DNA of 64,000 nt, taken from the NCBI GenBank assembly GCA_010909165.1, contig MU008175.1:797370-861369 (forward strand), written 5' to 3'. A program made the position numbers and the translations under genes. Each line of letters starts with the position of its first letter. Within the stretch, counting starts at the first letter, position 1. The stretch comes from Anthoceros angustus (lineage: Eukaryota; Plantae; Anthocerotophyta). Positions 1-64,000 of this stretch are shown one piece after another. Below the pieces are notes generated by a model. The model saw only the letters and a program-made list of their open reading frames with translations, had not been told where the DNA came from and did not search any database.

Positions 1-200
1 ACGCTGTCAGCTTCTTGCCGCGCGACCCCTGCGCCGGCCCTGCTGCGGGTCACCTCTGCGCCATCGCCTCCGGCGCCTCCCCCAGCTGGCGTCGTCGTGG
101 CGGGAGGCCCAGTCTGATCGCGAGGCCGCCATGCGAGCAGATTGCGCAGCCTCCGGTTGCAGGCATATTGCGGGGCAGCGCCGGAGGCGTAGACGCACAT
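1..200 (-). CDS. Possible first coding exon of an unidentified gene running off the left edge
   Basis: ATG at 200 opens a frame (MCVYASGAAPQYACNRRLRNLLAW...) with no stop to base 1, behind a CT-rich leader. No recognisable domain. Confidence 0.3.
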   Translation of the reverse strand, partial: MCVYASGAAPQYACNRRLRNLLAWRPRDQTGPPATTTPAGGGAGGDGAEVTRSRAGAGVARQEADS

Positions 201-861
201 CTAGCTGCGAGAATGGTCCATGGAGTCCGATCCCGCGAGAGGCAATTCCGGTCCGCCTGCGCGCGCTGCAGCTGCGAGAACGCGCGCAGGGCATGGAAAG
301 GCAGAGGGCGGGGCGGGAAGGGAGGGGGAGGCGAAGGGAACGTGGAGACACAAAACGGGCAGCAGCCAAGGCAGAAACATGCAGGCCCGGGACTCCGTCC
401 CGACGCCCCGCGCCCCCGTTTCCCCCCTCGATTCGGTTGAGTTGGAGCGAGAAGGCAATCGATTTTATGATGCCGTCCCGTACGCCTTGTGAAAAAGTCG
501 CCATCGGATGCAGTTTGCAGCCTGCAGGACCCAGGACAGGGAGGACGATCATCATTCTACAAAATCGCCGGCAACCGAGAGGGGACCGTCGCGGCGGCGG
601 CCCCGCTCCACCTCCCCGTCCTTTATTGCCCGCCCGTCTCGTTTGAAGTTTGAGAGGCGGGCTAGGGGCTAGAGGCTGGAGGCTAGGCTACGCGTGTGTA
701 CATACATGCGGTATGTCAAGTGGACTCTAATAGACTTCTTTTCTTCTAGTTAGGCAGGGATTTTTATGTACCCATGTACATATTGTTCTTTTTCAAGCTT
801 CGACACCATATGGCTCCTGCCGTGTGCTATTGGCCCCTTGTTCGCTTTACTCATTCAAATC

Positions 862-966
862 GGACCGTGGAGACTTTATGTAAGAAAAGAGATGGAAAAA
901 CCCATCTACCCTCAAGGAAAAGGGGAACAACCCAACCAAGGGCACCATGTCAGGGGGACTAAACCC
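862..966 (-). mobile_element. Extremely 5'-truncated non-LTR retrotransposon insertion (3' UTR only)
   Basis: The reverse complement aligns with the 3' UTR at about 35615-35714 (AGTCCC.CTG.CATGGTGCCCTT.GTTGGGTT...GGTAGATGGGTTTTTCC...TAAAGTCT). It is flanked by a 12-bp direct repeat CTCATTCAAATC at 850-861 and 967-978. Confidence 0.75.
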
Positions 967-988
967 CTCATTCAAATCCGTTGTGCAA

Positions 989-1046
989 ATGCCAGGCCCA
1001 CATGAGAGAGATGTTGGCTTTATGCCGGGCCCACATGAGAGAGATG
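989..1046. repeat. Short tandem duplication (25 bp x2, period 33)
   Basis: ATGCC(A/G)GGCCCACATGAGAGAGATG at 989-1013 and 1022-1046, one mismatch. Confidence 0.85.
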
Positions 1047-1739
1047 AGTGCATTGTCTTCTTGGAGCGAGCTGAGAGCCCCACAAATCAAGCTACTCCCT
1101 TTTATTGAGAGGGTCCTTCAAAGGGTTTCTTACATCGACGGTGGTTTGTCCAACATACTTCGCCTTTTTGAGGCCCCTCTTGGATCAATCCAGCTTCAAA
1201 CCATACAATGGAGCTTGATCGTAGATACTCAAGGACATTCGAATACGTTTTCTCAACCTTTTAGATTGTGCTATCGAGCTTAAAAATGAGATTCGCCAAC
1301 TTGACAACAATCAGTGCGACATCATCGTGCAATTTATGCATTGTTATGCCCAGCATCGCCAAAGAGTAAACCCATCCTGCATTCGAAAGAGAGTCAATAA
1401 GCCTGACCATGTAGATGTTCACCCCTGTCCCAATCTTGGCCCCTGGATCCTATCGTTGTACGGTGCGTTCGTAGAGGTACTAATAGATTGTGTCATTGAA
1501 CAGATGGATTAACCCACAAGAAATTTTAGGACAAAGATTAGACTTATCAAAAGCATCTTGGGATCGATATGGTTTCAACAATGGAATCCCTCTTTTAAGC
1601 TACTTCACAGAAAAAACATAATGTTTAACAAATCTCCGGTCCCCTCAATCTATATTTCCGTGTATTGAGGGGACCCGAGACCTATTATTAATTTTGTAAT
1701 GTAGCTTCACTAAGGGATAGTATAAGGAGCTACTAGCAC

Positions 1740-2830
1740 TGTGGACTTTGTGCGACAACTTGTTTCCGAACAACAATGCGATTGAACCTTGTAAAAAAAA
1801 AAGAAAAGCCTACAAAAGAAGAATGAAAAAGATTAGAATCAACCAAAAAGATAGCATCAATTTTGCAGGACAGCAAATCAACCTTGGAATTAAAAAACCT
1901 TACATTTCAGAATACAATCTCTTCCCGTCTCTGACTTGATAGAAGAACTTGATCAGCACCATATTAAGATCCTTCAGTGAAATGTCCTTCACGGGCATGT
2001 CCCACTTTTTAACCCCGTTAGCTTTCATGAAGCTCCTAAGTCTATATCTACACCAATGATTAGACCGTTTTGACCCACTAGACCCCCCATTCACGGCATT
2101 CTCAGCTACATTCTGAGGGACGTCTACATCAAAACCATTCTCACGACATGTGCTTCATCAACCTCATAAACACCACAAACAAAATCGTTGTCACTACTAA
2201 CACGCAGAGGCTTAATCATAGCAACGCCTTCAGCGCATCAAGCAGTAAATCAAGAATATCGTCAAATTGCCCTGGAACTCCAAACTCACCTTCAGATTGT
2301 AGTTGCACTTGAGCTCCTACCTGGCAGAAATTCCTATTTAACAGTTTGAACCACCATGAGATCATCAGAGGTAGGAATGAAAGTACTCATAAAAAAAACA
2401 CAACCCCCTGTTAATTACAGGCATGTAGTAAGTAATCTTCTTCAATGGCCCCTCTACCAAGACCGGAGGCCTAGTGTCAACCCTCTTTCTTTTCTTTGCG
2501 AATCCTGGAACAAGGAGCCTTGAAAACAAATTTAAGGGGAACTAAAAGATTTCCCTCGTTATTAACAATAACTTCATCCATAACACCATTATCCCCTAGG
2601 CATTGTCCCATAGTGTGCTTGTACATGTACAGTATCCTTTTCCTTGAGTTAGGCTCAATCTGGACTGCGCAAGGCCTTCAAGCACTTCTTGGATTTCGCC
2701 ACATGTCCTTATCTTGTCGTTTCGATTATCTGCATTTTCACCACCTATTTTATTTAGACCTTTCCCAATGTTGCATGCCAGATGATACTCCATGAATGGC
2801 GGTCATAAATAACGATCCCTTTAAGTTAGG
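1740..2830 (-). mobile_element. Decayed transposon-like ORF with a Crypton/DUF3504-associated N-terminal-like segment
   Basis: Frames are broken by many stops. 1900-2094 reads KRSNHWCRYRLRSFMKANG...DISLKDLNMVLIKFFYQVRDGKRLY, resembling the W...F...L..F..VR.DG..Y pattern of Crypton-derived proteins. Boundaries are approximate. Confidence 0.35.
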
Positions 2831-5285
2831 TGGGTAGACTAAAACGAAGACAAAAACTATCAAGAAGCAGATCTACCTTGACAGAAACAGAATAATGCTA
2901 AAGCTTGCTGAAAAAGCTTTATGCTGAAAAATCAGGGAAGAAAAATCACTACACGAGACAACTAAATATTAAGAATCAACTAATTATCACTGATATTCTT
3001 GATATTTAAATAAATATCAGCGATAAGGGATTGTGAATGAGTACTTGCTTCTTTTTTTTTTTGTGATATTTATTGTATTAAAAAAAAGCTAGTACAGATA
3101 GCGCCCATTTAGCCTAGGGGCGAAGGATGCATACTTGCTTGAGATGGACTTTGTTTGTGTGTTAGCTGGAAGAACAATTGCTTAAGAGGCCCCGGGCTTG
3201 GATGAATTCTGAAATGGGGAAGATGTCAAACACAATTCCAAGATGGAGAGGGCGATACCAATACTGAAAGGCATCTGTCACGAATGATGTTAGCATAGGT
3301 ATTGCGGACGCATATGTATAAATGCTATTGGTATTGACATAGTAGCATACTCATCATTTTGGGTATACATGTGTATTGGATATGTGTTTAGAGGTATTAC
3401 CACCTGTATTCGGTATACGCGAATGGTGACGGATCCAGCCCTAGCAAGCAAGGTTTTTGTAGCTGCGAAAGGGATTGTGGGAAGTGGTGCCATCAGCCAA
3501 GACGGGAAGCGTGGAGATGATGGCCAAGATCTATTTTTGGGAGGCCGTTACCCTACAAGGAGAAGGCGAGGCGAGAGTTGCAGCAGTCATCAGAAGACTT
3601 GACACAAGCCTGTCATTAAGGTGCATACTGGACAGTCACCAAGGGGATTTAATCCTTGCATGCAGGTCTAGGCTAGAAGGAAGTCTGAACAATCTGGGAT
3701 ACGAATTCCTACAGTGAACAACACATTTGGCTGACAGTTTCTTAAGAAGTGTTGTGTGTGTGTTTTCCATTGAATGCTTTGTCTGAGCATACTTTCGCGT
3801 TGCCGGGCAGAATTCGCTGCTTGCTAACGGATGTCTTGCACATCCAGTGCGTTGCTGAGCGGTGAAGGCGTTCTGCACATCTTGTTGACGAAGAACATGG
3901 ACAATTTTTCCTATTTAGTCCCTTTCACAAATCGTGGTGCAGCTGGCCAAGCTGCCTTCCGACCAGTCCAGGCAAATGTATTATAATCCATTACTTGCTG
4001 CTCATGTGTGGTGATGAGTTTGCTGGTTGAAGGTTTCCTTGTGTGTGTGATGTTGTTGCACGACAATCGCCATTGGCGTCGTCTACTGCTGGTTTATGCG
4101 AGACGTTGCTTTCACAATGCTTCTTCAGATGCCGTCCAATCTGCTCTGTTTCAATGCCACAAGAGCTTCGAGGGCGGGCCTGGGCAAGACCGGTGAGTCC
4201 TGCCTTCGCAAGCTAAGCTCAAAGTAGTGGGAATTTCTATTCAAGCGTCTAGATTGAACTCAGTTGTGTTTGCAGGTATGAACGCATTGCAAATGCCCAG
4301 ACAAGAGGTGGGTGTTGTGCTGCTGCTTCCTGGAACCTTCCTTCCTTCCGCATTGTCCAGCAACAGTGCTAGAAGCTCAGCAGCTCACAAGCTTAGGAGC
4401 CGGTTCCTGAATCCTAAAATGGGTACTTGATGATGTCAAAAACCCATCAGCGTAAAATTGCAGTCTATAGCTTGGGCGGCCAACGATTAAATCAATTGGG
4501 CTTGTACTTTAGCAAGTTCCAGCCACAACACGTCATTCTGGCTGCTTTCTTCCGCGGAGATCGGAAGCTGTAGGTTGCTGACAAGTGGGCAGTGGGCACT
4601 AGCTAAGGTGAGGTAGACACGAGCCGCCAGATTTGCACCATTCCTTTGCTCGAGATTTCTTGCTTTCCATTCTGCTGCATTTTACACGAGAGTGGGCTTC
4701 ATAGATTTGATTATTTGTACCAGGAATTTGCATCCGATTTGAACACGATACAAATCAGTGGGGTTCACAGACATCCAAAATGAGCAGGTTCAACGAAAAA
4801 GAATTTACCTTTTTCATCCTCTAGAAAGATAAAAGAGACTCGTAGTCCGGGTGCTGTGGAGCATCGACAACACCCGGACTAAACTTTCACAGATCTCGAG
4901 CAAAGCACTCGATCTGCAGAGGTTATGTCTCACACGCCGGGCTCACGTGAGGAAATACCCGCGTGTCGGGACGCCCGGCTTAGAGCAGGCTCGGGCAAAC
5001 GGCCCCACCTATTTTGCGCCATAGCCCTTCCTCACAAGTGCTCCCTAATACGTTATCCAGAGGTGAGGCATATATACACTCATATACACTATGGTCAATT
5101 GGAGATGATATGACATTCTCTCATTGCTGCATATGGTAGGTTTATACCTACCAAAATTGTAGATATAAAGTGACAAGACCTATTAAGGCATCAATCTTTT
5201 AATTCAATAGTACTTTTATATAAATGTGCATGAATTACATTATCAAATTGCTTATCAAACCTGGCTGACCTAAATCAATGTACTA

Positions 5286-5634
5286 CCGTACCCCGAGGGG
5301 TGATTCAACAGGATAATGCCGAAATAATTATTTTTTGAAAAAATAAGGTTCAACAGAAATATTTATATTTTTCAAAATTTCAAAATTTATGAAAAATAAT
5401 TTGATCAAATTTCAATATTTATTAAAATATATAAGTATATATATAAAACTAATAGATATGTATAGACCTCCCCTGAACAGGCCCTAATTTTCCACACAAA
5501 CCCTAGTTTCCTTGTTTTCGGCATCTTAAACTCATAAATTTTTATATATTCAATATTTTAAGTATAATCATTTCTAAATTTTCAACTTTTATTAATTTTA
5601 ATTAATTAACGCCGAATCACCCCTCGGGGTACGA
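5286..5634. mobile_element. MITE, Tc1/mariner-pogo type
   Basis: 21-bp TIRs CCGTACCCCGAGGGGTGATTC (5286-5306) and GAATCACCCCTCGGGGTACGA (5614-5634), one mismatch. TA on both flanks and a very AT-rich non-coding interior. Confidence 0.85.
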
Positions 5635-6234
5635 TATTTCAGAATCCTGGTCAAACGAATTGCTTGTATATGCCCATGTAAAACACACATAGGGCGTAAA
5701 GTGAAGAGTTTGGAACATGGACGGCATTCGTGCATGAAGGGGGATTACTGTGACAGGTAACCGGTAGGAAGGGGTGCCACCTGTAGAGTAGGAGAAGCCC
5801 TTGAAGGGCATTCGTAACGGCTCCGTCAGCCGGGCCCGACACAAACTATATCAGCGGCTTTCAACTAGATAGGTAGATATTCTACCTCTGCTCTGTTCAA
5901 CATTTCAACAAAAGGATTTCCTTAAAATGTACAGTCTGTGCGTGACTCGACAACCAAGGTTGTATTATCCCTCAGCTGACGTCACACATCACATGCCTGT
6001 AGACGAGTTGCGATATTTTAGGCTAGTAGGTTGTATCCTCAAGTGCGTCACCTCGCTTTGCTTTGCTCTTCCTATCAGTAAGTAGCCTGACAAATCCAAC
6101 CGCCCCGTGACCACAACCACCCGTTATCAATGGTGTGCTAGGCAGCTCACTTGAGACCCGCCCCGCACAGGTATCGCTTAAACATTACATCACAGGGGCT
6201 GCTTCCATCATCGGAACACTCTTGTCACTGTCTG

Positions 6235-8945
6235 CTAGTAGTAAGCTTTGCGTGGGTTGTTCTGCACATGTCAAGCGTCGAACGTTTCAACAGAGAGCCT
6301 GACAGACCTTGTGGCATCCTCACTCACACGACAACGTCAAACATTGTAACTTCTAAACAGTCCAGAGTCCCTAGTCTGGGACTTCACTCAGGTTGGCAAC
6401 TCTGACTGTGAACGAGCAAACAAAGCATTTTACAAATCCTCTCACCAGGGGGTTTGGACGGAAGCGATAACCGAGCATCATCCTCTTCTTGTACTGTTCA
6501 TAGATGTCATCGTCAGGCGTGACTTCTCCTGGCTGCTCCGCACCGACACCAAGATTATTCAACTTCACGGATCCTGCTTGTACAGGATCAGACCGCCCAC
6601 CTTTCCCGCTTCCAAGGCCTTCCCCTGCAGAACAGGAACCCATGTATCAGATTCACACAAGCCCAATGGCGGCTTCAGCAGACAAGAGGAGACTGAAGAT
6701 CACCTTCTTTCCATCCCATCTTCGAAAGCAGTCTGTGGCCGACGTTGTCCGCCTGGATCTTTGCACGCTCCTCAGTAGCCTTAGCAGCCTTTTGTGCCAT
6801 AGCATCATTGCATTTGGCAAAAAACTTCTCAAGCTCCTCTGGGGGGATGTAGTCACCCATATGGTGGCCCTTCTTCAGTGATGCTGCAGATATACATAGA
6901 AAAATCTGTTATCACAACTGCCTCTTCTCACATTTCCGACCCCATCAACCTTGGTCACACTGCGCGCATCATGTGTCCTTCAGTCATACAGGTCAGACTG
7001 GTTGTCGATGCTTCCAGAAGAGAAAAAGTTGCTTAATTTCAATTTCATATTAACGTCCTCAAACCGTGGTAAGTGGAAGCAACCTTGAGCAGCATCCAAA
7101 ACTTTGGGGGGTGAAAGATATCGAGGCCCAGTCTCTATAAGCCCACAGAACGAGGGTCAAAGGTCATCACAAGACTGCATTCAATCTGGCAGTGAAAATT
7201 CGGAGCAGACGAGTCATGTCCTCACAGGCATCGCCTGAATCCCAGGTGGAATAAAAGTGGTTAGCAAACCTTGCGGCAGTTCTTCCTGCGCCCACATAAC
7301 TGGAGAATGTCGCGACCTTGCTGTGCAGACGACAATCAGCAGAATATCAGTCATAACTTAAGGATCAGGTAACACCACGACATGGATTAGGGCAGCGTGG
7401 AAGCATACGAGATGAAGGCTGGAGAGAAGCAGGTGGTGGCATCTCATCCTTCGCATGTTTAGGAGGTTTTCGGAGGTCTTCTTGAGCAGCCTTTTTCATG
7501 TAAAACTCCATCATCGCTACTGAATCTGCTGCTGATGCCGTTTGTGCACTTTGATAGTCTGTTCACGGACGCCAACACTCAATTCAGTAATGAGTAACAA
7601 CGATTTCCACTTGACCCACAGCAGTAGGTACCTTCAATTTGAGAAAAAGTGCCCTATTTATTCAAACCTTGAACAGGCATTTCGCGGGCCTGACTGATCC
7701 TCCTCCGATCTTCAGTTCCTGAATACAGAGCTGATGCTGGAGTATGATAATTAGCTCGCTGCTGAGAAAATTTGACCTGAGGAGTATGCTGCCGTGAGGG
7801 AAGTCCACCTGAAGCTTCTGCAAGAGAACAACCACAAAGCATCCACAGCTGCCAACACAATTCTGATATCCATGTGCGGGTAGCATAAACCCACCAACAA
7901 AACCCATCCTAAATTGTTACGTCAATTAACGACCCTTCCAAAATACCAGGTACCTACATGCCCGGATCTCCAGACTACCTGAAGACGGAAAGTGTAGAGG
8001 GACATAGCACCTACCCAACGATGGATTTGACTCTTGTTGCAATGTTATCTCTTCTTGAGCTAGCATGTACTCATAGTACTTGTAGTCCGGGCAGTTTACA
8101 TCAAAAAGAAACCTGAGAAACGTGAACACGAACTCATGTTCTGAACTCAAGCCATTTGAGCTACGTGAACAGGCATGCACGTCACCACAACATTCGGCGA
8201 TTCTACGACAGGGTAAAGATACCGGAAAGGTGAGTCCCCCGGGTTCTTCTGCCTTGTTATCTCCTCAAAACGCCTTCCATTTTTCGCCACAAAGTTTGCA
8301 AGCTTGTCTGCAACCTTCTTTACCTCAGCGTTGAGTGGCGCTGGAGGTGCTGCAAAACCAACTACGTGGTGAGCTTCAGACAGTGAGCTTCAGACAGGAA
8401 GAACAGTCGTGGTAAAAACGTTCGTCTCCCGGCATTCAGCGGTAAATACTCAGATGCTCACGGACACGGCTCCAAGAACAATCCGGCATAAGGAAGGCCA
8501 AGGGAAGTCAGTCACCTTCATCCCTAACTTCAGAGGTCCCTGGGGTTGCAGTGGAGCTGCTCTGTCTCACCGTCTTTTGCTTTTTCAACTGCCTTCCGAG
8601 TTCTTCTCCACCTTCGTCCTCATCATCCTCATCTTCCCCCAACTTGAGGGCGTTTGCAGCAAGCCTGGACTTCTGCTTCAGGCTGAACACGAGCTTCCCG
8701 TTGCCGGGCCCCGCAGCACTCTGAGAGCTGCTTTTCCTCCTCTCAATCGCGAAGGAGCGCTCACCGCTAGCCAGAGAGTTGGAACCACCGTTCTCCCTAT
8801 GATTCCCAGATGTGCTAGTAGTGATAGACCCGTCCCGTTTCAGCGCCTCCGCATCCATCTGCTCCTGCTCCTGCTGCAGTCGCCTGAATTTCTGCAGAAA
8901 CGACCCGTCATTGCGGAAAAATTCGGGGTCGGTGACACCATCCAT
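6235..8945 (-). CDS. SURP and G-patch domain splicing factor (SUGP1/SF4-like), multi-exon
   Basis: N-terminus MDGVTDPEFFRNDGSFLQKFRRLQQ, SURP (DKLANFVAKNGRRFE...FLFD...YKYY), G-patch (NVGHRLLSKMGWKEGEGLG) and C-terminus YEQYKKRMMLGYRFRPNPL|NNPRKAYY*. The last exon is 6261-6235. Confidence 0.92.
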
Positions 8946-9568
8946 GCTGCTGTCGTAGGTAGGGTAGCGTGCGTCCGGGTACAGCAAGATGCGCTCTCCA
9001 GCAGCTCCTGCTCTATATCATCCATGCAACAAATCCCAGTTCCGCAAAAGCCGCGTCTCCCTCCACCATGGCGATTCTCAAGGCCCGCCGTATCCCCTAC
9101 ACATTCTCATTGATTAGGCCGTGAGTGAGGCTTCTCCGCTTGATCTCCCCCAGTTGTTGCCAAATTCCACGACAGCCGAGGAGCAAGCATCTCACCAACC
9201 AACAGGACGTTCGTTTAGCCTCGTTGTTGGCAAGAGTCCAGTTGCTCACATCCCAGCCCTAGCACCGGGGGGAGAGTGTTGACCGCAACCAATTTTAACA
9301 ACGGTGATTGCCGTCTCTAAAACTTCCTTTTACTTAATAAACGTAATCGTAATCGTAATCGCACTCGTCACATACATATACCACTTCGTCTACAGCATAT
9401 ATAGAAGTAAACATGCTAAGTCTAACGCACCGCAACTTAGGGCTTAGTAGTTTCCCATTCCTTGGGCTACTTTATGCTAGGAATACCGAAGTACAATTCT
9501 ACTTTCTGCCCTTGTCGCTGCCGTCTGATCGCGGCTGTCGTGTGTGTGGAACTGCAGCGGAGACGAGC

Positions 9569-10121
9569 ATGGCGGCTGCAAGGCGGCTGAAACCGCTCCT
9601 GGACAGAGTGCTGGTGGAGAAGGTGGTGCCTCCAACCAAGTCCGCCGGGGGCATCTGGCTCCCCGAAGCTGCTGCGGCGGGCAAGGTCTGTTTCGTTTGC
9701 AGCCGATGATGTTGTTGGTTCGAATTGTGGAGCTTCTGGTGTCCTTCCAGCTGGTTGCGCACGTTGGAGTTTGTTTGTGCTGAAAGGGAGCGGATCGCTG
9801 ATGCAATGGTGCAGGTGAACTCCGCTAAGGTGGTCGCCGTAGGTCCGGGTGGTCGGACGAAGGATGGCAGCACCATTCCAGTGAGTGTCAAGGAGGGAGA
9901 CACTGTGATACTGCCCGAGTATGGCGGCACTTCTTTGAAGCTGGATGACAAAGAGTGAGTACTTTCCTTGAATTGATCATCGTTTATGGCATTGATCTTT
10001 CGAGTGGATGTTGTCAGTCATCTTTTGTCACCACTAGACAGAGCTGCCATTGACCTTATGTTCTGCATTCAGGTATATCATCTTACGCGATGATGACATT
10101 CTCGGGATCCTTCAAGAGTAG
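9569..10121 (+). CDS. CPN10: Mitochondrial 10 kDa chaperonin (3 exons: 9569-9685, 9815-9954, 10073-10121)
   Basis: MAAARRLKPLLDRVLVEK...SAGGIWLPE; VVAVGPG...SVKEGDTVILPEYGGT...; EYIILRDDDILGILQE*. GT-AG introns. Confidence 0.95.
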
Positions 10122-10969
10122 TGATGATTCGTAAGCCCATTTTTGCTGAGGCTTCTGATGGGCTGCAAAGTGCATCTCATGGCTGCCGAATCTAGCCTCC
10201 CTGCCTCCTTGTAGAAGTCTATCACGCGGCTGTAAGTGACTGCGCTGGTTTTACAGCGCTTTTGCTTCATTCTCCAGAACAGTATTGTAACGGCCAATAG
10301 CAGCCCTATCTTGCCGGAGAGGTGAAGTTAGTGTAGGTCACTGACGTCTGGTAGTGCAAACTATCCCCTCTGAACACGTTAAAGGATTTTAAGGAGCAAC
10401 ACTTAGCTTGACCTCCAGGGCTGGCCATCTAGGGCGAAAAGCTTGATGGTCCTCACTAGTCATCCCTCCTCCTCGTCGAAGATTCATCTGTAGGTCGTGC
10501 GCAGGTTTTGTTCTTTCTCAACGACGTCATTGATCTGCCCACATGAATCTGCGAGAAAATCTGGGATAGTGAGGCTAGGGTCTAGGGTCTAGGGTTTATG
10601 CTAGTGTGTAGCGCGGTAAACGCTGGCCTACACCCTAAACCCTTCTTAGATAACGCTACCAGCTAGCCCTGCATCCGTCTTTCTGCTTACGCGCGTTGCC
10701 TGATTTTCATCTCCAGGGGAGCATATTGCTTCAAATGGCCCACCATATTGCTTGAGAATATGGCAATAAGCAAGATGGTCAGCTGAAGATGAAAATCAAG
10801 CAGGTGACAAGCCTTCTACATTTGTTTGATGAGAGAATCAGAGTTGTAGAGCTGTGGTGTCAATTGCTACATATTTGCACTGTCTTGAATCCAGAATCTG
10901 GATAATAGCTGCTGCGTCTTCTCGGCAGAGATTAGCCAGAGCTGCCCCAGTCGGAATATATTTTTTAAA

Positions 10970-13348
10970 TTATAAAAAGTTTTTACTTTTTTCGTTAGTC
11001 TGCCTGGGATTACGTAATGCATTGGGGCCCAATGCAGTTGAAGCTGTGGCACGGATGCTTGTATAAAAGTAGTTTTCCGTCCCGGAGCGCTTGTCATTCC
11101 CGACCAGAAAGCTATGAACCACACCGTCCATGTCTGTCCACCAGCTCTGACCTGGCTGCTTCCAAGCCCCAATTCCTGTTCTCTTCACCTGCATCTCCAG
11201 TGCCTGGTCCCACATTTGGGCAGTGGCATATATGTTGGACATCAGCACATATGGTGCGGCATCGTTCTCGTCCAGCTTCACTGCTTCATCGAAAGCATAT
11301 CGTCCCAACTCCACATTGCACCACTTTTGACAAGCACCCAATACAGTGCTCCAGATTGTAACAGTAGCCTGTACAGGCATCGTCCTCACCAAGGCTAGTG
11401 ATTCCTCCAGTTGGCCTGCACGGCCGAGGAGATCCACCATGCATGTGTAGTGCTCCACCGTGGGCATGATCCCATAGCGTTTGCTCATAGCTTCAAAGTA
11501 CTCTTGGCCCTTGTCCACCAGACCCAAATGACTGCATACTGTTAGTATACTGAGGAACGTAATGCTGTCTGGCTCTATGCCATCCTCTCTCATTTTCTGA
11601 ACCAAGTGAAAGACGGCTTTACTGTGTCCTTGGCAGGTGTACCCGGCAATCAATGCAGACCAGGTGACAACACTTCTCTCTGGCAGTGCATCAAACACTT
11701 CCTGTGCATCAACCATGCTCCCTGACTTTGCGTACATGTTTATCAAACTGCTGGCTACAAACACATCATCTTCAAGCCCTTGTGCTCTAATCTGTTCATG
11801 AAGCTGCCTGCCTAGATGCAAAGCTGCCACATTTGCACATGCCTGAAGGAGGAACACAAATGTCACAGAATCAGGTATGCTGAGGCCTTCTTCTTGCATA
11901 GAAAGGTACAGATGAAGGGCTTCCTGGCCCATGCCCGGCTGGGAATATCCTGCTATGAGAGCGGTCCAGGTCACCACATCTTTTTTACCAAGTCCATCAA
12001 ACATGTCCTGAGCATCCTTTAGGCTGCCACACTTGACATACATGTTTACCAGATTGTTGGCTACAAACACATCCGCTTGAAGTCCTTGTTGCCTTATCTC
12101 TGCATGCAGCTCCTTCCCCTTCTCCAGAGCTGGTGCGCCCACACTTGCACATGCCTGTAGGAGGCACGCAAACGTCACAGAATCGGGTGCAGCAATTCCT
12201 TCGTCTTGCATACTGCTATAGAGACGAAGGGCTTCCTGGCCCATCCCCTGCTGGGAATACCCTGCAATGAGAGCAGTCCAAGTCACCACAGTCTTCTGAC
12301 CAAGTGCATCAAAGACTCCTTGCGCATCTTCCACGCTACCACACTTGGCATACATATTCACCAAACTGTTGCCTACAAACACATCAGCTTCATGTCCTTC
12401 AGCTCTAATTTGTGCATGAAGCTGCCTTCCCATCTCCAAAGCTGCCGTGCCCACACTGGCACATGCCTGCAGCAAGCACAGATATGTCACAGGATTGGGT
12501 ACCACAACGCCTTCCTCCCGCATAGCCTTGTAAAGCTGAAGGGCTTCCTCCCCCATGCTCTGCTGGGAATATCCTGCTATCATTGCACTCCACGTCACCA
12601 CATCTTTCTCACCAAGTCCATCAAACACTCTTTGAGCGTCTTTCAGGCTGCCACATTTCGCATACATGTCGACCAAGCAATTCCAAACGAACAAATTAGG
12701 CTCAATGCCACTAGCCAACACATGAGCATGCACCTGCTGCCCAGTTTTCAAGTCTGCTCCCTTTGCACAAGCCTGAAGGGCTGCTACGAACACATGGCCA
12801 TGTGGCTTCACACCTGACCTGCACATGCGATGATACAGCTCTATGGCCTGCTTATCCCGGCCGTGTTTACCATGCGCAGAAATTATGACAGACCACGTGT
12901 AGGCATCTGGTCTGGGCACCAGAGTAAACACATCCATAGCTTCTTCCAACCTGGCATGGGAAGCATATAGTCGCAGAATGTGGTTGCACAGGAACGTGTC
13001 CGATTCGTACCCCGCCTTAACGATCAGAGCATGCACAAGGCGGCCCAGAAACAAATCCTTCTGACCCACACATTCCTTCAGGAGCCTGTAACAGAGAAAT
13101 TTGGAAATTCGACTGTGTGTCTGCACCAGAGCTCCCATAACTTCCACAGCGGCCGTGAACTGTCCCTGCTGACATAGTTTGCTCACTGCTTCAGCCGTTA
13201 CGCCTCTTTCGTATGTTGCAGGACCCCAGCAGTGGCCACGACCCACCCAAGATGCCTTTCCGGGAACGGAGGTGCCCAACGGATGGTTCCTTGAAGTCAG
13301 GTGTGAGGGACCTCTTCCAAAAATTCCTGTTAGCTTCCACAAACCCAT
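10970..13348 (-). CDS. Intronless PLS-class PPR protein with E domains and WW-type PG box, DYW deaminase truncated
   Basis: 792-aa ORF with P-L-S triplets, HYTCMVDLLGRAG, YVLMSNIYA and KQPGQSWW. No HSE/CxxC motifs follow. Confidence 0.93.
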   Translation of the reverse strand: MGLWKLTGIFGRGPSHLTSRNHPLGTSVPGKASWVGRGHCWGPATYERGVTAEAVSKLCQQGQFTAAVEVMGALVQTHSRISKFLCYRLLKECVGQKDLFLGRLVHALIVKAGYESDTFLCNHILRLYASHARLEEAMDVFTLVPRPDAYTWSVIISAHGKHGRDKQAIELYHRMCRSGVKPHGHVFVAALQACAKGADLKTGQQVHAHVLASGIEPNLFVWNCLVDMYAKCGSLKDAQRVFDGLGEKDVVTWSAMIAGYSQQSMGEEALQLYKAMREEGVVVPNPVTYLCLLQACASVGTAALEMGRQLHAQIRAEGHEADVFVGNSLVNMYAKCGSVEDAQGVFDALGQKTVVTWTALIAGYSQQGMGQEALRLYSSMQDEGIAAPDSVTFACLLQACASVGAPALEKGKELHAEIRQQGLQADVFVANNLVNMYVKCGSLKDAQDMFDGLGKKDVVTWTALIAGYSQPGMGQEALHLYLSMQEEGLSIPDSVTFVFLLQACANVAALHLGRQLHEQIRAQGLEDDVFVASSLINMYAKSGSMVDAQEVFDALPERSVVTWSALIAGYTCQGHSKAVFHLVQKMREDGIEPDSITFLSILTVCSHLGLVDKGQEYFEAMSKRYGIMPTVEHYTCMVDLLGRAGQLEESLALVRTMPVQATVTIWSTVLGACQKWCNVELGRYAFDEAVKLDENDAAPYVLMSNIYATAQMWDQALEMQVKRTGIGAWKQPGQSWWTDMDGVVHSFLVGNDKRSGTENYFYTSIRATASTALGPNALRNPRQTNEKSKNFL

Positions 13349-13924
13349 GGACCACGAGGTCTTCCACTTGGCCGGCTGAGGCTGGGGCTGAGGCTGAGGT
13401 TGGAGCTGGGGCTGGGGCTGGGGCTGGGCACGCCCGGTATGCCCACCAGCAGGTCATGAGCCTGACCTGTGTTTGGCCAACATCAGCACTTGGAGTAGCA
13501 GGCTTGCAAGACAGGGTCATTGCCAGCGCCGAGCAAATCGAAGCCAGTAAGATTCTAGATCCGCAAATCACCACTGCACTTGTTGCCCACCAGCGGCAGC
13601 TGAGTAGCTGACTTGGGCATCCGCGACACTAGTTCCAGCAACCGCCATAGATTACACGAACGTCGGTTTTGAAATGTATGCATGTGGTTTTGTGTTGAGC
13701 AAGGTGACTGACTTCACACATGGTCTCTCAAAGTGCGCACAAACCAGTACCAAAAACTAACGCGTTAAAACTGTACAAATTACCGAAATTTCGCTTCCAC
13801 AACTTGTCAGATTATGTTTCACGGGTACAACATTATGTCTATACAGTTCAGGCAGGGCCACCACATAATCAAATCCGAAGTAACACAAGCCTCGGGCCAC
13901 CGCAAGAAAAGACTGGCCACACCT

Positions 13925-14848
13925 CTATGCCGTGACACCGACCAGCTTAGGCAGCAAAGGCATGTAGACGGAACCAGGGTCACAAAGGATGCTCAACGCT
14001 ACACACCATGAAAATGGTCAGATTCTCAGGTGGCACACAACAGTTCTCGAGCTCAAGTTAGAGGAGTCGCCCCTTCCCACTATCCCTGTGGTAGCAGTTG
14101 CCATCCTTAGATAAACCACCTCAAATTTGCCCCTGTCACCTCCTAGATCAACCTATGAATCACCCCCTGACCATATTTAGAATCACCATCGGCTGCCCTT
14201 CCTACCAACAACAGGTCCAGGCCAGGATAAGCTGAAACAACCTTGTCAGCATCTATATGTTGCCTTCACGTCTGTTGTGCATGTCATGGTCGAGTCATCC
14301 GTTTCAGAGTCGTAAACCACCACAGTAGGCGCAACACGAGACAGATGAGTCCGAGACATGGTTCAGCCTTGAGAGCAGGAGTCCCCCACAAACCCTATCA
14401 GCTGGAGCTCGGAGTCCGCACCAAGGGTGTGAATAGGCACAGCATTACGAGTGCCGTGAAACGGATTCCACAAGCCCATGTTGCTGGTGAGGCGCCCGTC
14501 TTCCTGAAACCCCAGAAATCCACTTCCGGCAAGGAACTTGCCCCCCACGCCATCAGGACACATGCACGCACCAGGCCGCCTGTGAGAACTCCCGGATCGC
14601 AAGCTGTAAGAACACGGCGTCAGAACAGCAGTATGCTCCTCCTCCTTGTCACAGTAGGCAGAAGTGAACACCCACGGCTCCTCCCTCACCGCCAGCTCCG
14701 CATGAATCCTCCGGGCTCGAGTTGATAGCAAACTCCTATACCAATTCTTGCATCCTAATTGGGACTTGAAGAGGTCGGCCAAGGGCAGATATGGCACAAT
14801 CCTCTCCAAGATGTCCCCTGGCAGCAGCTTCTGGAGCTCCTCCCCCAT
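13925..14848 (-). pseudogene. F-box protein gene, apparently disrupted
   Basis: F-box LPGDILERIVPYLPLADLFKSQLGCKNW, then EPWVF and GLWNPF. The ORF stops at 14363, but a VVVYDSET motif typical of this family lies further downstream. The 3' boundary is approximate. Confidence 0.6.
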
Positions 14849-15454
14849 CGCTCCAGCTCGGGCTACTAGGCTGTTCCCCCTGAGTCCTCCAATTCCAAGT
14901 CACGCAGACTGCCATGCGAGATTACACCGCCCCCCATGCTCACCTTACAAGAGCACCGCCAGCTGCAGCGCATAGAGCTTGCAGGAGATGAGTAGCCTCA
15001 CAACCACCAATCCCGTCAGCAGCAGCGCGTTCACAATGATGAACCCCATGGACGCAATCCAGGACGAAACTCAGGACGAAACTCAGGACGCAACAACGCA
15101 ATTCGCAATCAGACAGTAGATAAGGAGCCACTGCAATCCTCACACCAAGGACCCGTTGCTAGCAGCCGCATAATCCACGCGGACGGCAGAAATGGTAAAA
15201 GGTTCCAGAGGTGCACGCCTTTCTTGCGAATAGACGGGGACTGGGACTGAGGACAGAAACGCATAATAACGCGAACGGACAACAGACACGTTTCCCAAGT
15301 CAGGATGTTACGGCGAACGGGATACCGGTTTTCAAGGACTGTGTTAAGCGAACTACACGCCGACGGCTATTTATAGTTTCACCGGTCCGATTAACGAGAC
15401 ACTTTTTCGGTTCTTCTTACTACCGTAGTTATTGTCTAGGTACATATGTACTGT

Positions 15455-16987
15455 TTACTCGTCTGGCTCCTCGTCCGAGTTGGCGAGAAAGGAACCCAAG
15501 GACTGTTTTAGAAGGTTAAAGGATTTCTCCTCCTGTAACAATTCGAATCAAAATCGGCTAAAGGGATCAGAAAGCGTCAATAACTGATCCTTGGAAATGT
15601 TCAAGCAGAATCTCATGCACAGTTGCAGCTGAGAATCAGTAACAGGACGGGATCAGGAAAGCCATGTACAGTATATACCTTCTTGTTTTTCAAGAGCATT
15701 TGCTCCACCTTTTCGATCTTCTCTGCACATATCTTTTGCAGCTCGGCCAGAGAAGCCTTTTCCTTTTTCTCTGCAGAGTATACCAGCCCATTAGCGGAAG
15801 TGTCTAGGATAAAGCACCTTCAGGCTTCAACTATTGCCCTCGGGGCTAAACACGTCACGCTTGGAAGTTTTGCCGCACTCACTCTGCTGATCGTAGCGCA
15901 CACTCAGTTTATCTTTGAAATCTTCGAACTTCGCAAATACTTCTGTGGATGAGTATGCAAAGGCCACCCGCATCAGCTGATCATGTTCTACACACCGTAT
16001 TCAATCTACCCATCACAGAATTTGTAGGTCGCTTAGCCGGCAGTCAAATTCCAAATTGCCGTGCGTCCGTACCTTCGTAGGTCTGCAAGTGTTTGGCCTT
16101 TTCTTTGCAAAAATTATCATAAAGCTCTTGGTACTTTGTGGACTCGATCTTCAGCGAAGTTTCACTCTGTTATAGCCAGCGAGTCATATAGAGAGTTTGA
16201 GGCCACGACAGATCGACCATCAGCTCAAATTGCACGTTTGCAGCTACTCACATCTTTGCAAGTTTTTGTCGCAGCTTTCACGAGCGCTTGCCTGCTCAGC
16301 ACAGATGAGTCATACCAAGATCACCTTCTGGAAACGGCATTTTTTGTGCATATCAAGTTTACTATGTGGCCAACTGCACTAACTGCACGAATCTTGGTCA
16401 AAATAACCGGATGCAACTGATCATGGAAGCAACACATACCTCTCCTTCTCAGCTTTAACTTTGGCTTCATCCAATACTGTTCTGAGTTCGGCATGCAAGC
16501 TGCGGTTCATAGTTCCGTAGCTCAGCTAGCCACTTGAACTACCTACCTATGTCCGACCGCCTGCGAATGTAAGACGAGACAGGAAAAGAGGACCTCATAA
16601 TCAAGTACCTATTGATCAATTCTTCATTCCTCCTCTGACCATCGCTTTTCGCTTTCTGTCGAACTTGCTGTAAGGCTGCGAGAATGCCTTTTATTTCACT
16701 GGTAGGCCTTGCATGCAAGCTCCGATCCATTAGCAACAATGCGGTCTGTTATTTGTTCAAATCGGTTGCAAGCATTACAACAATTTGGGACAGTATCGGT
16801 CATGCACTAGAGCTGCAGAAATACATAGATCAGCTCCGGATTCCTCTCAGCACCTGGAGAGATTGCTTTCCAAATCATCGTCAGCACTGGAACGCGTAGT
16901 GGAAGCCGCCGGTGCGCCTACAATGTCCTTCGGCGGCGCTTCCCTCATGCGCTTCTTACTCGCCAGATCCGCAGTCATCGCCGTCAT
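15455..16987 (-). CDS. ASY4: Meiotic axis coiled-coil protein ASY4-like, 8 exons
   Basis: Spliced by hand with GT-AG introns: ...NLSSEIKGILAALQQVRQKAKSDGQRRNEELINSLHAELRTVLDEAKVKAEKERQALVKAATKTCKDSETSLKIESTKYQELYDNFCKEKAKHLQ...FAKFEDFKDKLSVRYDQQKKKEK...EEKSFNLLKQSLGSFLANSDEEPDE*. Colinear with Arabidopsis ASY4 as I remember it. Confidence 0.85.
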
Positions 16988-17904
16988 CTCCACATTTACC
17001 AAGGCACGGCACTCGCAAGTTGCGGTCTCTCAGGAGCCACTCTCCGTAAACACTATTCCATAATACGACGGTTTTCTAGGTTTGCAAATTTGACGACTCA
17101 TATGACCAGTGATAAGGTCCCCATTGAGGCACCGGAGGTCCCATTTAAAAGACGTTGGACTCCAGATGTGTCTGAAGCCAAAAGAAAGAGACTGATCGAT
17201 TGCATGGAGTGGAGCGGACAATGCCATCAAAATGAAGCAGTTTCCATGAAGCCTAGTACAAGAAGTGACCTGCGCCTGCCTTTCAGGCCTAACTATTGTC
17301 ACTTCTGTTACTGAGCTTGGATGATGGAACTGCGAACTCTGCTCACGGATTTGCTATACACCTGGTGGGCTCTGAGGAAGTAGACGCATGAGTCGATGAG
17401 GGGACTTCTGTGAGGTACTTACGGTCCAGGTTGAGTGAGGTCCCAAGAGCAAGAACTTCCACCAAGCATTTGGAAATGAACCTGTTTAGATGATCCAAAT
17501 GACATGAGAAACCACGAGGGATGGAACATGCAGATCAGCATGCTACAACACAAATTGGAGAGCTTTGTAGTCCTTACCTCCCACGGTTACCACCGGAGCT
17601 TTGCAGCTGGCGTTGGTAAGCATTTCATCGTCTCCAAGCATCTGCGCGCAGCTGTAGTCGAGTCTTAGTGGCCACCCTGCTGACTGCTCCAAGCAGAAGA
17701 TCTTACCAAATCATTTAACAGGACTCATGCATCAAGCAAACTGGATAGACTCACTAGACAAAGACTATAACGTAATGGCTAAGCATTTCAACTCCAACAG
17801 ACCTATGATAGATAAGTTCGGGCAGCTTTTCTTTCTTGTGCCGTACCCCAAACACGCAACGGGGAGATTCTGAGGTTTCCAACGGTTTAGTCTTTACCAG
17901 TAAG

Positions 17905-20900
17905 CTACGCCGCATGCTGGTGGTGGGGGGTGGCACTGATATCTCCGTCTAAAAGTGAGTTGATGATGTCAGTTGCATCTTCACCATCAAGGGGATCATC
18001 CACAATGCGGTTCATGTTCTTGTACAGCTGCCTTCGCACAAGCCTTTCATAAACTCCACTCTTATCCAGCAGCTCGTCATGGGTACCTCTCTCCACGATA
18101 GCACCTTTTTCCATCACGGCAATCACGTCCGCATTGCGGACTGTTGACAGCCTGTGTGCTACAAGCACAATAGTGGGTCTGTCACCTTCAGCATTGACCA
18201 TCAACCTGTCCAGTGCCTGCTGCACCAAAGCTTCACTTTCTGTGTCAAGAGCACTTGTCGCCTCATCCAGAAGCAGAACTTTTGGTCTTCGTAACAACAT
18301 CCGAGCAATAGCAATCCGCTGCCGCTGACCACCGGACACACGAACACCTCGCTCGCCAACACGAGTGGCATATCCTTCAGGAAACCTCATGATAAAATCA
18401 TGAGCGTTTGCAAGTCTTGCAGCCTCCTCTACCTGCAAATATGGAATACCATTTACCCTGGGGATAAGGAACAGCACAATCGATACAGGAGGAAGTTGGG
18501 ACGACAAGGAACCGAACGACAAAGCTAATTGCTTTTGGCATAGGTCTTACTTCTTCCTGTGTCAGAGTCCTAGTCAGACCGTATGTCATGTTCTCAAAGA
18601 TGGAACAAGCAAACATTTGAGTGTCTTGTGCAACAAGGCCAATGTGCTTGTGTGCCGATTTTAAGTTGAGATCCCGCAGATCCCAGCCATCCAGAAGAAT
18701 ACGCCCTTGAGTTGGATCGTAGAACCTGGAAAGGTTTTCAAGTAAAACGTTAAACTAGCTCTTGAATGCACACATTCAGCATGGATAGGACTAAAAGAGC
18801 AATTTTGCTCCTACGCCTTTGAATTTGAAAACAGTTAGTATCCAGCAAAGGCTAACAAAAGGGTGAAGTAAGAAAAGGGATCAAATAGGAGTCATACCGC
18901 ATCAAAAGGTGCACAATTGTGGACTTTCCACCCCCACTGCGTCCCACCAAAGCACAAACTTCTCCTTTGCCAACATGCAGAGAAACCCCGTTCAAGACTT
19001 TGTGCTGGGGTCTCATTTGATAGTGGAAATGCACATTCTCGAGCTTTATATCTCCATGCAGGCTTGCAAGGGATGTGCCTTTGTGAGGATCAATATCTGG
19101 CAGGGCATCCACCAAAGACAGGACACGTTGAGCTGCACCTGCTGCCCTCGTAAGGGACATGAGGACTGACATTATGCTTTTGTAGCCAGACTGAATCAGG
19201 TTCCAATATAGCTGAAATGTGATGAGTTTCCCCATCGAAAGCTTTTCCCGCATCACCAATACTCCTCCATACCACAAGATCAAAACAGATGCCCCAAGAT
19301 CAAGCCAGTCGTTGACTGCTACCGCTCCAGCATAAGCATATGCATCTCGTACACCCTTCTTCATGGCTGCATGAGTCTTAGACTTGAACCTAAACCAAGC
19401 CAGCATAGCACAGGACGATTAGCAACCAAAGTTGCTACATTGATGCGATGCCATGAAACCTCTCTGCCACTCTTGGGGAGGGTCTCACTCTTAGCTTTAC
19501 ATCTATCATAAGGAACCTCAGAAACTTAGACATGGCACCAAGGGTGCCATGTCTAAGCAAGCAAGCAATTCACAATGAACATACCGGTCTATTTCCACAT
19601 CCTCTGTTGAGAAAGCACGAACAGTGCGCACATTTCCCAAGGCCTCAGAAGCTACAGAGTTTGCTTCTGCCAACACGGCGTATCTCTTCCGGTTGAGCTC
19701 ACGAGACCAGCGTGAATATACAGCTGTTATGTGCATAATCGGAGCCATGGTGGTGAAGGCAAGCATACTAAGCTTCCAGCTGATGATGAAGCACATGACG
19801 AATCCACCGATGAGGGATATTAAATTACGAACCAAGGAAGAGAGCATCCAGTTGAGCGGCTCCGCCATTGAGGAAACATCGTTGGTGAGGCGAGAGGACA
19901 GCTCTCCTGACGTGGTGCTGTCGAAGTAGGCAATATCCTGGATAATAATGCCCATGAACAAGCGATCCTGCAGGGTCTTCAACACTCTCTTGCCTACTAC
20001 AGCAAAGCAGAGGTTCCTCACTGCCTCAAACACCCCCGTAAACACACTAAACACCACCAGCAGCACGACATCCCTCTTGAACACGGACACCGCTCCGCCA
20101 ATCACACTGTCCAGAATCTGGCCTTGCAAATGCGGCAGCACCATGCTCATGAAGGACGAAATCCCCAGAAACAGGAAAGCACACAAAATCAGGCAGGCCT
20201 CCTCTTTGGCAAGAGATATGGCTCTCAACAGATAGGTGTTCTGGTCCACTTCCATCTCCACCCTGAGTCCCCTGTCCCCCCGCAAAATCCCCTCCAGAGC
20301 CAACTGCGCCCCATTGCTCGTGTCCGGGCCAGCATGGTTGAGCGCACGCTGGCTCACCGACTTGAGGTGCAGAGCACGAGAAAGCACCCGGTTAGCATCC
20401 ACCACCCGAGACACCAGAGAGCTCTCCAAATTGATGCACACCACGAACAAACCCATCAAAATCTCCTCCAACAGCGCCACCCGCACATGCAGGATGGTGT
20501 GGGTGGCATCGTACTCGAACTCCAAGCACTTGGCCCCCACATACGCCTGGAACCCAGTACAGCACAAGAAGACGAGGAAGAGCAGAACATCCTTGCTCCT
20601 GGAGGCCGCATCAGGCCCCGTCCCCGTCCCCGCCACCGCATTCCTGTCGCTGGAGTTGCCCAATAACGGGACGCCCAGATCCTGCTCATCCACCTTCCTC
20701 CTGTCAGACAATTTCCGCCTTCCATCGCCCCCAGACCTGCTCCTCCTCTCCTTATTCTCTGCCTCCGTCCACGCACAGCCGCTGGCAAACCACGCCAGGC
20801 CCGTGCAGACCGCGATCCGCAGCACGCAGAGCAGGACTAAGTCGGAAGTATCCCCGGTGAAACTCAGAATCCCCGCCCAGAAATCGCTCCATCCCCGGGT

Positions 20901-21065
20901 GTACACGTGCGCAACGATGTACAAGGCGAGGGAGCAGAGGAAATCCACGCAGAAGACAGAAACCAGAGCCACAATTCTCCTAAACCTCTGCGATTGCGCC
21001 TTCTCCACGTCCGTGGTGCCCAGGTAGACGGGCGTCTCCACCAGCTTTCCGCCCTTCTTCCCCAT
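17905..21065 (-). CDS. Half-size ABCB (TAP/TAPL-like) transporter with an extra N-terminal hydrophobic domain
   Basis: TMD ([29 protein letters not shown]), Walker [10 protein letters not shown], signature [13 protein letters not shown], Walker [12 protein letters not shown] and H-loop AHRLSTV. Confidence 0.92.
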
Positions 21066-21572
21066 GGCAGGCAATCAATGAAGCAAGCGATCCGGTGCTG
21101 GTGCCGGTGCCGGTGCCGCAGCCGCAGCAGCAACAACAACGGCAGCTAGGAAGTGCATGTGGATGCCACTGCGGGCCTGGCCGACACAGACAACGGTCGG
21201 CCCGATGGGACAGATTGCTTCAGGCTTCCGCGATTCGATCCATCTGCAATAAACGCTCCCACCAAACTGCCCGGGCCTGCCCACCCACATGCAATTACCG
21301 CCACTGCCGGCGGACCCACCAGCCAGCCACACAAAACATGAGACCCTGCCAGCGCCAGCACCAGCATCAGCACCAAGTGCGTTGCTAGCGTTTATGTCTG
21401 TCCCATTCCGTGAAGCCTCACGTGCGCGGACAGTGCAGGGCAAGCGAAGATTCCCTCAAGGTACCCGCCCCTGGGATGCGTCATCGATAGCAGATTCCCT
21501 TTGCATTCCATCCGTTTCCGCAGCAGCGTGGGCGTCTGGAGAAGGAAGGGCACGGGATAGAAAGTGAGCAGG

Positions 21573-23033
21573 ATGCACCAGCAGCAGCAACAGCAGCGGG
21601 AGTGGAATCTGCGGAGCGGTCATCATCCATATCACTCTGCGCTTATACAGAGGAGCGCATTGGAGGAGGCGACGCAGCGCGGAGATGGATCTGAGTCTGA
21701 GCCTGACCCGCCGCCTCCAGCGACGCCGGCGCCGCCATCGCTGCCTCCTGGGTGGGAGAAGGCGGTGGACCCAGCCACCGGTTAGTGCCTCTCTGCTTCC
21801 TGATGCTGCCCTGCCCCTGATGCTGCAGCAGGGATTGGTGGGTCATTTGGTGGAGGCGGAATTGGGTGCTGGGGGGAGGGTTTGGGTGTACTCATTCCGG
21901 GCCTGGCCTGGCCTGGCCTGCTTGTCTGCATCCGCATTCCCATCCGCATCCGCAGACCGTTTGACAACCTGGCTTGTCGTTTCACAGGGCAAGTCTACTA
22001 TTACAATGTGGAGCTGAACGTTACTCAGTGGACAAGGCCGACTGCTGCTGCCAGGGCCCAAGAGGAGGATGGGGCGGAACCAGTCTCTTCCTTGCCACTG
22101 CCAGAGACAGGGAACAGCCAGGCAGCATGGCCTGAGCCTGAGTCACTCGGATTCAGCAGGTGTGCTGGGTGTGGGGGATGGGGCCGGGAGGTGGTTCAGG
22201 CCTGGGGCTACTGCAACCATTGCACCAGGTGCGTGTCTCCAGAGCTTGCCATGGCTGTTCTGAACCTCTTCTGCCCATCTACCTGGATGTGGGGTTTTGG
22301 TGCCCTGGCATGTTGCTGTGATGGAACTTAATGTGGTGCTTGTGTGTCTTCCCTTTGCCAGGGAGCTAAACCTTCAGGTCCCTGATCAGCACAGTTCGCT
22401 AGTGCAACCAGTGGGGAGCAGTCCAGCCCAGAGGTGGCAGGTTTTTCCAACGCCTGTTTTCTCCTTTCCTTTTAGTGCATCCAGCTCCAGACTGAATGTG
22501 TTGTATGCTATGAAGGTTAGGTGTGAAGCCACCCTCTGGCAGGAATCCGAGGAAGGTTAAGCAGCGGCAGGTTGAAGATGATGAGCTGGATCCCATGGAC
22601 CCTAGTGCCTACTCTGACGCTCCCAGAGGTGGCTGGTGAGCATCTTGGCTGTTTTGGCTCTCTCTTGATCCATCTCTTGTGCTGTTTGGTTTGCTGTTTG
22701 AGACATGCGCTGACCTGCAACGTCTTCAGGGGGGTGGGCCTCAAAGGCGTGCAGCCAAGGGCTGCTGACACAACGGCATCTGTAAGCTCTCTTCCTATTG
22801 GTGTTGGAATATGGCGACATGTGCATGAGCATTAGGAATTGATTGTCACTGCCGATGGGTGTTTGCAGGGACCACTCTTCCAGCAACGGCCCTACCCGTC
22901 ACCTGGTGCTGTTCTGCGGAAGAATGCAGAGCTTGCTGAAGAACAGAAACAGCGCAAGAAGGTCCCAGATCATGGGCCTGCTGCCAAGAGGGTTAAACTT
23001 GCGGGGATGGTGAAGCCCAGACCTACGAGGTAG
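21573..23033 (+). CDS. WW-domain protein, PQBP1-like
   Basis: Split WW domain [14 protein letters not shown]|[17 protein letters not shown], a CxxC...CxxC segment, and the PQBP1 tail [19 protein letters not shown]...[23 protein letters not shown]. Confidence 0.9.
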
Positions 23034-23146
23034 TGGTTTCACAAGCTCCGACAAGCGCAGGGTTAATTTGTAGCATGTCCCTCCTGACGGCATGCCCAGG
23101 GAATGGAAGCACTGTGGGAAGACGAAGGTCTTGCTGAGAAAGAGGA

Positions 23147-26100
23147 TCACAGAATTGTACATTTTCTGAAGAACGATCGCTGCCATGCTGCTTTTGCAGC
23201 GGCTAAGAAGGATGATCCACTACCCTTTGCAGCTGATTCTTTCAATTTTTCGTCTGCCTGTTCGACTGCTGGACCTCTCCGGGGCGTCTCAATGTTGGCA
23301 GCGTCAGCTGAAGCCTCTTGCGAATTTTTTTGCTCAATAGTCTTGGATTCGCTTTCAACCTGCTCTGACAGCTCTCCAGGCTTCTTGTCGAACAATCCTT
23401 TGAACTGCTTGCGCGCTTTCAATTCACTCTCCTGCACCATCAAGGGAATTACACGTTTGAGCTACTGGTGTGGGAAAAGTTATCGGTCAATTCTCTGCCG
23501 GAGAGGTAGTGAGAAGTTGACACCTGCTCTCGCTTCTTCAGCTTTGCGAGTGCAGTTTTCGCGGTTGCTTCTGTGTTCTTGTCAAGTTCTAGCATCTGAA
23601 TCACGAGCATGAGTTATTGTATCACCATCTCCTATGCTACTACGTGAACAACATCCAAAAGCTGGAAGTTAAGGTCGATCCACCTTCTTCGACTCCATAC
23701 CTTAATGAAGTCAGCTTTTGCTTCTGCAAAATCTCCCGTTGCAGTGTATGCGAGACCCCGTCTGTAGTATGCCTTCGCGTGTAGAGGGTTTGCTTCCACC
23801 ACCTGTTATTTGCAGCTTGTCTAGCTCACACTATCCAATAGAATGCACAGACGACAGGCACCAACTCAGGAGGTGGACTTGAACTTGCCTTGTTGCACAA
23901 TTCAATGCATTTTATGTGCTCCAGCAGATTATGAAGGCATGCCGCCACATTGAGCTGTATTGCCGCCTGCTCATAACCAACACATTAGCAGCTCAGATCA
24001 AATTGGCACCAACCGCATTCCAGCCCAAAATCTTCAGTACTTCACCTTCACTTCAAGAAGCTCTTTGCTTTCGACATCATCTTGGGGATGCACATGGTTA
24101 AAGTCCCTGAGCACCTGCGATACAAGGTCGGTGTCACCTTCCTGGCAGGCCTTGCAAAAATGAGACGATGACATTACCACTGACCTTGTCATACTTCGCC
24201 TTCGCTAGCTCATACTTTCCCTCCTTGAACAGCCGATTGCCCTGTCAACCCACACACATTAGAAAACAGATTTCGGTCTTCACATCATGCAGAAGGAGCA
24301 GGACAGCTCGTTTACCGTTCCCTTAATTCTGTCAGCCTCAGACATAATTTCTCGAAAATTCAATCCTGTCCAATCCTGGCAAATCATGGTTGTCAGCTTA
24401 GATGTCAAAGCACACAACACCTTGCACTGCTCAGATGCAAGGACACGCATGCTAGGGTAACTTCCCCACACACCTTGGGTTTTTCAAACCCCAGCAATTC
24501 CACTTCCCACTGAATACGAGCACCGTCTGGAACATTGCTAGGCCTGCTCTGCACCAGTTGCAAGATTATTGCCTACAAGATGCCATGGAAGTGCCTACAA
24601 CCTAGTCCGCTCTCTGAACGCAAGTGTTGAGCGAACCTGGGGAATTTGTCATAAGCATAATGTGGTTGACAGCTGATCAGGGATACTTCTTCAGGGAGCA
24701 TTAGTTTACAAGAAAGTTCCAACCCTTCAGGCACCTGCTCGCCGTATGACAACCAAAAATCTGTCAGTATGGACTCACTGCCCACAGAGGGTTCAAGGAG
24801 ACAACCCCCTGAGAAATGGACAAGCACAGTGTACTGTCCATAGACAGAAAGCAGCAGCTTCTGCAGTGTACTAGTACCACACTACCTGTCCTTCCCCTGA
24901 TGAAAATTCCAGGGGCTGTCCTTCATTGTCTACTCGAGTATCGCAAAATACCCTGCCTCCCTCATCTGGAAGCGTACCTTTGTAGTGTATGCGCAAAACA
25001 CTGTCCTCCAATGGACAATCCATAGGAAAATCGCCTGCGCAAGACACAGCTGCTAGAGTCCACCATGGATGTTCCTTAGCCAAGTGACTTTAACCTAGCA
25101 AACAGTAGAAATTCTCGACCTTTCCCATCTCGAACTCTTCGCTTGATGACACCACCATCCCCAAGCACATCTCGAACCTGTTCCGTGTTCATAATGTGAA
25201 GAAATTACTTTAATACAAAATTACACTGCATTAGTCTCCTTTGTTTGCCGGTATGAAAAAGGGAGCTACCTGGATTAGTTGGACCAGCTCCACCTCAAAC
25301 ACCACTTCCTCAGTCTCTGGTGCCAGCTCTTGAATGCTTGGAGCTGCAGTCACATATGCTTTCGAGATATATATGATAGCCTTCTCGCCCCTCACCATTG
25401 TCCCTATCCCCTTTTCTAGCCCAACCGGAATCTGGTTACAACACAGTCCACGAGTGAAGGGATTGGAGGCAACAAGCGTCTCAGCTGGGCAGCTTGGGCC
25501 TTGGCTATTGCAGGCATAAAAGGGGAGTGGAGTGGGATGTAAATAACCTCGTTTTTGCCAAAGGTAAAGTGGAATGGCTGCTCAGCGTTGCAACTAAGGA
25601 ACTTTGTGCCACCATATACCCAACCTGTCAACCTAACCATCTTGGCAGGGAAATCACGTCAATGAGAAGCTATTCTGTGGTTCTGCTGCTGCTCAAGTAA
25701 AGAACACGCAAACACCACGAAGATGCAAACACCACGTCTTCAATAAGAGTCAACCTGCAAAGACAAAAGAAAGCTATTCATGAAGTGATCTTACCAAACT
25801 TTGGCTTCGTACGGAGGTCTACCAGTTTCCCAGCTGTTCCCTTCAGCCAATACCTGCAATATCAAGGCGAGGTTGCATGAACTCTTGGTTTCAGTTAGCA
25901 TTAAACCAAGATGAACGGCAGCACCAGAAGATCCTGCAGAACCGATGAGCGACCAATCATACCTGCTTCGTGACACCAGCATCGTCTGTAACTAACTGTG
26001 GACACCCAGAAGCAACCCGGGATGTCAACCCATGATGGTGCGACGTGAACCCACAACAGCAGACACAAATTGATACATTCTGAAACCTCTACGAAAAAGC

Positions 26101-26923
26101 TAAGGTTTACTGCCAGGGCACCAAATACCACCTTGATTGGCATGAAGTCCAACAGTTCAACTTCAAACATCAGCAGCTGGTCTTTAGGATAGTCATCTGG
26201 CACTTGTATAGGGCAATCTGGGTCGCCATAATGCAGTTCTGAAATCACCTTCAGCTGTAGATAAAGAACAAGTCATATCGAACTTCCGGTCCAATTGCAT
26301 CTCCAAAGAATCACCTCAACATTGTCCTGCTGTTCATCAGCATTTGGGTGCAGCTCACCATAGCTATTTCACCTTTCAGCATGCTGGGGATTGCCTCCTC
26401 CCAGCCCAGAATCATTTTGCTTTTCCCTAGCACTAACCTGTGCGGAATGCCCTTTCCTGAAACCCAGACATCGTAAGAAACTAAGGTGAGGAGAATTCAT
26501 CACACCACATCCACAGCTCAGGCCGGTGCTTCCAACCTCCATATTCAGCTCGAGTCGACTCCACAATCACGCCCTCAGCTGTCCTGGTTGTGCAATGAAA
26601 AATCACCTACAAACCGCACAGGGTGACCAAAAATCTCCACCACCTAAGTCGCAAACGGTAAATCCGCAGAAACCACCAACCGTACTTGGTCGCCAGACTG
26701 AGGAGTCTTTTCCCCTGCTCCTTCTCTTACAACCGCCTTCATCAACCCTCCTGGAGGCACCACCTTCTTCTTCTTCCTGCATACCCAACACAAGATTGAT
26801 TTCGAGCGCTCCTCAACATCAGAAATGCACCAAAAGGACAGGCGCAGATGCAAACTTGGGAGCCTCCTTCTTCTTAGCATGTCTCGGCAGGATCTCCTCG
26901 GCTTCCTCGTCTTCGGCTGCCAT
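23147..26923 (-). CDS. PAS1: Triple-FKBP plus TPR immunophilin PASTICCINO1/FKBP72
   Basis: VPPGGLMKAVVREG, HYGDPDCP, GDFPMDCPLEDSVLRIHYKG, GQPLEFSSGEGQVPEG, DWTGLNFREIM, TPR exons, ARKQFKGLFDKKPGE and C-terminal CTIL*. Confidence 0.92.
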
Positions 26924-27961
26924 TCTTCAAAGACAGAAACGAATTGCCCGAGTTCCCTCGTCGGGGTTCAACCCAATAACACTTCCCCCTTCCCAGTCTG
27001 AAACCTTCTCAAATTGCGTCCCCCGTCTGGAACCTTCTCAAAATGCTGTACAGATCGACGTTCCCTGCTTCTTGTTCCCCTGCAAAGAGAGCATCCTAAA
27101 CATAGCAGCCAGCGGTCCTTTAATTCCCAGCAGAAACCGACAACGACAGGCGACAGAGATTCCAAGGAAATCTGCCCAAGACACTAATTCCAATCCGGGC
27201 TTTGTTTGTTGAATTAGAATGCACGGTGACACATACCTGTCTCTCTTCTCTCCCGACCGGCAAGCCGATCCTTCCACTTCAGCTAATCACAAAGCGCAGA
27301 TCTGATCTGATCTGAGCTAGTCTGGTTCTTATTTGAGCTGAGACCGAGGAGATTAAAGTGCTTTGTGATTATCAACAGAAACTCTGATCGCAGGGCTTTG
27401 GTTTTTCTTGGGCCGCAAGGCGGAACGGGTATTGGATTTGGGAGGAGTAATGATTTTGGTCACTCAAAAGGAAATCCGCAAGGACCACTGAGTAGGACCG
27501 TGCATCTTTCCAGGGGCATGTCCAAGCCTTCCAGACCTGAATGCTTGAAGTCCTGTCAAAGTGTCAGCAGATGAGCTGACACGACCATGCCATGGTCCAC
27601 AAGCTGTCACTAAATTCCCGTGCAAGTTGAGAGCAGAGAGTGTGGAGATTATGCATAACAACAGAGTTGGGGGAGGCGTTCGAACAAAAACGGCCACCAT
27701 ATTCCATCAGTCACAGGTCCCGACGGTGAAAAGGAACATTTGCAGACAGCAGATAGGTAGACTAGGTAGATGTGCTCCTTTGCAAAATGGAACACATTTC
27801 ATCCGCTGGCTCTACCGCAAGCAAGGCTAGGCCAACAAGGTTTATCAAACTGACAAGGTAATCAGGTTAACAAGGCCAACATGGGTGACGAGACCAACGC
27901 GGTTAATGAGGCCAAAGAGTCAGGTACACGGCTAAACAGCTTTTTCTACTTGCGGTAAACC

Positions 27962-30739
27962 TCAGTAGCCAGCTCGAGGCTGTTCCCAACAAAAGTCATC
28001 AGATATGTCCGCCGAAGCCAAGTGTAGATACGGCACAAACCCTTCTTTTTGCATGTCAACAACAAGCTGTTCCAGTGTTGCATGTATACCTTCACTCTCG
28101 GGATGCTTGCTATCTCCAACCGAAAAATGATGAACGAATCCATCCATGTCTGTCCACCAGCTCTGGCCTGGCTGCTTCCATGCCCCAATTCGTTTCCTCC
28201 TAGCCTGCATCCCCTCTGCCTCCTCCCACATCTGAGCTCCAGTGTATATGCTCGACATGAGCACATAGGCTGCAGGATCCTTTTCATCTAGTTTCACTGC
28301 TTCATTGAAAGCATGGCGTCCCACCTCCACATTGCTCCACTTTCGACATGCACCCAGTAGAGTATGCCAAACTGCAGCATCAGGCCGCACAGACATTGTT
28401 CTTGCCACCGCTAGTCCCTCATCAAGGTGGCCTGCACGACCCAGGAGATCCACAATGCAGGTGTAGTGCTCTGCATTGGGATTGATCCCGTAGTGTTTGC
28501 TCATGGCTTCAAAGTACTCCCTTCCCCTGTTCACTAATCCTGCATGGCTGCAAACAGTTAATAAACAGTTAAATGTGACGTCATTTGGCTGTATACCATC
28601 CTCTTTCATTCCGTGAACCAAGTCAAAGACCACTTGGCTATCTCCTTGACGAGTGTATCCTGCAATCAGTGCATTCCATGCGACCACGTCTTTTTCAGGC
28701 AACGCATCAAACGCCTGCTGTGCATCAACCATGCTCCCACACTTTGCATACATGTTTATCACACTGATGGCCACAAAAACATCAGTTTCAAGTCCCTGTT
28801 CTTGAATGTCTACATGAAGCTGCCTTCCCAGATGCAAAGCTCCGACGTTTGCGCATGCCTGAAGGAGGCACAGAAATGTCACAGAATTGGGTGCGGCGAT
28901 GCCTTCTTCTTGCATATCCCTGTAGAGGTTAAGGGCTTCCTGGCCCATGCCCTGCTGGGAATATCCTGTGATCAGAGCAGTCCAGGTCACCACATTTTTT
29001 TGGCCTAGTTCATTGAACACCCCCTGAGCATCTTGTAAGCTGCCGCACTTCACATACATGTTTACCAGGCTGCAACCTACAACCACATCAGCTTGAAATC
29101 CTTGTTCTCCAATTTGTGCATGAAGCTGCTTCCCCGTGTTCAAAGCCACAGCACCCACGGTTGCACATGCCTGCAGAAGGCAAACATATGTCACACTGTT
29201 GGGTGGAGCAATGCCCTCCTTTTGCATAGCATTGTAAACATACAGGGCTTCCTGAGCCATACCCTGCTGAGTATATCCTGCTATCAAGGCGGTCCATGTC
29301 ACCAAATCTTTCTTCCCAAGTCCGTCAAATACACTCTGGGCATCCTGTAGGCTGCCACATTTTGCATACATGTCTACCAAGCTGCAACCTACAAACACAT
29401 CAGCCTGAAGCCCTTTCTCTCTAATATGTGCATGAATTTGCTTCCCCTTCTCCAAAGCCGGCACGCCCAGAGATGCACATGCCTGCAGGACACACAGAAA
29501 TGTCACAGAATCAGGTGCAGTGATGCCTTCTTCTAGCATAGCACTGTGAAGGTGAAGGGCTTCTTCACCCATGCCCTGCTGTGAGTATCCTGCTATTATG
29601 GCATTCCACGTCACCACATCTTTTTTTCGAAGTGCATCAAACACGCTGCGGGCATCCTGTAGGCTTCCACATTTTGCGTACATGTTGACCAGGCTGCAAC
29701 CTACAAAAACATCAGCCTGGAGCCCCTGTTCCCCAATCCGTGAATGTAGTTGCTTCCCATTCTCCAAAGCCATCGTACCCAAACTTGCACATGCCTGCAG
29801 GAGGCAAACAAACGTCACAGAATCAGGTTCTGTGATGCTTTCTTCTTGCATAGCACTGTAAAGCCGAAGTGCTTCCAGACCCCTGCCGTGCTGTGAATAT
29901 CCCGCAAGCATAGCATTCCACGTCACCACATCTTTTTCAGAAAGTTCGTCAAACACTCTCTGAGCATCTTCCAAGCTACCACATTTCGCATACATATCTA
30001 CCAAGCCATTAGACACAAATAGACCAGGCGCAAGCCCACTGTCCACCACATCGGCATGCACCTGCTGCCCAGCCTCCAAGTCTGTTCCCCTTGCACAGGC
30101 CTGAAGGGCTGCTACAAACACATGGGCATCTGGTTTCACACTTGACCTGCGCATCTGCTGATATAGCTGTATGGCTTGCTTAGCTTGCCCATGTTTAACA
30201 TGGGCCGAAATAACACAAGACCATGTGAAAGCATCTGGCTGGGCAACCATAGTGAACACATCCATGGCCTCTTGCAACCTGGCATGGGAAGCATACATCC
30301 GCAGGATGTTGTTCCACAAGAATGTCTCAGGCTCATATCCCTTCTTGACGATGAGAGCATGGACACGGCGGCCCAGAACCAGATCCTTCTTCATCACACA
30401 TCTTTTAAGGACAGTATAAAGGACAGTTTGCGGGATACCACGGTCTGCCTGCACTAGAACTCCCAGAGCCTCAACAGCCTCCTTAACCTGGCCCTGCCCA
30501 CAGAGCCTGCTTACAGTATCCGCCGTTACACACCTACCGTATCCTGTAAGCCCACGAGGGTCGGGACGGTCGCATGCAAAGGCTTGATGACCCATGTGCA
30601 CATCCACAACTGCCAGCTGCGCATTCACCCAAGCTGGCTTGTAGGAGTTGTTTAGCCACCCAACCTCATGGGACTCCCTTTGCCCCAAGACAGGCAAACG
30701 GGACCTCCAGAGATATAACCCAGAAAGAGCTGTGTCCAT
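27962..30739 (-). CDS. Intronless PLS-class PPR protein, E+/truncated WW-type DYW; paralogue of 10970-13348
   Basis: 925-aa ORF ending KQPGQSWWTDMDGFVHHFSVGDSKHP...MQKEGFVP, then a stop before an intact HSE motif. Confidence 0.93.
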   Translation of the reverse strand: MDTALSGLYLWRSRLPVLGQRESHEVGWLNNSYKPAWVNAQLAVVDVHMGHQAFACDRPDPRGLTGYGRCVTADTVSRLCGQGQVKEAVEALGVLVQADRGIPQTVLYTVLKRCVMKKDLVLGRRVHALIVKKGYEPETFLWNNILRMYASHARLQEAMDVFTMVAQPDAFTWSCVISAHVKHGQAKQAIQLYQQMRRSSVKPDAHVFVAALQACARGTDLEAGQQVHADVVDSGLAPGLFVSNGLVDMYAKCGSLEDAQRVFDELSEKDVVTWNAMLAGYSQHGRGLEALRLYSAMQEESITEPDSVTFVCLLQACASLGTMALENGKQLHSRIGEQGLQADVFVGCSLVNMYAKCGSLQDARSVFDALRKKDVVTWNAIIAGYSQQGMGEEALHLHSAMLEEGITAPDSVTFLCVLQACASLGVPALEKGKQIHAHIREKGLQADVFVGCSLVDMYAKCGSLQDAQSVFDGLGKKDLVTWTALIAGYTQQGMAQEALYVYNAMQKEGIAPPNSVTYVCLLQACATVGAVALNTGKQLHAQIGEQGFQADVVVGCSLVNMYVKCGSLQDAQGVFNELGQKNVVTWTALITGYSQQGMGQEALNLYRDMQEEGIAAPNSVTFLCLLQACANVGALHLGRQLHVDIQEQGLETDVFVAISVINMYAKCGSMVDAQQAFDALPEKDVVAWNALIAGYTRQGDSQVVFDLVHGMKEDGIQPNDVTFNCLLTVCSHAGLVNRGREYFEAMSKHYGINPNAEHYTCIVDLLGRAGHLDEGLAVARTMSVRPDAAVWHTLLGACRKWSNVEVGRHAFNEAVKLDEKDPAAYVLMSSIYTGAQMWEEAEGMQARRKRIGAWKQPGQSWWTDMDGFVHHFSVGDSKHPESEGIHATLEQLVVDMQKEGFVPYLHLASADISDDFCWEQPRAGY

Positions 30740-30949
30740 AGCTGTAACCTCACTATTCCCAGCCAGACATTCTCTTTATCGGGCTGGGTAAAAGCAGCTG
30801 CCCCTACAGGCTCAGTTGTGAGCCAAAGGTCCACACCTCTCACACCCTGACATCAGTCGACGGAGCTCTCCAACAGCTGACTGGATGGCAATTTGGCAGG
30901 CCAAAAGACCTGTGCAGTCAACCTGGTCAATTCTCAGCACTCAGGTATT

Positions 30950-31625
30950 GAGGAAACCACAGCTGATAAGAGATACTTCCTTCTTCAGGGAGCATCAGTT
31001 TACACGAAACTTCCAGTCCTCCCGACTCCTGCTCATCATACAGCGTAGCATAACTCTGCCAATGTGGGCTCACTGCCCACGCTGGGTTCAATAAGAGAAC
31101 TCCCTGAGAAATGGACAGGGACAGTGTACTGTCCATGGACTGTCGAACAAGCTCGCTTTGTCCGTGTTTACCAAACATTGTCTTCGTATGGAGCTCTACC
31201 CCTTTCCCAGCTAATCCCGTCATCCACTACGTACAACATCAAGGCGGTTTTAAGAACTCGTTGATCTTAATGAGCAACATACGAACAGACCATACAGCTT
31301 CCAGCAGACCCCATACAAGGTGAGCGCTCCTCACCCCGCCACCAGACCAACGACCAGACGACATGGCAACATCAGAATGGCATGCAAATGTTAGGCTGCA
31401 GATTCAAACTTGAGAGCCTGCCTGGGTCTCCTCATCTCCATCGTGTTCAGCTGTCATTCTTCAACAACAGGCATAAACTGTCCAAATCCCGTCGTCCCGA
31501 GTTCCACCCGAAAACCAGCAATTCATCTCTCACTAGAAACCGACAATCACACGCGACCGAGCTTCCGAGGAAATCGGTCAGAGACAAAAGTTCCTATCTC
31601 TGCTTTGTTTGTCGTCATTAGAATG
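30950..31625 (-). pseudogene. Decayed, internally deleted duplicate of the PAS1 5' region
   Basis: About 31535-31625 matches PAS1 upstream DNA about 27133-27221. About 31320-31470 matches exon 1 and intron 1 (ATG 31457 MTAEHDGDEE vs MAAEDEEAEE). About 30950-31140 matches about 24660-24845, including intron sequence and GLEVSCKLMLPEE vs GLELSCKLMLPEE. Confidence 0.85.
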
Positions 31626-31781
31626 TAGCGGATTACGCTATGGAGATAGCTACATAGTCTGGTGCACTTACGCAAATTGCAAAACGCCGGCCTGACTCTA
31701 CTGCGGCCTGCTAGATAATGTCCAGGCAGCATCTGAGCTGGTGTGGTGCTTATTTGAGCTGAGCGGGGAGATTACAGTGCT

Positions 31782-32840
31782 ATGGGGCGCTATGGCTTGG
31801 GGCAGCTGTCCCGCTCGGCTTCGTGGCTCCAAAGCGGGAGGCGACTGAGAGCAGCTGCTGCTTTGCTGAGAGCGGACCGAGGTTTCAGCGCGAATTCTGA
31901 GTCGGGGACCGAGCCTCAGGCCAGGGCTGGGGAGTACCAGGATGGGAGGACAGCCCACACAGTGTTCGAGCCCGGGAAGCTGCTGGGAAAGACGGCGCTC
32001 ATAACCGGCGCCGGGAGCGGGATCGGGCGGCAGGCGGCCTTGCTGTTCGCCCACGAGGGAGCTTCAGTGGTGGTGTCGGACGTGAACATCGCGGCTGCTG
32101 CCAGGACCGTGGATGCAGTGAAGGAATTCGGGGGGCGGGGGTATGCCGTCACCGGGGATGTGTCCAAGCCGGAGGACGTGGCCGCCATGGTCGACAAGGC
32201 GGAGAAGATGTTTGGCTCCCTGCACATCCTCTTCAACAACGCCGGCATCATGGACAGCCAGGACGGGGATGCTGTTAGCACGTCGGACGATGTAATTGAG
32301 CGCACCTTAGCTGTGAACGTGAAGGGAGTTATCTATGGCTGCAGGTAGCTGCTCTGCTGCCGCTTCCTCTTCCTGCTGCTGCCTTTCCGTGTCCTGCATG
32401 ATGCTGATCAGAGCTTTTCGTCATGGCGTGGTTCCAGATACGGCATACCAGCCATCAGGAGGGCGGGCGGAGGGACTGTGATCAACACTGCATCCTTCGT
32501 TGCCTTCATGGGAGCTGCAACTCCGCAGATCGCGTACACTGCCAGCAAAGGTGCAGTAGTTGCCCTCACCCGGGAGCTGGCGGTCATCCATGGAAAAGAA
32601 GGAATCCGCGTGAATGCACTGTGCCCGGGGCCCATCCGAACGAAGCTGCTCATGGATTTTCTGGACACAGAAGAGAAGAAACAGAGGAGGCTGGTGCACA
32701 TTCCCATGGGCAGATTCGGCGAGGCCATGGAGATGGCCAAGGCTGCCTTGTTTCTCGCATCGAATGACAGCTCTTTCATGACGGGAGCTAGCCTCCTGGT
32801 GGACGGAGGCTTGACCGCAGCTTATGTCACTCCTGAGTAA
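31782..32840 (+). CDS. Classical short-chain dehydrogenase/reductase with a probable mitochondrial presequence (exons 31782-32344, 32438-32840)
   Basis: TGAGSGIG, NNAG, YTASK and DGGLTAAYVTPE*, with an Arg/Ala/Leu/Ser-rich N-terminal extension. Confidence 0.93.
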
Positions 32841-33185
32841 CCATCTTTACTCCCTGCTCCACCTCCACACCAGCTCCAAGGGCGCATCTTATCTATCTTG
32901 CACATCAGGGCACGGCAAGCGTCCTGCCAATGAAGCAAGTATATTATTGCGGTTCATCAACATCTCCTAGTTGTGGCGAAAAATGGATCCGACACAGAAT
33001 CATAGTCTTGGCAGTGACGGCAAGTGCTTCAACATGCTATAGAAATCGGCTATAGCCTTCTCGTCGCTGGGACCAGAACCCCGACGGCTCATCTGTGTCA
33101 CTACCACTCTTGTCACATCTCCATGCAAAATGGTCTTCCGCGAGGTCTGTAGCCACCGACTGTAGTGGATTTTCAAACAAGCACC

Positions 33186-33540
33186 TCATACCTGCAATTG
33201 TCAACCGAGGGGTTATGAGTAGGCAGCAGACGAGGGCTGGTGTACTCACAAACCTAACATCACAGCAAAGAACCAAACAGCGATCAAAGATTAGCACCTT
33301 GAAACCCTCCGCCCGTAGGCAGCGCAAGTGAGCATCTATCCACTTAGAGCAGGCGTCCGGGCCGTGCTCCGCAACGCACTCGTCTCGTATCCGCTTCGTG
33401 TCTGGACAGGCGCAGCAGATCTTCTTCTTCGGCACAGCTGATTCCGCGGGAGCAACATCGGCAGCGGACGCCGCCGTAGATGCCACCGCGCCGCCGCCGC
33501 CTGGCTGCGAGTGAACTTCCAGCTGTTTCTGCGGAGCCAT
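33186..33540 (-). CDS. COX17: Cytochrome c oxidase copper chaperone
   Basis: KKKICCACPDTKRIRDECVAEHGPDACSKWIDAHLRCLRAEGFK|V*. An intron precedes the last codon. Confidence 0.95.
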
Positions 33541-34869
33541 GCTTGAGCCGCGAGCGGGAATCGGGATCTGGGAATCGGAAATCGGAAATCTGCTGTGCCG
33601 CAGAGCAGGACGCACTTCACCCGGAATCCAACGTAACTGTTTGAACGATTTGGGTGTGACCTCCAATACATGAAGACATGTTTACGGCTTGTCCAGAAAC
33701 AGGACACCACCTTTAGCACCCGTTTCTAACTAACTCGTGGTGCCACCGCGCTTCCCTGTATGAATGTACACTATAACTACCATGCACATATGTACTATCA
33801 TATACATATAACTACCATACTACCTGCGTGCGTCCTAGTTTGCCCATTCAATAGTGGATAATTAAAGTACTATGTATGAGCTAGTAATCATTAAATCATT
33901 TTTTTATTTAAGATGATAATGATAGGAGTATCTTTCCACCTATAATTATGGGGTACTGTAAAACGTGCAGAGATTTAAAGGTCGTTCCATTTGAGTATAT
34001 CTATTTTACATATATTTATATATATGAAATCCTAAACCTAATTTTGAAGAGAATAACCTAAAAACTCATGTTTCACAGGAGAATATGAGCAAATAAATCA
34101 TAATGTACTAAGTTGTTATACCACTAGGATGCTGGAAGGGGTTAAAAATATTTTATACTCTAAAAAACAAAGGGGTTAAAAAAATATGGAATTTTTCATA
34201 TCTAGCCTAGGGATTTGGAATGCTTATGACATCATATGGCAGTCGTGGATCACAGTCAATGAACTAGGTAAATGATTATTAGCTCTACCATTGCAGTCAC
34301 AAGATTTTCAAGCTCCATAAACACCTCAGAGAAACGGGTCAGGTTTGATATTTTGAAGCCTCTGCTTAGATTTAAGAGAGAAAATTATTCGTAGGGCTCA
34401 TAGTTTGCTAGAGGCCATAGCGGATGATAATTTCCGCTTTGCGACCCACAATCCAAAGTTCATCTAAATTTGATGGAATGCTAAACTTCATCATTTGTAA
34501 TCTAATCAACACATTGTTGTTTACTAATCTGATCTGTGTTTTTGCACAAAAAAAAAAACATTGGGAACTGAACCAAAGTGACTTAGCAACTAGTTGCAGC
34601 ATACCAGATTGCTCGTGAGCTATAGGGGTTAATCTCAGCACACCAGAATGCTAGTGAGTTGGACAATCTCGCAGAGATTTGCTTGCCTAATCACAGGTTG
34701 ATTTTGGCGGCCTGATCAATAGACCGCAATTTCTTGAGAATGTTACATTTAGGCTCTCTTAGCGTAATTAAGTTGAAACTTCCTTCTAAAGTCAACAAAT
34801 TATTGTTAAAATTTACTAAAGAAGTTTTTGGAAAACATTACATGATTTCAGTATTCAGTATTCGGTATT

Positions 34870-35714
34870 CAGGCGTTCCGCATTGCACTAGCAACTTTTT
34901 CCACCGCGATGCGTTTTCGCCTTGGCTTGGTCTGTCCTCTAGCGTGCTCTCTTTCAGCTTGCAGTTGAGAGGCCCCTCTCGATGGCTTTGGGATGCACTT
35001 GGCTCGCTGTCCCGCGGGTAGGCAGCGTATCGCTACGCATGACGCCGTCCGGGACGTCACGTTCTCTATTGCTAGGGAAGGCGGGTTCCTTCCATTTAGG
35101 GAGCGCCTTTACTCCCTGCTCAACGGGGTTTTTCTTAGGGCAGATCTATTTTTGACCTGGGGGATCAAGTTTTGGTTGCTGATATGGTTGTAACCGATCC
35201 CACTCGGGACAGTGTCTGCAAACATGTTATTCTTAATCCTCCAGGTTGGGCGGTAGAGGGATGTGCGACGGCTAAGGTCTACAAGTACTCTCCTATGCAG
35301 GACGGCCATGCCTTCGTCCCCCTTGCCATTGAGACTCACGGAGCCATGGGCAAGGATTTCTCTAGGTTCGTCAAGGCCTGCGCCAAGGCTTATCATAGTC
35401 GCAAGAATGGGGTTGGCTTCTCCCTTTCTTGTATTGTTGCCTTCTTCTGGCAGAGGGTTTCCATCGCTCTGCAGAGGGCATTGGCCAACACAGTATTCAA
35501 AACGACAGTGAGCGCGGGAGATGCAGCTTCTTTGACACCGGTAGTAAGTAGGCCTTTTCACATCCCTGACCACAAAGTTCTTCAAGCGGTTGGTAGTTTT
35601 GAAATGCGTGATCGTGGGGGCTAGTCCCTCTGGCATGGTGCCCTTCGTTGGGTTTTTCCCCCTTTGTTTTTGGGGTAGATGGGTTTTTCCCATCTCTTTT
35701 TTATAATAAAGTCT
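34870..35714 (+). mobile_element. 5'-truncated RLE-type (CRE-like) non-LTR retrotransposon relic
   Basis: TAMRFRLG...C.*...DGFGMHLARC..G.QRIATHDAVRD (Zn knuckle), then RAD...ADMVVTDP...KVYKY...FVPLAIETHG (restriction-like endonuclease). One stop and a frameshift near 35160. The 3' UTR has AATAAA. Confidence 0.82.
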
Positions 35715-36397
35715 TCTTTTTCCCTATTATAACCCCGTATATTGCTTCTTATAGCGCCATATGCACGTAGTTCAAAATTTGTAATTGCTTATGGCTTGTT
35801 ACATTTCATAGCAGCTCTATCATACGGTTCCGTATGATCCAATGCATTAAACATTTATAAAAAAAATAAAAAAACTTAGTATGTTGCTCTTCTTTAACTT
35901 TGACGAGGGATGTGATACTCTTGTAGAATTGAAAGACTATAGCTATTATCGTATCTATATGTTTCATAGAAATTAATAAGCAGAGTTTTATAGTACATAT
36001 CTTGTGGCAGTTGTTGTATTTTAGTGATGTGTACTCAATCAAAATGAAGACATGCATGGGGTACAAATGATGGGCTAAAGAAGAGCCAGGAAGGTGGCGA
36101 AAGCCGCCCTAAGAGTATCTGCAGCAAGTTCAAATTCTCAACCTTGGCTTACCACTATGCATTGGCTTCATCCAATGTGGTCAAAAGAGACTCCTTTACA
36201 AAGAGTTGGTGCAGTCACTACCTCAAGAATCAGCTATGTATCTTGCTGTAGCTTCCTCAATGTCATAAAAATTCTTGAAAATTGTGCTATTATTATCTAT
36301 GTTTGTTAATGAACATCTCATATAAAATATGGTTCTAGAGTGTAACAGGTGAACGAGAACAGGATACTATTGGAAACAGTGTCTCTCGCATACAGGC

Positions 36398-36623
36398 TGG
36401 GCCGAAGAGGAAACACCCTCGGAGAACCCTTTGCTCGGCGTGGTTTTACTAAGGGGGTCCAGCAGGATGTCCAGTGCCTTGAGGTTAGGACGTCAAGGCA
36501 ACTGGGTGAAGAATTTCTTCGCTTGTTGACATTTTTATGCTTTTCGCTATGTACCGTACCTGTTGTTTTTGTTGTTAGTCTGCCCTAATCGTCTTGGGTG
36601 GTTGGCGAATGATCCAACCCTAG
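36398..36623 (+). promoter_or_regulatory. Site II element plus telo-box upstream of the ubiquitin/rps2 unit
   Basis: TGGGCC at 36398-36403 and AACCCTAG at 36616-36623. This pair is typical of plant ribosomal-protein and mitochondrial-protein promoters. Confidence 0.45.
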
Positions 36624-36681
36624 GCCTTTGCGGGATGCGCTCCATGGCTGAGCAGGGGATCAAGCTGGTGGTGGCCTCGCG

Positions 36682-36910
36682 GTGTAGATCTTCGTGATAG
36701 CAGTGTCGTGGAAGACGATCGCATTGGAGGTGGAGGCTTCCGACGCAAGCGACAGTGTCAAGGACAAGATCCGGGACAAGGAAGGGATTCTTGCGGACGT
36801 TCAGAGGCTGATTTTCGGCGGGAAGCAGCTGGAAGGTGGCCCGGGTAGTGGCAGAGTACAACGTTGAGAAGGAGTCTAGCCTGCAGCCGGGGCTGCGGCT
36901 GAGGGGAGGT
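36682..36910 (+). pseudogene. Degenerate ubiquitin unit directly abutting rps2
   Basis: [52 protein letters not shown][+1 C at 36841][23 protein letters not shown]. Colinear with 76-aa ubiquitin, with ATG-CAG replaced by GTG-TAG. Confidence 0.9.
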
Positions 36911-37627
36911 ATGCACAGCTCCGGCGGCGTTGTTGTGGAGAAGCTGATCAAGGCAGGAGCGCATGTGGGGAACCGGGTGCCAGCCACAGATTTCCACCAG
37001 TACTTGCATGGCTTCAGGAACGGGCTGGCCATCATCGACTGCGAGAAGACGCTGGTGGGCTTGCGGCGGGCATGCAATGTGATCGGGAACATCGTGCGGG
37101 CGGACGGCCATGTGCTGGCCGTGAACACCAACCCTCGCTACAACAAGCTGGTGGAGCTGATGGCCACCAACTGCAGCCAGAGCTACATCAACCACAAGTG
37201 GACGGGAGGCTTCCTCACCAACCGGAAGCACATGCTGAACGTCCAGGCGTGCTACGAGGAGCTGTCCCAGGACCTGTCCGGCACCGATGTGGCTTCCTCC
37301 TTCGACTCCTTCCCCCGCTTCAGGAAGATGCGCAAGTGCTTCCAGGGAGTCCGGACGCGCAACGCCCCCGACTGCCTCCTCATCCTGAACGCCGCGCAGA
37401 ACGGGAACGCCATCCTGGAGGCCCATCAGCTGCGCATCCCTATCGTGAGTGTGGTCGATCCCAGCGTCCCCAACAGGTTGCAGAAGCTCATCCCGTACCC
37501 CGTCCCGGGAAACGATCAGTCCGCTGAGTTCATCTACCTGTTCTGCAATCTGGTTCAGAAAACGATTCTGTTGTCACAGAGGCAAGCTGCTGCTGCTTCC
37601 CGCCCCCGCGCCGGCTCTTTCCGGTAA
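36911..37627 (+). CDS. rps2: Nuclear copy of mitochondrial ribosomal protein S2 (uS2m), intronless, 238 aa
   Basis: GAHVG, GFRNGLAIID.EKTL, QSYINHKW.GGFLTN, FPRFRKM.KCF.G, AILEA.QL.IPIV..VD and YPVP.ND. Closely resembles bryophyte mtDNA-encoded Rps2 but has GC3-rich nuclear codon usage. Confidence 0.92.
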   Translation: MHSSGGVVVEKLIKAGAHVGNRVPATDFHQYLHGFRNGLAIIDCEKTLVGLRRACNVIGNIVRADGHVLAVNTNPRYNKLVELMATNCSQSYINHKWTGGFLTNRKHMLNVQACYEELSQDLSGTDVASSFDSFPRFRKMRKCFQGVRTRNAPDCLLILNAAQNGNAILEAHQLRIPIVSVVDPSVPNRLQKLIPYPVPGNDQSAEFIYLFCNLVQKTILLSQRQAAAASRPRAGSFR

Positions 37628-38982
37628 CGTGTTAATTCCAAGGGACTTCCTTGCACGCAATCGACTCCGTTTTCGCAATGCTTTGCTTTCATTCCGCTCC
37701 AGCACAGCAGGCCTCTCCAAGCGTAGGCTGTGCATCTAGAGCTAGGGTTTGGAGGCACCTAGAGCCTAGCTATCTCCTCCTCATCCAATTTGAACAAGAC
37801 GTCCGGGTGGTCAGGAGGGCAATTGCTCCGACGCTCGTAGGCGTAGAGTAAATTGAAGGCGGTGAGAAAAGGGATGTAGATAATTAAAACCCCCGTTACA
37901 TGACACGAGGCATTCCGTTCGACGGCACCTCGTGCGTCGGGAAATGCCAAAATTGGCGCGGGAGCCCGCAGGAACAGCCTCGACCGTCACGTCGATACGG
38001 TTGCCAGAGGTCGGCGACCAGCGGTCGCAGAGATGTGCGGAGGTGGAAAGGGCAAGCAACCCTCCCGCCGAGTCCAGTCGGCGTCAACGGCGAGCCACAC
38101 GGACAACACGTCCGCGGACCGTTTTCACCGGGGGTACCCAGTCATGAAAAAAAACTGTTGCTGGCACTGGCTGGCATCGATGCCTTGCCTTTCTCTGCTC
38201 TGCTCTGCTCGCTCTGCTTTGCGTTGCGTTGCTTGGCGTCGCGTCGCCCGCCTTCCCGGGATCTCATCTTCCCCGAGCAGCAGCTGGCGGCGAGCGCGTA
38301 TCGATCCCGGCATCGCCATCTCCCGGCGCTTTGAGCCTGCGCGCATCCCAGCCTCGCCTGCTGGACCCGCCGTCACCTTCCGCAGAGCTCGCAGCAGCTG
38401 CATCCGCGTCGCGCGGAGCGGGATAGAGACGGGCAGGCAGTGGGGAGTGGGGGAGACGAGGGGAGACCGGGCGGGAGGAAGGAAGGAGGGAAGGGAAGGA
38501 AAGGGAAGGGAAGGAAAGGAGAGGAGGAGCGGGTGGAGGAGTCCAGGATGACGGATCTGGAGGCCGCTGCTGGATGCGGATTCTGACGCCCATTTGCGTG
38601 GCTCCGGGCCCGGATGCTCCCCCGAGCTGGAGCGGGCGGAGTTCGCAGTTCGCGGGCCTGCGGAAGTGAGAGCGCGCGCTGCTGGATGCCACATTGCCGC
38701 TTCGCGGATCTGTGACCGGGGTGGAGGGTGGAATGCGGGGCCTCGGTATCCGGTCTCAGGATCGGAGGTGGGTGGGGAATTTCCGCCATGGAGCAAGGCA
38801 AGGTGTAGATGGCGCATGGTGGAGAAGGGGATTTTCTGCAGGATCCAGCAATTGGAATTCGTGGGCGGGATTGTGCTGTACCGGGTTGGGTAGGGGCGGG
38901 GATTGGTGTTAGGTCAGGTGGGTGAGGAGTCGCCGGCTGTCGTGTGATGTAGAGAGGAATTGGGTCGGGTCGGTTGCCAGTC

Positions 38983-41900
38983 ATGGATTACCAGGTGTTC
39001 CTGGTTAGACCTCCCGGGAGCGGTACCAGGCCTGCCAAAGGGGTGTTGCGGATTCTCCGGGTTTCGGATCATGGGATCACCATCACCCCCTTGTCGTCCT
39101 TCAATGCTCCAGCCATGGAGTACACGTTCGAGCGCATGGGAAGGGTGTTCCCCTCGCACGACGACAGCACTGAGCTGACGGTGGAAATGTTCGACGGAGC
39201 CAGGGGCGGCCATGAATCGGTTCGGCTCTGCTGCGATTCCAGGACTGCCTTGTTGACTGCGCTTCTCAACAAGCTGGACGAGGTTAATGGCATCGGTAAG
39301 GGATTGGAGTTATGAGATGGTTGTGCTGCCTAGCGCATGGCTGTCTCTTGTTGTGTGTCCTCTTCACGTGCGCCGCTGGTTAGTGCAACTAGATCCTGGG
39401 TTCAGCTCCTGTTGCATTTCAGGCACCGATTTTCCTCTGAAGAAGCACAGCAACCAACGAGGTGGATTGACGGATACAGTCCTGCGCATTCGGAGCGCCT
39501 CGATTGTGAAGATGGTGAATGCTGGTGTCCGACATGAAAGGCGTCGGGTACGGATTTTGTGGCTGTCGGATTACTCTCTACCAGTTTTGGTAGACGTATT
39601 GTGGTGGGGGTTCAGATAGGCTGAATGAGCACTCTGGTGCAGTACGGTTTCTGCCATTCACCTGATGAGCTGGACGCACGTTGATCTCAGGTTAACCCAG
39701 CCAAAAAGATCAACTTCGGAGATATCGTTAAAATGGAAACTCTGGTTGATGATGAGCATATTGTGCTGTTGCATCTCAAGTCTCGTGTGCTGAGACTGTC
39801 GCTGAAGGATTCCTTGCCATTTCTGCAAGCAGTGCGCCGAAACATGAAGGTTGGTGTGCGATGGCCTGTGATTGCTAGATTGCTCGTGTCATCGGCTTGT
39901 ATGCTGAAAAGTTGACCCCATGCTGCTTTTGTTGGCAGACGTACTTAAACATGGATGTTGAGATTGAGAGAATAACAACACCTATAATGATAGACAATGT
40001 CTCTGCACGTCTCCGAAAACTGGTAAGGATCCGAACAGCTATATATCCCAGCGGGCTTCGGTATCTATCCTCCAGAACTTTCCAGTTGCCTTCCTTCCTG
40101 TATCTGAAATGGTGGTTAATCGTTTAAAACTTCAGAAGGATTCGCCTGTACTTTACGAGTTCCATGTGACTAAACATCTGAATTCAAGCAATGAAGACCG
40201 TCGACGTACAATCACCATCACAGAGTCCTTTTTCATAGAGAAATGTGGTGATGAGGTGATCGGTGTGCACAGGTAACGGAGTTCTCCAACTGTTTACTTT
40301 AACTGCAATACATGCACTTTCTCCACTAGCGTTCTCCTGAATGATGGCTACTAGGGTGGGAACGTGACATTACAAGTATTTGGTGTAGCTTGAATGATGT
40401 TGTAGGGCTTAGTGTGGACGACCAAAATCGCACAGAGGTAACCGTTGAGTTTAAGGCATGGCGATCAACACAGTATTGTCTTGAGGATAGGGATGACTTC
40501 CTTGCAAGCATTGCAAATGTTATGGGCATCGGCAAGGGCTCATGGTTCAGTATTCGAATGGAGCATCTATATCCATACAGCTTTCCAGAAAAGCTGCAAG
40601 CGGTCTACCAGGTTGGTTCTCACACACTGATCTCTGCTATCAGTTCCCTTTACGGCTGTGTAGACCTCTTATCACTGGGCAGAGGATCTGATGCGTTTGC
40701 ATTTGTGTGTGTTACAGAGTGAGTGTGAGACGTATTACCTGAATAGGATCATCGGCTCATATTATGGAAGTCGTGACCCAGAAGTATTGCATGTCTCTTT
40801 GAAGGAGTATGCAGCAAATATTCATGTGAGCATCCCAGGCTGTTGGTGTACTCAGATAGCCGCATTGAGACCTTTTTCTGTTGATGGTTTAGTTTGTAGG
40901 GGATATACTCACGGGTTATATATCAGTTCATGGAGAGCCTGAACTTAGTCAGGCGTCCTGGGAAAGGAATAACCAAATTGTTGCGTTTTTGAAGGTTGGG
41001 GACTCTCAATGTGTTGATCCGAAAATAGCTCAGGCTGTTGCAGATGTTTTGAAAGATTGCCTTGGTAAGTCAGGTGAATCTATCCCTAGCATCGCTGCCA
41101 CAAGTCTCTGGAAACTGGTTGGACGTCCAAATGCTGATATATGGTGGTTGTGAAACAGCGGATCTCGGGAGGGATGTTGTGTGTGCAACTACCTGCTGCA
41201 TTGTGCTTCAAAGACTACTAGCCTCGCGAGCCTGTTTTGATGCAATGCGAAATCTTTCAGATGTCGTAGCCGTCCTTTTTCAGGTATGGCTCTATCTGAC
41301 TGCTACAGAAAAGAAGAACTTTTCCTGTAAAGTTATCACCGGCAGAAGAAGTGGCCAGAATTACAGTAGTAAAGTGGCTATGTGCGCCCCCATGTGCTAC
41401 ATATTGTTATAGCCACTGCCACTGTCATGAAAGGGCATGACTCATGTGGAAAGACTGTTTACCAGTGAGGCAGATTTGCTTGGTTACAGATTCTGCTTGT
41501 ACAGTTGGGAAGGCGCAGTAGGTTGCAGCGTACTTGAGCAGTTTGGTGTTGTTTTCAGTGTCTTCGCTCAGACAATGCGGTGCTTTCCTACCTAGCGTCC
41601 GTTGCCCTGCGGACTTGCTTCAAACTACCAGTGGAAGGAGGCTGTTTGGACTTCAGTCCATCCAAGGTGATATCTTATGCAGAAGTAACTGTCTTTCTGT
41701 TTCTGCCTTCAAGGAGAAAATTGATTCTGATCATGTTTGTTACCCTTTCCTTGGAAAGGAAGATGTATTGATATCGTTTTTGACACTTGTAGCAAGAAAT
41801 TACAAACAAACTTGCTGTGCTCAACGGGGAAAACTTACAGCTTCTGGTGACATTGCTTCACACAAGATCTCTAGCTAAGAACCATGCACTCCAGGTGACG

Positions 41901-44900
41901 ATCGCTTGCTTTCCTGGCATGTGATTCTCACATGCCATTATGAATTTGACACACCTAGTGTGTGCCTCTTGAAGTGAGGGCATGTTCTGTCGTGCAAACC
42001 TAACATCTCGGTATGTGACAGGTTTTTGGTCTGCTAGAGATAATCTCTGTTGGACTGCTGCTCTCTCAGACAACGGAGAGTGAGGCAACCCGAATGTGGA
42101 TGAAGGTATGCTAAATTTAGGTAGATTTGGTCTGAATTGTATTCTCTCTGAATGTGTATTTATATTTTGTTTTGTAATGATGTGCAGGCGTTTGAGTCTG
42201 CAGTTGTGGCTGCTGCTGACATCATTTGTACAATTTTCTGGTCTCCTAGCTTTGTGGTTTTCCAAAGGTATCTTGCCATGCCATACCTGTTTTTAGAAGT
42301 TCTGCTTACCCAATCTTTCAAATTTATTCAACTTTGAGTAGATCTTGCATGAGTCGGGGAACACCAGCTTAATGGAAAAGCATCCTTTTGCAGTGCTTCG
42401 TCGCTTCTGAAAGGATTGTTGACAAAGACATCACCTTACATATCGAATCAGCTGCAGGTAATTGGTGTGCAACTGTTGTCTCATGAGACATGGATAATCA
42501 GTGTTGTACATGTTTCGTCTTTTGATTGTCCGCTGATAACTGATGATCATGTTGTGCCAGAAAACATGCTTGGGTCGCTGTGTTCTTTTATTGCATTTGA
42601 GGAATGCTATCTTCTCAGAAAAGAGGCATGTAAGGGTGTTGAGTGGCAACCTCGTGTACCTGATGCTGGAGGGGAACAGGGAATCTCGCAAGCTTCTAGA
42701 GGCAATTCTTCCAAAGGTAATGTGTCAAAAATAGGTGCTGTTGTTTTGTACTTGTAACATCTTGCTGACTTCTTTTATCATTTGTTTCAGGGGGTGATGC
42801 GTCTGTATGCTATTAAGGCATTTGAGATGTCAACGGCGGAAAAGGTAGATCAGCCTCTTTAACCCAATAAAAGAACAATCTCTAAAAAATGTGAATAATC
42901 AATTGGCAGAGGTTTATGACAAGTAAGAGGGTCATTTTCTGATTGTGGTGTGTATGTCTGCAGGAAAGGTCCCCCAGCCGGTTGCCAGCTTGGATGGAAA
43001 CTCTGGAAATTTTGCAAAAGGACAGTTTAGAAACTCCTGTTCTGGTTTGGAATGATCGGAAGAGGATGGAACTTCGGAAGGTTGTCAGCTATGTTTTTTA
43101 AGCATTATCATGTCCTTTCCTTTCCATCTGTTTGCTTGTCCATTGTCTGATATCTCATGGATTGGTTTGTGGGATTCAGTTTTTGCGAGAAGAGTTGAAG
43201 GGTTACGAGTCAGCATTGGCTGGAAATCGTGACTTGGTTTACAACAGTGCTGATGTGCTGCTGGTCTACTCCGCTGCCAGTGAGGGTGAAGGTATGCATG
43301 CAGTACGACTCTATTATGGGTCCACGTCTGTCTAATCCTATTATGTCTAGCCAATTGCAAGCTATTGTTTCCAATGTTAGAAAACAGGGTGAAGAGACCG
43401 TGTGGATCATGTAACATGTGGTGTTTTCTCCCTTGCAGGATCAGTGGTTGGAGGTGTACATCTGGAGCTTTTGGTGGATCAGAATCCACCTGCAGATGGC
43501 TCCAATGATTTGTTCTGGAAGGTATATTTTGGAAAAATAAGTTGAGTGCGTATGAATTTGAAAGGGCTGGTTTTCCTTGGGGAAGCTTAGGAAGTTGCAG
43601 TCCTTCTGAACACGTTTTGGTTGTATGTGACAGCTTCGGGATCCATTGTCCATTTTCCAGTCCATCTTTCAGGCTATGGTCCTTGGCTTTACCCCACTTT
43701 TTGGGCACAATAATCTCCCTGAGATAGATCTTCGACTTGCAGCTCATACCTTATCCTGGATATATGAAAGGCATGCTGAGGAAGTTGCTTATTGCCTTGA
43801 GGCACTCAATGTGATTGAGGTTTGTGGCTATCCCGTTTCTTCTTCTTTGTTCACTGTTTGGCTGCCCTGAGAGCCTGCAGGGCGAATGGAGTATTTTCCT
43901 GATGACCAGCCTTTGTTGTCGGGCAGGCTGCAGTGGGAATGTTGCGAGAGATTATAGAGACTGAGCATCAAGTGCTTGTCTTCAAGCTCGTGGTGTTTTT
44001 GCTTGCTCTAGTAGAAAGTGGTGGCCGTGATAATGTTGTGCGGTTCATTCGTGCTGGTGGTGCAACAGTTCTTGTACCTTTGATTACTATTTCATTGGCC
44101 CAGGTAAATGATTTTCTGCTGTCTGGGAGGTCAAAGCTTCCATGAAATGACCGTCAGTGCAATACCAGCTTCTGTTTTGCTGCTGATCAAAGTATATGTT
44201 GCTGGAAAGCATAAAAGTGTGTCATGTCTGCAGTGCTGTAGGGATAAATCTGCTTTTGAGTCCGACGGCTGGAAAACAGAAGACACCAGGGTCCGAGGTG
44301 CTGTTGAAACTGTTCAGTTCATTGGCTCAGATGGAGAACTCAGGTTTGTGAGGGTTCCATCAGGCAGAGCACGTGAAGTCCTGGAGAAAGCAGTGCTGGA
44401 TGGCAGCATGGATGCAAAAGAAGCCATTAAGTGGCAGGATGAGAAGGTTCCTGACAAAGTTCAACTGGGGATCTCACTCGACCTGATGGAAGCAATTTTA
44501 AGGTACTGAGAACTTCTGCAGCGAATGCTGTTGATTTGCTTGTTGCCGCAGGTCAGCACACAGTGTTGCTTCAGATTCCTGAGGTGGCTTGCTCGTGAAG
44601 GTTTTCTGGTAGCGACAGCCATGTTGAGACCTACCCTCCAAGTGCTGCCTGTCTAAATTTGTCGAGAGAAGAAATTATGTGTCACTTAGTTCAAGCATTG
44701 CTCCGAGCTAAGACACCGGTGTTCGGAAGGTATTGTGCCACATCTTGCAAGTACTCCTTATCATATATTTGCCTCAGCCCCATTTCAATTATGTTTGACT
44801 TTGGTCGCGGATGTGTTTGTGTGTTGAAGGATATTGGATATTGTCACCTATCTCGTGAAGACCAACAAGACTGCTATGTCTCGTCTTTATAAGCTAGGAG

Positions 44901-47900
44901 CTTTTGAGATTCTTTTGTGGAAACTTTTGGATGGGGACCTTGTTGAGCTGGATAGGCTTGCGATTGCCCAGTTTCTGCTCCAGTGCCATCTACTGCAGGT
45001 ATTACGTTTCCCATGAATGCTCAGGCTAGTGGATTCAACACCTTGTACGGTTTGGATAAGTGGTTGATGTTCTCTCATATGGTAGGATCCAGAACCATTA
45101 TCACAGGGGAAGGACAAACAGCAAGACACTGATCATGCACCATGGCGAGACAGCATTCTTCAGCTGTATCTACCAGAAGGAATGATAACCAAACTCATGT
45201 CTGAGGTACTTGCTAATCTGCGTTGCCTAGACCTGTGCCCATCGAGACTTAGGCAGCCACGTCTGACCTAGGAGGAGTCTGTGCAGGGACCAGACTCGTT
45301 CACAGTGCTGTTGGATTCTGAGCAAAATACACCTGAGGTTATCTGGAATCTGGAGATGCGGGAGAGATTGGTTGAACACCTCTCCAATGAGCTGGGGGAA
45401 TACGTGAAGTTCAGGGCAAGTGATCCTATGGCATTATACATTCATGTTCGAAAACCACCTCTTGCATATACGGAGCTGGAAGGTAAACCCAGTCCAGTCC
45501 TTGATTTCTTATTCTCAGCCTTGATGCTTTATGCATGTCGCGAATCGGATTGACTGACATGGCTCCTTGTTTCTAACATTTTTTCTTGCAGAATCTGTGT
45601 TTGCTGCACCTTTTTACTTGCAAAATCTGCTCGACTCCGAGAGGTTCCCCACATACCAGATTATCGATCCAGTGGGCTTTTTGAATAGTATCATGCTGGT
45701 GAGTAGTGGGCATTCTTTTGCTCGTTTTTTTTTTTTGTCTTATGTCACTTTCTGTGGTTCACCAATTGCCTCTGCAGGAGCTCCGGAAGTCAGGTAATAC
45801 ATTTGCAAATGCTGGATCTCCTGGCTCTTCTTGGCGTAAAGAGCTACCTCGCCTCCACCCTCTTCTCCATGCACAGGTATATTCAACTGGATATTGTGCC
45901 GAGGACAGGAAAGCTTGTTGTTCTGAACCACTTCTAAATAAGCTTGTTTCACCATTCTGCGCAGGCATATGTCCTGGAGAGATTTCCGCAGCTTGTATTA
46001 CCAAGTGATGTTGAGTCTGTTGTGATTAACCTGGCAACACCTGCCCTGAGGACATGCCTTGCTCAAAAGGATGAGTCTCCCTTGCATCTTATAGACATCC
46101 TGCAGCACACGACAAAAATCCTGAAGAGATACTGTGCAGCGTTTTCAAAGTCAGTATCTTTTCTCACAATTGCAGTCCTTCAGATTCAAGGGCATGCTCC
46201 TGATTCAATTTTATGGTTTTCAGGGAAGATAATGCCCCACAAGCATCCTTGAATTTTGCCATGAGTGTTCTGTCACTCGGAACAAAACTGAGCGTTGATG
46301 GGAGCTTTCCAGAGTCCAGCAGCAATGCAAGTCTTGAGTCTGCTGTTGCTGGTTCACTTTTTGTGCTTGAACAAGCTTGCTCATCAAGGTGAAGTCGAGT
46401 GTACTTTCTTGCTTTGTGAGGTTCTGCATTCTGGTTGACCTTTTGCATGAGGGTGCCAGAGACTCATGTTTCCTTTTGTGTAGAGCTGGACGGCAACTTG
46501 TTCGTGACGATGTTCGCTGGAGAAAAGGTTTTTGGTGGGCACTGTGCTCAGCTGCTGGTGATGCTGCCGAAATCCCACCTAAGGGCCCCAGCCCAGTGTC
46601 TTTTGCTGCATTGAATTGTCTGAAGAATTTTGCTGAAGATGAGGAGTATTGTGACCGCATTCTTAAACAGGTAGTCCATTAGTTGGGAGATTTGCAACAT
46701 CCTGCACTGGCCATGCGTTTTCTTGATGCAGAGTTCTTTGAGCAAAGGGAAGGGGCATAATCAAGTGCTGCATGATTTTGCAGGGTCTATACTTGCCGCT
46801 GCTGTTACTTGCAATTCCGCCAGAAGATGCGGCTGTAAAATCCCGAGACTCCAAGTCTGCTCTTTTGTATTCTGCTGCAGATGTGCTGGGTTCCCTGTTG
46901 TGTGTACTTAATAAAGCTGGAGGGGATAGTCCGACTCCGAGACAGGTCATTGGACGTGGCATCATGGCAAGGATCATTCCAGAACCTTTGTTGGCCAGCT
47001 TGCAAGAAGCAGAAGGACCGGAGAAGTTCCTTTCAATGATAACAGCAAACATTCAGCAACCTATGGCAATATGGACTGGTGAAGTACGTAATGAGCTGAG
47101 AACTCGTGTTACAGAACGATTGCAACTGCATAATGCTGCCCTTGCAGGTGGAGGAGTTGAGACTGGAGATGACCTTGAGTGGCTGCAGGGCTTCCAGTTT
47201 GAGTGCCTCAAAGAAGAGCTTGTCGTTGGTGGCCTTTATGTAAAAGGCCTTGCAAACGGCCAGTGGCAGGGCTTCGAACTTCCACAGGGATACAGCTTTT
47301 TCAGTGCCATACAGGATTATTTGGAAAAACATCAGGATGTTATCACTGTTTCCCTCGAGAAGAAAGAGAATGCAGAGTCTGAAAGTGATCAGCTTGTTGA
47401 AGATGGTGCTGTTGAGAAGTACTTAACTGTGTTAGGAGCTTTGAAAGAATGTCTGAGTTATGCCCTCAAGATTGGTAGAGAAGATCTGCTAAAACATCTG
47501 AGGCATCCGATCCTCTCAAAAATTCCAATTCCTAAGAGAACTTTGCCCCGGGCACAGGTGGTGTTTGCATCCATTGTGAAGGTTCTGGTAGGTCACGATC
47601 TGGCAAGGGAACTCGTGCTACAATCTGAAATGATAAATGCCCTAACCATGCAACTTTGGGAAGCTATTGCAGAGAACCAGGGTGGTGATCGGGAAGATGT
47701 TATTGTAGCATCCTCAGATGCTTTGCTATTGCTCAGCGAGAGCATTCCAGCCAATGTGGCAGCCACTAACATCTATTCCACCAGTGGGGTCCTGCTGCCG
47801 CTCTTAGCTCTCTTTTGCAAAGTGGGGCTCCCCAGTCTCCGAGACAGATCCTCTTTTGACTCTTCGGTGATGTCAGTGTCACCATTCTGTAGGCTTCTAG

Positions 47901-50900
47901 CGGCACAGATTATTGGGCAGCTTCTCTTGGCAGGAAGTGGGGTTAGCAGGAGGGTGAAGCTGTTAAATGACTTGGCACAGCGGAAAAGTTTTGGACACGG
48001 CTCTGCAAATGGGCGGGCCAGTGGTGATGAGGTTATAGGTGCAGCTACTGATATGTATGAGCTGATGGATGTTATGGAGCCCGGAAGCCAGAGAGAGGAA
48101 CCGCTGGTGATTAAGACCTTGCTTCTTCTTTTACCAGTGGACCTGCTGTCCACCCTTACACGGGATCCGTCTGAAGCATGTGCTATGTACGATAAGAACT
48201 ATCTCTCACCTAGGCTAGTGTGGGATGATAATACAAGGGATCAGGTAAAGGCCACTCTTGAAAAGGAAGCAATGAAAACGGCTTTCCTGCAGAAGGGTTT
48301 GCTTGGCATACCATCCTGGTCGCTGGTACGAAAACGGCCCGTGTTTCTGCGGTGGGTGCTTGTTACAGTTTCTGATGATGATCAGAGACCACTGTTTCAG
48401 GATGAGGAGGAAGAGGGCTATGCTCGCGAACTGTACCTGGGGGGGTTTTATGTTGACCAGTTTCTGCGAAACCCTCAGTATGATTTTGGAACAGTTCTTG
48501 AGGATCGCTTCATGCGGGAGATCCGGAAAGCAGTGGTCATTGGAGTCCCCACTGATGGAATACACTCTGATGAATTTGATCTTGATGACCGGAGGCGACT
48601 ATTGCTTGTTCTGCTCCTGCTGTTTAAGGGCCGCCCGGCATTGTTATCTGGCTACTCTTCAAACATTGATATATTTTTACCTCTTCAGGATTTCATCAGC
48701 GGGGTCCCTGGGACTGAGAGAAGAGCACTTGCTCAACCTGCGATGCTTTTGTTTCATTGCACAGCGAAACACAAAGATATTGTAGACTGTGTAATTTCGG
48801 AGGAGCTGATCTATACCCTCTCATCCTTCTTGAGTTTACATGTACCGCAATCAGATGCAGGGAATGCAGGCACGGATCCAAGACTATGCAGTTTAATGTT
48901 ACTCCTCCGGCTGATGCGACTTAGCCATAAGACGGTGGAGATGGCTTTCAAATTGGGTCTCGTTTCCAAAATAGCAGATTTTGTTTTGGATATTGATGGG
49001 TCGGTTGTACTGAGACAAAGAGCAGCAGAGTGTTTGGCTATAATGTGTTCTGACAAGCGACGCGGACAAGAAGTCAGCAAGCTCCTGGATAAGCTCATAC
49101 CAGAGAATGCCAAGGGGTATGGAGCTTGGAACATTCCAACCTCCAACATTCGCGACGACGTGATCGATGCCAAAACTCTCAAACACTTTCTGCAACACAG
49201 GTACCCCTCGGGGTGGTGGGTTCTTGATACTCCTGAAGGAACAAATGAAACTGATGCAGACCCAAGTGGTCCTGTGACAATTGTGGAAGCAACTGTCACA
49301 TTTCCCAAGGCAAAGATGTCTGATTTCAATGACGAAGCAGAAGGCGTATTCAGACGTAGCATTGCAACTTTGGCTCGGGTTGAAATGAGAGATGTACACA
49401 TACTCCGGAAGCGGACGGGGAGCATTATTATAGACTTTGAGGTCTATTTCCAGAGAAGCAAGCATGAGCACGGGAAGATCAGGGAACCTGAAATGGATGC
49501 TCGTGCCTTCAAAGAGAAGCTTGAAAGTGACAGCAATCAAGTGTTTGGGGCCAAGTTTTTTGAGCCTATGGGCGTTCCCATGGTGACAGCTATTGCTCTA
49601 AAGCTTATCCCTCACCTCGCCAGGGGAAGGAGTTGGAGAAAGAACACAGTATTAACACCAGAAAAATCCACTCCAACTGTACAGATTGTCTACATGACTG
49701 GCGGTCAAACTCCCCCAACGCTTGCTAGGAACGGCTCGGAGAAAGATGTCAATGTGATCTACGTGCAGGGCACACAGACACCTGAAGAGCTGCTTCGTGC
49801 GTCAGGAGTGGAGCTCGGAGACAGAGCTAACTTTGTGCTGCAGCAGCAGCCTCAGTTTGTCTATCAGCTGCCCCCAGGTGCAGGAGGGACCGGTCAAGCT
49901 CAGGTTGTGTACCGCCCACCTTCAGGGTTCGTACCTGCTCCCCAGCAAACGCCTGTCTTCATCCAGTCTCCTCAATTCTCAGCGTTAGAAGGACAGGTTC
50001 CAGTTCAAGCTCCTTCCTTGGTGTCAGTCTCATCATTTAAATCAGCTGATCAGATTCCGTCTGTTGTTAGATCTCTCTCTTTCATCTCGTCACAGGTTAC
50101 GGTGGAAGATCGTGAGCATCCAGAACCTTCCCGATCACTGTCAGACATGCTTGCTGTCCCCTCCCTAACTATGCAGTCTTCCTCCAATCAAGCATCTCCT
50201 GTTTCCCTTCCTAACTCTGATGCTTCTAGTTTAGCTTCTCTTTCTGGATCAGCAAGAAATTTGGGAGTGTCAGAGTTTGAGGAGCGGCCATCCTTTTCAC
50301 CGTCACTGGCTCCAGGGTACATTTCCTCACCTGGAAGCAGGCCAACCAGTAGCTCCTCTCCGCCGCCAGCACCATCACAATCAACACCACCCCCCCCGCC
50401 ACCACCCCATCCACCCCTTACTGCAAATGGGCTCTCTCGAGCACCTATTGCCCCTCCACCTCCACCACCTCCTCCCATATCTGGTTTAATGACCAAAGGA
50501 GGTCCTCCACCTCCACCACCTCCTCCAGTGATGGGTCTGGGACTTCAGCAGTCTCCAAGCTCAGTCACGAAGCCAGTACCTAGTATCTCGGCTAAGCCAA
50601 CAGCTGAGGCAGCACCCCTTCCACTTTCACCTGCTCAGGCAACGCCCGCTGGTGAGTCCAGGTTGCAGACGTATGACGCGTGACATGATCCATTTGGTCT
50701 GCGGCGGAGTGCCTTTCATTGATCGCCTTGGTTATCCTGTGTGACTGAGCTCCTGGGTGTGCAAGGACGATGCTCAGAGCCGTAACATCTTTTCCTGTTT
50801 TTGTCAGCAGGGCAAGGGACTATGAGTGATTTCATGGTTAGAACTGAAGAAGGAAGGTGTGACCTGGCTTGCTCTCCCATGTGTCTTCGCCTCAGATTGC

Positions 50901-52027
50901 TTTGAACAAGAGAGTTGTTCTCTTAAGGTTGGTCGACTGACCTTGTCCCTTGTTGTAACAGGACAGTACTTCTTGGGGAAGGACTCCAGCTTGTTCTTGA
51001 AGGTGCTGATATCAGTGCAACCAACCGAGGAATTGCGACGAACAACTTCCTGGAGGCATTTGTGGAAGGTAAGTTGTCTCCCCAACCTGAAATGCACTGT
51101 CCTGAACATTTGTTGTCACACTAGTACCTCATCAAAATAGGTGTTGTGCGTCACCACATGCTTGGCAAGAGTGACCCATTATGCGATCGGCCTATGTTGC
51201 AGAGTTTCTAACTTACATATGATGTGATGAACAGAACCGGAAGAACTAGGCAGGATGATAGAGAAGTATCCGAAATTGATGCAAAAGTATCCTCTAAAGC
51301 CGCAGCTGTGCTATGATCTGATGATGGCGTGGGAAGAAAATTGTCTAGACCTTTTGACGAAGGAGGAGTGGGTAAGATTTTGTTGATAGTATTCCGTTGA
51401 CAGTGTTATACCAATGTTTGCGTTGTTGTTGAAATCTCTTCAAATGTGCATGTAGTAAGACTTGGCCTTTCCATGATGCGTGCAGGCAAAGCATGGCCGG
51501 TCGATTGTTGCCTTTGATCTTTGTCGTCTAGATGACCCAGAAGGAGCAATTGAGGAAGCTAAGAAGAAGTTTGCAGCCATTCTTAAAGTTCGAAAGTATG
51601 TCAAGATGCATTCATTAGATTTCGCACATCCACAGTGTCCACCCTAAAGCATGCAAGGACGGTGGCTGGAGCGGTGGCTATCTATATGGTCTCACCTGAG
51701 ATTCGTGCTTGTGGTTTCTGTTGTGTCAATCCAGAGAGAGGGAGTGGAAGGAAAGGTCTAAGCAGATCAAGGGCGACATGTCCGCTGAGCTTTCAAAAGC
51801 TGTGAGTGGCAGGAAGGTGAGTTCACCAAACACTACTTTGGTCAGTGGACTCTTGCGAACAGATTTAATATGGTTGTAAGAGTGCTTGTGCCTGTGAGCA
51901 GGAGAAGATCAACGTTGAGATTGCGCAAGATGAGTTGAAGACCATGTCGAAGGGCAAGATCAAACTCAAGAGTAAGAAGTCACAGTCAAACCTTGAGAGT
52001 TTGACGGATCCGAGCCGGTCCTCCTAG
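38983..52027 (+). CDS. Divergent RME-8/DNAJC13 (GRV2)-like giant protein with no J domain and with C-terminal SEA-like, polyproline and unassigned domains
   Basis: PH-like N-terminal region and four IWN-type repeats (PVLVWND ~43040, PEVIWNLEMR ~45335, PMAIWTGEVR ~47065, PRLVWDD ~48215). Also PPLAYTELE...FYLQNLLD..RFP...I.DPV.FL and ELYLGGFYVDQFLRNP. A 3.9-kb exon, then spliced exons to TAG 52025-52027. The start codon is tentative. Confidence 0.8.
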
Positions 52028-52912
52028 TCCCCTTTCTTCCATTTTGTTCTCTGATTTATCCTCCGTAGGTTTGAGGCCCCAGAATTCATGGGCTGGCGTG
52101 TACATGAGGTTTTTCGTATTTGGTAGCACGATTGAGCACTAGAGAAGTGTTCAGCCATTTTTTTAACATAGGACAGTGTACAACAAAATTAGAATTCAAG
52201 TAGATACGTGTTGCGAGCTATTGCTGCCCTGTAAGGTGGTCCAGCAGTCTGTATGTAGTCGCCTGGCTGGATATTATTAGGTTGGTATTGATCAGTGTGA
52301 GACCAATAAGTGCCATGAGCCAACGTCCAATTCAGTTGTACCATTTCTCCCCACAATTTTGGATCGAGTTGGATGACTCTTATATGCTTCCTTCCAACCA
52401 AACGTGGTCTACGCACCTTCACTTTCGTGTGACGTTCTCAAACATGATCGAGCCAAGCAAGCAAAGCAAACATCTCCAGCTTTTTTAGCAAGCATGTCAA
52501 GCCTCCGTATTCACATGGATTGTTTCGTGAACGGCACGTGGTGCATCAGTCGATAATGTAATATTATAATACTACATATACATCTGGATTGCGTGGTGCA
52601 ATTCATGTGACTGCATTACACCTGACCTGGGACAGTCTTGCAGGTACATACCTCCAACCTTCAAAATATCTGCTTAGAGCGCGTGTCTGCCTACGTCGGA
52701 GAGGCAGGAGCGTCTCCCCGATAGATCAACAATGCGGTCCGAAGAAGTTGGCATAGCTTAATGTGTCAAAGATGGAAGATGGAAAGGATCAATTTTGGAA
52801 CGAAAAAAACTCCCGATAAACGTCTCTCGTCGAATTCCCTGCAGCTGAGGACTCGGAAGAGGGGGCGGGGATAGGGGGTGAGGAATGGGTTTTCCTAAAT
52901 TTCATACACAAA

Positions 52913-53358
52913 GTGAAATCGATGGGAACTGGGAACACTGGAGATTCCGGGGATGGGTCCACTTCCAATGAAGTAAGCTCTCCTGCAAGGTAGTGACCTT
53001 CCAGGCCAAATCAGTCATGGTCTGCAGATGGGCTGAAAAGCAGGACTAGGTCGGCTGTCAAATCCGATGACGTTAGAACAGCGGTAGCTTAACCGTGAAG
53101 GTCAAAACAAAGCCTGTGGTGTCCATGTCACCCAAATTCTCTGTATCTCCGATGGTGGGAGACATGAGAACGATTAGTTGGAATTGTGTGAAATCGTAAA
53201 AGCAGGGCAGGGAACCCAATCTAAGCTTCCTGCTTCCAGTCCACTTCAGATGGGTGGATGGCCAAATGTCTCCTCAACCTCCCAGGACGATCAATCATGC
53301 AGGGTGCAGATAGATGACGCCGGAAAGCGAGAATAGGTTGGCTGTCAAATCCGATGAT
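52913..53358. repeat. Two diverged ~160-170 nt tandem units with conserved blocks (candidate structured RNA or enhancer)
   Basis: Units 52913-53071 and 53188-53358 share GTGAAATCG, GTCCACTTC, ACCTYCCAGG, ATCARTCATG, TGCAGAT and TAGGTYGGCTGTCAAATCCGATGA. Confidence 0.7.
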
Positions 53359-54179
53359 GAGTCAAGCGACAGACCAGGTCAATCGAGAGACTAGGTCAAG
53401 GGACGGCAAGGTCAAGAGCAGGTGTCTGCAGTTGCAGCAGGGTCCAGGTTGTGGGTTGTGGGTTGTGAGTTGTGTGTGTCATCCTGCTGATCCGGCTCGA
53501 GTTTGCACTCGAAGAATGCACGGAAAGGAGGAGAACTTTATCCCGCCACAATGGGCACCAAGGCAGGAGATCCAGGCTCTAGCAGAGGCTAGCTAACAGA
53601 GGAGTGGCAGCTCCGATCAATGTGTGTGACAGCTTCAATATACGCAGAAGCCATGTGCGTGAAGTGCCCTGCCTCAGATTGCTCCAAGGCAGCAAGGCGA
53701 GAACCAATCCGTCACGGTTCCATCAATAAGTCGCTTGTGAATCGGGTGAAGAAAAGGCGGAAAGTCGGGTGCGATGTGCTACATCCTTCTCCTTCCCGTG
53801 AGTGCTAGGGTGGTGGGTGCGAGGTCTCAGATGTGCACCAACATGTGGCTGCAAACTGCGAGCGTGATCAGAGGCGTCCAGTCGTGTGGGAGGAAGCGGC
53901 CTGTTGAAGTCCATCCATCCCCGTCGGAAAGTAGGCAGGTACCAGCCACAGGCGGTGGCATCTCCAACCGCAGCAGCAGTCATGCTCTGAAAAAGCTGCC
54001 CTCCTCTGCTGCGCTGCTTTTCCAACAACACGCTCTAAATTCTGCCATCCGATTTCCTGCCCTAATTTCTTCCCTTTCCTTTGCTTTCCTTTGCTTTCCT
54101 TCACCTGTCCTTTCCTTCCCTTCTCTTTCCTTTCCTCCGCCATCCTCTTGGCTGCGATTGCGAGAAGAATTGTCCGTCA

Positions 54180-57100
54180 CCGCGGAAGCAGCAGCAGCAG
54201 CAGCAGCGCGCAGCCACCATCTCCATCTCGTCAGCCGTAAACCGGGCGGGGCGGGCGAGAGGCCGCCATAATCAGCGCAGCTGCAGCGCTGCAGCGGCAG
54301 CTGCGGCTGCACGCCATCATCGCCAAAATCTCACACAGTGGCAACAAGGCGCGGGCGGGCGGGGTCGGCGCCTGCCCCGTCGCGGCCCGACCCGGCCCGG
54401 CCCGGCATCCTCGCAACGGAGTGGAGCGCGGGACACGTGTGCTCCACGTCCCGAACCGGAACCAGAACTGGAACCGGAACCCAGAACTGCAGTGCAGTGC
54501 AGTGCAGTGCGGTGCGCTGGCCACCGAGTGCAGCGGCTGCACAAGAGGCCTGGGGACGGCGTTTGAATTTGGCGCCGACCGTACGTACGGCGCGGTATGC
54601 GGTGGCGGGCTACGGCGTGGGCCTGGCACGAAATGATCGTCAAAACGTGCAAGTCGTGCAGAAGTGCAGCGCACAGAGGCGGGCTCTTCTTGTGACGCGT
54701 TTTTTTGCGTCTCGTCTCCCGTCGTCCAGTCAAGGACTCCAGCCCGGTCCAGTCCAAACCGTAACCGCGATTAGATTAACCACAGCTGGTCTGTGCGACG
54801 CTACGCACGGTTGGTTAGGCACTGTTCATGATGCGCGCTTCCTTCCCTTTTTCCTCATGTGGGCATCCCATCATCGCCACAATGATTGTGGGCCCGAAAA
54901 CGCGCTGGCTGGCAATAAGAAAATGCATGAGAAAATGCGAAAGGCGCTGCGCACAGCCTCGTTCACACGCGATGCTGTGCCCGCCAAGACCGAGACGTGA
55001 AAAAAAATATCTGGCGCCGGGCCGGGCTCCGGGCACCGGGCACCGGGCTCCGGGCTCCGGGCTCCGGGCTGCCTTCTCCGGTTTAGTTACGTTACCCTCC
55101 GGCTCCGGCTCCGGGCCTGTTAGCCAGGCGCCACCTGTATTAATCCGGTTCCGGGAGGTTAACTCCCAGGCTCGCCACGCGTCGCCGCCGGGCGGTGAGA
55201 CCGTATAAAACAGGCAGATGGTGGTGGGCGAATGCGAATCCGTTTCCACCAGCCCCGGACCGGATGACCGGCTGGAGGCAGCATGTGCGGTTCTGGCTAG
55301 GGCTGCGTCAGCCGCCAAGTGGGATCATGTGGCTCGCCTGCTTGAGCATCCAGGATCCAGCATCCAGCTGGCCACGTTGCCCCGCCCAACCTGGCCTCTT
55401 TATATGGTAACACTCTAACCGTACTCGGCTCCAACCCGACTCCCGACTGTAACGGGGGGTTAGCTAACCTGGCAGAATTCCCGTTTCGTGTGGCGTGTGC
55501 CGTGTGGCGTGTGGCGTATGGCGTGTGCCCAGGCCCGGACCTCTTCTTGGAAAGGGACGGTTAACGGCCAAATTATTTGTAGCTGCTGGCCTGCGGGCCA
55601 GCCCAGGCGTCCAGGCGTCCAGGCGTCCAGACGTCCAGGCCCAGACGCAATAATTCAACGCCCGGTCGCCCGGTCCGGGTCTGGGTCCCGGTCCCGGTCC
55701 CGGTACGGCGACCGGGCCACCGGGACGGGACGGGGCCCGCGTGGCCCCATTGCTTTGCTTTCCTTTCCCGGGATCCCGTTTTGTGGGCGACTTGAAATTT
55801 GCTGCGCGCGTTGGAGGCGGAATCTGTGGGCGGTGCGGGTCGGGGTCGGGGTCGGGGTCGGGTCGGCCCGAGTCGGGCCGCCCGCATGGAGGAGAAGGAG
55901 AATGCGTGAGGCAAGCAAGATTCCGCCATGTTTTGTGGGTGTGTATGTTTGTTGGAGCGATATGGGACGGAGAGTGCCGATGGACGGCTGCGATGGCGCC
56001 ACCGACCCGGGCGCTGAGCCACCCAGGTCCCAGGTAAATGCACGAACACGAAAAGGGGGGGGAAAATGAGGAATGAGGGGAGCGGAGTGGAGTGGAGTGG
56101 ATATTGGATTGGATATGGGCACCACAGGTGCAAGGAGTCCGAGGGCATGCGTATGGAGAGCAGCATATGCCAGCGTCTGTGGGCTAATTGTTTTGTGGGC
56201 AGTAGCAGGGCAGAGTGTGGTGTGCAGCGGATCCGAGGGAACATGGCCTCGCTGGTGGGTCAGCACGAAACGGGGAGCTCCCGCTGGGGCCTGGTGCTGG
56301 TCCGGGGCCGAGGCCCTTCCCCCTCGGCCCCCCGCCCCCCGGGCCTGGGCGTCCCGTCCCGTCTGACACTTGACTTCCGAGCCACGCACGGATGGATGAT
56401 GGATGATGCCATCCATGGCCATGCCCCTTTTCCTGGCCCATTTTAGTATGTGGAACAGCAAGGCGTGCACAGTGGCCACACAGCGTGCGTACGTGGGTGC
56501 ATGCGAGGAAGCAGGGAAGCTGGCAAGCTAGGAAGCTGGCACCAATGCCATGCGTTTAAACATACACAGTGTGTGGGAGGGAAACGTTGGTGAAGCGGAA
56601 AAGCAGCAAGGGTTTTGAATGGGCGATGGGCAATGGGCAATGGGCAATGGGCGATGGGCGATGGGCGATGGGCAAATGGGCAAATGGGCAAATGGGCAAT
56701 GGGCATTGCGTTGTAGAAATGTTGTGGGAAGAAGGAAAGGAAAGGAAAGGAGAGGAAATGCAAGGCAAGGCAAGGCAAGGCCGGGTGTCTGAAAGCAGAC
56801 AGGGGCCAACCGGAGCGCGCGAAATGATCCCCGCACCCCGAATATGCCAGGGGGCCCGGGGCCCGGGCCAGGGCCAGGGCCAGGCTGGCCACGGCCTGCC
56901 TGGCTTGCCTTGCAAGCTTGCAAGCTTGCAAGCTGGCGTGGCCTGGCGTGGCCTGGCCTGTCTTTCCTGGCCGGTGACGCTCTTTCCGTGCCGGTTCGGC
57001 GTGGTGGGTGTGGTGGTTGCCGCGGCGTGGGGCGTGGGGCGTGGCCCGTGGGACTGGGGCGTGAGTGAGGAATGAATGCCATGCCCGCCTGCCCCGCTGC

Positions 57101-60100
57101 CCCTGCTGCCCCTGCCCGGCTGTCTGCACCTGTCTGACACCAGTTGGACCGGACTGGGCTGGCCCAGCGTCCAGCCTCCAGCCTCCAGCCTTCAGCCTCT
57201 AGCCTCCAGCCTCCAGCCTCCAGCCTCCAGTCTGTTATGAGATGAGAGATGTGATGAAGTCACACATTGCCATGATGCCTGGATTTTTTTCCCTTTTCCA
57301 GCCTGCGTTGCGTTGCTTGCTCGCCAATGGCCATGCCTTTGCCCCCCTTTTTCTTTTGCCTGGCTGGCTGGCTGGAATGCCCGAGAAAGAGCTGCCCGGC
57401 TCCGGCTGCCCGAGAAAGGGGGGTCCAAGTTGCCTTGGCCTTGGCCTTGGCCTTGCGTTAGGTCCGGGCCAGTGGGCGTGATGGATAACTAACTGCGGTT
57501 AGGGTTGGAGTTAGGGCGGGGAGGCGCGCTGGGCTGGGCTGGGCTGGGCTGGGCTGTGATGTGCCCAGAAGAGCGCTGCACTGCACTGCCCTGCACCTGC
57601 GCTGCAGAGAAGAAGGCAGGCCCAGGCCCAGGCCCAGGTCCAGGCGTCCAGGCGTCCAGGCGGGGCAGGCAGGCAAGCTGGCTGGAGCGTGTGCTGGGCC
57701 TGGTCCTGGTCCTGGTCCTCGTCCTGGGCCTGGGCCAGTTGAATCCGCTCATGCCAGCTGCTCCCGCCTCGACAAGGCCTCTCCAAGGCAGCCAACGGGA
57801 GGGGGAGCACCTCCGGTATTATTACGATGCCCCTTTTTTTATTACGCTTTGCCTTCTGGCCTTCTGGTGGGGTCGCAACCAGCTACCTAGCTGGAAAGCT
57901 GCAATAACGGTGTGCTCACTGCTGTGTGTCTCTCACTCCACCTTCATTACACGCTAAACGAAAGCCAACATCCCATTGCCATAATCATATGCCAGGACGT
58001 CTTTGCATGCGTATCTATGTATGTACTGTATACAGCTCATATGGAAATGCATACTTTGCCTTCCTACAACTTCTAAGAGCTTGCCTTGCTTCATCACCCT
58101 TGCCTTGCCTTGCCTTGGCGGACGGACTACCGCCGACCCTTTGGAGTGAGTCCTGACAGATGCAATGAACTTCGACTCTCTCCTGTCCAGTCTTCTCCTT
58201 GTACAACCCTGCAACACCTAACATATCATTAAGGCGATGGCCAAATATCGGTATCGGTGTGAGTGTCGTAATCCGGTTGGTCGAATTGATAATGCGGTAC
58301 TGAGTGGAGCAAGGACGGAGTTTTCTTCCATTTCACGACAAACCACTTGTGCAATTCTTGGTGTGTGGTAGTTGTGAGTTGCAGGTAAGCACACGCATAG
58401 ATGACAGGTGGGCATGTACGCCCATGGTGCTGGATTGGACTCTAGTGGGTGCTAGTGCTAGTGCGAGGTGGTGGATTGGACTCTAGTGGGCGCTAGTGCT
58501 GGTGCTGGTGCGAGTGCGGACTGGACAAGTAAGGAAGGAGGCAGTGCGCTCAGTGGGTCAGAGTGGCAATCGTGGAGGATAAGCACTGTCATATATTATA
58601 TATTCTTCACAGTGACTTGAGTCACTCTGAGTGCGTCAGTGTGTGTCAGGTAAGAGAAGTGGGGCGTGCCTTGTCCTCTTTCGGTGTACATAATTCTGAC
58701 TTGCTCTGGCATCCATTGTACAAATATTTGATAGAGGCAAGCAACTCTTCCCTCCTTGTGTTCAGTCAAGTCATGGTGCAATGTAACCTTACAAGCCACC
58801 TCACCTGTATGTACAAGTCGGTTGGAAGGAGGAACACGACACGCAGCGCCTGGTCCAGCGGGGCTCAGTCGGCCAATGCGCACCACCCATCTTGTGCTTG
58901 TCCCCATCCCTACTGTCATGGGCTCCAAGGCGAGTCACATTAAACTCGGTCAGATTAGATTCGTGTCACCTGGTCGTTCAAAGATCGTATGCCTTGTTTG
59001 TTGCGACAAAACCTTCAATCTCTAGACCTTCAAAACCTCCATTGATACAGTCGTATGTCATCCTCGTAGCTACTGAAACCTTCATAGTAGATTTCATATC
59101 ATGCTCCTAATGACAAAATCTCCATTCTCGTGTGCAGGGTTTAAGGTGTTCTGTACTCTATGTGGGATACGTACATATATGCAATGTATCCAAAGGGTTA
59201 CTTTTGTAGTAATGATACGTGGAAGGGAGAAAATATTGGGAGGGGAAAACAAGTAGAATATAGCAGGGTAGCAGCAAGTAGACAAAACGTTGGCTGGCTT
59301 GCCTGCTGGATGTATCCGAGAAGGGAAGGATAGGAAGCATTCGAATGGGGAGAAGAAGCGTGATGGCGAGGATTTGGGTGGGCCAAAAGACAGAGACAGA
59401 GCGAGCATCATGTGACCAAGTGTGCATGGCTTGCAGCAAGCAAGCAAGCGCACATGCTGCCCTGCTATGCTGCTCGCAGCTCGCAGCTAGTAGCTCGCTC
59501 TTGGCTCTGCCCTTGGAGCGGCATCTCCAGGCCCCCTGGCACGCCCCGTCTATTTTTAACGGCATTCCTACTTCTACTTCCGGGGTGTGGGCGGCCAAGT
59601 GGCGCCTGCGTCGCAGACCCGCCCGGCCCACGTGTCCCGGGCCCACCCGGTCGGCGCCCTGACAGGCCCCGGTTACCCAATCATTTGGTTAGCCTACACG
59701 CCGGGGCCCCGGCCGGGGCCGGGGCCGGGGCCGGGGCCCGGGCCCGGGCCCGGGCCCTGCATCACATACATGCATGCACATATGTACATGGCAGACATGG
59801 CAGTATCGGCACGGGGACCGCCACCATTGACCCCGGTCAACACTTGCCCTTAGATTAACCGCTTCATGTACATAATAAACATAATGTAATGTAACCGCGA
59901 CGCGGTGAAAGGGCGCAGCGAAAGGACCGGTGTGACCGCGGCTTAATGGCGGTGAAAAATCGGTTAAAGTGAGCTGTACAGTGGCTTAATCCGCCCCCTG
60001 CCGGGTGTCCATGGCTGCAGCCATAGCTCGTCAGGCAGCTGGCTTTGCCATAATCCTGTGCCAGGCCTGCGATGAGATGCGGTGGGAGAGGGGTCGACTC

Positions 60101-60880
60101 GTGCTGGGCTGCGCGAAAGCCGCGGCCGATGCGGATCAGCGTTTTATGCCATGGGAGTGATGAGACGACATGCATCGGATGATGAGCGCGGAGGTGGCAG
60201 CGGCAGTGGCTGTGGCAGGCCGGAGTCTGGAGAGAAGAAGAAGATGGTGGAGACGGAAGATGGAAGGAGGAGGCGGAAATGTAATGCGGAGGTGGAGTGA
60301 GGGAAGGGGTTTGTGATTTCTGGCAGGCAGGCACGCAGGCAGGCACGCAGGCAGGCACGCAGGGCAGGCACGCAGGGCAGAGGCCAGAAGGAGCGGCAGC
60401 AGACAGGCAGGCTGGCAGCCATGGCCCATGGCCCAGCCCCTTCTCCTCCTCCTCCTCCTCCTCGTCCGCTGCTGCTGCTGCTGCTGCTGCGTCGTCTCCT
60501 CTCTCTCTCTGTTTTGTGTGTGTCCGGGGAGAAACGCTCTGCTGTCACCTGCTCGCCATCCCTCTCTCCTCTCTCTGCTCTACCCTGTCGCTGGAGCGTT
60601 GTAGTCTTCTGTTGTGGGCTCTGCATCCGGGTGTGTGGGTGTGTGGGTGTGTGAGAGAGAGAGGCCAGCCAAGCTGCAGCAGCCCACAGCTGCTCTCTGG
60701 ACTGGTTGGGTCCGGGTCCAGGTCCAGGACTCCAGGACTCCAGTCTCCGACTCCGACTCCGACCTTGCGCATTTGCCCTTGTTGGCTTGGCTCGCTTCCT
60801 TTCCTTGCTTCCCTTCCCTTCCCTTGCCACCCCTCCCGTTCCCTCCCTCCCTCCCTCCCTTCCTTCCTTCCCTGCTCCTG
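54180..60880. repeat. GC-rich intergenic mosaic of many different short tandem repeats
   Basis: Examples: (TGCAG)n ~54488, (CCGGGCT)n ~55020-55070, (CCAGGCGT)n ~55603, (GGGGTC)n ~55840, (ATGGGCR)n ~56619-56705, (CCTCCAG)n ~57175-57230, (CTGGG)n ~57530, a ~39-bp duplication ~58430-58510, and (CCGGGG/CCGGGC)n ~59700-59757. Confidence 0.85.
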
Positions 60881-61071
60881 CACCTGCTGCGCCTTGCTAG
60901 GCCTTCCTTCTCTCTAGTCTAATGCGCTCTGCGGCAGCGTCGGCATTTGCGACCCACAACGCCCGCGGCTGCTGCCTGCCCCCCTTTCCTCCTCCCGTCC
61001 CGCCCAGAGCAAGCTTTTCTCCTGCGGGAGGCTCCGGTGCCCACCCCGCCTGCTCCCGCGGCACGGCTCTG

Positions 61072-61077
61072 TATAAA
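61072..61077 (+). promoter_or_regulatory. Candidate TATA box for the gene starting at 62383
   Basis: An isolated TATAAA in very GC-rich DNA, followed by a pyrimidine-rich Y-patch/leader. Confidence 0.45.
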
Positions 61078-62382
61078 CCTCCGCGCCCACCTCCCGATCT
61101 CGCCTCGCCGCCTCTCTTCTCTGCGGGATTGCGCCTGCAAAGGTGCGCTCTTGCGGGCCTCCGCTCCGCCTCCGCCTCCTCCTCTTCATCTGCTTCCCTT
61201 CCTTTCCTCTCCTTTTTGCGTGCCGGGATCTTACCTTGCCTCGCTCTCGCGGATGCAGTTGCATTGTAGCGGGAAGCGAGCCCGGGAGAAGGCGGAGGCG
61301 GGGGGAGACGCGCACTGGCCCGGGCTAATACATGCAAGCTGCTGCTCCTGAGGAGCTCTCCCATGCACCAGGACGCCGCTCCGGGGCCCGTCACTGGGGC
61401 AGCAGGATTGCCGCCTCCCGCATTGCACCTGCTGCTCTGCCCGGCTTGCATTCTGGACTGGAGGCAGTTACTGAGGCAATGCTCTGCGTCCGGGCTGGGA
61501 CAAATCCCCCGGGACCTCGCCCCTGCTGCTGCTGGATGCGCCTCTTGTGCTGAGCTCCACGCATCCAATTGCTGCGCCTGGCAGATGGGCTAGGCCGCAG
61601 GCTGCTCTTGTTACCAACCACCGGATCTCTCTCCACCTGCCCGCTGCCGGGCCTGCTGCTCCCTCTCCTCGCTTCCTTCTGCTCCCGCTTTGTATAATCT
61701 GTACAGGAATCGGGGCAGGCAGCCTCCAATTCTGCTCCTCCCTCCTCACGCACCCGCATTGTCAGGCCCTGTCGTAGATTAGTCCCTTCCTGCACCCGCC
61801 CATCTGCTTTGTTTCTTGTTTTTGCTGGCCCGGAGCGGCCGGGTCTTCTCTTCCCCACTGCACCAGGGTTACCCACGCCTGTCTCCTTCTCGATCTTTGC
61901 AATCCGCACTACCGGCGCATTTTCTGGTTGCGGGGTGGCGTACCCCGCACTTCACCGGCAGCGGTAGCAGCAGCTAGCAGCATGGGCTACAAGGCCGTGT
62001 AGGCTGGAGAGCCTTTTCCTTGTTTTTGGTCCAGTTCAGGGAAGTCTGCGCTAACCCGGGAGATCACCTGTCACAGGATTAAAGCTGCCTGTCCAGGCAA
62101 GCTTGCCTCTTCTTCAAGATTTGGCTTCTCATAATCCAGGGAAGCTTTTTTTGGAGGCGGAATCGGGCTATTATCTGACTGCCGAGCCCGCAGGGAAGGA
62201 CAGGCACGCACGCACGCACTCTCCTTGCCATCGTATCATCTCGCACAGCAGGAAGGAAGAGGGAGCTGTCATCAGGAGGGGAAGGGGAAAAGGAGGTAAG
62301 GAGAACGGAGAAAGGGAAGGAAGGAAGGAAGCTGGCTGTACAGGTGCTGCCCCGCACCTGCATTTTCACAACCACCCTACAC

Positions 62383-64000
62383 ATGCCAATGGCCCAGTGC
62401 CAAACAGAGGGTAAGAATCACACTGCCCCTGGATCTTTCGACCTGTACGCCGGCCTGTACACCACCAAGCTGCACAGCTACGGCGGAGTGACTGACAATC
62501 TCGACCGATTTCAGGGCAGCGTCAAGTACAACAGCGAGGTGAGCAACTACGGCGTTGGGAAGGCTGGCAATGGCAGCTTTCTGAAGGACGACAACAGCTA
62601 CAGGAGGGCGGTCCCGTATGCTGGCAACGCCACTGACGACAGTCTCAAGAGCAGGACTGATTCCAGCGGAAATCCCAATCCCAGCAAGCCAGCCGAGGTT
62701 AGCATGACCGGGGCCAGTGTCAAGCCCACCACTGACACCAATTTCAAGGGGATGCCTGCTGCGCAGAACGCTAGCCAACAGTCTCTGGTAGGAGGGTTCC
62801 AGAAGATGAGTTTCTCTACCAACGGGCCCGCTGGAGGGCTGGATAAATCCAGCTATGGCTACTCCAAAGGCTTCTACTCCAAGGATGCCACTGCAGAGGG
62901 GGTACTGGCCCTGTGGGGCCGCCCTGAGGTGGAGATCCCCAAAGATGACAACTCTTGCTTTGTTGGACCTCTGTCCACTGGTGACAGATCCAGTCATTCC
63001 AGCGGTGAGCTCACATCCAGCGATGGCCACATTGGGCATGGAGGGAAGGACATGGACTCGGGGAGCTGGAGTGGTAGGAGCAGCTCGGGCAGTGTGAGGG
63101 GAGGGAGCCTGAAAGCTGGAGGGAGTCCCAGCGGTGACTCTCCAAAGGCTGGCAGCTCCAGTGCAGGGAGCTCCATCGGTGGCAGCCCCACTGTGGCCAG
63201 GCAATCCAGCAATGGAAACATCTTTGCCAACGGTGCTACCTCCTTCACGGGGCATGGCACTGCGGGTAGTCCGGGTCTGGCCAGTGCCAGGGGATCCAGT
63301 TCTAGCAGGGGAAGCTCCACGGAAGGAAGCCCCACCAACTCCAAGAATCTGGCCTTCGGCCTGCCCACCTCCAGAAGTCTGAATGAGGTGGGCACATCTG
63401 GTGGTGGTTTTGCAGCGCCCGCATTCCTGGGCAGAGCAGCCAGTGATCGCTCTGGAGAGCGCACCGCCACGGGTGTGCAAGCAGCAGCCACCACTCCTTC
63501 CAGGGACAGCATCTCGTATGGCAACATCCACATAAACAATGGCGGGGGGTTCAGATCTAGCGGGGATGGCAGTCCCAGTCTGGAGATTCACACGGGAGGG
63601 CCTCCTTTAAGCCGGAGCAGCCCGGTGGACAGCCCACAAGGCCCCAGGAAGAGCACTGGAGATCTGCCAGCGCCCATTGCTCCTGCTGCCAGGCATGTCA
63701 GGCAGCCGAGTTTGGGTGCGGGATTCTACGCAGCAGGCACCGCCACGGCCAACTCCCCCTCCTCCGATGGCAGTCCCGGCGGAGGTGCCCAAAAGGGAGG
63801 GACATCCGTACCACGCTACGCCACCACCAGCCACACCAGTCACACCGGCAACATCTCTCATGCTCGCAGCGATGGTGGGCTGTCTCATCTCCCTGGAGGC
63901 AACCCTCCTTCCAGAAGCAGCAGCGACGCAAGTTCCGTCGGGAGCGCGTCCCGGCACAGCAGTGAAGGAAGCCCGCACGGGCACAGGCACGCAGGGGTGT
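62383..64000 (+). CDS. 5' part of a Ser/Gly-rich disordered protein, probably the N-terminus of a TTL-type TPR-thioredoxin protein (partial)
   Basis: 539 open codons to the window edge (MPMAQCQTEGKNH...), absent from the ORF track because there is no stop. It has RSSHSSGEL and repeated GNI motifs (SNGNIF, SYGNIH, HTGNIS) like TTL N-termini. The TPR/TRX domains would lie outside the window. Confidence 0.65.
   Translation, partial: MPMAQCQTEGKNHTAPGSFDLYAGLYTTKLHSYGGVTDNLDRFQGSVKYNSEVSNYGVGKAGNGSFLKDDNSYRRAVPYAGNATDDSLKSRTDSSGNPNPSKPAEVSMTGASVKPTTDTNFKGMPAAQNASQQSLVGGFQKMSFSTNGPAGGLDKSSYGYSKGFYSKDATAEGVLALWGRPEVEIPKDDNSCFVGPLSTGDRSSHSSGELTSSDGHIGHGGKDMDSGSWSGRSSSGSVRGGSLKAGGSPSGDSPKAGSSSAGSSIGGSPTVARQSSNGNIFANGATSFTGHGTAGSPGLASARGSSSSRGSSTEGSPTNSKNLAFGLPTSRSLNEVGTSGGGFAAPAFLGRAASDRSGERTATGVQAAATTPSRDSISYGNIHINNGGGFRSSGDGSPSLEIHTGGPPLSRSSPVDSPQGPRKSTGDLPAPIAPAARHVRQPSLGAGFYAAGTATANSPSSDGSPGGGAQKGGTSVPRYATTSHTSHTGNISHARSDGGLSHLPGGNPPSRSSSDASSVGSASRHSSEGSPHGHRHAGV

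Follow-up and report, generated by a model that had tools for sequence, protein, structure and literature searches.

Within the window (the 64-kb stretch of Anthoceros angustus DNA that was analysed as a whole), an open reading frame of 238 codons followed by TAA is located at positions 36911..37627 of the forward strand. Its predicted product matches the Ribosomal_S2 profile (PF00318, E=2.6e-42) over profile positions 1-214 of 216, the match covering residues 12-220, and its best named matches are the mitochondrial rps2 products of Bartramia, Aneura and Pellia (mosses and liverworts) and of Nitella, at 53-57% identity. In a maximum-likelihood tree confined to streptophyte mitochondrial rps2 and bacterial outgroups, the window protein was placed within the streptophyte mitochondrial clade with 100/100 support against the bacterial sequences. 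The reading frame has a GC3 of 0.85, a nuclear-type composition, and alignment A2 puts the first methionine of its product in the same column as Met1 of the rps2 proteins encoded by the mitochondria of Nitella, a lycophyte, a moss and liverworts. These results agree with a first-pass annotation of the locus, which had proposed that the gene follows nuclear codon usage and that its product carries no added presequence. Exact look-up of the 238-aa and 263-aa products of the window in the protein collection returned no entry. Taken together, profile match, tree position, GC3, native Met1 and the substitution pattern described below mark this as an intact nuclear gene; judged from its sequence it is a presequence-less gene for a mitochondrial-type uS2 protein (Rps2), with a mitochondrial location of the product being predicted.

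Directly upstream, positions 36682..36910 of the forward strand (229 nt) contain a dead full-length ubiquitin unit, identified by a PF00240 match, by tblastn and by alignment to the intact ubiquitin of a relative. In frame 1, 36682-36867 translates as V*IFV...KQLEGG, which the Pfam search matched to PF00240 over profile positions 1-49 (E=1.6e-10); after a one-base shift the ubiquitin reading continues in the next frame. When intact ubiquitin was used as a tblastn query, the relic was matched at 36688-36840 and, in the next frame, at 36818-36910 (joint E=2.6e-19), and no second ubiquitin-like stretch was detected in the 64-kb window. The start of the unit has been lost: sequence and alignment place GTG TAG at 36682..36687 (forward strand) where ubiquitin has ATG CAG, such that codon 2 is now a stop. 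In the nucleotide alignment a CCC run at 36840..36842 (forward strand) holds a single inserted base that shifts the frame at approximately ubiquitin codon 53, and deleting any one of these three bases gives the relic its best register with intact ubiquitin. Compared with the intact ubiquitin of the relative (229 versus 228 nt), 159/228 nucleotides and 46/76 amino acids are identical; compared with canonical plant ubiquitin, 28/76 residues are changed, including both surface and core positions (K6I, L8V, I23S, H68Q, L69P and V70G). The codons of the LRLRGG tail (CTG CGG CTG AGG GGA GGT, 36893..36910, forward strand) have been retained directly against the Rps2 ATG, and across 36893-36913 they are in frame with Rps2 with no linker before Met1, but without a preceding start codon. 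The arrangement described in the first-pass annotation, a full-length but decayed ubiquitin beginning at 36682 and ending in LRLRGG codons immediately before the Rps2 ATG, was thus recovered in every element, and the GTG-TAG start and single-base frameshift that it reported were borne out by the alignment to intact ubiquitin.

Contigs from four public runs, one of which (X1) derives from the window's own species (organism A), were aligned to positions 36000-38200. X1 produced a 1204-nt contig that corresponds exactly to 36622-37825, without a single differing letter or gap. It delimits a transcript-like, unspliced unit on the forward strand (36622..37825) consisting of a 5′ leader, the Rps2 coding sequence and a 3′ UTR that extends to the end of the contig (37628..37825, forward strand). 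Because X1 is a separate library of the window's species and its contig shows no differences, the ubiquitin stop and frameshift are real rather than assembly errors, which settles the status of positions 36685 and 36841, both singled out earlier for an assembly check. Because it is also unspliced, the relic now constitutes untranslated 5′ leader (289 nt in total), consistent with the earlier proposal that the ubiquitin had decayed to leader sequence. Rescue of the ubiquitin frame by splicing, with the TAG at 36685 serving as an intron acceptor or with a mini-intron at the frameshift, was considered and is rejected: X1 is colinear with the DNA and there are no joints inside 36622-37638. Contig k-mer depth, which is a poor measure, was approximately 98 at this locus, while true ubiquitin transcripts of that run reached 547-3300, and the proposal that the gene had gained a strong promoter receives no backing from it and is not supported.

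A scan of 36560-36913 for ATG codons identified a short uORF of 20 codons on the forward strand (36635..36697) with a second in-frame ATG at 36644. These two are the only ATGs of the leader before the Rps2 start; there is none between 36645 and 36910, and hence none inside the relic. The start context of the uORF is good, and it may limit translation from the main ATG. The leader RNA gave no indication of unusual structure over 36622-36925 (fold z=+0.5; 68/100 shuffles fold as well).

Related species D and E (runs X12 and X17) yielded contigs of 1275 and 1300 nt that align from 36620 and 36618, respectively, to 37638, with 65 differences each; in addition, the record coordinates point to one 1-nt deletion, at an unlocated position, in species D as compared with the window, and to one deletion and one insertion in species E. 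A DNA run of species B contained a 24.6-kb contig at the locus, which matches the window only from 36867, the preceding 71 letters being unlike it. Species B, D and E carry the same gene at ~94-97% identity, and in the related species the segment 37628-37825 is replaced or diverged, with joints at 37638 and 37646 and other letters between. No second Rps2-like contig at >=80% likeness was found in the four runs. The contigs from X1, X12 and X17 are short, bounded and of 1.2-1.3 kb with coinciding ends, versus the 24.6-kb contig of the DNA run, and they are probably mRNAs. Since the contigs of species D and E align through the decayed relic, degeneration of the ubiquitin appears to predate their split from organism A.

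Hornworts have moved or lost almost all of their mitochondrial ribosomal protein genes. For rps2 in particular, the mitochondrial copy is a pseudogene in Leiosporoceros, Phaeoceros and Anthoceros angustus and is absent in Nothoceros (PMC6082510, Table 2), in line with the organellar loss that the first-pass annotation had presumed, and rpl6 is likewise a pseudogene in 4/4 hornwort mitogenomes (PMC6082510). Loss of the organellar rps2 is thus as old as crown hornworts. In yeast, as many as 25% of the mitoribosomal proteins are without a conventional presequence or N-terminal signal (PMC8724765), so import of an unextended Rps2 would be ordinary.

The closest protein to the window Rps2 in a word-indexed search of 5.8 billion proteins was P0001, a protein of 322 aa that is 74% identical over the Rps2 part. 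P0001 contains both PF00240 (E=1.9e-31, full profile) and PF00318 (E=9.1e-46) within a single open reading frame, in which ubiquitin (residues 1-76) ends in LRLRGG and is followed directly by the MH... of Rps2; the junction (positions 5008-5028 of its contig, L001) is built as in the window. An intact, translatable N-terminal ubiquitin is therefore present in a relative and absent from the window gene, and the ubiquitin-LRLRGG/M-Rps2 form that the first-pass annotation had suggested looking for upstream of rps2 in relatives does exist. L001 is a 5.9-kb Logan contig from run SRR33208241, and a plant-type F-box gene adjoins on the opposite strand, identifying it as land-plant genomic DNA. The ubiquitin of P0001 differs from plant ubiquitin by five conservative changes (I13V, S19G, I23V, D24E and A28S) and keeps 7/7 lysines, the L8/I44/H68/V70 patch and the RLRGG tail. 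These non-canonical residues speak against L001 being a chimera with an ordinary polyubiquitin gene, and the window shows the same arrangement independently.

At the DNA level, L001 and the window share colinear homology (72% over 917 nt) that begins 5 nt ahead of the ubiquitin start and extends almost to the end of Rps2. No equivalent of the F-box gene of L001 was found in the 64-kb window. In the tree, the window Rps2 groups with the Rps2 part of P0001 at 100/100 support, in a clade with a long stem (0.61) inside streptophyte mitochondrial rps2. This clade, together with the colinear homology, argues for a single transfer and a single fusion, both of which preceded the divergence of the two lineages. 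Between the two Rps2 sequences dN/dS is 0.14 at a dS of ~1.3, indicating purifying selection; with so low a ratio at such a distance, both copies are working genes that split deep. On these sequences, the ancestor of the window plant and of the L001 organism is reconstructed as having carried one open reading frame, in which a complete ubiquitin ending in LRLRGG was joined to Met1 of a mitochondrion-derived rps2. Sequence divergence and the published mitogenome pattern together would place this fusion in the ancestry of hornworts.

The relic also bears on when the ubiquitin was released from constraint. Relative to the intact ubiquitin it shows a pN of 0.20 and a pS of 0.63, and the differences are spread 19/14/36 over the three codon positions. 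This pattern is not the one expected had the unit been decaying neutrally across the whole period since the split. As a rough estimate, it suggests that constraint on the ubiquitin lasted through most of the interval after divergence from the L001 lineage and may have been lifted in approximately the last quarter of the window's branch.

Word-indexed searches with the window Rps2 and with residues 60-322 of P0001 detected no protein other than P0001 that combines PF00240 with PF00318. In an exhaustive search of 1.84 billion representatives, which were clustered at 50% identity and may therefore hide close relatives, 18 of the best 150 matches had an N-terminal extension and 0/18 of these extensions was a ubiquitin. 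A metagenome scan (alignment A1) returned 38 loci, all of them mitochondrial-type rps2, moss-like and of no more than 56% identity over the full length, and tblastn detected ubiquitin at 0/38. In total, three large protein searches and one metagenome scan yielded one intact ubiquitin-S2 fusion. The first-pass annotation knew of no description of such an activation route, and likewise a literature search, with subscription journals outside its scope, found no description of ubiquitin fused to a mitochondrial ribosomal protein.

Taken together, the data make it likely that the window gene is a nuclear gene for mitochondrial uS2 that descends from a ubiquitin-fusion gene, in which the ubiquitin served as a cleavable leader and later decayed. 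Deubiquitinases cut linear ubiquitin fusions after Gly76 unless a proline follows. By analogy with the ubiquitin-eL40 and ubiquitin-eS31 precursors, and in view of the conserved ubiquitin surface and the GG-M context of P0001, cytosolic deubiquitinases would cut the intact form at this position, yielding free ubiquitin and an Rps2 with its native, unextended Met-His N-terminus; like many mitoribosomal proteins, the released protein would then enter mitochondria by means of internal or N-terminal signals that are not cleaved. The product of cleavage would be the same Met-His... protein as the one translated directly from the Rps2 ATG. Because the mature protein would be identical with or without ubiquitin, loss of the ubiquitin should have been nearly neutral, allowing the relic to decay into 5′ UTR. 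Translation of the window gene would now begin at 36911, reached either by scanning past the 20-codon uORF or by reinitiation behind it.

How the junction came to be so exact is a matter for speculation. The repeat junction of a polyubiquitin gene (GGT ATG CA(G)) and the start of rps2 (ATG CA(C)) share ATGCA, and joining by microhomology may have occurred there. A true polyubiquitin contig from the same species (X1) aligns across the junction up to 36915 and shares the ATGCA, which is weak evidence for such a mechanism.

Three other explanations were weighed against this history. Given the stop and frameshift in the 5′ part and the uORF ahead of the main ATG, the whole locus might be a dead retrocopy or NUMT-like pseudogene, with the working rps2 residing in the mitogenome or at a different place in the nuclear genome, and with a ubiquitin adjacency that never had a functional history. 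This appears highly improbable, since the lesions are confined to the ubiquitin part while the 238-codon Rps2 frame is intact and evolves at a dN/dS of 0.14, a transcript-like contig covers the locus in three species, and the version of the relative is one intact open reading frame. A working copy elsewhere is also hard to accommodate: published hornwort mitogenomes have an rps2 pseudogene or none, and the four runs held no further Rps2-like contig at the likeness threshold given above. It is also conceivable that the ubiquitin was never a cleavable leader but stayed on the protein as a ubiquitin-like domain, or marked surplus Rps2 for turnover, in which case its loss in the window lineage would be the loss of an extra function. 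Ubiquitin-like domains do persist in many proteins, and cleavage here is a prediction. However, P0001 keeps the exact LRLRGG-M context and a near-canonical ubiquitin, whereas permanent ubiquitin-like domains normally lose their GG end; moreover, a tightly folded N-terminal ubiquitin is generally a poor import substrate, and the Anthoceros-like lineage manages without ubiquitin while using the same Met1. We therefore consider a permanent domain or turnover mark improbable.

The order of events is less clear-cut. Rps2 might first have become nuclear on its own, with a ubiquitin being captured upstream of it in the common ancestor, perhaps through the ATGCA microhomology, and conferring at most a benefit in expression or solubility. 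That the window Rps2 works without ubiquitin and without a presequence, so that ubiquitin is not strictly needed for activation, speaks for this sequence of events, as does the same-species polyubiquitin contig that aligns across the junction to 36915. Nevertheless, a fusion shared across a dS of ~1.3 is compatible with either order, and we regard capture of ubiquitin after activation as somewhat unlikely. The core of the interpretation offered in the first-pass annotation is supported, with the fusion as the original activating event being one candidate order.

Mitochondrial genes transferred to the nucleus are known to have been activated by way of resident nuclear genes, as with rps14 inside sdh2 in maize and rice, rps10 behind leaders derived from hsp22 or hsp70, and sdh3 behind hsp70. 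The window gene resembles these cases: it is mitochondrion-derived, its organellar copy is a pseudogene or lost according to the published hornwort mitogenomes, its 5′ part came from an unrelated nuclear gene, and in both situations the borrowed part may decay. Consistent with a completed transfer, the window Rps2 is organelle-derived, intact, under selection, flanked by nuclear-type DNA and associated with a transcript-like contig. The borrowed part differs, however, in that it is ubiquitin and not a mitochondrial presequence, and it carries no targeting information; the mature N-terminus is that of mitochondrion-encoded rps2. In addition, removal of the ubiquitin would be expected to take place in the cytosol by deubiquitinases, rather than through the matrix processing peptidase, and would leave no scar.

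Nuclear genes for mitochondrial ribosomal proteins without a presequence are also known, some angiosperm rps10 genes being examples. With its native N-terminus and lack of an extension, the window gene is of the same type as these and as the presequence-less mitoribosomal protein genes of yeast (PMC8724765). In comparison with both, it additionally bears the fossil of a former cleavable leader.

How an organelle gene that has escaped comes to work in the nucleus is a classic question, to which the known solutions are presequence capture, often by joining another gene, and presequence-less import. We tentatively propose, as a possibility that is still open to considerable doubt, that ubiquitin fusion has been a recurrent, hornwort-wide route for relocated organellar ribosomal proteins whose N-termini do not tolerate a presequence scar, with ubiquitin acting at or near the time of activation as a scarless leader, taken off in the cytosol, or as a cis-chaperone, and later being discarded in some lineages. 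If true, this would add to the other two a third general answer to how genes transferred from endosymbionts achieve targeting and expression. The device would be seen here in two states, as an intact ubiquitin-Rps2 precursor in one lineage and as a fossil before a self-sufficient gene in the other. Such an intact/relic pair amounts to a natural 'with and without' experiment, and would indicate that an established gene can do without the ubiquitin step.

Finally, the locus can be set beside the classical ubiquitin-fusion ribosomal protein genes. P0001 shares with Ub-eL40 (UBA52/UBI1-2) and Ub-eS31 (RPS27A/UBI3), to which FUBI-eS30 (FAU) is related, the linker-free joining of one whole ubiquitin, with LRLRGG at its end, to the Met1 of a ribosomal protein. 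The likeness to Ub-eL40 and Ub-eS31 would extend to the products, with deubiquitinases expected to release a native N-terminus together with free ubiquitin. In contrast to those two genes, the partner here is a bacterial-type mitochondrial uS2 that arose by organelle-to-nucleus transfer, not a cytosolic, eukaryote-specific protein, and the ubiquitin-Rps2 fusion is lineage-restricted whereas theirs are pan-eukaryotic. The ubiquitin is also dispensable in this system, having decayed to 5′ UTR in the window's lineage, and in P0001 it has five substitutions, which a ubiquitin contributing to the free pool would not usually show. The window gene itself is a descendant of the ubiquitin-fusion family and not a present member, since its translatable ubiquitin is gone and its extension partner is neither eL40 nor eS31. 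Through the ubiquitin-Rps2 fusion, a type of gene hitherto characteristic of the cytosolic ribosome would be extended to the mitochondrial one.

A scan for ATG codons in the leader of the Rps2 gene (mitochondrial-type uS2, window 36911-37627) identified an upstream open reading frame (uORF) of 20 codons on the forward strand at window 36635-36697, with a second in-frame ATG at 36644. The uORF extends into the opening codons of the ubiquitin relic, the dead ubiquitin unit that abuts the Rps2 start codon. Its own start codon has a G at position minus-3, and no ATG other than those of this uORF precedes the Rps2 start in the mRNA. In L001, the contig from a relative that carries an intact in-frame ubiquitin-Rps2 gene, the same type of scan detected a uORF of four codons (MEGR; L001 4759-4773), which precedes the ubiquitin start codon by 39 nt.

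The intact fusion gene of L001 is neighboured by a gene for an F-box protein on the reverse strand (L001 3056-4456; weak At3g26010-like beta-propeller match), the two being divergent and separated by ~340 nt. A counterpart of this F-box gene was sought around the Rps2 gene of the window and was not found. Just 5′ of the relic and Rps2, window 35109-35693 contains overlapping ORFs of 194 aa (reverse strand) and 150 aa (forward strand), flanked on both sides by AT-rich DNA (GC 0.27-0.42 at 33750-34950 and 35550-36449). A Pfam search with the 150-aa ORF gave no match, and the overlapping ORFs may represent a transposon remnant.

The locus was also compared with contigs from related species B, D and E. 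The 24.6-kb DNA contig of species B (run X4) starts 71 nt before window 36867, and these first 71 nt are dissimilar to window 36796-36866. Either the ubiquitin relic has been mostly replaced or deleted in species B, or the end of the X4 contig is unreliable.

Across all three species the contig alignment indicated poor conservation of the 3′ UTR over window 37638-37900, and the alignment joints place a swap of 58-200 window nt for 90-224 other nucleotides immediately 3′ of the Rps2 stop codon. Within the Ala-rich Rps2 tail, 3 nt at window 37586 are absent from the aligned contigs of B, D and E, indicating that the window's species has one extra Ala codon in a GCT run near the Rps2 C-terminus.
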